Shown: positions 1 to 7,789 of the stretch, piece after piece
Layout of the letters: each line of letters opens with the position of its first letter
How positions within the stretch are numbered: position 1 is the first letter of the stretch
DNA from: a virus
Lineage: Duplodnaviria > Heunggongvirae > Uroviricota > Caudoviricetes
Virus record (IMG/VR): IMGVR_UViG_2671180864_000008
DNA length: 7,789 nt
Reading direction: 5' to 3' (one strand)
The notes under the pieces: generated by a model
Databases searched by the model: none
What the model saw: the letters and a program-made list of their open reading frames with translations, nothing else
Told to the model about the DNA's origin: nothing
Translations under genes and position numbers: made by a program

Positions 1-126
1 ATTATCTGAACATAAAACACTATCAATAAGTTGGAGTCATTACCGATAAACTACAAGACGAGATATAAACCACCCTGCATTTAAATAAACAATAAACAAC
101 ATCAGAAAAATAATTCTGCTCTATGG

Positions 127-153
127 TTTACATTCAAAAATATCATTTATACT
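127..153 (+). promoter_or_regulatory. Candidate sigma70 promoter for ORF 194..529
   Basis: TTTACA (127-132), 15-nt spacer, TATACT (148-153), about 40 nt upstream of the ORF start. Motif match only; the spacer is shorter than the 17-nt optimum. Confidence 0.3.
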
Positions 154-193
154 TTTCAGAACATCACCAGCAAGGCATAAACAAGGAAACTAA

Positions 194-529
194 ATGAAGT
201 GGATTGTGATTGATACAGTTATCCAGCCATCATGCGGAATATCTTTTTCAGTCATATGGAGTAAAATAAAATTAATAATCTGGTATCAATCGGATGCTTT
301 CTTACCTCCTGAAAGTATATTTACACTGACTCACACAGGCATCATGCTCAATAACAAAGTGCTACCTGTAACCATTTACAACGTAGTACCATTCAATAAA
401 ACATTCTGGAATTCAATCAAAAATAGCCAGGAATGCCCTACAAATACAGATAACGTATTGAATGAATGCTTTAATAACCGTTGCACTCTGCAAATATGTC
501 CTTATGGACTAAAACAACAAAGTCCATAA
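194..529 (+). CDS. Hypothetical protein, 111 aa, AT-rich, Cys-containing C-terminus; possible moron/cargo gene
   Basis: ATG start with AAGGAA Shine-Dalgarno 6 nt upstream (184-189). A 336-nt open frame is unexpected by chance in AT-rich DNA. No family recognised. Confidence 0.3.
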
Positions 530-563
530 GGAGTTTACTCACATCTGACAAAATCAATATAAA

Positions 564-585
564 CAGCCCCTCCGGAGAGGGGCTG
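564..585 (-). terminator. GC-rich perfect hairpin, probable minus-strand (or bidirectional) intrinsic terminator
   Basis: 9-bp perfect stem CAGCCCCTC / GAGGGGCTG with CGGA loop. On the minus strand it is followed by TTTATATTGATTTTGT; on the plus strand there is no U-tract. Confidence 0.4.
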
Positions 586-695
586 GAGAGTGGCGCTATG
601 TGCCATTGCATGGTGCCGGGTGCCTCCCGGTGAATTCAGTACCAGCACCTGAATCCGCGATTATCCCATATACCTACTCGCTGATTGCCCCTCCG

Positions 696-874
696 CACAG
701 GGGGATTCACCATGCCAGTTTCTTTTAACAAACTCCCCGCAAAANNNNNNNNNNNNNNNNNNNNNNNNNNNNNNNNNNNNNNNNNNNNNNNNNNNNNNNN
801 NNNNNNNNNNNNNNNNNNNNNNNNNNCACAGGGGGATTCACCATGCCAGTTTCTTTTAACAAACTCCCCGCAAA
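696..874. repeat. Two identical 48-nt direct repeats (696-743 and 827-874) flanking an 82-nt run of N (745-826)
   Basis: CACAGGGGGATTCACCATGCCAGTTTCTTTTAACAAACTCCCCGCAAA occurs on both sides of the N run. Consistent with a scaffold gap between overlapping contig ends or a collapsed tandem repeat. Confidence 0.8.
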
Positions 875-929
875 CCAGACAACAGTCAACCGCCTGAATT
901 GTGAAGTATTTAAAAATTTCTCCCGCTAA
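843..929 (+). CDS. Very small ORF (28 aa) with strong Shine-Dalgarno, partly inside the direct repeat
   Basis: GGGGGA 6 nt upstream of ATG at 843, stop TAA at 927-929. Translated by hand (MPVSFNKLPANQTTVNRLNCEVFKNFSR). Too short to judge coding status. Confidence 0.15.
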   Translation: MPVSFNKLPANQTTVNRLNCEVFKNFSR

Positions 930-1107
930 CTGATACCCGGCTAACAGTCTGGCGTTTTCTTTTTCAGCAACGGGAAAGCAACAACCACCACACCCGCCAC
1001 CAGCACACCGTCAGCCAGCACTGACATTATCCGGCTGCTGCAATGCCATTCACAAAAACAGTAAGCAATCACTTTTTACCGTAACAGGTGATAATCCAGA
1101 TATGTAT

Positions 1108-1461
1108 CTACCCCAGATGAGTAATCCGAAGTTCATCCATACCACAGGTCCTGGCTATTCTGTTGTACTCCTGAACAAGAGCAAATAATTCTGAATTAGC
1201 AACCATGAACTCATCGCAAACCCTCTGTATAGCATCACTATTCAGAATAATAACGTCTCTTCCCGAAAGACGATCAGGAGTACAGAACAAAACTGTCAAA
1301 CGGCTGAAGGCCTTTGCTCGTGCTGCATTGACTATATCAATACGCTGCCTAAGGATGAAACACCCCGACGCCTCATCAATATTCACTCTACCCACACCAT
1401 ATGAATGATAAATATTTAATGCTGAAAAAACCATTAGACCGTATAACAAACACTCAATCAA
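1108..1461 (-). CDS. Hypothetical protein at the cargo position just downstream of the tRNA cluster; start uncertain
   Basis: Open frame from the track, 117 aa. The track start at 1461 is a TTG; the first in-frame ATG is at 1434 (108 aa) with a weak ribosome-binding site. No family recognised; varied amino-acid composition. Confidence 0.35.
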   Translation of the reverse strand: MIECLLYGLMVFSALNIYHSYGVGRVNIDEASGCFILRQRIDIVNAARAKAFSRLTVLFCTPDRLSGRDVIILNSDAIQRVCDEFMVANSELFALVQEYNRIARTCGMDELRITHLG

Positions 1462-1571
1462 TACTTAACAGAACTTTTATTTTTGACAAACATAAAATAT
1501 TTTCAACAATATCCTGAGCCAGGTATATTTCAGTATAAGGCTCTGCCGGAAGGAATCTGGAAGAATGAATA

Positions 1572-1648
1572 TGGCGCGCTGTACTGGATTCGAACCAGTG
1601 ACCGATTGCTTAGAAGGCAATTGCTCTGTCCGGCTGAGCTAACAACGC
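1572..1648 (-). tRNA. argO: tRNA-Arg, anticodon UCU
   Basis: Hand-folded 77-nt cloverleaf on the minus strand: acceptor GCGTTGT/ACAGCGC, anticodon loop CT-TCT-AA, T-arm ACTGG-TTCGAAT-CCAGT, 3' GCCA. Symbol assumed from the ileZ-argN-argO order I recall for 933W-like phages. Confidence 0.85.
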
Positions 1649-1661
1649 ATGATGCAGATAA

Positions 1662-1738
1662 TGGACCGCCATCGGGGACTTGAACCCCGCGCAGCCAGCT
1701 TCGAAGGCTGGCGCTCTTTCCTGATGAGCTAATGGCGG
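1662..1738 (-). tRNA. argN: tRNA-Arg, anticodon UCG
   Basis: Hand-folded 77-nt cloverleaf: acceptor CCGCCAT/ATGGCGG, anticodon stem CCAGC/GCTGG with loop CT-TCG-AA, T-arm CGGGG-TTCAAGT-CCCCG, 3' TCCA. Symbol assumed from gene order only. Confidence 0.8.
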
Positions 1739-1745
1739 TATGTGA

Positions 1746-1821
1746 TGGTGGCCCTTGCTGGATTTGAACCAGCGACCTGGCGATTATGAGTCGCTCGCTC
1801 TCACCACTGAGCTAAAGGGCC
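1746..1821 (-). tRNA. ileZ: tRNA-Ile2-like, anticodon CAU (lysidine type, ileX-like), or possibly tRNA-Met
   Basis: Hand-folded 76-nt cloverleaf: acceptor GGCCCTT/AAGGGCC, anticodon loop CT-CAT-AA, T-arm GCTGG-TTCAAAT-CCAGC, 3' ACCA. Strongly resembles E. coli ileX as I recall it. Confidence 0.85.
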
Positions 1822-1861
1822 GGGAGCCGCATAATAACGACGCGTAATTAATTCTTCAATA

Positions 1862-2920
1862 TCATCCGTTCTGGCTGACTAAATCCTGTACTTCCCGAAC
1901 CGTCTGCTCAAAACGTTCAGTCTCCAGCTCAACGCCAATTGCACGACGCCCGAGCGCCAGTGCCGCTTTCACTGTCGAACCCAACCCCATGAAAAAATCT
2001 GCAATCAGGTCACCCGGACGACTGCTAGCGCTGATTATCTGCTGCAGCATTTCTGCCGGTTTTTCGCACGGATGTTTCCCGGGATAGAACTGCACCGGTT
2101 TATGCGTCCACACATCGGTATACGGCACCTGCACCGTCACGCCAAAATACCGCCGCAGATGTTTATATTCACTCAGCAGCTCCGCATACTGCCGGTTCAG
2201 TGAGGTATACGTATCCACCAGCTGGTGGTGGAGCTTTTCCAGTTCACCACGCCGATGCTTCTCTTCTGCCACCCGGGCAAACAGCGCCTGTAATTTCAGA
2301 TAATCGCTTTCATTCGGCAACTGCCACTGACCGGCACTGAACCAGTGCGACACCATGTTTTTCTTTCCTGTGGCATCTGCAATCTGTTTTGCCGTTATCC
2401 CCAGGGCAGCTCGCGCATCACGAAAGTAAGAAATCAGCGGGGCCATCACATGCTGTTTCAGTGCACTGCCCTTCGCCGCATACCCGGCATCTTTCGGACG
2501 ATACGGCCCCTGATAATGTTCCGCGAACAGAATGCGCTCTGTGGCGGGGAAATACGCCCGCAGGCTTTCCTTGTTGCATCCGTTCCAGCGTCCGGACGGC
2601 TTCGCCCAGATAATATGGTTCAGCACACTGAAGCGTTCACGCATCATGATTTCGATATCAGATGCCAGGCGATGACCACAGAACAGGTAAAGACTTCCGG
2701 CAGGTTTCAGCACCCGCCAGAACTGCGCCAGACACTGGTCCAGCCACTTCAGGTAATCATCGTCGCCCTTCCACTGGTTATCCCAGCCCTCAGGCTTCAC
2801 TTTAAAGTACGGCGGGTCCGTGACTATCAGGTCAACAGAATTTTCGGGTAACGACCGGATAAATTCCAGGCAGTCGGCGTTGATTAACTCACAACTGGAT
2901 ATTTTTACAGTATTAAGCAT
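1862..2920 (-). CDS. DNA methyltransferase, N6-adenine/N4-cytosine family, beta-class motif order
   Basis: 352 aa with ATG start. DPPY (motif IV) near the N-terminus (TDPPYF) and an FxGxGST-type AdoMet motif near the C-terminus (DFFMGLGST). Position between Q and the tRNAs matches the phage Dam-like methylase of Stx2-type phages. Confidence 0.85.
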   Translation of the reverse strand: MLNTVKISSCELINADCLEFIRSLPENSVDLIVTDPPYFKVKPEGWDNQWKGDDDYLKWLDQCLAQFWRVLKPAGSLYLFCGHRLASDIEIMMRERFSVLNHIIWAKPSGRWNGCNKESLRAYFPATERILFAEHYQGPYRPKDAGYAAKGSALKQHVMAPLISYFRDARAALGITAKQIADATGKKNMVSHWFSAGQWQLPNESDYLKLQALFARVAEEKHRRGELEKLHHQLVDTYTSLNRQYAELLSEYKHLRRYFGVTVQVPYTDVWTHKPVQFYPGKHPCEKPAEMLQQIISASSRPGDLIADFFMGLGSTVKAALALGRRAIGVELETERFEQTVREVQDLVSQNG

Positions 2921-3014
2921 GGATCATTAAGCCTGTCTCTGATAGGCTCATTCTGCTTTTGCGCAAAGCAGTGGGCCTGAGGTTTGCTTGTGAACCCAAC
3001 GCATGAGCAGATGG

Positions 3015-3041
3015 CTGGTGGGTGCCCCTAACACCCACCAG
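3015..3041. promoter_or_regulatory. Perfect 10-bp inverted repeat (stem-loop or operator-like site) upstream of the methyltransferase gene
   Basis: CTGGTGGGTG - CCCCTAA - CACCCACCAG. Seen directly in the sequence; function unknown. Confidence 0.4.
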
Positions 3042-3054
3042 CCGCCCATTTACC

Positions 3055-3084
3055 ACAAATAAAAAAGCCTTCACTGCGGAAGGC
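3055..3084 (-). terminator. Intrinsic terminator after the 65-aa ORF
   Basis: Minus-strand hairpin GCCTTC-CGCAGT-GAAGGC followed by TTTTTTATTTG. It overlaps the stop codon of ORF 3071..3268. Confidence 0.6.
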
Positions 3085-3268
3085 GTCTGTAACAACCGAA
3101 CTGATAGTCTGCCAGACCCGCCATAACCAGCTGGGTCAGTATTAACTGGCAGCGTTCGCGTGAAAGGTAAGTATTCTGCGCTATCTCCCCGACTGTCGCC
3201 GGTTCGGTAACGCTTAATTCATTAAACACCACTCTGGCGGTTTCTGTCATATCCTGCTGTTTTAGCAT
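3071..3268 (-). CDS. Hypothetical small protein, 65 aa; first ORF of the Q-dependent late transcript
   Basis: ATG start with AAGGAA Shine-Dalgarno 6 nt upstream, followed by the terminator. Hydrophilic, so not a holin. No family recognised. Confidence 0.5.
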   Translation of the reverse strand: MLKQQDMTETARVVFNELSVTEPATVGEIAQNTYLSRERCQLILTQLVMAGLADYQFGCYRRLPQ

Positions 3269-3388
3269 GTCTTTTCCTTTTCCGGTTAACGTGACACACC
3301 AATAACTCTTGTCGAAAAAGCCAGCAAGCTGAAAGACAGGTATTCACCGCCACCAGCGCGTTTACTGTACTGACGCGATTTCAGTCAT

Positions 3389-3412
3389 AAAAAACCCGCT
3401 CGGCGGCGGGTT
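3389..3412 (-). terminator. tR'-like intrinsic terminator downstream of the late promoter
   Basis: Minus-strand GC-rich hairpin (AACCCGC-CGCCGA-GCGGGTT) followed by TTTTTT, about 65 nt downstream of the predicted late-promoter start site. Confidence 0.65.
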
Positions 3413-3444
3413 GTAGAAACTCTTCTAACGTCAGGCATAAAACG

Positions 3445-3487
3445 CCCATCGTTATGACGAATTTACCACAGATTCCGGAAAAATCAA
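3445..3487 (-). promoter_or_regulatory. Lambda PR'-like late promoter with sigma70-dependent pause element (candidate qut site)
   Basis: Minus strand reads TTGATT, 16-nt spacer, TGG-TAAATT (extended -10), then CGTCAT, then AACGATGGG. The TAAATT -10 and the AACGAT-GGG pause element at +1 match my recollection of lambda PR'. Lies directly after the Q stop codon. Confidence 0.7.
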
Positions 3488-3492
3488 CCTTG

Positions 3493-4314
3493 TTACCTAG
3501 TTACCTTTTTTAACTGCCGCTCAGCCCATGCTTCTTCAATATCAAACCGGGTCACCAGCGCATCATAAAATTTCTTAACTGTTTTTTCCCATGACGCGCG
3601 TGTTATCTGGTTTGTCACCTCGCATATAGCATTAAATGCCTCCGTTGATGGTAGTCTTTCATAGCCACGACCACCACAACGCTGGCAGTCTCTGATAACA
3701 GGCATACCACGTTTTACCGACTCTTCACGATGAATGGCGACACCACGCCCACGGCAATCCTTACAGGCGGTGGAAACCTCACCCTTTCCGCCACACTCCG
3801 GACAGGCAACTTTTACCACCTCCCTGACTTTTTTCCATTCTTCCCAGTAAGACGGATACACACCTTTCGTACACTTTGCCCATACCGGCGGCTTACCATC
3901 CGGATACTGGATCTTGTTTGTAAAAACCTCGCTTTCAATAAATTTTTTTCCGTGACAGCAGGGGCACTGTTTTTTGCTCGCCGCGCTACGGGCATAATCT
4001 TCAAACGCATACGAAGCCATAATACGCATCACTGCCGGTTTTATTTCTGCCGGGAGTTTTCTTAACGCCGCCACGCGATCACACCGACTGAGTGCATATT
4101 CTGTCAGCAATTCTGTTGCCCGCTCTCTGTCATTCATACTAATGCCCATTTTCCCAAGGAACGCAGAAACCCCCATCTCAGCCCGATTCTGTGTCATGCC
4201 CTGCGCGGCCATCACATCAGTGATACTCAGCGCATCTTTCGACGTTGAGGCCGATGCATCAGTCAGGCCGGGGGATTTTGGGGAGTAGTATTTCGGTAAA
4301 TCTTCCAGTTTCAT
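3493..4314 (-). CDS. Q: Late-gene antitermination protein Q, lambda-Q family, with expanded zinc-binding region
   Basis: 273 aa. N-terminus (KYYSPKSPGLTD... DVMAAQGM) and C-terminus (YDALVTRF... KKVTR) are colinear with phage lambda Q as recalled. Contains four CxxCxGxG-type motifs where lambda Q has two. Start ATG overlaps the rusA stop (ATGA). Confidence 0.85.
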   Translation of the reverse strand: MKLEDLPKYYSPKSPGLTDASASTSKDALSITDVMAAQGMTQNRAEMGVSAFLGKMGISMNDRERATELLTEYALSRCDRVAALRKLPAEIKPAVMRIMASYAFEDYARSAASKKQCPCCHGKKFIESEVFTNKIQYPDGKPPVWAKCTKGVYPSYWEEWKKVREVVKVACPECGGKGEVSTACKDCRGRGVAIHREESVKRGMPVIRDCQRCGGRGYERLPSTEAFNAICEVTNQITRASWEKTVKKFYDALVTRFDIEEAWAERQLKKVTR

Positions 4315-4691
4315 TTTTTGACCTGCTCTTCATGCATTATGGGGTAAATCTTCACCCCCAGACGTCCACCAGATACTGGCTGACCACGAACGATATTGAT
4401 TTCATCAAACTGCTCATCGTCCATTAGCAACCCCGCATGCGTCAGCGCATCCAGCGGCGCTTTCAGAATATTGTCCAGGTCACGGCGGCGCTTATCCGGT
4501 GGTTCTGCAATAATTTTTATTGCCAACCTTCCGGACAGGCTTAATTTCAGCCGCTGCTGGCGAACAATAAGCGCCACTGCCCGGCGATAACGCTCCCCGG
4601 CTTTTGATACAAAATATGTGCTGCCACGACGACGCCAGTAAGTGTTCACCGTCGGCGGGTAAGGTAAAACAAATTCTATGCGCTCGGTCAT
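4311..4691 (-). CDS. rusA: RusA-type Holliday junction resolvase
   Basis: 126 aa. Matches RusA as recalled, including the acidic motif PDKRRRDLDN and a following DD(E/A)Q. Located in the nin region upstream of Q, as in several lambdoid phages. Confidence 0.85.
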   Translation of the reverse strand: MTERIEFVLPYPPTVNTYWRRRGSTYFVSKAGERYRRAVALIVRQQRLKLSLSGRLAIKIIAEPPDKRRRDLDNILKAPLDALTHAGLLMDDEQFDEINIVRGQPVSGGRLGVKIYPIMHEEQVKK

Positions 4692-5750
4692 TTATGCTTT
4701 CCACTTCAGAACACCCGAATTTCTCGCGTGCATTAAAAAACGAATCAGCAACAACAGCTGACTGCCGTGTTTCTCTTCAAAATCTTTTACTCCGGCATGT
4801 AGTTCGTTACGGCATTTACGGCATAACGGAATAACAAACAAATCATCAGCCTTTGTTCCCATCCCTCCCAGTCCATGACCAATGATGTGATGCGGATCAT
4901 CTGCCTGATTGCCACACGTCATGCATTTCTGCGTTTTTACCCAGCGCGTGTATACAGGCATCTCTTCCCGTTGTGATTTCTGGCGCTGGAGATACTGAGC
5001 CGGTGACTCCGGATCAACGGCAATGCTGACCACCGTCTTTTCCTGTGGTGGGTTCTGTTGCTGGTGGACGTGAGGCAGTAACGCAATATTTTTTGTGCGC
5101 TGCTTCAGTATGCTGGTGGCTGTCTGCTCTCCCGGTATGATGTCGCTTTCACTGTACACAGAGCGAATTTTTTCCGCACGCAACCCCAGCGAACGACGTA
5201 ATACCGCTTCCGGTAGCGCGTCCGCCACCTGATTGCGGACCGCCCACCAGGATAATTCAGCCAGAGATAATTCACGCTCCTGCGTACCGCTTATTGCGTG
5301 ACCGATGACGTCAATCATCCATGCTGACAGGTTTTGATGAGCAAGTTGCTCGAGTGATTCGGATGTCTGGTCACGCAGCTGGTTGTCGCAGTGCCAGCAC
5401 AACACCATTGCGCCGGTACCATAACGGTGAATGACGGTTTCGCTGTGATGATAATCGCCGTGTGGCCACTGGCAGGATTTAATATGGCGCAACAGCCAGT
5501 CAGACAATGCACCAGCACCACCAGCAGCACGAATCACCCGTGCGTTACTGAAAAACGGCAGCAATGTTTTGTCTTCCACCAGCGGCTGGCGAGCGGCAGG
5601 AACGACCCCGGACGGCAGATTACGCATGCTTTTTGGTTCCGGCTCCACCAGTATTCTGCCGTTATGGAATGCTGACATTGATTCACGGCCTGGCTTAACG
5701 ATAACCAGACCGAGTTCCGGTACCAGAACAGGTCGAAGTAATACCCGCAC
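4692..5750 (-). CDS. YdfU-like DUF968 prophage protein with C-terminal HNH-like zinc-binding motif
   Basis: 352 aa, GTG start with GGAGG Shine-Dalgarno 4 nt upstream. N-terminus closely resembles E. coli Qin prophage YdfU as I recall it. C-terminal CMTCG...DPHHIIGHG...CRKCRNELH is an HNH-like arrangement. Confidence 0.7.
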   Translation of the reverse strand: MRVLLRPVLVPELGLVIVKPGRESMSAFHNGRILVEPEPKSMRNLPSGVVPAARQPLVEDKTLLPFFSNARVIRAAGGAGALSDWLLRHIKSCQWPHGDYHHSETVIHRYGTGAMVLCWHCDNQLRDQTSESLEQLAHQNLSAWMIDVIGHAISGTQERELSLAELSWWAVRNQVADALPEAVLRRSLGLRAEKIRSVYSESDIIPGEQTATSILKQRTKNIALLPHVHQQQNPPQEKTVVSIAVDPESPAQYLQRQKSQREEMPVYTRWVKTQKCMTCGNQADDPHHIIGHGLGGMGTKADDLFVIPLCRKCRNELHAGVKDFEEKHGSQLLLLIRFLMHARNSGVLKWKA

Positions 5751-5751
5751 A

Positions 5752-6030
5752 TTACCTCCAGATCCGTTGCTGGAATGTGCGGGACGGACGCGTTGGCCGT
5801 TCGGAGTAAGGGAGCCTGACGGAGATTATCCAGTGACGGTAGTCGAGGCTAAGGGCTTTTTTAACCTCGCATCCGCGCCTGCGGTAACACTGAATGAGCC
5901 ATTCGGCCTGTTCTTCAGTGCATGGGGGATGCTGGTACCAATCAGATTTAAATGCGTGAGAGCGCCGCCCGTGCCTGCTGGCAAAGACGGCTGAATTATC
6001 AGAATTGTGTAGTCTGGAATTTTGCGCCAT
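5752..6030 (-). CDS. Hypothetical nin-region protein, 92 aa
   Basis: ATG start with GGAGAAA Shine-Dalgarno. Stop is directly adjacent to the start of the downstream DUF968 gene. No family recognised. Confidence 0.5.
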   Translation of the reverse strand: MAQNSRLHNSDNSAVFASRHGRRSHAFKSDWYQHPPCTEEQAEWLIQCYRRRGCEVKKALSLDYRHWIISVRLPYSERPTRPSRTFQQRIWR

Positions 6031-6096
6031 CGGCTTTCTCCGGTGGCACAGTGTTACTCAACAGGGGTTCAGCCCTGCGCTGAATTGTAGATGAAT

Positions 6097-6357
6097 TCAC
6101 TCATCTTCAAAAGCAGAAAAACCAGCCTTAATCCCAGCTTCTTTCAGAGACGGCAACGATGTGACAAATTCATTTGCACGCGAAATAAAACCATCCGTCA
6201 CAAGCCCATCCACAAAATGAATTAACGCAGCTCCACTCTTCCTTTGTTGAGACTGTAAACATTTAATACGGCAGTGGCTGACAATAGCGCCATTCTCAAC
6301 GCGCACAGTATAGAGGCCATCTTCACTAAAAATTTCACGTAATTCTTCGATTTTCAT
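6097..6357 (-). CDS. Hypothetical small protein, 86 aa; position is reminiscent of rem in the Qin prophage
   Basis: The track ORF starts at a TTG (6360); the ATG at 6357 has a GGAAGGA Shine-Dalgarno 8 nt upstream. Identity as rem is not verified. Confidence 0.5.
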   Translation of the reverse strand: MKIEELREIFSEDGLYTVRVENGAIVSHCRIKCLQSQQRKSGAALIHFVDGLVTDGFISRANEFVTSLPSLKEAGIKAGFSAFEDE

Positions 6358-6439
6358 CAACAGAATCCTTCCAGATAAATAGCACTCCCCTGTTCGGGGT
6401 CCATCCCTCTTCTCCCTGCGCGCTACTTAAGTATTTTTG

Positions 6440-6469
6440 ATTCTATTCCGGCACCATCTAAAACTTCAA
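6440..6469 (-). promoter_or_regulatory. Candidate sigma70 promoter for the 6357..4311 gene block
   Basis: Minus strand TTGAAG, 18-nt spacer, TAGAAT, located between the hok terminator and the 86-aa ORF. Motif match only. Confidence 0.3.
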
Positions 6470-6476
6470 ACGCGTT

Positions 6477-6507
6477 GAAAATAAAAACAAAAACCCGCCG
6501 AAGCGGG
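6477..6507 (-). terminator. Intrinsic terminator of the hok transcript
   Basis: Minus strand CCCGC-TTCG-GCGGG followed by TTTTTGTTTTTATTTT. Confidence 0.75.
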
Positions 6508-6577
6508 TTAAGTGTGGGTGCATTGAGGATGCCTGACCCATCAGAGGTGGCGAGGGATTTCTCCCCCGCCTGGTCTC

Positions 6578-6733
6578 TTACTCCTCAGGTTCGTAAGCTG
6601 TGAAGACAGCGACCTCCGTCTGGCCGGTTCGAATTCGTACCTCGCAGAGGTCTTTCCTCGTTACCAGTGCCGTCACTATGACGGTTAAACAGATGACGAT
6701 CAGGGCGATTAACATCGCCTTTTGCTGCTTCAT
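6578..6733 (-). CDS. hokD: Hok/Gef-family type I toxin, 51 aa
   Basis: Translation from the internal ATG at 6733 (MKQQKAMLIALIVICLTVIVTALVTRKDLCEVRIRTGQTEVAVFTAYEPEE) matches HokD/RelF as I recall it. AAGGAG Shine-Dalgarno upstream. The track ORF extends in frame to an ATG at 6790 (70 aa). Confidence 0.85.
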   Translation of the reverse strand: MKQQKAMLIALIVICLTVIVTALVTRKDLCEVRIRTGQTEVAVFTAYEPEE

Positions 6734-6885
6734 AGCCTGCTTCTCCTTGCCTTTCGGCACGTAAGAGGCTAACCTAGATTTGCCGTTCATAGATTGAGCC
6801 TCAGATTAATGTTAAGCGTCTTGCCGGACGCGTAATGTTAACTGGGGCTTTTCTCTATCTGCCTTTTGGTGTTCATGCCTGAGAC

Positions 6886-6915
6886 AGATAGCCTCAAGCA
6901 CCCGCTGCAATTCTA
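6886..6915 (-). promoter_or_regulatory. Candidate hok promoter -10 (TAGAAT) and 5' tac-like element of the hok mRNA
   Basis: Minus strand TAGAAT at 6915..6910. The mRNA 5' segment GGGTGCTTGAGG (about 6898..6887) is complementary to the 3' segment CCTCAATGCACCC (about 6531..6519), consistent with the fbi/tac fold-back typical of hok mRNAs. Confidence 0.4.
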
Positions 6916-7024
6916 CTTAACTCTCCTTTTCCCGCAAACCGTTTTTATCCCCAGCGGCAAATCGAATACACCACCAGCGCCACCGCCATCGCAATTCCTA
7001 CCGTTGTTAATGCTTCAGGCCAGG

Positions 7025-7369
7025 TCATCGTAAAATATCCTCCACGCTTATCAGTCCGTTCCGCTCCAGATAACTCATCGCCTTATCCGGTAATTTGCAG
7101 TCTGGCTTCGCTTTCCTCAGTTGCCAGGTTAACTGCTTTACCAGCATGGTTAACTCATCGACCAGACGCTGATATCCCACTGGTTTGTATTCATGCAATT
7201 TACCGGCTGGCTCTGCTGCCAGCGATACCAGTGCGATTTCCAGAACAGCAATATCCATCTTATATGTGCGGATGATGTCATGGTCGATTGTGCCCGGTAT
7301 GCACAGTCTCTGTGCTTCAATAGTCTCCTCTGCGTGAGCTATTAACTGCTCTCTGGTAAAAGTCGTCAT
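7025..7369 (-). CDS. Hypothetical protein, 114 aa; paralog of the upstream 55-aa ORF
   Basis: ATG start overlapping the upstream stop (ATGA), Shine-Dalgarno GGGG. Shares the N-terminal MTTxT(K/R)E(R/Q) and the internal IAL(A/V)SL(E/A)AEP motif with ORF 7366..7533. Confidence 0.5.
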
Positions 7370-7533
7370 GCCGTAGCCCCTTCTTGATATTTTTCAAACC
7401 AGAACACAACCGGCTCTGCTTCCAGCGATGCCAGCGCAATCCGTGCCAGTTCCATTTGTTCACCACGGGTAAGCCCGTTTTCAAGCGGGTTTTTAATGAA
7501 CAATTCAATACGTTCTTTGGTAATAGTGGTCAT
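7366..7533 (-). CDS. Hypothetical small protein, 55 aa (not in the supplied ORF track)
   Basis: Translated by hand: [61 protein letters not shown] Shine-Dalgarno 6 nt upstream of the ATG at 7533. Stop TGA overlaps the ATG of the next gene. Confidence 0.5.
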
Positions 7534-7543
7534 GTGTTACTCC

Positions 7544-7789
7544 TTAACCCGCAGTGCTTTCAACTGATGAGGGGAACAAAATCTTTTCATCAAACCCTGC
7601 ATTCATATCATGAACAGCAACACACCAATCCATCGACGAACGATTATCAAGAGCCTCCATGATTTCATCCATGCGGCGTAGGTCATACAGGTAAATGCTT
7701 TTATCGCCAATGGTGTAAAAGCCAATTTTTTTCGGTGATGGATGAGGTGTACTGGCAATAGCGGACACTACCATTTGTTCTTTTTTTAA
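7544..7789 (-). CDS. Hypothetical protein, probably 5'-truncated by the window edge
   Basis: Open frame continues without a stop to the window end (in-frame LKKEQ upstream of the ATG at 7774, which has no convincing Shine-Dalgarno). Stop at 7544. Confidence 0.4.
   Translation of the reverse strand, partial: LKKEQMVVSAIASTPHPSPKKIGFYTIGDKSIYLYDLRRMDEIMEALDNRSSMDWCVAVHDMNAGFDEKILFPSSVESTAG

Follow-up and report, generated by a model that had tools for sequence, protein, structure and literature searches.

A common Escherichia coli prophage late-gene region with the build of Shiga toxin phages

The window, here meaning the entire stretch of 7,789 nucleotides that was analysed, carries a late-gene region from a prophage that is common in E. 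coli and has a Shiga-toxin-phage build, and its content is mostly ordinary. The locus is already known as the CFT073 potB-prophage type; that prophage has the same gene order, as do 424 complete E. coli genomes. We put a probability of roughly 0.85 on the overall explanation, that of a non-Stx prophage of the CFT073 potB type in which ORF92 and DUF3927 occupy the stx site and iraL is a lysogenic-conversion gene. Positions 1..4314 would then be the "moron" segment, from Q to lysis, of a lambdoid prophage without stx, on a backbone common to Stx2a and Stx2c phages. The window ends ahead of the lysis genes.

In the proposed working of the locus, late transcription would start at PR' and run from right to left. 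Q would allow RNA polymerase to pass the terminator tR' and the terminator after orf65, and then to read the methylase gene and three rare-codon tRNA genes. Transcription would next reach the cassette site, which encodes ORF92, a predicted 92-aa helical hairpin, and a TciB-like membrane mini-protein of the DUF3927 family; the small RNA STnc100, with its own terminator, would come after the cassette. On the opposite strand, a separate sigma-70 promoter would drive iraL in the lysogen. IraL would bind the adaptor RssB and so block delivery of RpoS to ClpXP, raising the general stress response during growth.

The late region from Q to the tRNA genes

The sequence-only reading had recognised an order resembling that of Stx phages downstream of Q, and this was borne out. 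On the minus strand the order is Q, PR'/tR', orf65, the DNA methylase and ileZ-argN-argO, and positions 1822..4314 are 93.8% identical to the Stx2a-converting phage Stx2_EH1910, with 100% of the length covered. The Q antiterminator (3493..4314, minus strand, 273 aa) is of the quuQ type, as annotated in Stx2_EH1910, and matches the Pfam family Antiterm (PF03589, E 1.6e-53). The late promoter PR' (minus strand; -35 TTGATT at 3487..3482, -10 TAAATT at 3465..3460) is supported by a 23-nt match to the PR' region of lambda. It is followed by a lambda-like AACGATGGG element (3453..3445, minus strand; compare GGTAAATTtgactcAACGATGGG at lambda PR') and by the terminator tR' (3412..3387, minus strand), found by the terminator scan. 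PR' matches the consensus at 8 of 12 positions and was not called by a generic promoter scan. The leader downstream of PR' has a fold z-score of -3.2. By analogy, PR' and tR' would function as they do in lambda.

The small gene orf65 (3071..3268, minus strand; phrog_331), taken from the ORF list and PHROG, has an equivalent in Stx2_EH1910, a 198-nt gene, and its stop codon is overlapped by a further terminator from the same scan (3084..3061, minus strand). It is followed by an orphan N6/N4 DNA methyltransferase (1862..2920, minus strand), recognised by Pfam (PF01555, E 7.9e-42) and by PADLOC as MTase_II (540 bits); the DNA of this gene is approximately 94% identical in many Stx2a phages. Three tRNA genes were identified by both ARAGORN and the Rfam tRNA model, all on the minus strand: an ileZ-type tRNA with anticodon CAT (1746..1821), argN, a tRNA-Arg with anticodon TCG (1662..1738), and argO, a tRNA-Arg with anticodon TCT (1572..1648). 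Their names and order in 1572..1821 are those of Stx2 phages.

The cassette site and its two small genes

The segment beyond the tRNAs had been described as AT-rich, and its GC content is indeed 40.4% (45..1571) compared with 50.3% in the rest of the window. It had also been proposed as the position of stxAB. As judged by alignment with phi296 and Stx2a_WGPS8 it does contain a real cassette site, with another occupant here. In phi296 nothing occupies this site, in Stx2a_WGPS8 stx2AB does, and in the window it is filled by ORF92 and DUF3927. Its limits are argO and a conserved motif, TCACAATTCAGGCGGTTGACTGTTGTCTGG (875..904, minus strand), directly 5' of STnc100. The true stxAB-equivalent interval is the one between argO and STnc100, and iraL lies outside it. 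The motif is kept in the window, in the stx-less phage phi296 and in an Stx2a phage, with unrelated sequences to its left. It forms the right-hand boundary of the site; a promoter role is possible.

The sole uncharacterised payload in the stx slot is the ORF at 1108..1386 together with the DUF3927 gene, and it is for this pair that the earlier suggestion of a payload fits. ORF92 (1108..1386, minus strand; phrog_2873) encodes a small conserved protein of 92 aa. The DUF3927/TciB-like gene (941..1072, minus strand; Pfam PF13064, 95.6 bits; phrog_1470), overlooked by the sequence-only reading, is full length, encodes 43 aa with one hydrophobic helix, and is annotated in RefSeq as "DUF3927 family protein". 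PHROG labels its family TciB-like, "inhibition of cell division or resistance to colicin". Expression of the pair would presumably depend on Q.

Through this PHROG match the DUF3927 protein resembles a component of the Tci (TciA/TerB-TciB) modules that P1-like and lambdoid phages carry as morons, although the window lacks a TerB/TciA gene, unlike those modules. In a prophage of Citrobacter braakii, a relative of ORF92 is followed by TerB/TciA, TciB/DUF3927, holins and an endolysin. The "Tci" label itself is reportedly a homology-based annotation in the P1 genome paper. Our guess is that ORF92 and DUF3927 form a late-expressed, membrane-directed Tci-like module acting on the envelope or on lysis, and not on the animal host. 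A toxin-antitoxin-like or phage-exclusion module, pairing a small toxin in the membrane with a partner in the cytoplasm, is an unlikely alternative; the single-helix hydrophobic DUF3927 peptide is type I toxin-like, and its PHROG label, the moron position and the foreign composition would all suit such a role. Against it, PADLOC gave no match for ORF92 or DUF3927, and a literature search turned up no experimental data on any member. Furthermore, the two genes are paired in only two of the three lineages examined, a diverged E. coli lineage carrying ORF92 without a recognisable DUF3927, and in Citrobacter the TerB-like gene separates them.

ORF92 has no gene call in RefSeq, PGAP or RAST and no match in Pfam or NCBIfam, its ribosome-binding site is weak, with no strong Shine-Dalgarno sequence, and none of the fold and family searches assigns it a function. 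It is present in 1314 of 5426 complete E. coli genomes (24%), where it is almost never annotated, and 1172 of these copies are at least 99% identical, which leaves most of the conservation uninformative. A non-coding ORF at 1108..1461, conserved because a single prophage segment has spread recently or as an RNA or regulatory element, is nevertheless improbable given the comparison with a lineage of 57% identity. Changes there fall 33/32/54 over the three codon positions, highest at the third, and in frame pS is 0.59 and pN 0.25, whereas the two are nearly equal in the shifted frames, which hold 8–15 stops. No frameshifts separate the two lineages at a dS of 1.2, a saturated value. The maximal ORF extends to a TTG at 1461; dN/dS is 0.26 over its codons 27–117 compared with 0.80 over codons 1–26, the signal is lost in shifted frames, and the start is probably the GTG at 1386. 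A profile search recovered distant relatives of 91–106 aa with an equal start point, in other contexts and in genera including Citrobacter, and the family comprises 20 clusters, some of only 21–43% identity. AlphaFold predicts a two-helix hairpin with a pLDDT of 84.5 from just 7 sequences. The dN/dS of 0.26, the relatives and the confident predicted fold thus indicate that ORF92 is a real gene under purifying selection.

STnc100, iraL and the IS1 end

The slot had been reported to contain nothing beyond unrecognised ORFs, hairpins and a gap. The two ORFs exist, and the homology and structure checks suggested for them gave relatives and a predicted fold for 1108..1386 and identified 194..529 as iraL. 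The rest of that description did not hold. The hairpins are accounted for by the RNA of an STnc100 gene (555..744, minus strand), which matches the full Rfam model RF02076 with 133.6 bits (gathering score 47) and has a predicted fold of -74.6 kcal/mol (z -2.2). It ends at an intrinsic terminator found by the terminator scan (stem 585..564), convergent with iraL. The gap is an assembly artefact (745..874) of 82 N (745..826) and a 48-nt exact repeat of 696..743 (827..874); in complete genomes the repeated sequence occurs once and nothing intervenes. The gap arose in scaffolding and hides no sequence.

The gene at 194..529 on the plus strand, antisense to the phage late transcript, encodes a 111-aa IraM-family protein, an anti-adaptor for RssB (NCBIfam NF007393, 162 bits, cutoff 121). 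Its product is identical to CFT073 IraL at 110 of 111 residues and 61% identical to K-12 IraM. CFT073 IraL is a characterised anti-adaptor that stabilises RpoS, and in log-phase cells without induction its mRNA was shown to start at a sigma-70 promoter (PMC4045071). This promoter is conserved in the window (plus strand; TTTACA at 127..132, TATACT at 148..153): the published 5'RACE sequence aligns from 161, the transcription start, onward, and 45..215 differs from CFT073 at only two bases, 160 and 191. The window begins within an IS1 element, of which 1..44 are the terminal 44 nt, identical at 44 of 44 positions to the end of K-12 IS1A. The match to complete genomes breaks off at position 45. 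The insertion thus sits 116 nt ahead of the point where iraL transcription begins, and it could alter iraL regulation.

The insertion shows erosion of the prophage, and RefSeq has a partial pseudogene in the region where ORF92 is uncalled; a few disrupted ORF92 variants were also found. That the slot contents are functionless decayed remnants, as had been offered as an alternative, is still very unlikely, since the intact iraL matches an experimentally active allele at 99% identity, DUF3927 is full length, and ORF92 is intact and under selection, with same-length relatives; the RefSeq "pseudogene" covers the STnc100 gene on the opposite strand and was probably called in error. It is also very unlikely that iraL is a Q-controlled replacement of stx expressed at prophage induction like Shiga toxin. 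The gene does lie in a segment of low GC content (34.5%) that separates Q from the lysis genes, and it is rich in ATA, the codon served by the phage ileZ tRNA (6 of its 13 Ile codons). But it lies opposite to PR' transcription and beyond STnc100 and its terminator, its conserved promoter was mapped in uninduced cells, and in some Stx2a and Stx2c phages stx2AB is accompanied by an IraM-family gene at the equivalent place. The earlier payload proposal fails for this ORF, and iraL is a lysogenic-conversion gene of the shared scaffold, not Q-dependent cargo.

Comparison with known systems

K-12 IraM, at the e14 prophage junction, is of the same family as IraL and likewise targets RssB, but it is induced by Mg2+ starvation, its genomic context and promoter are different, and IraL is active in log phase and contacts RssB in another way (PMC4045071). 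EcOnc27/sRNA103, an Hfq-binding sRNA of O157:H7 located downstream of stx2B, overlaps STnc100 in part and shares its post-cassette position and terminator; in Stx2 phages STnc100 comes after stx2B (PMC12370729, PMC12711010). Pairing of the sRNA with stxB has been proposed (PMC12370729); in the window STnc100 follows DUF3927 in place of stx2B, and such pairing is inapplicable.

The gene order is that of the iraL locus of the CFT073 potB prophage (Hryckowian et al. 2014, PMC4045071), which reads hokD-orf-DUF968-RusA-Q-...-ileZ-argN-argO-(ORF92)-DUF3927-STnc100-iraL. The CFT073 locus differs in having an IS200 at the place that orf65 and the methylase take in the window, between Q and the tRNAs, in lacking the upstream IS1, and in residue 74 of IraL (L in CFT073, S in the window). 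Stx2_EH1910 (LC567834), with the order ydfU-rusA-quuQ-orf-methylase-tRNAx3-stx2A-stx2B-iraM(-)-nanS, and Stx2c and Stx2a phages of the 2851/1717/WGPS type share with the window the scaffold ydfU-rusA-quuQ-orf65-methylase-ileZ-argN-argO ... STnc100, followed by an IraM-family gene on the opposite strand. In phages of the Stx2_EH1910 type the IraM-family protein is just 74% identical to IraL, and stx2A-stx2B fill the site that in the window holds ORF92 and DUF3927.

Backbone and putative late promoter of the region

All recognisable genes of the window except one are encoded on the minus strand, with phage transcription running from 7789 towards 1. A complete hok/sok-type type I toxin-antitoxin locus (6578..6903, -) is located upstream of the DUF968, RusA and Q genes, as is also the case in CFT073 (hokD) and mEp460. 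It consists of a hok toxin gene (6578..6790, -; Pfam HOK_GEF, E 3e-23) and a sok RNA (6728..6903, -; Rfam sok, 112 bits). Just after hok there is a weak, sub-threshold Rfam match to IsrK (6488..6569, -; 25.7 bits against a gathering threshold of 50, E 0.022), and a strong pair of IsrK and C4 antisense RNAs was found upstream of the ant genes in the Stx2a phage Stx2a_WGPS8. Two small ORFs (-) separate hok/sok from the gene encoding a DUF968 protein (4692..5750, -), which is followed by RusA (4311..4691, -), a Q antiterminator of 273 aa (3493..4314, -; Pfam Antiterm, E 1.6e-53), the 65-aa orf65 (3071..3268, -) and an N6/N4 DNA methyltransferase (1862..2920, -). Downstream of the methylase are three tRNA genes (all -) with the anticodons CAT (ileZ, 1746..1821), TCG (argN, 1662..1738) and TCT (argO, 1572..1648), their names being taken from RefSeq and phage records. 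A relationship between orf65 and lambda orf-64 was considered and rejected, as the proteins are unrelated although their positions are equivalent.

The order of Q, methylase and ileZ-argN-argO, proposed in the sequence-only reading, was recovered by Pfam and tRNA calls. The Stx-phage architecture suggested there was also borne out by alignment, as 1822..4314, comprising Q, orf65 and the methylase, is 93.8% identical over its full length to the Stx2a-converting phage Stx2_EH1910. Many Stx2a phage records match the part from orf65 to the methylase at approximately 94% identity.

The sequence between Q and orf65 contains a promoter-like site (TTGATT, 16 nt, TAAATT; 3487..3460) with AACGATGGG located 3' of it (3453..3445). 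Together they align locally with GGTAAATTtgactcAACGATGGG of the lambda PR' region, a segment that in lambda comprises the -10 of PR' and the sigma-dependent pause element. The terminator scan identified a strong hairpin at 3412..3387 (-) and a second terminator at 3084..3061 (-), overlapping the orf65 stop. Because of the resemblance to the lambda PR' region, the promoter-like site and the first of these terminators are assigned as putative PR' and tR'. The PR'-like site falls below the threshold of a generic promoter scan. With a Pfam Antiterm protein followed by a lambda-like -10, AACGATGGG and a terminator, the window appears to have the succession of Q and PR'/tR' found in Stx-phage late regions.

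The cassette site and the ORF92 gene

The stretch beyond argO (1..1571) had been described as AT-rich, which is correct (40.4% GC against 50.3% elsewhere in the window), and as holding only unrecognised material. The latter does not stand, as the end of an IS1 element, iraL, the small RNA gene STnc100 and a DUF3927 gene were all identified there.

To define the cassette site, i.e. the argO-to-STnc100 interval, the window was aligned with Stx2a_WGPS8 and with phi296, a sequenced Traversvirus phage whose corresponding locus lacks stx genes. Common to all three are argO on one side and a 30-nt conserved motif (window 904..875) followed by STnc100 on the other. In phi296 there are about 100 nt from argO to the motif, which makes this an empty site, whereas the site is occupied by stx2A-stx2B in Stx2a_WGPS8 and by ORF 1108..1461 (-) and the DUF3927 gene in the window. 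The insertion site of stxAB can in this way be defined exactly, as a cassette site bounded by argO and the motif 5' of STnc100 and having at least three states: empty, stx2AB, or ORF92 and DUF3927. No similarity to stx2AB, and hence no stxA-stxB pair, was found in the argO-STnc100 interval of the window in the three-way alignment. Since stx genes are absent from this interval, the window is, judged from its sequence, Stx-phage-like and shares the Stx-phage backbone, but is not an Stx phage. The suggestion that the toxin site holds an alternative occupant thus holds for ORF 1108..1461 and the DUF3927 gene, but not for iraL, which lies beyond STnc100 and by its position in the alignment belongs to the scaffold and not to the cassette site. 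Two copies of STnc100, a few hundred to a few thousand bp apart, were observed in some related late regions (3467..3660 and 3936..4124 in record L006; 2344..2556 and 5650..5839 in record L007). These paired copies suggest repeated cassette exchange bounded by the STnc100 gene.

The DUF3927 gene (941..1072, -) encodes 43 aa and matches PF13064 with 95.6 bits, against a Pfam gathering threshold of 25. It also matches phrog_1470, labelled TciB-like (E 7.8e-13).

ORF 1108..1461, which had been left as either payload or decayed remnant, is not called by RefSeq in CFT073 or strain AREA_499, nor by RAST in phage mEp460_ev081. Its DNA is present in 1314 of 5426 complete E. coli genomes (24%), and nearly all sampled matches are without an annotated feature. 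The ORF matches phrog_2873, a family of unknown function, with an E of 3.8e-70, and its evolution is protein-like. A search of 5.8 billion proteins revealed a second E. coli lineage, 54–60% identical and with no frameshift. Compared with this lineage, dN/dS (Nei-Gojobori) is 0.26 (dS 1.18) for codons 27–117 and 0.80 for codons 1–26, and the differences at codon positions 1/2/3 number 33/32/54. When these aligned bases are read in either shifted frame, pS and pN are roughly equal and 8–15 stops appear. Codon 26 of the maximal ORF is a GTG (1386..1384), at which gene callers begin the diverged copies (MNIDE...), and distant relatives, 21–43% identical and 91–106 aa long, start at the equivalent position. 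Only 20 clusters of the family were found in a profile search of 1.84 billion representatives. As the selection signal, the GTG at codon 26 and the start points of the relatives agree, the gene is placed at 1108..1386 (-), encoding 92 aa, and on these substitution patterns ORF92 is a selected protein gene. It is thus a selected and widespread gene that has been left out by a standard annotation pipeline. A promoter of its own cannot be claimed for ORF92, as the generic scan gave 7 sites compared with 5.6 in shuffled sequence.

AlphaFold2, run with seven sequences, predicts ORF92 to be a hairpin of two long helices, 3–35 and 50–81 (pLDDT 84.5), and the predicted short loop between them bears the most conserved motif, TPDR-SG. 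Fold and sequence searches returned only generic coiled-coil hairpins or non-significant matches, a profile search against PDB sequences gave nothing significant (best UPF0335/GapR, E 0.054), and neither Pfam nor NCBIfam contained a match. By fold, profile and family searches, ORF92 is accordingly a helical-hairpin protein without a characterised relative.

Using tblastn against 50,697 phage records, ORF92 was found in a single phage, mEp460_ev081, and a locus search in species-representative genomes, based on a narrow alignment, gave only 3 loci. In Citrobacter braakii, a 43%-identical relative is located downstream of prophage tRNAs; the genes that follow it immediately encode a TerB/TciA-like protein, a DUF3927/TciB-like protein, two holins and an M15 endolysin. 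The diverged E. coli lineage (54–60%; records L007 and L008–L013) occurs in other prophage late regions, immediately behind a gene for a 241-aa AraC-type (HTH_18) regulator and ahead of STnc100, with no recognisable DUF3927. Such genomic context offers a weak lead to the function of ORF92. In many contigs of the diverged lineage an IS3-family element is located just upstream of the conserved ORF92 core, replacing the N-terminal extension (protein P0017). A 62%-identical relative is encoded on a 2.7-kb contig (L015, JAEWMQ010000075.1) in a "Bacillota bacterium" MAG, the contig most likely being mis-binned enterobacterial prophage DNA.

The rare codons ATA, AGA, AGG and CGA, for which the three phage tRNAs are the readers, make up 9.8 per 100 codons in ORF92 compared with 1.4–3.3 in the backbone genes, and ATA is used for 6 of 13 Ile codons in iraL, the counts being small in both cases. 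This is consistent with ileZ-argN-argO serving the codons of AT-rich cargo.

STnc100 and iraL beyond the cassette site

STnc100 (RF02076) was identified at 555..744 (-) with 133.6 bits against a gathering threshold of 47, covering model positions 1–206. Its 3' end is the terminator at 585..564, and the gene is convergent with iraL. The hairpins noted in the sequence-only reading are explained by this structured RNA. STnc100 has been placed 75 nt downstream of stx2B in published work, which also found it in vesicles by RT-PCR (PMC12370729). In O157:H7 the Hfq-binding sRNA EcOnc27/sRNA103, reported from downstream of stx2B, overlaps it (PMC12711010), and in a 2026 preprint STnc100 is regarded as a relative of PasD borne by prophages. 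The window copy is a candidate sRNA gene, for which expression and Hfq association may be expected by likeness to the O157:H7 sRNA. A convincing sigma-70 promoter for STnc100 could not be derived from the conserved motif at 875..904. RefSeq places a partial "hypothetical protein" pseudogene antisense over STnc100 (window 600..728, +; L001 7041..7166; L004 48270..48395), which is probably a spurious protein call.

The gap of 82 N (745..826), which had been counted as part of the content of this region, turned out to be a scaffolding artefact from overlapping contig ends, without missing sequence. This follows from the exact repetition of 696..743 at 827..874 (48 nt) on its two sides and from the complete genomes, which have a single copy and no sequence between. 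A scaffolder joining two contigs with a k-1-base overlap yields such a gap.

The ORF at 194..529 (+), encoding 111 aa, matches NCBIfam NF007393 (anti-adaptor IraM) over its full length with 162 bits (cutoff 121). Its product is identical to IraL of CFT073 in 110 of 111 residues and 61% identical to K-12 IraM. An identity of at least 95% to CFT073 iraL has been used as the operational divide between iraL and iraM (PMC4045071), and the window ORF falls on the iraL side. The CFT073 protein was named IraL by Hryckowian et al., who demonstrated by pulldown, two-hybrid and RpoS stability assays that it binds RssB and stabilises RpoS in logarithmic growth (PMC4045071). The S74 variant encoded in the window is predicted to do the same. 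The 5'RACE sequence reported for the iraL mRNA (PMC4045071) maps to window 161 onward. Over the stretch of 171 nt that reaches from the IS1 junction into iraL, the sequence deviates from CFT073 only at 160 and 191, which leaves the -35 and -10 hexamers unchanged. The sigma-70 promoter of iraL and its mapped transcription start are thus conserved. DNA of the iraL type is present in 1446 of 5426 complete E. coli genomes.

Window 1..44 matches the final 44 nt of IS1A at every base (44/44), and from base 45 onward the sequence is homologous to complete genomes. The IS1 insertion, 116 nt ahead of the transcription start of iraL, takes the place of upstream sequence that is conserved in CFT073, and could change how iraL is regulated. 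Related complete loci continue with DUF1737, holin, lysozyme and Rz genes, while the window itself stops within IS1 at position 44.

Genes of the IraM family also occur in Stx phages. Stx2a_WGPS8 carries an intact 107-aa ORF of this family (L005 6454..6777, -), right after stx2B-STnc100 and in the same place and orientation as iraL, with 74% identity to IraL and 65% to IraM; a second example is found in record L020 (8877..9200, -). By tblastn the family was detected in 46 phage records, 41 of them at 60–80% identity and these mostly from Stx2c- or Stx2a-converting phages. Annotation is lacking for most of these genes, and an automatic pipeline has named a few of them iraM. Anti-adaptor genes of the IraM family thus adjoin stx2 in some Stx2c/Stx2a phage records, and a brief literature search found no paper describing an IraM-family gene beside stx2. 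The position of these genes next to stx2 suggests RpoS stability control as a trait that recurs in this phage backbone.

Possible role of the cassette and standing of the locus

A model for expression of the locus can be outlined. In the lysogen, IraL would be made from its own sigma-70 promoter and would sequester RssB, allowing RpoS to escape ClpXP, both steps having a published basis. Upon induction, polymerase modified by Q would start from PR' and pass tR' and the orf65 terminator, producing a late transcript of the methylase, the tRNAs and then ORF92 and DUF3927, in the manner of stx2AB in Stx phages. From there transcription would proceed across STnc100 and traverse iraL in the antisense direction, which would, if anything, lower iraL expression.

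It is conceivable that ORF92 and DUF3927 constitute a Q-dependent late two-gene cassette with a new activity, a positional alternative to stx2AB in about a quarter of E. coli genomes, although we regard this as unlikely (a probability of roughly one in five). Such an activity might govern envelope integrity or the timing of lysis, keep out other phages or colicins, or consist of an effect that is released on lysis. ORF92, DUF3927 and IraL gave no match to PADLOC defence systems, the methylase alone being matched (MTase_II models). Literature searches for TciA/TciB found only Trypanosoma cruzi papers, and a search for DUF3927 found one passing mention. Our best guess, made with low confidence, is that ORF92 and DUF3927 have a late accessory role of Tci type that is directed at the membrane.

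As a discovery the locus carries little weight, since it has already been published or catalogued, as have iraL and the sRNA, and hundreds of E. coli sequences show this arrangement. Of some practical use are the definition of the cassette site, the recognition of ORF92 as a selected gene missed by annotation, and the IraM-family genes adjoining stx2. Uncharacterised payload is confined to the small ORF92-DUF3927 cassette. In 424 complete genomes a single place contains at least 80% of the window; the stretch 1..1571 by itself occurs in 863, O104:H4 outbreak strains among them. The potB prophage of CFT073 has the same layout as the window, except that an IS200 replaces orf65 and the methylase. 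Because of this shared layout and the hundreds of complete genomes with the arrangement, the locus is already known, and its principal payload, iraL, is characterised. In Stx2_EH1910 the annotated order is ydfU, rusA, quuQ, a 198-nt ORF, DNA methylase, three tRNAs, stx2A, stx2B, iraM on the opposite strand and a nanS-type esterase, which matches the window gene for gene except for stx2AB.

Follow-up and report, generated by a model that had tools for sequence, protein, structure and literature searches.

The question raised by this locus is whether a short AT-rich reading frame that faces the late genes of a phage genome is a real gene and, if so, what it encodes. The window, i.e., the whole 7,789-nt stretch of DNA that was analysed (IMG/VR record IMGVR_UViG_2671180864_000008, Caudoviricetes), had been described from its letters as carrying an AT-rich 111-aa ORF with TTTACA-15-TATACT and AAGGAA signals upstream, and each of these elements was confirmed in its place (Table 1). 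The GC content of the ORF is 34.5% (GC3 33%), as compared to 50.2% at 1500-7789; the whole region 45-560 has a GC content of 32.9%, while the adjacent phage genes range from 49 to 53%. The comparison with the rest of the prophage, which had been proposed as a check, thus indicates a foreign base composition.

Table 1. Features of the window and of the related loci. Positions refer to the window unless another locus (L) is given.
Feature	Position	Strand	Description
IS1 right end	1-44	+	Last 44 nt (right inverted repeat), with the transposase frame directed toward iraL
iraL sigma-70 promoter	127-153	+	−35 TTTACA at 127-132, 15-nt spacer, −10 TATACT at 148-153
iraL 5′ UTR	161-193	+	Start at A161; Shine-Dalgarno AAGGAA at 183-188, with 5 nt between it and the ATG
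iraL coding sequence	194-529	+	ATG start; 111-aa RssB anti-adaptor, L74S allele
12-bp perfect inverted repeat	499-531	+	CCTTATGGACTA...AGTCCATAAGG; extends over the final codons of iraL and its stop
Predicted STnc100-family prophage sRNA gene	555-744	−	Rfam RF02076, 133.6 bits vs. gathering score 47, full model 1-206
GC-rich hairpin	564-585	−	9 pairs, 7 of them G-C; CAGCCCCTCtccgGAGGGGCTG then TTTATATTGATTTTG
Scaffolding artefact	745-874		82 N (745-826), then a 48-nt repeat of 696-743 (827-874)
DUF3927 gene	941-1072	−	
117-aa ORF	1108-1461	−	Between the tRNAs and DUF3927
Three tRNA genes	1572-1821	−	Arg-tct, Arg-tcg and a CAT-anticodon tRNA annotated as Ile in relatives; downstream of Q
DNA methylase	1862-2920	−	
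Q antiterminator	3493-4314	−	
DUF968 protein, then RusA		−	After hok/sok and before Q in transcription order
hok/sok	6578-6903	−	hok/mok toxin ORF (Pfam HOK_GEF) and overlapping sok antisense RNA (RF01794, 112 bits)
STnc100 at paired loci	L003 23251-23440; L007 8362-8551; L014 6475-6650; L013 6350-6561		
Third IraM-family lineage (WP_001303568.1)	L013 6016-6339		107 aa; E. coli O157:H7 146N4, Stx2c prophage

As a small RNA gene abuts the ORF, we considered whether the frame is open merely by chance and the real feature is an RNA only, e.g., an antisense or 3′ partner of the STnc100 sRNA. At the local base composition the probability of a stop is 0.072 per codon, giving P = 2.5 × 10−4 for 111 open codons, and an ATG-initiated ORF of at least 111 aa occurred in one of 2000 shuffles of 45-560. 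A dN/dS of about 0.1-0.17 across clades with 59-75% amino acid identity also speaks against this explanation, as does the existence of both a solved homologue structure and a purified, tagged IraL protein, and its probability is vanishingly small.

By homology, the ORF is iraL, the prophage-borne member of the IraM/IraL/RssC anti-adaptor family and an already known gene. The NCBIfam model NF007393 scored 162 bits against a cut-off of 121, with residues 1-110 aligned on model positions 1-113 of 114. A search of PDB sequences identified the IraM chain 8twd_A, aligned without gaps over residues 1-78 (E = 6.3 × 10−31), and a megablast search of complete E. coli genomes with 1-740 led to a gene annotated as "anti-adapter protein IraM". 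The number of records matched by the sequence search (8903) is due to the IS1-end bases 1-44 being part of the query. The iraL gene of the uropathogenic E. coli CFT073 was described by Hryckowian et al. 2014 in mBio (PMC4045071), where a gene counts as iraL if its nucleotide identity to the entire CFT073 coding region is 95% or more. Along its full length, the present gene is identical to that of CFT073 (WP_000871291.1) at 334 of 336 nt, which is within the definition, and at 110 of 111 amino acids, L74S being the sole change. Its amino acid identity to K-12 IraM is 58.6% (58.9% for IraL and IraM according to PMC4045071), with about 70% nucleotide identity to K-12 iraM. The statement of the preliminary description that no family was recognised was therefore wrong: the NCBIfam, PDB and CFT073 comparisons all identify a characterised RssB anti-adaptor.

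Current Pfam gave no family for the ORF at either E ≤ 0.01 or E ≤ 10, which may be one reason why the family is easily missed; a match to Nairovirus NSm (E = 0.056) was dismissed as meaningless. The current PmrD model (PF11183) likewise had no match at E ≤ 10. The precomputed annotation of a protein collection assigns PF11183 to the exact protein, presumably from an older version of the Pfam model.

The transcript start of CFT073 iraL has been mapped by 5′ RACE, with the 5′ end reported as ACATCACCAGCAAGGCATAAACAAGGAAAC(CA) and given in full as 5′-ACATCACCAGCAAGGCATAAACAAGGAAACCA; −10 and −35 elements are predicted upstream of it, and this sigma-70 start is used in log-phase lysogens (PMC4045071). 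The published end matches positions 161-190 of the window exactly, and a SNP at 191 is the sole difference within 32 nt. The −10 element ends 8 nt upstream of the mapped start. Of the 149 nt preceding the gene (45-193), 147 are identical to CFT073, above the 96% used for assigning an iraL upstream region, with differences at 160 and 191. As judged from this comparison, the TTTACA-15-TATACT pair is the published iraL sigma-70 promoter. The promoter match alone is within chance, as 1-1900 contains 7 promoter-like sites vs. 4.9 ± 2.3 in shuffles, and the spacer of 15 nt is sub-optimal. Because this spacer is outside the 16-18 nt range of our consensus scan, the scan omitted the iraL promoter; it neither supports nor contradicts the assignment, the validation of which is the published 5′ RACE start. 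A fragment from −100 to +33 plus iraL is known to complement the deletion and restore RpoS stability (PMC4045071), and the equivalent of this fragment (61-193) is intact in the window.

In CFT073, iraL has a sigma-70 promoter of its own, from which it is transcribed in the exponential growth of the lysogen, and the protein co-purifies with RssB, binding in the two-hybrid assay to the N-terminal receiver domain only (PMC4045071). IraL raises both the level and the half-life of the stress sigma factor RpoS in log phase, and its deletion lowers log-phase RpoS in CFT073 and Shigella sonnei, the half-life of RpoS being halved (PMC4045071). In the crystal structure of IraM with RssB, the N-terminal 78 residues of IraM form a PmrD-like beta-barrel, with an r.m.s.d. 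of about 1 Å to the PmrD fold of PDB 4HN7, that packs against the RssB receiver at its alpha4-beta5-alpha5 face, keeping RpoS out (PMC10844676). The same N-terminal barrel is predicted for the IraL of the window. All five RssB receiver contacts of cluster I (I4, I6, W22, K26, and I42) are identical in it, as are three of the five positions in cluster II (T13S and L75I being the changes) and two of the four in cluster III (H63N and I64V), while P66 is kept. [quoted passage not shown] By analogy with the IraM-RssB complex, the N-terminal 78 residues of IraL would form a barrel docking on the RssB receiver, RpoS would be excluded from RssB, and RssB could then not hand RpoS to ClpXP. If functional, the present copy would give its host a constitutively elevated level of RpoS in log phase.

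The PmrD-like fold of the IraM N-terminal domain and the precomputed PF11183 label could also be taken to mean that the protein is a PmrD-like connector acting on another response regulator, e.g., PmrA, with RpoS stabilisation as a secondary effect. We regard this as very improbable, in view of the lack of a match to the current PmrD model at E ≤ 10, the co-purification of IraL with RssB and its effect on the half-life of RpoS, and the full conservation of the RssB-receiver contact residues. The best explanation of the locus as a whole is, with high probability, a functional iraL encoding an RssB anti-adaptor that stabilises RpoS and is carried as a moron by a lambdoid prophage. The window retains, intact, the coding sequence together with the mapped start and the −100 to +33 fragment, with no frameshift or stop.

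K-12 IraM (YcgW/ElbA; structure 8TWD with RssB, PMC10844676) belongs to the same family NF007393, aligns with IraL without gaps over the N-terminal 78 residues and shares its four C-terminal cysteines, while IraL has four extra C-terminal residues. The two genes differ in their control: IraM is induced by Mg2+ starvation via PhoP/PhoQ, whereas the iraL promoter is of the sigma-70 type, constitutive-looking and active in log phase, and the upstream regions cannot be aligned. They also differ in that IraM binds both RssB domains and IraL the N-terminal one only. The third member of the iraL-iraM-rssC family, RssC of Salmonella, has about 49% identity to iraL (PMC4045071).

The preliminary description had also noted a GC-rich hairpin between the ORF and the converging minus-strand transcription. 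The hairpin exists, but it belongs, as a terminator, to a convergent gene of an STnc100-family sRNA, the 3′ end of which and the iraL stop are separated by 25 nt. The T-run of the hairpin is found on the minus strand, and a terminator-like call was obtained on that strand only. The hairpin corresponds in the alignment to the last stem of the Rfam STnc100 model, is followed by the U-tail, and is kept in the iraL, RM9088 and O157 variants. From this alignment, it is predicted to act as an intrinsic terminator, both for STnc100 and for minus-strand read-through that is not antiterminated. A role as iraL's own terminator was rejected, with the T-run on the other strand and the stem being the terminal stem of STnc100: on the plus strand the stem is followed by GAGAGTGG, which does not make a canonical terminator for iraL, and the terminator scan found no canonical intrinsic terminator 3′ of iraL on this strand.

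The perfect inverted repeat at the end of iraL could, when folded, form an RNA hairpin at the 3′ end of the transcript, and its second arm encodes the four extra C-terminal residues of IraL relative to IraM. It was rejected as a conserved 3′ element, as it is degenerate in the RM9088 variant, and is probably neither conserved nor functional. No convincing sigma-70 promoter for STnc100 was found in the contiguous CFT073 sequence. In the window, the 5′ part of the sRNA gene is interrupted by the N-run and the duplicate listed in Table 1, while CFT073 is contiguous across the equivalent sequence; we therefore consider the interruption an artefact of scaffold joining, not biology.

In CFT073 (prophage at potB/potC) and 042, iraL is located between Q, the tRNAs and DUF3927 on one side and a DUF1737 fragment, holin, lysozyme, and Rz on the other, and on the opposite strand. 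It is thus embedded antisense in the late region, in the Q-to-S interval that also holds stx. In the intact relatives, iraL is inside the late region and not at its end. Being antisense to late transcription, iraL, unlike stx, would get no boost from Q-dependent read-through. A tRNA cluster downstream of Q is also present in Stx and other lambdoid phages.

The gene lies between phage genes, has a foreign composition and its own mapped start, and occurs in some lambdoid prophages and not in others, as expected of a moron. The classical lambdoid morons bor, lom, and stx are likewise of foreign composition, have their own promoters, lie between phage genes, and are expressed in the lysogen. The core of the preliminary reading, a horizontally acquired gene expressed from its own promoter independently of the phage, is upheld by the many prophage architectures in which the gene is found together with the foreign composition and the 5′ RACE start.

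CFT073 and the window share the iraL promoter, start and Shine-Dalgarno, the flanking STnc100 and DUF3927, and the slot between Q/tRNAs and the lysis cassette. Their backbones differ, the window having a DNA methylase and a 117-aa ORF between Q and iraL. The 117-aa ORF has neither a Pfam nor an NCBIfam match and is missing at this place in CFT073 and 042. The window further differs from CFT073 by L74S, by the two upstream SNPs (160 and 191) and by IS1 in place of the lysis genes. In its early-right region, the prophage carries a type I toxin-antitoxin locus, hok/sok (Table 1).

Bases 1-44 match the right end of IS1 exactly. IS1 ends at −117 from the iraL start, and native sequence is retained from −116, so that regulatory sites further upstream, if any, have been lost. 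The prophage is defective, and IS1 replaces DUF1737, the holin and the lysis genes upstream of iraL. A scan of genome contigs gave no match to the exact IS1/iraL junction pattern. In E. coli JCC-EE 7, an annotated IS1 transposase is situated immediately upstream of iraL and the lysis genes are gone (L004, about 8990-9045). There the junction is offset by 4 nt and the IS1 variant is different, indicating independent insertions in nearly the same AT-rich spot.

These features could suggest that the gene is iraL by descent but silent or decaying, in a prophage remnant that has lost the upstream DNA to IS1 and whose IraL is weakened by L74S. Both the IS1 end and the missing lysis genes are compatible with such decay, and the Leu lost in L74S is present in each of the four other clades and adjoins the IraM contact residue L75. 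On the other hand, the promoter fragment sufficient for complementation (−100 to +33) is intact, the frame has neither a frameshift nor a stop, and the allele is very widespread: the collection has 4016 index blocks with the exact L74S protein, S. sonnei 53G being among the places read, and the protein is intact in all eight of the loci fetched. In addition, deletion of iraL lowers RpoS in S. sonnei, whichever allele that strain carried. We consider decay of the gene quite improbable and retain the functional iraL as the explanation.

The conservation of the gene agrees with this choice. No disruption of the frame was seen among the 13 copies examined (the window, CFT073, 042, JCC-EE 7, the eight L74S loci, and RM9088) or in the O157 and K-12 relatives, so that neither of the findings that would have spoken against a real gene, a lack of conservation or a broken frame, was made. 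Comparison of the more divergent clades gives a dN/dS of 0.10-0.17, and that of the closest pair, CFT073/RM9088, a value of 0.36. Of 5426 complete E. coli genomes, 1441 contain 80% or more of window positions 100-600, while a further about 3300 complete E. coli genomes have an iraM-type gene only, with about 70% identity. Four isolated phages, vB_EcoS-640R1 and its relatives, carry the gene, where it is annotated as "anti-adapter protein".

In every prophage-borne clade examined, the iraL-family gene and STnc100 are arranged tail to tail, with their 3′ ends 10-44 nt apart. Outside the window, the pairing was seen in four loci, i.e., CFT073, S. sonnei 53G, the 90%-identical variant of RM9088, and a 77%-identical paralogue in the Stx2c phage of O157:H7; STnc100 is absent beside K-12 iraM. 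In the O157:H7 phage, the iraM-like/STnc100 pair comes directly after stx2B (compare PMC12370729). The O157:H7 protein (WP_001303568.1) has 74.8% amino acid identity to IraL and 65.4% to IraM, with a dN/dS of 0.12. Its gene occupies the same antisense late-region slot, right after stx2B and before a SASA/nanS-p-type esterase gene, and its promoter region has diverged from that of iraL. No characterisation of this paralogue was found in the literature searched. The linkage of iraL and STnc100 was likewise not found described there, and a 2026 preprint that deals with prophage sRNAs, STnc100 among them, mentions neither IraM nor IraL.

The conserved pairing, seen in four divergent clades, raises the idea that iraL and STnc100 are not a simple independent moron with a neighbour but a tail-to-tail module forming a switch on host RpoS that is coupled to lysogeny and lysis. 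In the lysogen, the sRNA terminator would shield iraL from late or upstream transcription that is not antiterminated. On induction, Q-modified read-through would cross iraL in the antisense direction and turn off the RpoS stabiliser, and iraL read-through, meeting no terminator on the plus strand, would in turn be antisense to the sRNA. We regard such a switch as an unlikely, speculative extension of the functional iraL proposed above.

For annotation, an ORF that would be listed as unknown and AT-rich is by its homology a characterised regulator, which is called "IraM" by current pipelines and goes undetected by the Pfam models now in use. What may be new to the literature is solely the conserved pairing of iraL with STnc100 in the lambdoid phage slot that holds stx. 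For the host, IraL accounts for the high level of RpoS during exponential growth in some pathogenic E. coli and Shigella, with a bearing on stress anticipation and niche adaptation.

Follow-up and report, generated by a model that had tools for sequence, protein, structure and literature searches.

Lambdoid prophages have their most consequential cargo in the slot behind the antiterminator gene Q and the phage tRNA genes; this cargo comprises Shiga toxin, sRNAs, and regulators of the AraC type for virulence and acid resistance. In the Stx2a phage F723, stxA lies 90 nt behind the tRNA block ileZ-argN-argO and belongs to the Q-dependent late transcript. Late operons also hold morons, the independently acquired accessory genes of which bor and lom of lambda are examples. 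Among small phage proteins, the cytoplasmic co-antiholin T4 RIII has a reported size, solubility, and two-helix architecture that resemble those of the 92-aa protein described in this paper, and the Tci cassette of P1 includes the TerB-like TciA, TciB (DUF3927), and TciC of 35 aa.

The DNA analyzed here, referred to as the window, is a stretch of 7,789 nucleotides from a Caudoviricetes virus record (IMGVR_UViG_2671180864_000008). On its minus strand, the window as a whole represents the nin-to-late region of a lambdoid prophage. Its tRNA cluster is the equivalent of the ileZ-argN-argO block of Stx phages, and homology between these phages and the window is lost some 15 nt after the last tRNA. 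The preliminary description had placed an open frame at the position equivalent to stxA, and the comparison with F723 bears this out: the slot is the same as that of the stxAB cargo, directly after the tRNAs. The window gene is also AT-rich and rich in rare codons, like horizontally acquired cargo. However, no relationship of sequence or fold exists between them; the product is 92 aa long compared to 319 aa for StxA, and the downstream ORF is DUF3927/TciB-like rather than a B subunit.

Compared to morons, the gene is alike in its distinct composition (GC 0.44 for the gene and 0.31 for its leader and spacer, against 0.49-0.56 for the flanking genes), its variable presence, and the bracketing of some of its homologues by terminator-like hairpins. 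The differences are that no convincing promoter of its own was found and that its position is conserved over very divergent phages, to a degree beyond what a sporadic moron would lead one to expect. The catalogued families phrog_2873 and phrog_4827 are similar in size and in their origin from phage late regions; however, the 108 positions of the phrog_2873 profile correspond to a start at ATG 1434, and the start proposed here lies 16 codons further in. Neighbours related to TciB and TciA of the P1 cassette accompany the gene in prophages of E. coli and Citrobacter, but TciC is unrelated to the protein, no relative of the protein was found in P1 by tblastn, and the Tci module and the 92-aa gene also occur apart.

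Organization of the window

In minus-strand order, the window begins with hok/sok (6578-6903), followed by a DUF968 protein gene (4692-5750), rusA (4311-4691), and the antiterminator gene Q (3493-4314, minus strand; Pfam PF03589, E=1.6e-53). Terminator-like hairpins follow Q on the same strand, at 3393-3412, about 80 nt downstream of the gene, and at 3067-3084; by analogy with lambdoid phage organization, the hairpin at 3393-3412 is a candidate tR' of Q. An ORF for a 65-aa winged-helix protein (3071-3268) also comes after Q, and an N6/N4 DNA methyltransferase gene (1862-2920) precedes the tRNAs. The cluster of Met/Ile2-CAT, Arg-TCG, and Arg-TCT tRNA genes (1572-1821, minus strand) was recognized with ARAGORN, Rfam, and the annotation of homologous records; its last member, Arg-tct, occupies 1572-1648. 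Behind it, an AT-rich spacer (1462-1571, GC 0.32), an in-frame open extension of 25 codons that includes TTG 1461 and ATG 1434 (1387-1461), and the 92-aa coding sequence with a GTG start (1108-1386; MNIDEASG...ITHLG) follow one another on the minus strand, which is also the strand of Q.

An ORF for a small DUF3927/TciB-like membrane protein (941-1072, minus strand; phrog_1470, RefSeq) starts 35 nt downstream of the 92-aa gene and is probably co-transcribed with it. It bears the RefSeq label DUF3927 family protein, stands without tciA, and matches phrog_1470 at E=7.8e-13 over profile positions 23-51 of 54 only; from this alignment it looks like an N-terminally remodelled deletion derivative. 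The stretch of the two ORFs is ended by the terminator (564-585) of the STnc100 sRNA gene (555-744, minus strand; Rfam RF02076, 133.6 bits against a gathering score of 47), and an iraM paralogue (194-529) lies on the plus strand. The commonest order in E. coli is Q, tRNAs, the gene, DUF3927, STnc100, and opposite-strand iraM; compared to this layout, the 65-aa ORF and the methylase gene are inserted in the window. In the best full-length match of the window, E. coli AREA_499 (97.9%), holin and lysozyme genes lie beyond iraM.

Open reading frame and start codon

The stop-free frame spans 1108-1461 on the minus, late-transcript strand and gives 117 aa from TTG 1461 or 108 aa from ATG 1434. TTG 1461 lies 110 nt past the end of the last tRNA, and the frame of 108-117 aa described earlier was reproduced at that place as stated. 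The length of the ORF alone is weak evidence for a gene; in a chance test, a stop-free run of at least 117 codons appeared in 59 of 2000 shuffles of a 671-nt region.

According to sequence comparison, the real coding sequence is most likely 1108-1386, with 92 aa read from GTG 1386, and the extension at 1387-1461 is most likely an untranslated leader outside the protein. The start is placed at GTG 1386 because the starts of homologues, the upstream sequences of allele L096 and the stops ahead of other homologues, the neutrality of the extension, its GC content, Shine-Dalgarno (SD) pairing, and model confidence all agree. In Citrobacter, Salmonella, Serratia, Morganella, and Yersinia and on E. 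coli plasmids, the distant homologues have lengths of 91-99 aa and align from the residue encoded by GTG 1386. In the E. coli allele L096, the 29 open in-frame codons upstream of the GTG include no ATG, GTG, or TTG, and the GTG itself is preceded by AGGAG with an SD pairing of -6.9 kcal/mol. In-frame stops are found 3 codons upstream of the homologue ATG in Citrobacter and 1 codon upstream in a plasmid copy.

In the window, SD pairing at GTG 1386 is -3.8 kcal/mol, the best among four candidate starts and of a strength resembling that of rusA and the methylase gene. It is essentially nil at TTG 1461 (-0.4 kcal/mol) and ATG 1434 (-2.3 kcal/mol), in agreement with the weak start codon and ribosome-binding site that had been noticed for the longer frame. 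The core has a GC content of 0.44, and the extension, at 0.31, is like the intergenic spacer. When all 117 aa were modelled with AF2, residues 9-23 had pLDDT below 50 and the core fold was retained. The few calls of the gene by NCBI (P0010, P0013, P0019) also start with MNIDE; the form adopted by PHROG and in many automatic calls is that of 108 aa from the ATG. The existing automatic calls of 108-118 aa have the wrong start, and the extent of 108-117 aa first given for the frame gives way to a conserved gene of 92 aa whose preceding 25 codons are like a non-coding leader.

An alternative is that translation does yield 108-117 aa, or that a longer gene was disrupted and the ORF is what is left of it. 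In its favour are the extension, open in both the window and allele L003 with the TTG common to both, and the 108-aa form used by PHROG. Against this stand the neutral extension, the frameshift in allele L022, the lack of a start in L096, the stops upstream of homologues, the absence of SD pairing, and the low pLDDT, and such a product is considered very unlikely. A fragment had been suspected in the preliminary description; the relatives were checked for a longer or frameshifted parent and none was found, the members being 91-110 aa long, with no relative exceeding 110 aa save frameshifted singletons.

Coding status and selection

Judged from the alignments, 1108-1386 is a real, intact protein-coding gene under purifying selection. 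Where dS is not saturated, which is the case against alleles L003 and L096, the dN/dS of the core is 0.22-0.33, a signal that depends on a handful of divergent alleles. For codons 26-117, comparison with the window allele gave 0.27 (L003) and 0.22 (L096) at a dS of about 1.1. The corresponding values for codons 1-25 of the extension are 0.86-0.92, and the sites segregating there include 5 non-synonymous and 1 synonymous. Other non-mirror frames of the same alignment have dN/dS of about 0.8-1.2 and many stops; the mirror antisense frame also has dN/dS well below 1, yet it holds 6 stops.

Conservation of the frame across related prophages was looked for and held for the core, which is intact in all 83 full-length loci drawn from IMG/VR and GenBank, representing 18 alleles. 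E. coli alleles at 56-63% identity keep the reading frame. Frame-disrupting variation was likewise sought; none affects the core, and the sole case among the 83 loci, allele L022, hits the extension and leaves the 92-aa core intact. The conservation of near-identical E. coli copies indicates recent spread rather than selection.

It remains to be considered that the frame arose by chance in AT-rich intergenic DNA, or that the region is a non-coding RNA or leader. The marginal length (59 of 2000 shuffles), the weak ribosome-binding site, and the fact that PGAP leaves the frame unannotated would fit such a region. However, homologues with identities as low as 20% retain length, position, and predicted fold, and a dN/dS well below 1 is confined to this frame and its stop-containing mirror antisense frame. 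A non-coding RNA is unsupported because no Rfam match was found within 1108-1461. The whole proposal is thought extremely improbable. Among other candidates in the region, the plus-strand ORFs at 1205-1408 and 1401-1517 had no PHROG matches and were rejected as genes, and antisense frames were set aside for their stops in a divergent allele. A terminator-like hairpin inside the ORF (1272-1254) is weak and, by eye, not kept in L003, and was attributed to chance.

Protein family and predicted fold

By profile comparison, the protein is a member of phrog_2873/phrog_4827, a catalogued family without assigned function, structure, or name in phages and prophages of Enterobacterales. Residues 10-117 of the long frame match positions 1-108 of the 108 in phrog_2873 at E=3.8e-70, and phrog_4827 is matched more weakly (E=4.2e-5); distant homologues match both profiles. 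The frame had been called unrecognised, which holds with regard to function and fails with regard to cataloguing. About 60 relatives in all were collected in profile searches of 5.8 billion proteins, which were iterated, and of 1.84 billion representative proteins; no characterized relative was found in either set, only hypothetical proteins. The relatives comprise near-identical E. coli copies, two more E. coli allele groups at 56-63% identity, and sequences at 20-43% identity from the Citrobacter freundii complex, Salmonella, Serratia, Morganella, Yersinia, Xenorhabdus, and E. coli plasmids. A Xylella sequence (E=1.6e-7) lies among head-tail genes, and its homology is regarded as uncertain. 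The conserved columns are R23, N64, and N75, together with C9, L12, E66, V71, and A78 in at least 90% of members.

The 92-aa protein has a mass of 10.4 kDa, a pI of 5.7, and no hydrophobic or transmembrane segment. Peptides suited to its targeted proteomics are LTVLFCTPDR, DVIILNSDAIQR, and VCDEFMVANSELFALVQEYNR. An AF2 model built from a 20-sequence alignment (pLDDT 87.9, pTM 0.73) predicts a soluble two-helix hairpin, with long antiparallel helices at residues 3-33 and 50-81, a connecting loop of 16 residues, and a short C-terminal tail. The profile and Foldseek checks that had been proposed for the frame led to phrog_2873 on the one hand, and on the other to fold matches that are generic coiled coils only (Foldseek E above 0.07). 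A helical hairpin says almost nothing on function.

Nothing significant was found in Pfam, NCBIfam, or PADLOC for the window protein or 20 family members. For the 92-aa protein, no Pfam family appeared at E<=1, no PDB sequence match below E=0.1, and no match among the defence profiles of PADLOC-DB. The plasmid homologue P0035 gave one weak match to the coiled-coil part of HEC-06 (E=9e-4). A literature search returned nothing on the protein. As toxin, ADP-ribosyltransferase, or effector the protein was rejected, no relatives of these kinds appearing in Pfam, NCBIfam, or PDB; the earlier failure to match it to toxins, ADP-ribosyltransferases, CDT, or effectors is upheld by these empty searches. 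Features of Shiga toxin A and other RIPs are also absent, as there is no RIP match, no hydrophobic N-terminal segment such as a signal peptide requires, and no neighbouring B subunit. The protein is not a hidden toxin, and the suspicion of a novel toxin at this locus is removed.

Distribution and annotation

Of 5426 complete E. coli genomes, 1314 have the 279-nt core, with an identity of at least 99% in 1172 of them (about 89%). Carriers include O104:H4, ST131 (EC958, JJ1886), ETEC, and animal isolates; the allele of O104:H4 FWSEC0009, EC958, and JJ1886 is near-identical (99.3-99.6%). No RefSeq annotation lies under the match in any of 54 sampled near-identical records (at least 98.6% identity); where RefSeq occasionally lists a hypothetical protein, it is for the strong-SD allele alone. 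The gene is probably missed because the window allele combines a GTG start with a weak ribosome-binding site. Relatives were found in 27 of 72,556 plasmids. Among 50,697 deposited phage genomes, tblastn detected the gene in a single one, mEp460_ev081, which suggests that its usual carriers are resident prophages that may be defective. Presence of the gene varies among otherwise collinear prophages.

Genomic neighbourhood and possible roles

The homologues stand after Q and tRNAs and ahead of the lysis genes. This position is kept in L096, L006, L098, L013, L101, and L106, whose contexts include Citrobacter, Salmonella, Serratia, Morganella, and Yersinia; the exceptions are the plasmid copies and a Xenorhabdus copy in a tail region. 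In Morganella and Yersinia the homologue is directly ahead of a holin/lysozyme cassette, from which a single gene separates it in Serratia and Salmonella; in L096 and Citrobacter the gene is followed by tciA (TerB-like), tciB (DUF3927), and holin.

This adjacency raises a role in lysis timing, in which a cytoplasmic helical protein would bind holin or antiholin in the manner of T4 RIII. Both proteins are small, soluble, helical, and phage-encoded, several homologues adjoin a holin gene, and the others mentioned above are one or two genes ahead of the lysis cassette. However, homology to T4 RIII is not detectable (hhalign probability 0.05%, E=0.8), and the neighbouring holins belong to varied families (Phage_holin_8, holin_2_1, class II), which speaks against a specific holin partner. 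Terminator-like hairpins stand between homologue and holin, and in the window type DUF3927, the sRNA gene, and opposite-strand iraM separate the gene from the lysis genes. A lysis-timing cofactor is therefore regarded as an unlikely reading, suggested by analogy.

Other alleles differ from the window in what lies upstream. There, an AraC-type gene resembling YdeO/GadX replaces the window spacer, and the 92-aa gene begins 93-130 nt downstream of it. Three alleles follow such a gene, L003/L005 and L096 directly and L049/L024 with tRNAs between; the regulator is YdeO-like by NCBIfam (E=4e-35, below the cut-off), and these upstream genes are probably of the Psr/PatE type of EHEC prophages. In EHEC, acid resistance and type III secretion are under the control of prophage AraC regulators of this kind (PMC10877973). 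The protein could thus be a regulator of lysogenic conversion, a connector that would be expressed in the lysogen and modulate the AraC regulator or, with iraM, RpoS/RssB. That iraM is among the neighbours of the gene in most loci and that a weak promoter-like site lies upstream of the gene would be in keeping with this. On the other side, the gaps of 93-130 nt indicate no coupling to the AraC gene, which is absent from most loci and from all non-E. coli contexts examined, and iraM is on the opposite strand and missing from distant contexts. The lack of any Pfam match at E<=1 means that the protein does not fit the small-regulator models of Pfam, and a regulatory role is judged rather improbable. 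The Pfam small-regulator models include PerC.

The downstream side offers a further comparison. In L096 and L006 the homologue is followed by the complete tciA-tciB pair, and L096 and Citrobacter have this trio in common at 38-63% identity; in the window the DUF3927 ORF closely follows the gene. Upstream tRNA genes on the same strand recur as well, at a distance of 170-700 nt, in Serratia, Salmonella, one Morganella locus, and the plasmid copies. From these associations the protein might be a defence or exclusion accessory working with a TciA/TciB cassette, or a tRNA-linked counter-defence factor. But P1 and phage CharmingMan have tciAB and lack the gene, Serratia, Morganella, and Yersinia have the gene and lack tciAB, PADLOC gave no match for the window protein, and the common location may only mirror a cargo hot spot. 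A tie between the gene and its tRNAs through codon usage was also rejected: codon bias fits the adjacent tRNAs in the window, and not in homologues that stand beside other tRNAs. The chance that such an accessory explains the family is put as small.

Transcription signals and proposed role

The spacer of the window includes a weak sigma-70-like match, TTGAAA-16-AAAAAT (1506 to 1479, 9 of 12 positions). Promoter-like sites show no excess, with 7 found and 5.2 expected from shuffles, and the spacer that carries the 1506-1479 match is absent from other alleles; the weak site leaves expression in the lysogen possible. No promoter-like sites were found near the Morganella and Yersinia homologues. 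In Morganella, Yersinia, and Serratia the homologues lie between terminator-like hairpins, the 3' one being 15-72 nt past the stop, and have no promoter-like site directly upstream. In the window, the next same-strand terminator-like site is that of STnc100 (585-564), beyond DUF3927.

We consider it somewhat better than an even bet that the 92-aa gene is real and encodes a Q-dependent accessory protein of the late operon, of the moron type, which binds another protein and is neither toxin nor fragment. According to this proposal, polymerase modified by Q would read from pR' through the hairpins at 3412-3393 and 3084-3067, the tRNAs, and the gene, so that the gene and the DUF3927 ORF behind it would be expressed mainly as parts of one Q-dependent late transcript. 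Translation from GTG 1386 would be weak, given its weak ribosome-binding site. The protein would act through protein-protein contacts on its coiled-coil surface, a binding role being proposed because it has no enzyme-like or membrane features. Its task may be an accessory one of the late phase, in host take-over, defence or exclusion, or lysis, and not that of a toxin or structural protein.

We infer that a generic late accessory binder ranks above the lysis-timing cofactor, the regulator, and the accessory of TciAB or tRNAs. A broader formulation, that in lambdoid phages of Enterobacterales the family is the conserved first protein gene of the Q-dependent late transcript and serves lysis timing via holins or the neutralization of a host defence triggered late in infection, perhaps with the tRNAs, is likewise doubtful.

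Biological implications

The slot behind Q and the tRNAs in this prophage holds a real, selected small gene, which about one in four complete E. coli genomes carries and RefSeq misses. The value of the finding lies in a corrected gene model and in drawing attention to a cargo locus of medical importance with a conserved occupant. The corrected model is a clean target for tagging, deletion, and interaction studies; what these will yield on function is uncertain, the fold being uninformative. If the gene does have a conserved job among the late genes, about a quarter of E. coli genomes, those of ST131 and O104:H4 included, would carry at the stx-equivalent locus an unannotated functional copy.

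Codon use and the stretch between Q and the tRNA genes

The three tRNAs encoded upstream of ORF92 (cluster at 1572-1821) read the codons AGA, AGG, ATA and CGA, which occur at 9.7 per 100 codons in the gene (1108-1386) versus 1.4-3.3 in the neighbouring genes. No matching codon bias was seen in the homologues that adjoin other tRNAs. In the commonest architecture, the tRNA genes come immediately after the antiterminator gene Q, whereas the window has a 65-aa winged-helix ORF and an N6/N4 DNA methyltransferase gene (1862-3386, minus strand) inserted between them. Morganella phages share this layout, with Q, a 64-aa ORF, a methylase and then the homologue of ORF92 in succession. About 80 nt past the stop codon of Q, a strong terminator-like hairpin can be seen (3412-3393 in the 3386-3492 region, minus strand), where pR'/tR' and a short, terminated StxS/6S-like transcript are expected. 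The sole Rfam match within 3386-3492 was sub-threshold, to Trp_leader (E=0.81).

Surroundings of other alleles and distant homologues

Intrinsic-terminator-like hairpins bracket the homologues in Morganella (locus L101, 4834-4856 and 5306-5323), Yersinia (L106, 4921-4936 and 5303-5323) and Serratia (L013, 5846-5870 and 6372-6393), and the downstream hairpins of all three have the sequence AAGGTCGCC...GGCGGCCTT in common. At three loci with other E. coli alleles, the gene starts 93-130 nt 3' of a YdeO/GadX-like AraC-family regulator of phrog_1450 (L003, 164-889; L005, 4164-4889; L096, 4142-4870). We take these regulators to be probable relatives of the EHEC prophage regulators PsrA, PsrB and PatE.

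Genes downstream of ORF92

The DUF3927/TciB-like ORF of the window (941-1072, minus strand) matches phrog_1470, covering only positions 23-51 of 54. It is also without the TerB-like partner tciA, which is present in L096 and in Citrobacter. Most probably, this ORF arose by deletion from a trio composed of the gene, tciA and tciB.

Directly 3' of the DUF3927 ORF lies an STnc100 sRNA gene (555-744, minus strand; Rfam RF02076, 133.6 bits). STnc100 has been linked to the PasD prophage sRNAs in a 2026 preprint (10.64898/2026.05.13.724894). The related STEC prophage L005 has five copies of STnc100 in a stretch of about 3 kb (3575-6526), four of them clustered, with the AraC-ORF cassette on one side and nanS-p on the other. 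In the window, the STnc100 gene adjoins a run of 82 N (745-826), the flanks of which (696-743 and 827-874) are an exact 48-nt duplication corresponding to the 5' end of STnc100. Because the related loci have the 48-nt sequence in a single copy with no bases missing, the gap looks like a scaffolding artefact.

Additionally, the prophage has its own paralogue of iraM, the gene for an RssB anti-adaptor, at 194-529 (NF007393, 162 bits; cut-off 121). This gene is on the plus strand, whereas the late operon runs on the minus strand. It is very AT-rich (GC 0.35) and is found in most of the loci that carry the ORF. At the other end of the window, an ORF for the toxin Hok was identified together with the antisense RNA sok (6578-6903, minus strand; Rfam, 112 bits). 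A weak, sub-threshold isrK-like match sits immediately 3' of hok/sok (6488-6569, minus strand; 25.7 bits, E=0.022).

Copies on plasmids

Homologues were also found on E. coli plasmids (L009-L012, about 5347-6276), where a 91-aa member of the family is grouped with a gene for tRNA-Thr(TGT), and the two adjoin a fimbrial operon encoding PapB, usher and chaperone. This plasmid segment looks like a captured piece of a phage late region.

Follow-up and report, generated by a model that had tools for sequence, protein, structure and literature searches.

A phi80-type Q antiterminator in an Escherichia coli lambdoid prophage and the four-motif arm prevalent in the lambda Q family

The window, by which we mean the whole stretch of 7,789 nt analysed here from the viral record IMGVR_UViG_2671180864_000008, has the gene content of a typical lambdoid prophage late-control region. 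Read along the minus strand, it carries hok/sok, two small ORFs, a DUF968 (YdfU-like) gene, rusA, the gene for a Q antiterminator, the late promoter pR' and the terminator tR', followed by a 65-aa ORF, an N6/N4 DNA methylase gene, three tRNA genes and the STnc100 sRNA, which adjoins a run of N.

Several of the neighbours were identified by profile searches. The Hok/Gef toxin ORF (PF01848, 3e-23) and the sok antisense RNA (RF01794, 112 bits) are found at 6578..6903 (minus strand), upstream of the DUF968-RusA-Q block, and the Qin prophage of K-12 has a similar order (hokD, then rem, ydfU and ydfT/QuuQ). The methyltransferase gene (1862..2920, minus strand; 352 aa, PF01555 7.9e-42) lies between the Q-controlled terminator and the tRNAs, so that its expression presumably depends on read-through brought about by Q. 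In the closest E. coli genome (H1), there is no methyltransferase at this position and the tRNAs come directly after Q. The three tRNA genes downstream of Q (1572..1821, minus strand) have the anticodons CAT, TCG and TCT, the first being called Met by ARAGORN and its counterpart in a related genome being annotated as tRNA-Ile; we take the trio to resemble the set of tRNA genes that Stx and other lambdoid prophages have behind Q. The STnc100 sRNA (555..744, minus strand) is a full-length Rfam match (RF02076, 133.6 bits) and is abutted by an 82-base run of N at 745..826, which is masked or unresolved sequence.

The Q gene occupies 3493..4314. The ORF list and the sequence place its ATG at 4314 and its TAA at 3495..3493, giving a protein of 273 aa, and its start and the stop of rusA share 4 nt (ATGA, 4311..4314). 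An ORF had been proposed at 3493-4314 in the original prediction and does exist, although that prediction left its orientation, the minus strand, unstated. In the Pfam scan, the protein matched PF03589 with 179.2 bits against a gathering cut-off of 26.7 (E=1.6e-53), and phmmer aligned it to the lambda Q structures 7ubm (chain entry 7ubm_Q) and 4mo1 with E=3.5e-41. PHROG 127, 'anti-termination protein Q-like', spans residues 1-273, and 98%-identical E. coli genomes label the counterpart 'antitermination protein'. The helical body fold, the Cys4 arm, the N-terminal segment and the downstream pR' cassette expected of a lambda Q family member are all present, and the window Q is an ordinary phi80-type long-arm member of this known family in an E. 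coli lambdoid prophage.

Two other assignments were considered and discarded. Membership of the Q21 (PF06530) or Q82 (PF06323) families was ruled out, as neither profile matched the window protein in the Pfam scan at E<=1. A relic of an HNH endonuclease (PHROG 559, E=0.0017) was rejected because the match was driven solely by the cysteine motifs.

The protein is colinear at both ends with lambda Q (207 aa, NC_001416; PDB 4MO1, 7UBJ-7UBN), as had been claimed, and the colinearity extends over the N-terminal 44 residues, the body and the C-terminal ribbon. By phmmer, residues 1-113 correspond to lambda 1-113 and residues 182-273 to lambda 116-207. Residues 1-44 (4183..4314, minus strand, as for all coding segments below), of which 23 are identical to lambda 1-44, are the counterpart of the segment that enters the exit channel in lambda, and G39 in this segment is at least 90% conserved among 79 sequences. 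The first half of the helical Q body follows in residues 45-113 (3976..4182). The second half comprises residues 219-273 with the stop codon (3493..3660), which align to lambda 153-207 and contain helices at 223-231 and 239-272 in the AlphaFold2 (AF2) model. Between the two halves lie the lambda-type zinc-ribbon arm, residues 182-218 (3661..3771), aligned without gaps to lambda 116-152, and a module without lambda counterpart, residues 114-181 (3772..3975), which is delimited by the gap in the lambda alignment. The 68 residues of the module sit at the body/arm junction, between the body and the lambda-type arm. Since they replace only lambda 114-115, the net insertion is 66 residues, in keeping with the predicted 65-80, and the alignment also supports the view that the extra residues of the window Q belong to the zinc-ribbon arm.

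All four cysteine motifs are present exactly as quoted beforehand: CPCCHGKK at residues 117-124 (3943..3966), CPECGGKG at 171-178 (3781..3804), CKDCRGRG at 184-191 (C184/C187; 3742..3765) and CQRCGGRG at 210-217 (C210/C213; 3664..3687), with a 22-residue hairpin between the third and fourth. Three of them are exact DnaJ-type CxxCxGxG repeats, and in CPCCHGKK a lysine replaces the last glycine. The motifs start at C117, C171, C184 and C210, a spacing of 54/13/26. Composition shuffling (200,000 shuffles) gave on average 0.03 CxxCxG motifs, two or more with P=4e-4 and four never, and the four motifs of the window Q are thus not due to chance. Lambda Q has the two motifs ascribed to it, CRDCHGTG at 118 and CGRCKGVG at 144, and both HMMER and MAFFT place these on motifs 3 and 4, so that lambda C118/121/144/147 equal window C184/187/210/213 with the same 26-residue spacing. 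What lambda Q lacks are the 66 extra residues within 114-181, with their additional pair of CxxCxG motifs and a predicted long beta-hairpin. The module consists of C117/C120, the two strands of this hairpin (125-136 and 159-170), a variable tip and C171/C174, and the secondary structure of the hairpin was the same in two independent AF2 models, one of the full-length protein and one of the arm only. Self-BLAST of the window Q revealed no internal repeat beyond the motifs, and we therefore make no claim that the ribbon of motifs 1 and 2 is a duplication of that of motifs 3 and 4.

The crystal structures of lambda Q show C118, C121, C144 and C147 binding one zinc ion (PMC9388147). The suggestion that the additional cysteines could form a second zinc centre gains plausibility from their conservation. 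Four cysteines, C184, C187, C210 and C213, do not vary among 79 sequences down to 26% identity, and conservation of the other four, C117, C120, C171 and C174, is at least 90% in this set. All eight cysteines are invariant in a 43-sequence alignment of the arm; this conservation makes a second Cys4 zinc site in the window Q likely. It is scarcely credible that the extra cysteines are a non-functional relic of a decaying prophage gene that binds no metal. The window Q gene does reside in a prophage, and K-12 QuuQ in the cryptic prophage Qin, yet the eight cysteines and their flanking glycines have been kept across Enterobacterales to about 30% identity, the same architecture occurs in the viable phages phi80, ES18 and mEp460-like phages, and the cassette downstream of the window gene is intact.

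As to how the cysteines pair, lambda 118-152 aligns gap-free to window 184-218, with equal 26-residue spacing and with shared non-cysteine residues, and the arm-only AF2 model could be superimposed in alignment on 51 residues of the lambda Q arm, 35% of them identical. Homology to the lambda zinc ribbon takes motifs 3 and 4, which leaves motifs 1 and 2 for the extra site, and the AF2 hairpin between motifs 1 and 2 would bring these together at its base. Alignment and model thus point to a tandem arrangement, in which motifs 3 and 4 would form the lambda-type zinc site and motifs 1 and 2 the extra one, with zinc probably bound by the latter pair as well.

The original prediction had likened the four motifs to a DnaJ-type cysteine-rich domain. 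The likeness is visible in the profile alignment, where window residues 171-218 fall on positions 1-52 of the 65 of PF00684, but the motif order looks permuted with respect to DnaJ, motifs 2, 3 and 4 of Q being equivalent to motifs 1, 2 and 3 of DnaJ. In that register, the DnaJ Zn2 site (DnaJ motifs 2 and 3) would be the lambda-type site, and the partner of Q motif 2 would lie N-terminal to it, in Q motif 1. A true DnaJ-type domain with nested centres, motifs 1 and 4 near the body and motifs 2 and 3 at the tip, is in our estimation unlikely; the 13-residue spacing between motifs 2 and 3 and the matches to anti-TRAP leave room for it, but homology to the solved zinc site of lambda Q and the hairpin predicted between motifs 1 and 2 favour the pairs 1+2 and 3+4 over the nested arrangement implied by the DnaJ comparison. 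Compared with the DnaJ cysteine-rich domain (PF00684) and anti-TRAP, the window Q probably pairs its zinc ligands in a tandem or permuted and not in a nested way, the protein has no J or client-binding domain, and its module is embedded in an antiterminator that binds DNA and RNA polymerase.

Membership of the DnaJ family itself was rejected, as PF00684 scored 30.1 bits on the window Q, below its gathering cut-off of 32.7, and the J domain and the DnaJ C-terminal domains gave no match in the Pfam scan. Full-length DnaJ models reached 27.9 bits against a cut-off of 377. Searching a viral fold library with the arm returned nothing at E<=0.001, the weaker matches being cysteine-rich and DnaJ-like phage proteins only. 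PF00684 is among the precomputed Pfam hits of most relatives, and the NCBI entry for one Q relative is named 'chaperone protein DnaJ'. Our search turned up no solved structure of a four-motif Q, and literature searches found no discussion of the second site.

The late promoter lies immediately past the Q gene on the same strand. The original prediction had placed a cognate promoter at 3445..3487, and -35, -10 and pause elements were indeed found there on the minus strand. By sequence and alignment to lambda, pR' (3460..3487) consists of a -35 TTGATT (3487..3482), a 16-nt spacer and a -10 TAAATT (3465..3460). We regard this spacer (3481..3466), which contains TCCGGAA at 3479..3473, as the putative Q-binding element (QBE) of the window Q. 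Six nucleotides past the -10 lies the sigma-dependent pause (3445..3453), AACGAT at 3453..3448 followed by GGG. The intrinsic terminator tR' (3385..3412), detected by a terminator scan, has a G+C-rich stem at 3412..3393 and then a U-run, and is located about 45-65 nt past the transcription start; the pR' leader RNA folds with -24.1 kcal/mol (z=-2.96). The lambda Q gene is likewise directly upstream of its pR', and TAAATT, the 6-nt gap and AACGATGGG (3453..3445 in the window) match lambda pR' in both sequence and spacing. The two systems differ in the spacer, which in lambda is 17 nt rather than 16 and of different sequence, and in the terminator, as the aligned lambda region has none within the same distance of pR' and the window terminator is much closer to the start.

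The -35, the -10, AACGATGGG and the terminator cassette are conserved across relatives, with a terminator at the equivalent place in nearly all related loci, and diverse loci with four-motif Qs show this layout as well. Relatives down to 54% protein identity keep the spacer block TTTTCC[C/G]GAA.CTGTG. Close relatives have the pause hexamer variants AATGAT, AATAAT, AACAAT, AACTAT and AAAGAT, all of which keep A2 and T6, the positions needed by a -10-like element.

The first hairpin of the leader RNA lies at 3426..3454 (minus strand), and in it AACGA of the pause hexamer pairs with a downstream UCGUU/CGUUA. Corresponding pairs of hexamer and complement occur in other lineages among loci L084-L163: TAGTG/CACTA (Photorhabdus, Pantoea), GATGA/TCATC and TGGTGG/CCACCA. 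At least four of the six hexamer bases were paired in the minimum free energy (MFE) fold of 35 of 52 distinct leaders. In control sets the number was 16.2±3.3 when the tails were shuffled and 25.8±3.4 (maximum 34) when they were exchanged among leaders of different hexamer, a comparison that ignores phylogeny.

The original prediction implied that the insertion is rare, and allowed that it would be refuted if the insertion proved a common feature of a Q subgroup. This turned out to be so: most members of the family have the four-motif arm, those of phi80, ES18 and K-12 among them. Searching 1.84 billion representatives clustered at 50% identity yielded 234 relatives, and four Cx(1-2)CxG motifs were present in 28 of 46 representatives with lengths of 195-300 residues. 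Motif 3 of the relatives is often CxC rather than CxxC, with both cysteines retained. In the long-arm representatives, the spacing from motif 1 to motif 2 ranges from 14 to 63, that from motif 2 to motif 3 is always 13, and that from motif 3 to motif 4 is 25 or 26. A species-level genome scan, with search patterns derived from a 14-sequence alignment of long-form sequences, found the long-arm pattern in about 68 of 80 Enterobacterales loci (one genome per species), which is an overestimate given that the patterns favour long forms. The genera covered were Escherichia, Klebsiella, Enterobacter, Kluyvera, Serratia, Xenorhabdus, Photorhabdus, Pantoea, Erwinia, Yersinia, Edwardsiella, Hafnia, Pectobacterium, Sodalis and Tatumella. 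Among phage records, 131 of 249 matched the window Q over its full length in one piece, and the lambda/P22/HK97 type matched in two pieces. Copies with at least 80% DNA identity, annotated 'antitermination protein', are found in about 2,495 of 5,426 complete E. coli genomes. The long four-motif arm therefore predominates in the family, of which lambda Q is a reduced outlier.

The architecture is shared with phi80 Q and K-12 QuuQ; named four-motif proteins also include ES18 gp73 and the Q of a Stx2c phage. Phi80 Q (gp17, JX871397 41137..41946, 269 aa) is overall about 40% identical to the window Q and has a four-motif arm like it, with motifs at 115/169/182/207 (spacing 54/13/25), although its motif 3 is CxC where the window Q has CxxC. 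In the phi80 record, TCGCGGA within the pR' spacer is marked as the Q-binding site, and AACGCTGGG and a terminator follow it; TCCGGAA occupies the equivalent place in the window. Phi80 Q was reportedly studied experimentally alongside lambda Q by Guo and Roberts in 2004. K-12 QuuQ/YdfT (b1559, cryptic prophage Qin, 250 aa) is likewise 40% identical to the window Q, has motifs at 113/148/161/187 (spacing 35/13/26) and is followed by TAAAAT, AACGATGGG and a terminator. Compared with the window Q, its hairpin between motifs 1 and 2 is shorter and its motif 4 ends in GNR instead of GRG. A DUF968 gene lies upstream of Q in both, but K-12 has no rusA between ydfU and Q, where the window has one. Nowhere are the window Q and phi80 Q more alike than in the inserted module, with 36 of 68 residues identical, as against 12 of 54 in the C-terminal body, which suggests that the module is under functional constraint.

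The original prediction had raised the possibility that the insertion alters recognition of qut (the QBE). At loci L084-L112, with 54-97% protein identity, the spacer TTTTCC[C/G]GAA.CTGTG is constant and the spacing from motif 1 to motif 2 takes values of 34, 36, 41, 52, 54, 57 and 58. With hairpins of such different length facing one and the same putative Q-binding DNA, the variable tip is unlikely to set DNA specificity, and the same promoter spacer at 34- to 58-residue spacings speaks against an altered recognition of the QBE through the insertion. A wider proposal, that the inserted module re-targets Q to a different QBE or to another surface of RNA polymerase and so confers a distinct specificity, seems to us quite unlikely. 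It draws on the location of the insertion within the arm, the part of lambda Q that touches QBE positions 11-13 and sigma region 4 (PMC9388147), and on the difference between the window spacer TTTCCGGAATCTGTGG and that of lambda, TATTGAATAAAATTGGG. The relatives that share an identical spacer sequence across motif 1-to-2 spacings of 34 to 58 argue against it, as does the promoter geometry, which is alike for two-motif and four-motif Qs (-10, 6-7 nt, then the -10-like hexamer with GGG). Differences in QBE sequence would moreover be expected from body and arm residues alone. The extra module may nevertheless contact RNA polymerase, NusA or the DNA backbone.

Structural work on lambda Q provides the frame for a model of the long-arm protein. 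The lambda body (residues 61-113 and 153-207) is a four-helix bundle with a helix-turn-helix, the arm (residues 114-152) is a zinc ribbon that touches QBE positions 11-13 and sigma region 4, and in the RNA exit channel the N-terminal 44 residues refold together with NusA to form a torus or nozzle (Yin et al. 2022, PMC9388147). We hold it to be probable, with good confidence, that the window protein is a phi80-type long-arm Q that acts like lambda Q, with tandem Cys4 ribbons and an accessory hairpin tip. The QBE between the -35 and -10 of the adjoining late promoter would be bound by the body, through its helix-turn-helix, and by the zinc-ribbon arm, while RNA polymerase would be stalled at the sigma-dependent pause element AACGAT. 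Next, the N-terminal 44 residues, which are conserved, would enter the RNA exit channel, where, judging by their similarity to lambda, they may form the same torus. A polymerase modified in this manner would pass the terminator at 3412..3385 into the downstream genes, namely the small ORF, the DNA methylase, the three tRNAs and beyond, and it is from these resemblances that we infer antitermination activity for the window Q. Within the arm, residues 114-181 would most likely form a second, independent Cys4 ribbon in which motifs 1 and 2 clamp the base of the long beta-hairpin, motifs 3 and 4 would form the site known from the lambda Q crystal structure, and the hairpin tip would be an accessory surface element of variable length.

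A more far-reaching reading, which we regard as speculative and on the doubtful side, takes the two ribbons as a circularly permuted DnaJ-type two-zinc module, of which the lambda arm would be the degenerate half, with the hairpin, of variable length, reaching out as a second arm to RNA polymerase, NusA or DNA. If it were true, most proteins of the lambda Q family would load differently from the sole member of known structure, for example with a different NusA dependence or different contacts to sigma region 4. Structural and mechanistic knowledge of the family stems entirely from lambda Q, which is without the putative extra ribbon of most members. Given that long-arm Qs gate the late genes of prophages and that similar Qs occur in the genomes of Stx-converting phages, a structure of a long-arm Q during loading would show how representative the lambda model is. 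The window Q itself carries little weight as a discovery, being routinely annotated and carried by almost one in two complete E. coli genomes.

Three further observations were made among the relatives. Most of the relatives P0001-P0120 have a precomputed Pfam hit to PF27659.1. At loci L155, L156 and L159-L163, Q genes of 207 aa with a lambda-like pR' are found in assemblies labelled Bacillota, Collinsella, Pseudomonas, Psychrobacter, Tardiphaga and Oceanobacillus; several of these are on short contigs or have a low stated coverage, and the genes most likely represent contamination of the assemblies with phage lambda DNA. At locus L004 (IMGVR_UViG_2734482560_000006), residues 1-273 are 100% identical to the window Q and the protein extends to 284 aa. 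The promoter part of the cassette is missing there and the sequence past the stop resumes at ...CTATGGGCG, which suggests a small deletion that fused the end of Q to the leader.

What the first reader, a model, noticed from the sequence alone, without database searches (positions are those of the whole stretch)
6477..7024. Self-contained hok toxin locus embedded in the nin region
A HokD-like toxin is present with its own promoter-like -10, a leader with 5'/3' complementarity of the fbi/tac type, an in-frame upstream extension, and a strong terminator. This indicates an autonomous type I toxin-antitoxin module rather than a passenger of a relBE operon. The Sok-like antisense RNA expected on the plus strand around 6740..6870 could not be delimited by eye.
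Basis: partly seen in the sequence, partly recalled or inferred. Interest (0 to 1): 0.45.

Follow-up and report, generated by a model that had tools for sequence, protein, structure and literature searches.

The report
Intact prophage hok/sok toxin-antitoxin cassette
This is a complete copy of the well-known hok/mok/sok RNA-controlled killer cassette, the intact form of E. coli hokD and a close relative of the tested hokW-sokW of Shiga-toxin phages, sitting in a lambdoid prophage; it is ordinary, but its antisense recognition site is unusually variable among relatives.

Summary
Window 6482-6937 (minus strand) holds a full hok/mok/sok type I toxin-antitoxin cassette.

- **Toxin:** the Hok protein is identical to K-12 HokD (Pfam HOK_GEF, E 3e-23).
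- **Leader:** Rfam RF01794 matches the hok mRNA leader at 6903->6728 with 112 bits.
- **tac-fbi pairing:** the 5' end (6903-6892) pairs with 6528-6516. This pairing sits at the same place in 40 of 43 related loci from five genera, with U:A<->C:G covariation.
it maps to 6782-6852 (+). Its promoter is TTGCCT (6747-6752), 17 nt, TAACCT (6770-6775). The mapping rests on the annotated 71-nt sokW of phage 933W, whose -10 was mutated experimentally (PMC8621323).
- **Autonomy:** K-12 hokD matches the window only from 17 nt upstream of the hok ATG; relE replaces the rest of the leader. The window therefore carries the autonomous form, not the relBEF passenger.
- **Abundance:** cassettes covering at least 80% of the region occur in 1,467 of 5,426 complete E. 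coli genomes.

One item may be new. The 13 nt recognised by the Sok 5' tail diverge about 8 times more than hok third-codon positions among loci with nearly identical Hok. There are 22 alleles, and all keep the same hairpin.

The parts
6910..6937 (-). hok/mok promoter: -35 TTGCGG (6937-6932), 16-nt spacer, -10 TAGAAT (6915-6910)
   Evidence: Read from the sequence. The -10 and its distance to +1 align with the R1-type locus (TATGAT). GTAGAAT is conserved in nearly all of 174 related loci, while the sequence further upstream varies. The consensus scan did not report it.
6486..6903 (-). Primary hok mRNA, about 418 nt, from G6903 to the terminator T run
   Evidence: The Rfam RF01794 model starts exactly at 6903. 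The 5' end aligns with R1 GGCGCUUGAGG. Fold: -169.2 kcal/mol, z -6.7. The 5' end is inferred by homology and was not mapped.
6892..6903 (-). tac element (mRNA nt 1-12, GGGUGCUUGAGG)
   Evidence: It pairs with fbi in the MFE fold. With nt 13 it forms a local metastable hairpin with nt 19-29 in a 35-nt nascent RNA. It pairs with ucb in the Rfam open-form structure. Alignment columns 1-3 and 5-8 are invariant in 41 loci.
6844..6850 (-). ucb / anti-SD (mRNA nt 54-60, AAGCCCC)
   Evidence: It pairs with the mok SD in the full-length fold and with tac in the open form. Columns 57-59:105-107 are invariant G-C/C-G pairs in 41 loci.
6798..6802 (-). mok Shine-Dalgarno GAGGC (mRNA nt 102-106)
   Evidence: Invariant GAGGC in 41 loci. 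It lies 7 nt upstream of the mok ATG and pairs alternately with ucb or dcb.
6578..6790 (-). mok ORF, 70 aa, in frame with hok (same stop)
   Evidence: ORF list. The same in-frame arrangement is annotated as mokW in 933W. 144 of 174 relatives have the in-frame 70-aa form.
6771..6795 (-). Sok-target hairpin (sokT; mRNA nt 109-133) enclosing the mok ATG, loop ACGGCAAA
   Evidence: Present in the MFE and open-form folds. The same stem-on-SD/dcb architecture is kept by all 22 alleles, 21 of them at -10.3 to -14.3 kcal/mol.
6765..6769 (-). dcb (mRNA nt 135-139, GCCUC), pairs with the mok SD in the open form
   Evidence: Rfam structure and the fold of the 5' 140 nt. The block AGCCTCTTAC is conserved with R1.
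6578..6733 (-). hok toxin gene, 51 aa plus stop; SD GGAG at 6746-6743
   Evidence: Pfam HOK_GEF E 3e-23. The protein is identical to K-12 HokD, with one synonymous difference in the CDS.
6549..6570 (-). 3' stem-loop GGCGGGGGAGAAAUCCCUCGCC, presumed road-block for 3' trimming
   Evidence: Helices 12 and 13 of the consensus structure have compensatory changes (A:U to G:C in 11 of 41). The road-block role is inferred from R1 (PMC1635323).
6516..6528 (-). fbi element (CCUCAAUGCACCC), pairs with tac
   Evidence: the best partner of the 5' 14 nt lies 45-56 nt after the stop codon in 40 of 43 loci. Column 4:408 is U:A 26, C:G 11, U:G 3.
6482..6509 (-). Intrinsic terminator: 7-bp stem (5 G-C pairs), loop TTCG, T run
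   Evidence: Terminator scan. The sequence is identical in K-12 hokD. The cassette's 3' homology boundary falls at 6480-6490 in about 117 of 249 loci.
6747..6775 (+). Sok promoter: -35 TTGCCT (6747-6752), 17-nt spacer, -10 TAACCT (6770-6775)
   Evidence: It aligns without a mismatch to 933W. The 'pro-less' mutation of Takada et al. replaces exactly this -10 (primers YO-421/422) and unmasks HokW toxicity. Conserved in nearly all relatives; one variant reads TTGACC...TAATCT.
6782..6852 (+). Sok antisense RNA, about 71 nt: single-stranded 5' tail 6782-6795, long hairpin 6796-6850, U-rich end
   Evidence: Coordinates transferred from the annotated sokW of 933W (L002 3277-3347). The fold shows an unpaired 5' tail plus hairpin, -31.4 kcal/mol, z -4.9. 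Both ends are inferred, not mapped.
6774..6803 (.). Hypervariable patch: Sok start site and 5' tail, equal to the sokT loop and mok codons 1-5
   Evidence: Mean pairwise divergence is 0.23 here, and 0.31 in the 13-nt tail target. This compares with 0.05 in the rest of the leader and 0.038 at hok third-codon positions.

Best explanation
The region is a complete, self-contained hok/mok/sok type I toxin-antitoxin cassette of the hokD/hokW lineage, carried as a moron in the early (nin-like) region of a lambdoid prophage.

**Shown from sequence**
- A weak promoter (-10 TAGAAT) would start a roughly 418-nt hok mRNA at G6903.
- In the full-length RNA the 5' end (tac) pairs with the 3' fbi element.
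- The mok ribosome-binding site GAGGC is then held by the upstream anti-SD AAGCCCC, so neither mok nor hok should be translated.
- Convergently, the promoter TTGCCT-17-TAACCT inside the mok/hok leader would make a roughly 71-nt Sok RNA (6782-6852).

**Inferred from R1 and hokW-sokW**
- Slow 3' trimming back to the stem-loop at 6570-6549 removes fbi.
- tac then pairs with the anti-SD, and the mok SD moves onto dcb beneath a hairpin that presents the mok start region.
- The single-stranded 5' tail of Sok binds that hairpin. This blocks mok translation, and hence the coupled translation of hok, and the duplex is cut by RNase III.
- Sok is short-lived and hok mRNA is stable. When Sok synthesis stops (loss of the element, transcription shut-off, prophage induction), Hok is made, inserts into the inner membrane and kills or lyses the cell.

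**Least certain:** the biological payoff. It could be prophage retention, help with lysis on induction as reported for Sp5, or exclusion of other phages.
For: **Family signatures**
- Rfam RF01794 matches 6903->6728 over the whole model: 112.4 bits against a gathering score of 59, E 1e-25.
- Pfam HOK_GEF E 3e-23; PHROG 251 'MokW-like host killing' E 8e-33.

**RNA structure**
- The full transcript folds with tac-fbi end pairing, z -6.7.
- In 40 of 43 related loci (Escherichia, Shigella, Kluyvera, Photorhabdus, Pantoea, Erwinia) the best 3'-UTR partner of the 5' 14 nt lies 45-56 nt after the stop codon.
- The RNAalifold consensus of 41 loci recovers tac-fbi. 16 of its 70 pairs carry compensatory changes.
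- 98.3% of cells are paired against about 42% when partners are slid by 1-3 columns. 0 of 500 shuffles reach the observed covariation.
- Energy model: the closed form beats the open form by 10.8 kcal/mol in the RNA ending at fbi, but by only 1.8 kcal/mol once the 3' end is trimmed. The 5' 140 nt alone folds into the Rfam open form.

**Homology to characterised loci**
- Block-by-block alignment with an R1-type hok/sok covers tac, ucb, mok SD, the dcb/Sok -10 block and the Sok -35/hok SD block.
- The locus is 91.8% identical to mokW/hokW/sokW of 933W, where all three genes are annotated. The Sok promoter and hairpin align without a mismatch.
- hokW-sokW was shown to be a working toxin/antitoxin pair with both RNAs detected by northern blot (PMC8621323).

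**Modularity**
- Homology boundaries cluster just past the terminator and just upstream of the promoter in 249 loci set in different flanks.

The mechanism itself is taken from PMC9841398 and PMC1635323.
Against: - Nothing here was measured for this copy. Transcript ends, Sok expression, 3' processing and toxicity are all inferred.
- The consensus promoter scan found neither promoter.
- The trimmed RNA's predicted minimum-energy fold is not the open form. It keeps the ucb-SD pairing and puts tac in a local hairpin; the open form is 1.8 kcal/mol higher.
- Chromosomal hokA, hokB and hokC loci were reported not to mediate post-segregational killing or respond to rifampicin (bioRxiv 10.1101/2025.08.07.668861). 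An intact-looking locus need not behave like R1.
- No terminator separates the locus from the upstream early genes, so read-through transcripts with a longer 5' end are expected during lytic growth.
- 933W hokW lies near attR, not in the early region. Its reported role may not transfer to this position.
Confidence: 0.9

Rival explanations
1. hok here is a passenger gene without its own control, expressed only by read-through from upstream prophage genes, as K-12 relF/hokD is expressed from the relBE promoter.
For: - There is no terminator between the upstream ORFs (7369-7025 and the 27-aa ORF 7028-6945) and hok.
- hok has the same orientation as the early genes.
- The hok -35 is poor and varies among relatives.
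- K-12 shows that such a passenger state exists.
Against: - The whole R1-type leader is present and scores 112 bits.
- The -10 TAGAAT sits at the R1 distance from a conserved +1.
- tac can only pair 'blunt-ended' with fbi if transcripts start at 6903, and that pairing covaries.
- The cassette occurs in unrelated flanks (near attR in 933W).
- Read-through may add to, but does not replace, autonomous control.
Confidence: 0.05
2. The cassette looks intact but is a silent relic, like several chromosomal hok loci. It neither kills on loss nor affects the phage.
For: Chromosomal hokA, hokB and hokC did not give post-segregational killing or rifampicin activation. Nothing was measured for this copy.
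Against: - No disruption was found in any element.
- Hok is 100% conserved in 129 of 174 related loci, with third-position divergence of only 0.038.
- RNA helices are maintained by compensatory changes.
- HokD and 42 of 45 tested Hok homologs are toxic.
- The close relative hokW-sokW has a measurable phenotype.
Confidence: 0.1
3. The mechanism is as in the best explanation, but the selected function is exclusion of other phages (abortive infection on host transcription shut-off), not prophage retention or lysis assistance.
For: [quoted passage not shown]
Against: The same preprint's section heading reports that hok is not enriched near defence systems (outline). The only direct test of a prophage copy found a positive effect on its own phage's release. 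Nothing in the sequence discriminates between the two roles.
Confidence: 0.25

Closest known systems
mokW/hokW/sokW of Stx2 phage 933W and Sakai prophage Sp5
   Same: - 91.8% identical over 84% of the query, window about 6506-7028.
- Same in-frame 70-aa mok, same Sok promoter and hairpin, same tac and fbi.
- All three genes are annotated. Toxin/antitoxin activity and both RNAs were demonstrated.
   Different: - HokW differs at the C-terminus (...VFVDYESEK against ...VFTAYEPEE).
- 8 of 22 nt differ around the mok start and Sok 5' tail; 6 of 13 differ in the tail target.
- 933W lacks the terminator hairpin and diverges right after fbi.
- 933W carries the locus near attR on the opposite strand to the tail genes, not in the early region.
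hokD (relF) of E. coli K-12, Qin prophage, relBEF operon
   Same: - Hok protein identical.
- DNA near-identical from 17 nt upstream of the ATG through the 3' UTR, fbi and terminator.
- Same neighbourhood type: upstream of a DUF968/YdfU-like gene and Q.
   Different: K-12 lacks the promoter, tac, ucb, mok start, sokT and the Sok gene; relE abuts instead. There hok is co-transcribed with relBE. The window is the undisrupted form.
hok/mok/sok (parB) of plasmid R1
   Same: Same order and spacing of all regulatory blocks. Same Rfam and Pfam families. The mechanism is taken from this system.
   Different: - HokW, which differs from this Hok only at the C-terminus, is 44% identical to R1 Hok.
- In the copy aligned here the R1-type mok ATG is out of frame with hok (read); here mok is in frame.
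- The second leader hairpin, which is the Sok terminator hairpin, is longer here, with 16 extra nt relative to the Rfam model. Sok is about 71 nt rather than 64 nt.
- The locus is on a prophage, not a plasmid.
hokC (gef)/mokC-type chromosomal loci
   Same: Hok 80-82% identical (L015-L022). Same tac and fbi, with fbi CUUCAACGCACCC.
   Different: The leader is shorter (tac to ATG 150 nt against 170 nt). The location is chromosomal and not prophage-linked in the loci fetched.

Membership tests
[quoted passage not shown] | About 50-aa Hok/Gef toxin with an N-terminal membrane helix and a conserved C-terminal part | tested here: met
   HOK_GEF E 3e-23, 81.6 bits against a cut-off of 22, over the full profile 1-42. 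The protein is identical to K-12 HokD.
[quoted passage not shown] | hok mRNA leader with the family's sequence and secondary structure | tested here: met
   112.4 bits against a gathering score of 59, model positions 1-157 of 157, on the hok sense strand.
[quoted passage not shown] | Overlapping mok frame with its own SD, through which hok is translated | tested here: met
   The ORF 6790-6578 follows the SD GAGGC. A mok ORF is present in all 172 relatives scored, in three different frame arrangements. Translational coupling itself is not testable here.
[quoted passage not shown] | Long-range tac-fbi pairing of the mRNA ends, conserved in relatives | tested here: met
   The pairing is in the MFE fold. 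It sits at a fixed position in 40 of 43 loci. It covaries: U:A 26, C:G 11, U:G 3.
[quoted passage not shown] | Switch between closed (ucb-SD) and open (tac-ucb, SD-dcb) conformations after loss of fbi | tested here: inconclusive
   All complementary boxes are present. The predicted penalty of the open form drops from 10.8 to 1.8 kcal/mol on trimming. The open form is still not the predicted minimum.
[quoted passage not shown] | Convergent Sok gene in the leader: promoter, single-stranded 5' tail complementary to the mok start region, terminator hairpin | tested here: met
   The promoter aligns without a mismatch to the experimentally mutated sokW promoter. The fold shows a tail plus hairpin, z -4.9. 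This was met at sequence level only.
[quoted passage not shown] | Sok is transcribed and unstable; hok mRNA is stable and 3'-processed; the duplex is cut by RNase III | not testable with these tools
   Shown for R1 and in part for hokW-sokW. No data exist for this copy.
[quoted passage not shown] | Hok kills and Sok in cis or trans prevents killing | not testable with these tools
   Shown for HokW/sokW. HokD was among the previously characterised toxic controls, and 42 of 45 tested homologs were toxic.
relBEF-type hokD (K-12 Qin) | relBE immediately upstream; hok lacks its own leader and Sok gene | tested here: not met
   No relBE is in the window. The full leader is present where K-12 has relE.

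The most novel reading that the evidence does not exclude
The 13-30 nt around the mok start, which are both the Sok 5' tail and the loop it recognises, behave as a specificity locus. Among cassettes with nearly identical Hok there are at least 22 alleles. All keep the same hairpin and its stability, but they differ at 2-8 of the 13 tail-target positions.

The most novel reading is that prophage hok/sok cassettes are under diversifying selection for mutually orthogonal Sok/target pairs. One element's Sok then cannot disarm another's Hok. This would parallel incompatibility switching in antisense-controlled plasmid replication.

This window would carry one common allele (tail target AUCUAUGAACGGC), found in 1,627 of 5,426 complete E. 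coli genomes.
Probability: 0.35. Interest if true: 0.5.

Novelty: already known. Interest (0 to 1): 0.17.

Why it matters
**For annotation.** RefSeq records of near-identical prophage regions mark only the hokD CDS. Here mok, Sok, its promoter and the mRNA control elements can be given exact coordinates.

**For biology.** The window shows what K-12 hokD looked like before relBE displaced its leader. It places a hokW-like cassette in the early region, co-oriented with early transcription. Read-through on induction would run head-on into the Sok promoter, which is a testable route to the loss of Sok seen on induction of Sp5.

**The variable recognition patch.** If it reflects selection for orthogonality, it would explain how genomes tolerate up to 11 such cassettes. 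It would also supply natural orthogonal antisense pairs.

Tried and rejected
- **Consensus promoter scan.** It found neither the hok nor the Sok promoter. I kept both on the strength of homology and say so.
- **Rfam strand.** The 'sok' hit is on the minus strand. I first wondered whether it placed Sok there. The model runs from the hok mRNA 5' end to the hok start region, so it represents the hok leader. The real Sok is the reverse complement of mRNA nt 52-122.
- **Fold of the trimmed mRNA.** It did not give the open conformation. Enforcing tac-ucb showed the open form is 1.8 kcal/mol higher. I rate the switch as inconclusive rather than shown.
- **The 27-aa hydrophobic ORF 7028-6945 as part of the cassette.** It is shared with 933W, but only about 50 of 249 loci extend that far, and it has no Pfam or PHROG match. 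I rejected it as a core part.
- **Mutual exclusion of identical Sok alleles within a genome.** 8 of 9 same-genome pairs differ, but that is about what random draws give (my estimate from the allele counts). The window's allele occurs in 1,710 places in 1,627 genomes. By my Poisson estimate that is fewer duplicates than expected, but clonality and phage immunity confound the comparison. I make no claim.
- **Literature on Sok specificity alleles or cross-talk.** Searches and reading found no description of the variable patch.
- **Origin of the window.** A whole-window search gave only about 95% identity over 95% of the length to E. coli prophages. The exact source stays unidentified.

Full report
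**What is there.** The window is a stretch of a lambdoid prophage with its genes on the minus strand. Early-region ORFs of unknown function are followed by a DUF968/YdfU-like protein (5750-4692), RusA (4691-4311), an antiterminator Q (4314-3493), a DNA methyltransferase, three tRNA genes and an STnc100 sRNA. The finding's region holds a 51-aa ORF at 6733-6578. It matches Pfam HOK_GEF (E 3e-23) and PHROG 251 'MokW-like host killing' (E 8e-33). Its protein is identical to K-12 HokD. A 70-aa ORF (6790-6578) extends it in frame. A 7-bp G+C-rich hairpin with a T run follows at 6509-6492.

**The leader is a hok mRNA leader.** Rfam's only hok/sok family (RF01794, named 'sok') matches 6903->6728 on the minus strand over its whole length, with 112.4 bits against a gathering score of 59. 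The model starts with GGGUGCUUGAGG and ends at the hok start region. It therefore describes the hok mRNA 5' part in its open conformation, not the antisense RNA itself.

Alignment with an R1-type hok/sok locus fetched from an IncF plasmid shows the same blocks in the same order:
- the -10 hexamer (TAGAAT here, TATGAT in R1) at the same distance from the conserved 5' end;
- tac;
- the anti-SD AGCCCC;
- the mok SD GAGGC;
- the mok ATG;
- AGCCTCTTAC, which carries dcb and, on the other strand, adjoins the Sok -10;
- GCAAGGAGAAG, which is the Sok -35 on the other strand and the hok SD.

**End pairing and its conservation.** Folding 6903->6486 as RNA gives -169.2 kcal/mol, with z -6.7 against shuffles. 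In this fold nt 1-12 pair with CCUCAAUGCACCC at 6528-6516, and the mok SD pairs with the anti-SD.

I fetched 53 loci from one-genome-per-species contigs and 80 from IMG/VR. In 40 of 43 loci with a recognisable 5' end, the best partner of the first 14 nt within the 3' UTR lies 45-56 nt after the stop codon. Where the 5' end reads GGGCGC instead of GGGUGC, the partner usually reads GCGCCC instead of GCACCC.

A 41-sequence alignment was built from Escherichia, Shigella, Kluyvera, Pseudocitrobacter, Citrobacter, Photorhabdus, Pantoea, Erwinia and Kalamiella loci plus phage contigs. Its RNAalifold consensus recovers the tac-fbi helix, and 16 of its 70 pairs carry compensatory changes.
- 98.3% of cells are paired, against 40-44% when partners are slid by 1-3 columns.
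- No shuffle of 500 reaches the observed covariation.

**The switch.** The published mechanism comes from PMC9841398 and PMC1635323. The full-length RNA is closed. 3' trimming removes fbi. tac then pairs with the anti-SD, and the mok SD shifts to dcb under a hairpin that Sok recognises through its 11-nt single-stranded 5' tail.

All the complementary boxes are present here. In the energy model the open form costs 10.8 kcal/mol more than the closed one in RNA ending at fbi, but only 1.8 kcal/mol more after trimming to 6545. The first 35 nt form the metastable tac hairpin. The first 140 nt alone fold exactly into the Rfam open form. The direction of the effect fits the mechanism. The trimmed RNA's predicted minimum is still not the open form, so I rate this step as inconclusive.

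**Sok.** Phage 933W carries a locus 91.8% identical to this one, with mokW, hokW and a 71-nt sokW annotated. There are no indels between the two over the relevant stretch. This places Sok at window 6782-6852 on the plus strand. Its promoter is TTGCCT (6747-6752), 17 nt, TAACCT (6770-6775), and transcription would start on the seventh base after the -10.

This RNA folds as an unpaired 5' tail followed by a long hairpin and a U-rich end: -31.4 kcal/mol, z -4.9.

Takada et al. studied the locus in Sp5:
- They detected both sokW RNA and hokW mRNA by northern blot.
- They showed HokW toxicity.
- They unmasked that toxicity by replacing TAGGTTAG on the hok strand. This is the TAACCT -10, and the window has the same sequence at that site.
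- They rescued the cells with sokW in trans.

The promoter is kept in nearly all of 174 related loci.

**Autonomous or passenger.** K-12 hokD lies downstream of relBE in the Qin prophage, upstream of rem, ydfU and a Q gene. It is co-transcribed with relBE. Aligned to the window, K-12 is near-identical from 17 nt before the hok ATG through the 3' UTR, fbi and terminator. Upstream of that point it is unrelated. The window is therefore the intact form, and K-12 carries a copy whose leader and Sok gene were displaced.

In 249 fetched loci (some contigs were fetched twice), homology to the window ends just past the terminator (6480-6490) and mostly between 6910 and 6959 on the other side. The flanks beyond differ. 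In 933W the cassette sits near attR rather than in the early region. This is the behaviour of a small mobile module.

No terminator separates it from the upstream early ORFs. During lytic growth, read-through transcripts should cross it and run head-on into the Sok promoter. Whether that contributes to the loss of Sok on induction is inference only.

**How common it is.**
- The 621-nt region matches in 4,952 of 5,426 complete E. coli genomes.
- 1,467 of those genomes carry a place that covers at least 80% of the region.
- Places per genome: median 2, maximum 11.
- RefSeq annotates only the hokD CDS in such regions.
- A recent preprint reports Hok in almost 80% of Enterobacteriaceae genomes and enrichment in prophages.

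The finding is therefore a correct reading of an already described kind of locus.

**One thing that may not be described.** Hok is 100% identical in 129 of the 174 related loci compared. Among these loci the transcript is very uniform, except around the mok start:

| Region | Mean pairwise divergence |
|---|---|
| 13 nt bound by the Sok tail | 0.31 |
| Patch 6774-6803 | 0.23 |
| 3' UTR to fbi | 0.086 |
| Rest of the leader | 0.05 |
| hok third-codon positions | 0.038 |

- There are 22 distinct versions of the SD-to-dcb segment. All fold into the same SD/dcb stem topped by a hairpin; 21 of them fall between -10.3 and -14.3 kcal/mol, and one singleton with a mutated SD folds at -5.4. The loop and upper stem differ.
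- Nine same-length alleles compared differ at 2-8 (median 4) of the 13 tail-target positions. The window's allele differs from the others at 3-7.
- The same patch also differs among paralogs within Photorhabdus and Erwinia genomes.

Since the Sok tail is the recognition element, this looks like diversification of antisense specificity.

I could not show that identical alleles avoid each other within a genome. 8 of 9 same-genome pairs differ, about as expected by chance. The window's allele occurs in 1,710 places in 1,627 genomes, a comparison confounded by clonality and phage immunity. I found no description of this in the papers I could read, but key older papers were not read.

**Verdict.** The locus is a known kind (hokD/hokW family hok/mok/sok), so interest is low. 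The variable recognition patch is the only lead worth following.

Noticed in passing
window 6774-6803 (both strands); L057-L136 and others: The Sok 5' tail, sokT loop and first mok codons form the one hypervariable patch of an otherwise near-invariant cassette. There are 22 alleles with the hairpin preserved, and divergence in the tail target is about 8 times that at hok third-codon positions. The window's allele is in 1,627 of 5,426 complete E. coli genomes.
   Followed up: partly
relatives of window 6578-6790: L058 type, L011, L026: mok exists in three arrangements among close relatives. 144 of 174 have the in-frame 70-aa form. 21 have a 19-aa ORF that, by my reading of the sequence, ends in a TGA overlapping the hok ATG (ATGA). 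6 have an out-of-frame overlapping ORF as in R1. This fits mok mattering only as a translated stretch.
   Followed up: partly
window 6728-6903, minus strand: Rfam RF01794 is named 'sok antitoxin' but models the hok mRNA leader in the sense orientation, from the mRNA 5' end to the hok start. A hit marks the hok strand, and the real Sok is the reverse complement of its middle part.
   Followed up: yes
window 6945-7028, minus strand: A 27-aa hydrophobic ORF ([27 protein letters not shown]) overlaps the upstream ORF's stop by ATGA. It also lies upstream of hokW in 933W/Sp5, but it accompanies only about 50 of 249 cassettes. It has no Pfam or PHROG match.
   Followed up: partly
window 6590-6596, minus strand (Tyr47 codon TAC at 6595-6593): The sequence UUACGAA, which resembles the tRNA-Arg(ACG) anticodon loop, surrounds the Tyr47 codon. 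TTACGAA is invariant in 41 loci. A preprint states that hokC, hokD and hokE mRNAs are A-to-I edited by TadA to create a Cys at this position.
   Followed up: no
window 6440-6469, minus strand: This is the only site the promoter scan reported (TTGAAG-18-TAGAAT). It lies just downstream of the hok terminator and upstream of the 87-aa ORF 6360-6097. The same stretch follows hokD upstream of rem in K-12, with three base differences.
   Followed up: no
L002 (933W) against window 6482-6515: The 933W cassette diverges from the window right after fbi and lacks the terminator hairpin that the window and K-12 share.
   Followed up: no
window 555-880: An STnc100 sRNA match (133.6 bits, minus strand, 744-555) is followed by a run of N (745-826). 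After the N run the same 48 nt (cacagggggattcaccatgccag...) appear again, which suggests a masked tandem duplication of the element.
   Followed up: no
window 1572-1821, minus strand: Three tRNA genes lie between the methyltransferase and the downstream ORFs: Arg(tct), Arg(tcg) and Met/Ile2-type (cat). This is the arrangement typical of lambdoid and Stx-type prophages downstream of Q.
   Followed up: no
window 194-529, plus strand: This 111-aa ORF corresponds to a gene annotated as anti-adapter protein IraM in a 95%-identical E. coli prophage region (L256).
   Followed up: no
L018, L023, hit H26: Near-identical hokD cassettes appear on very short contigs labelled Acinetobacter idrijaensis (275 bp) and Xanthomonas pisi (431 bp), and in a record named Actinobacillus phage vB_Apl-pPE4 (97% identical). 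These look like contamination or mislabelled E. coli phage sequence.
   Followed up: no

What the first reader, a model, noticed from the sequence alone, without database searches (positions are those of the whole stretch)
7025..7533. Overlapping pair of paralogous small genes directly upstream of hok
A 55-aa and a 114-aa ORF share an N-terminal motif (MTTITKER / MTTFTREQ) and an internal IAL(A/V)SL(E/A)AEP motif. They are joined by an ATGA stop/start overlap and sit where relB-relE sit upstream of hokD in E. coli K-12. They could be a duplicated nin-type regulator, or a small two-gene module such as a toxin-antitoxin or anti-defence pair.
Basis: seen in the sequence. Interest (0 to 1): 0.5.

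Follow-up and report, generated by a model that had tools for sequence, protein, structure and literature searches.

The report
Mosaic Eaa-type prophage gene pair
The two small overlapping genes are real and share a common N-terminal module, but they are ordinary shuffled accessory genes of a lambda-like E. coli prophage, and the shorter one is a recombination-made hybrid rather than the partner of a toxin-antitoxin pair.

Summary
A 55-aa ORF (7366-7533, minus strand) and a 114-aa ORF (7025-7369, minus strand) overlap by ATGA upstream of a complete hok/sok module, and their shared motifs are statistically real.

Both proteins begin with the same kind of ~40-55-aa helical module ("N-cap": MTTxTxEQL ... 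IALxSLxAEP). This module also opens P22 Eaa, HK620 HkaE and many DUF550/DUF551 prophage proteins.

- **114-aa protein:** a cargo-less family member, made of an N-cap plus a conserved C-terminal module ("C-cap").
- **55-aa ORF:** a chimera. Codons 1-41 are an eaa-type N-cap. Codons 42-55 and the ATGA junction are the 3' end of an HNH endonuclease gene, which precedes the identical 114-aa gene in other prophages.
- **Recombination:** the two IALxSLxAEP-coding repeats (29 nt, 203 nt apart) are a recombination substrate. Some prophages carry the exact 203-nt deletion product, a single 101-aa gene in the same slot.
- **Partner not conserved:** only 324 of the 563 complete E. coli genomes with the 114-aa gene have the pair.

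There is no similarity to toxin, antitoxin, defence or nin families. Biochemical function remains unknown. Interest is low.

The parts
7366..7533 (-). 55-aa ORF (WP_000207997.1; named 'Eaa protein' in UniRef). It is an N-cap-only chimeric ORF, and its TGA stop overlaps the ATG of the next gene.
   Evidence: The exact sequence occurs on at least 1000 contigs.
7411..7533 (-). Codons 1-41 of the 55-aa ORF: an eaa-type N-terminal module (N-cap variant A).
   Evidence: The first 126 nt are 91% identical to the starts of P22 eaa and HK620 hkaE. Homology stops abruptly at about codon 40-42. pN/pS is 0.11-0.33.
7366..7410 (-). Codons 42-55 plus the stop of the 55-aa ORF ([14 protein letters not shown]): the 3' end of an HNH endonuclease gene, including the ATGA junction.
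   Evidence: This stretch is identical in DNA to the end of the 121-aa HNH gene WP_001229296.1, which precedes the 114-aa gene in E. coli EH2252. Distant HNH homologues (28-50% identity) align to residues 114-120 of 121, so the tail is native to the HNH family.
7025..7369 (-). 114-aa ORF (WP_000206826.1): a cargo-less protein made of an N-cap and a C-cap.
   Evidence: The AF2 model is all-helical with mean pLDDT 82.
7208..7369 (-). N-cap variant B, residues 1-54 of the 114-aa protein. It is predicted to form a helical hairpin (helices 6-23 and 30-51).
   Evidence: The same module opens DUF551 and other proteins of 145-302 aa (P0066, P0282-P0319)..
7028..7174 (-). C-cap, residues 66-114 ([37 protein letters not shown]). 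It is predicted to form three helices.
   Evidence: In almost every listed hit this module lies at the extreme C-terminus, in proteins of 50-389 aa with varied middle parts. 291 representatives score E <= 1e-3.
7412..7440 (.). Copy 1 of the 29-nt direct repeat that encodes [10 protein letters not shown].
   Evidence: It is 86% identical to the copy at 7209-7237 and lies 203 nt from it.
7209..7237 (.). Copy 2 of the 29-nt direct repeat, encoding [10 protein letters not shown]. It is the crossover site of the 203-nt deletion variant.
   Evidence: In alignment A1, L003 and L005 equal the window minus 203 nt, and the flanks are identical apart from one L005 substitution. The crossover lies inside the shared ATCGCTGG.
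6945..7028 (-). Unannotated 27-aa hydrophobic ORF ([27 protein letters not shown]). It is joined to the 114-aa stop by a second ATGA overlap and has a GGAGGA Shine-Dalgarno-like sequence.
   Evidence: It is intact in 70 of 79 IMG/VR loci and disrupted in the rest.
6578..6903 (-). Autonomous hok/mok/sok type I toxin-antitoxin module. It is a neighbour of the pair, not part of it.
   Evidence: Pfam HOK_GEF and Rfam sok RF01794 at 112 bits. It is absent or replaced in other contexts.
7544..7789 (-). 3' part of the upstream 87-aa gene (phrog_1714; WP_000224227.1). Its start lies beyond the window end.

Best explanation
The pair consists of two neighbouring members of the mosaic Eaa-type family of accessory genes. 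These genes sit in the early operons of lambdoid and P22-like prophages of E. coli, Shigella and Salmonella.

Family members are built from three parts: a conserved helical N-terminal module (N-cap: MTTxTxEQL ... IALxSLxAEP), an exchangeable middle 'cargo' (DUF550 dATP/dGTP pyrophosphohydrolase, DUF551, others, or nothing), and often a conserved C-terminal module (C-cap).

- The 114-aa gene is a minimal, cargo-less version: N-cap, short linker, C-cap.
- The 55-aa ORF is a recombination product. It joins the first ~41 codons of an eaa-type gene, in frame, to the last 14 codons of an HNH endonuclease gene. In other prophages that HNH gene sits immediately upstream of the 114-aa gene and overlaps it by the same ATGA.

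The resemblance between the two ORFs is therefore the shared N-cap. The ATGA overlap is inherited from the HNH/114-aa arrangement. The two IALxSLxAEP-coding repeats, 203 nt apart, recombine further and collapse the pair into a single 101-aa gene.

The genes lie in the rightward early operon, between the replication genes and Q, and both have ribosome-binding sites, so both are probably expressed on induction (inferred).

Protein function is inferred, not shown. The N-cap hairpin is most likely a protein-protein interaction or oligomerisation handle that presents variable cargo, by analogy with the conserved N-terminal and coiled-coil part of Ea22. On that view the 114-aa protein would be an adaptor-like accessory protein, and the 55-aa product a dispensable by-product.
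For: Shown:
- **Shared N-cap.** Both proteins hit the N-terminal parts of the same PHROG profiles. Pairwise and profile similarity is significant.
- **eaa origin of the 55-aa ORF.** Its N-cap is 86-93% identical in protein, and 91% in DNA, to the starts of P22 eaa (317 aa, DUF550 + DUF551) and HK620 hkaE (DUF551). Homology ends at about codon 41, and pN/pS is 0.11-0.33.
- **HNH origin of its tail.** The tail and ATGA junction are identical to the 3' end of the HNH gene in L011. The tail is native to the HNH family.
- **Module shuffling seen directly.** P0031 (101 aa) is N-cap A fused to the C-part of the 114-aa protein, and sits in the same slot. P0066 is N-cap B fused to DUF551. The C-cap ends proteins of 50-389 aa.
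- **Repeat spacing matches the deletion.** The repeats are 203 nt apart and the deletion is 203 nt.
- **Variable partner.**
- **The cargo-less architecture persists with divergence.** N-cap + C-cap proteins exist down to about 40-46% identity (P0324, P0347), so the 114-aa type is a real protein family.
- **Structure.** The AF2 model is all-helical with pLDDT 82.
- **Operon position.** The homologous prophage places the genes in one co-directional run from cro to Q.

The Ea22 analogy rests on its mosaic architecture and tetramerisation, taken from PMC10834534.
Against: - No experiment or structural match says what the N-cap or C-cap does. Fold searches returned only generic helical hits and one uncharacterised homologue, phage N15 gp45.
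- The 55-aa ORF keeps a good ribosome-binding site and an intact frame in hundreds of genomes. N-cap::HNH-tail ORFs exist with at least three different N-cap bodies (the window ORF, P0230 and P0240). One of them lies upstream of a DUF551 gene rather than the 114-aa gene. That persistence could reflect selection rather than a neutral scar.
- Sequences carrying the pair are nearly identical, so selection on the 55-aa ORF itself cannot be measured.
- hhalign aligned only the last 15 columns of the two N-cap types. The bodies of variants A and B may be very diverged or not homologous.
Confidence: 0.8

Rival explanations
1. The pair is a type II toxin-antitoxin module or another two-component addiction or abortive-infection module. 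The 55-aa acidic protein would neutralise the 114-aa protein. The two would be translationally coupled and sit in the slot that relBE occupies upstream of hokD.
For: - The two genes are small and coupled by an ATGA overlap.
- The 55-aa protein is acidic, with pI 4.8.
- The surrounding slot is rich in toxin-antitoxin modules in related prophages: hok/sok, ParDE, RelBE, Fic and HTH-ImmA/IrrE.
- Short N-cap ORFs with the same tail recur upstream of different genes.
Against: - The partner is not conserved. The intact HNH gene replaces it in front of a >=99% identical 114-aa gene in 19 of 80 loci. Only 324 of 563 genomes have the pair, and the 120-aa orthologue has no partner.
- A fused 101-aa single gene is viable in the same slot.
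- There are no hits to toxin, antitoxin or defence families in Pfam, NCBIfam or PADLOC.
- The 114-aa protein is also acidic (pI 5.9) and is a helical protein with no recognisable toxin fold.
- The putative antitoxin is a chimera whose body is the N-terminus of a larger enzyme-carrying protein family.
Confidence: 0.05
2. Both products are functional, and the split is selected. The proteins could act, for example, as early-expressed anti-defence or host-takeover factors.
For: - The frame and ribosome-binding site are intact in hundreds of genomes.
- N-cap-only ORFs recur with several different bodies and tails.
- Three N-cap genes lie within about 1.2 kb in the homologous prophage.
- The N-cap is under purifying selection at family level.
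- The genes sit in early-operon accessory regions, both ea and nin, where anti-defence genes are often found (general knowledge).
Against: - There is no direct evidence of interaction. The AF2 model of the natural 55+114 fusion was uninformative (pLDDT 49).
- The tails of N-cap-only ORFs are heterogeneous and often out-of-frame read-through, as expected of scars.
- PGAP flags a neighbouring N-cap fragment as a pseudogene.
- The pair collapses to one gene, or loses the 55-aa ORF, without other visible change in the locus.
Confidence: 0.12
3. The pair arose as a simple local tandem duplication of one small regulator gene (a 'nin-type regulator') that then diverged.
For: The two ORFs are adjacent and co-oriented, and share start and end motifs in their first ~41-54 residues.
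Against: - The bodies of the two N-caps differ in length (41 vs 54 aa) and do not align outside their ends.
- Each N-cap variant has much closer relatives (>=85% identity) at the start of other genes elsewhere: P22 eaa for variant A and P0066 for variant B.
- The tail of the 55-aa ORF comes from an HNH gene.
- There is no DNA-binding or nin-family signature.
Confidence: 0.03

Closest known systems
P22 Eaa / HK620 HkaE (eaa-type DUF550/DUF551 accessory proteins of the early-left 'ea' region)
   Same: The first ~41 residues of the 55-aa ORF are 86-93% identical to the Eaa and HkaE N-termini (91% at DNA level). UniRef already names the 55-aa sequence 'Eaa protein'. The genes are non-structural genes of an early operon.
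   Different: Both window proteins lack the DUF550 and DUF551 domains (compared). Here the genes lie in the nin-equivalent region of the rightward operon rather than next to int and xis. Eaa itself has no established function.
Lambda / Stx-phage Ea22 (Ead_Ea22, PF13935)
   Same: The design principle is the same: a conserved N-terminal and helical part carrying mosaic, exchangeable C-terminal domains, including DUF551. Ead_Ea22 genes are neighbours in the same arrays (PMC10834534).
   Different: Neither ORF matches PF13935 or the NCBIfam ead/Ea22-like models. Neither has a long coiled coil. The pro-lysogenic activity of Ea22 cannot be transferred to these proteins.
Free-standing phage HNH endonuclease (PF01844; WP_001229296.1, ArgO145-type)
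   Same: The last 14 codons of the 55-aa ORF and its ATGA junction with the 114-aa gene are identical to the 3' end of this gene.
   Different: The HNH catalytic core (residues 19-68) is entirely missing, so the 55-aa product cannot be a nuclease.
relBE-hokD operon of the K-12 Qin prophage (type II toxin-antitoxin upstream of hok)
   Same: A small overlapping gene pair lies upstream of a hok gene in a lambdoid prophage.
   Different: The pair has no sequence or family similarity to RelB or RelE. hok here carries its own sok/mok regulatory region. The partner and hok are both variable.
Phage N15 gp45 (uncharacterised)
   Same: It is the only significant fold and sequence match in the viral structure library: 35% identity, Foldseek E = 4e-4.
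   Different: It is 139 aa long, its function is unknown, and it adds no mechanistic information.

Membership tests
Eaa-type mosaic family (P22 Eaa / HK620 HkaE) | N-terminal module [12 protein letters not shown]...[10 protein letters not shown] at the start of the protein | tested here: met
   The 55-aa ORF is 86-93% identical over residues 1-42/44 to P22 Eaa and HK620 HkaE. The 114-aa protein carries a diverged variant that hits the same PHROG N-terminal profiles.
Eaa-type mosaic family (P22 Eaa / HK620 HkaE) | C-terminal DUF550 (dATP/dGTP pyrophosphohydrolase) and/or DUF551 domain | tested here: not met
   Neither ORF has a Pfam hit at E <= 1. P22 Eaa hits PF04447 and PF04448 strongly.
Ead/Ea22-like family (PF13935 / NCBIfam) | Match to the Ead_Ea22 profile (N-terminal segment plus central coiled coil) | tested here: not met
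   No Pfam or NCBIfam hit. One phage record labels the neighbouring genes Ea22 or EaA by annotation only.
Type II toxin-antitoxin module | Two small adjacent or overlapping co-transcribed genes | tested here: met
   ATGA overlap, same strand, ribosome-binding sites present.
Type II toxin-antitoxin module | The two genes are inherited together, as a conserved cognate pair | tested here: not met
   324 of 563 genomes have the pair. HNH replaces the 55-aa ORF in 19 of 80 loci. The orthologue has no partner, and a fused single gene exists.
Type II toxin-antitoxin module | Toxin or antitoxin homologous to a known toxin-antitoxin superfamily, or antitoxin with a DNA-binding fold | tested here: not met
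   No Pfam, NCBIfam or PADLOC hits. The model shows helical hairpins only, with no significant PDB fold match.
Type II toxin-antitoxin module | Toxicity of one product that is neutralised by the other | not testable with these tools
   Requires expression experiments.
Lambda nin-region gene families (NinB, NinE, NinF, NinG, NinH and others) / regulators | Profile match to a Nin family or to a DNA-binding regulator domain | tested here: not met
   No Pfam or NCBIfam hit for either ORF. Only their position, between the replication genes and Q, is nin-like.
HNH endonuclease (PF01844) | HNH catalytic motif and zinc-binding cysteines | tested here: not met
   The 55-aa ORF shares only the final 14 residues. 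The HNH domain lies at residues 19-68 of the 121-aa protein.
Known anti-phage defence systems (PADLOC) | Match to any PADLOC-DB model | tested here: not met
   0 families at E <= 1 for the pair and for three neighbouring ORFs.

The most novel reading that the evidence does not exclude
The N-cap and C-cap may be functional 'handles' of a cassette-like protein family, for example for oligomerisation and for target or partner binding. Their conserved coding sequences would also serve as recombination joints for swapping cargo.

On this reading, the cargo-less 114-aa protein and the free 55-aa N-cap would be selected modulators. They would co-assemble with cargo-bearing paralogues encoded in the same operon, tuning an early-phase host-takeover or anti-defence activity. 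The pair would then be a naturally 'split' Eaa protein rather than a scar.
Probability: 0.1. Interest if true: 0.5.

Novelty: new member of a known kind. Interest (0 to 1): 0.2.

Why it matters

It also gives an unusually clean worked example of how accessory genes of lambdoid prophages are rebuilt by in-frame recombination at short conserved coding motifs. All the related forms are visible in public genomes at near-identical flanking sequence:
- the HNH gene followed by the 114-aa gene;
- the N-cap::HNH-tail chimera followed by the 114-aa gene;
- the fused 101-aa gene.

For annotation, the 55-aa ORF should be treated as an Eaa N-terminal fragment and the 114-aa ORF as a cargo-less N-cap/C-cap protein.

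The unanswered question is what the very common Eaa-type N- and C-terminal modules do. That question is of moderate interest for phage accessory-gene biology. Nothing here points to a new kind of system.

Tried and rejected
- **Family searches.** Pfam, NCBIfam and PADLOC gave no hits for either ORF. PHROGs gave only families of unknown function.
- **Fold searches on the 114-aa model.** The AF2 model is good (pLDDT 82). Foldseek against the PDB gave no match at E <= 0.001, only generic helical bundles and hairpins. BFVD gave only the uncharacterised homologue N15 gp45. An HMM search of the PDB gave nothing meaningful.
- **Natural fusion as a heterodimer proxy.** I modelled P0001 (55+114 aa), hoping it would show whether the two N-caps pack together. 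Its mean pLDDT was 49, so it is uninformative and was discarded.
- **Genome-contig scan with the family alignment.** Only one confirmed locus came back, a 1.8-kb contig binned as Segatella copri that is 100% identical to the E. coli gene. It is almost certainly mis-binned and says nothing about taxonomic breadth.
- **Literature.**
  - The first search was swamped by EAAT glutamate-transporter papers.
  - The DUF550/DUF551 and EaA/P22 searches gave background on Ea22 mosaicism and YfdS, but nothing on the N-cap, the C-cap or these proteins.
  - The RefSeq accessions occur in no held paper.
- **Selection on the 55-aa ORF.** dN/dS cannot be measured because copies carrying the pair are >=98.8% identical. 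Only the family-level N-cap comparison with P22 and HK620 was possible.
- **27-aa ORF and DUF551.** The cluster look-up grouped the 27-aa ORF with 185-aa DUF551 proteins. Inspecting the sequences showed no real similarity, so this is a clustering artefact for a very short sequence.
- **Programmed frameshifting.** I considered it as an explanation for the fused 167/168-aa forms (P0001, P0002, P0024). I rejected it because they are rare single-contig variants with differing frames through the junction, consistent with indels or assembly errors.

Full report

Yes. The minus strand carries a 55-aa ORF (7366-7533) and a 114-aa ORF (7025-7369). The TGA stop of the first overlaps the ATG of the second as ATGA. 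Both are preceded by Shine-Dalgarno-like sequences.

hok/mok lies downstream at 6578-6790 (Pfam HOK_GEF, E = 3e-23). An Rfam sok match covers 6728-6903. The hok locus is therefore a complete, self-regulated module that begins about 120 nt after the 114-aa stop.

- BLASTP gives E = 1e-5.
- The Smith-Waterman score was reached by 1 of 20,000 shuffles, and by none once the first eight residues were removed.
- A profile-profile comparison of the two module sub-families gives 91.6% probability, but over only the last 15 columns.
- Both proteins hit the N-terminal parts of the same four PHROG profiles.

**2. Genomic setting**

The window is the early-right and late-regulatory part of a lambdoid E. 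coli prophage, read on the minus strand. From the window's right end the genes run:
- an 87-aa gene cut by the window end
- the 55-aa ORF
- the 114-aa ORF
- hok/sok
- an 87-aa ORF (6097-6360)
- a 92-aa ORF
- DUF968/YdfU
- RusA
- the antiterminator Q
- a 65-aa ORF
- a DNA methyltransferase
- three tRNAs

In a complete genome whose pair region is 100% identical, the whole run from cro through the replication genes to Q is co-directional. The pair therefore sits in the nin-equivalent accessory region. RefSeq calls both ORFs hypothetical proteins. UniRef names the 55-aa sequence 'Eaa protein'.

**3. What the two proteins are**

Database searches show a modular family.

- **N-cap.** Residues 1-41 of the 55-aa ORF, and residues 1-54 of the 114-aa protein in a diverged and longer version, form a module that I call the N-cap. 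It starts with MTTxTxEQL and ends with IALxSLxAEP.
- **Where the N-cap occurs.** N-cap variant A is 86-93% identical to the N-termini of P22 Eaa (317 aa; DUF550 dATP/dGTP pyrophosphohydrolase plus DUF551) and HK620 HkaE (DUF551). It is 91% identical to them at DNA level over the first 126 nt, and similarity stops abruptly at about codon 41. N-cap variant B opens DUF551 and other proteins of 145-302 aa (P0066, P0282-P0319).
- **C-cap.** Residues 66-114 of the 114-aa protein ([37 protein letters not shown]) form a second module. In almost every listed hit it lies at the extreme C-terminus, in proteins of 50-389 aa whose middles differ completely. 291 cluster representatives score E <= 1e-3.

The 114-aa protein is thus a minimal N-cap, linker, C-cap member with no cargo. 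This cargo-less architecture persists down to about 40-46% identity (P0324, P0347), so it is a genuine protein type.

AlphaFold2 predicts an all-helical protein with mean pLDDT 82. The N-cap forms a helical hairpin and the C-cap forms three helices. The low pTM of 0.42 means the two modules are not confidently packed against each other.

**4. The 55-aa ORF is a chimera**

In E. coli EH2252 the same 114-aa gene is preceded by a 121-aa HNH endonuclease gene with the same 4-nt overlap. That HNH protein ends ...[17 protein letters not shown].

A DNA alignment shows the window is identical to that locus from GTTGTGTTCTGG (codon 42 of the 55-aa ORF) onward. Upstream of that point the two are unrelated.

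Distant HNH homologues from Acinetobacter, Vibrio, Caulobacter, T4-like and Streptococcus phages (28-50% identity) align out to residues 114-120 of 121. The tail therefore belongs natively to the HNH family and was not donated by an N-cap gene.

So the 55-aa ORF is eaa-type codons 1-41 joined in frame to the last 14 codons of an HNH gene. The ATGA overlap that looked like a hallmark of a dedicated pair is inherited from the HNH/114-aa arrangement.

**5. The shared motif is a recombination joint**

The two IALxSLxAEP-coding stretches form a 29-nt direct repeat, 86% identical, with copies 203 nt apart.

Protein P0031 (101 aa) is N-cap A fused at IALASLAAEP to the C-part of the 114-aa protein. 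It occupies the same slot: 87-aa gene, 101-aa gene, hok. Its DNA equals the window minus exactly 203 nt, and the flanks are identical apart from one substitution in L005. The crossover lies inside the shared ATCGCTGG.

Other shuffled forms exist:
- N-cap B fused to DUF551 (P0066).
- N-cap-only ORFs with many different tails, often out of frame.
- The same HNH tail behind at least three different N-cap bodies. One (P0230) lies upstream of the same 114-aa gene and hok. Another (P0240) lies upstream of a 264-271-aa DUF551 gene in the ea region near int.
- The C-cap gene likewise ends in a conserved ...CGATGACC junction. This leads either into a 27-aa ORF or into a DUF551 gene.

**6. Is it a conserved pair?**

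No.
- Among 5,426 complete E. coli genomes, 563 carry the 114-aa gene at >=80% coverage and 324 carry the full pair.
- Of 80 IMG/VR loci carrying a >=99% identical 114-aa gene, one could not be typed. In the other 79 the upstream gene is the N-cap::HNH-tail ORF in 60 and the intact HNH gene in 19.
- hok follows in 52 of the 76 loci with enough downstream sequence.
- An 89%-identical 120-aa orthologue follows a DUF7167 gene, with or without hok.
- In EH2252 a ParDE module replaces hok.
- The fused 101-aa gene and the P0240 arrangement also occur next to xis and int, far from any hok.

These counts are dominated by closely related prophages. They describe occurrence, not independent events.

**7. 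Mechanism**

Shown: the resemblance between the two ORFs, the chimeric origin of the short one, the ATGA junction inherited from the HNH arrangement, and the interconversion between the pair and the single gene.

Inferred: both ORFs are expressed from the early rightward transcript, based on co-orientation, ribosome-binding sites and coupling.

Inferred with low confidence: the N-cap hairpin is a protein-protein or oligomerisation handle that presents variable cargo. The analogy is with Ea22, whose conserved N-terminal and coiled-coil part carries mosaic C-terminal domains and whose full-length protein is tetrameric (PMC10834534). On that view the 114-aa protein is a cargo-less adaptor-like accessory protein, and the 55-aa product is most likely a tolerated by-product. 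Purifying selection on the N-cap can be shown only at family level (pN/pS 0.11-0.33 from small counts).

**8. Rivals**

- **Toxin-antitoxin or anti-defence pair.** This is contradicted by the variable partner, the viable fused gene, the lack of any family match and the absence of a toxin-like fold. I give it about 5%.
- **A selected 'split Eaa'**, in which the free N-cap modulates paralogues. This cannot be excluded, because the frame and ribosome-binding site are intact in hundreds of genomes and three N-cap genes lie within about 1.2 kb. There is no positive evidence for it, and the one test I could devise was uninformative. I give it about 10-12%.
- **A simple local duplication.** This is contradicted by the closer relatives each module has elsewhere and by the HNH-derived tail.

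**9. Comparison with known systems, and novelty**

The closest known relatives are P22 Eaa and HK620 HkaE, which share the N-cap but have DUF550/DUF551 domains that are absent here. Ea22 shares the design logic, but the profile test for membership failed. The ArgO145-type HNH endonuclease contributes only a 14-residue tail.

Mosaicism of lambdoid accessory genes is well known. What is added here is a precise dissection of one locus and the recognition of the N-cap and C-cap modules, which current Pfam and NCBIfam models do not cover. I classify this as a new member of a known kind, of low interest (0.2).

Noticed in passing
window 6945-7028 (minus strand): An unannotated 27-aa hydrophobic ORF ([27 protein letters not shown]) starts with a second ATGA overlap on the stop of the 114-aa gene and has a GGAGGA Shine-Dalgarno-like sequence. 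It follows the C-cap gene in most nin-region loci, with conservative substitutions and one in-frame 2-aa insertion. It is frameshifted or start-mutated in about 10% of copies (L002, L025; 8 of 79 IMG/VR loci). In ea-region relatives the same junction leads into a DUF551 gene instead. It may be a small membrane peptide or only a junction remnant.
   Followed up: partly
window about 6100-6945, and loci L001, L011, L012, L024-L026: The slot between the C-cap gene and the DUF968-RusA-Q block varies between otherwise similar prophages. It holds hok/sok (here), hok plus HTH-ImmA/IrrE, ParD-ParE, hok plus Fic, Rem, or an unknown 96-aa gene on the opposite strand. It looks like a hotspot for toxin-antitoxin or defence cargo.
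   Followed up: partly
just beyond the window's right end; L012 9785-10225 (minus strand): A third N-cap gene lies one gene upstream of the pair. It encodes 146 aa (MTTFTDKELIKEIKERIGSLD...[10 protein letters not shown] followed by cargo) and ends where a C-cap would begin in relatives such as P0069. PGAP annotates only its first ~42 codons, as a truncated pseudogene, while a phage record calls it 'Ea22 protein'.
   Followed up: partly
window 745-826: A run of 82 N (masked sequence or an assembly gap) is flanked on both sides by the same ~44-nt sequence (GGGGGATTCACCATGCCAGTTTCTTTTAACAAACTCCCCGCAAA). It directly adjoins an Rfam STnc100 sRNA match at 555-744 (134 bits). It probably hides a tandem repeat of that element.
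   Followed up: no
window 1572-1821 (minus strand): Three prophage tRNA genes lie downstream of the DNA methyltransferase: Arg-TCT, Arg-TCG and a CAT-anticodon tRNA. ARAGORN calls the last one Met, but RefSeq annotates the homologous gene as tRNA-Ile, which would be read as Ile if the anticodon is lysidine-modified.
   Followed up: no
L029 (JAJXBQ010000377.1, 1780 bp): A contig binned into a 'Segatella copri' metagenome-assembled genome carries a 114-aa gene 100% identical to the E. coli prophage gene. It is almost certainly a mis-binned E. coli prophage fragment.
   Followed up: no
proteins P0001, P0002, P0024, P0011, P0029 (relatives of window 6945-7533): Rare variants in Logan, ENA and NCBI assemblies fuse the 55-aa and 114-aa ORFs (137-168 aa), or fuse the 114-aa ORF to the 27-aa ORF (143 aa or less), through single-base frame changes near the ATGA junctions (a GGGG run). 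They are probably indels or assembly errors, and they show how easily the coupled ORFs fuse.
   Followed up: partly
cluster look-up for the ORF at window 6945-7028: The 90%-identity protein clustering places the 27-aa peptide in a cluster whose representative is a 185-aa DUF551 protein, although the two share no real similarity. This is a clustering artefact for very short sequences, and could mislead annotation transfer.
   Followed up: yes
window 194-529 (plus strand): The 111-aa ORF at the left end corresponds in position to the gene annotated 'anti-adapter protein IraM' in the homologous prophages (L001, L012), beyond the tRNA cluster. I did not compare it at sequence level.
   Followed up: no
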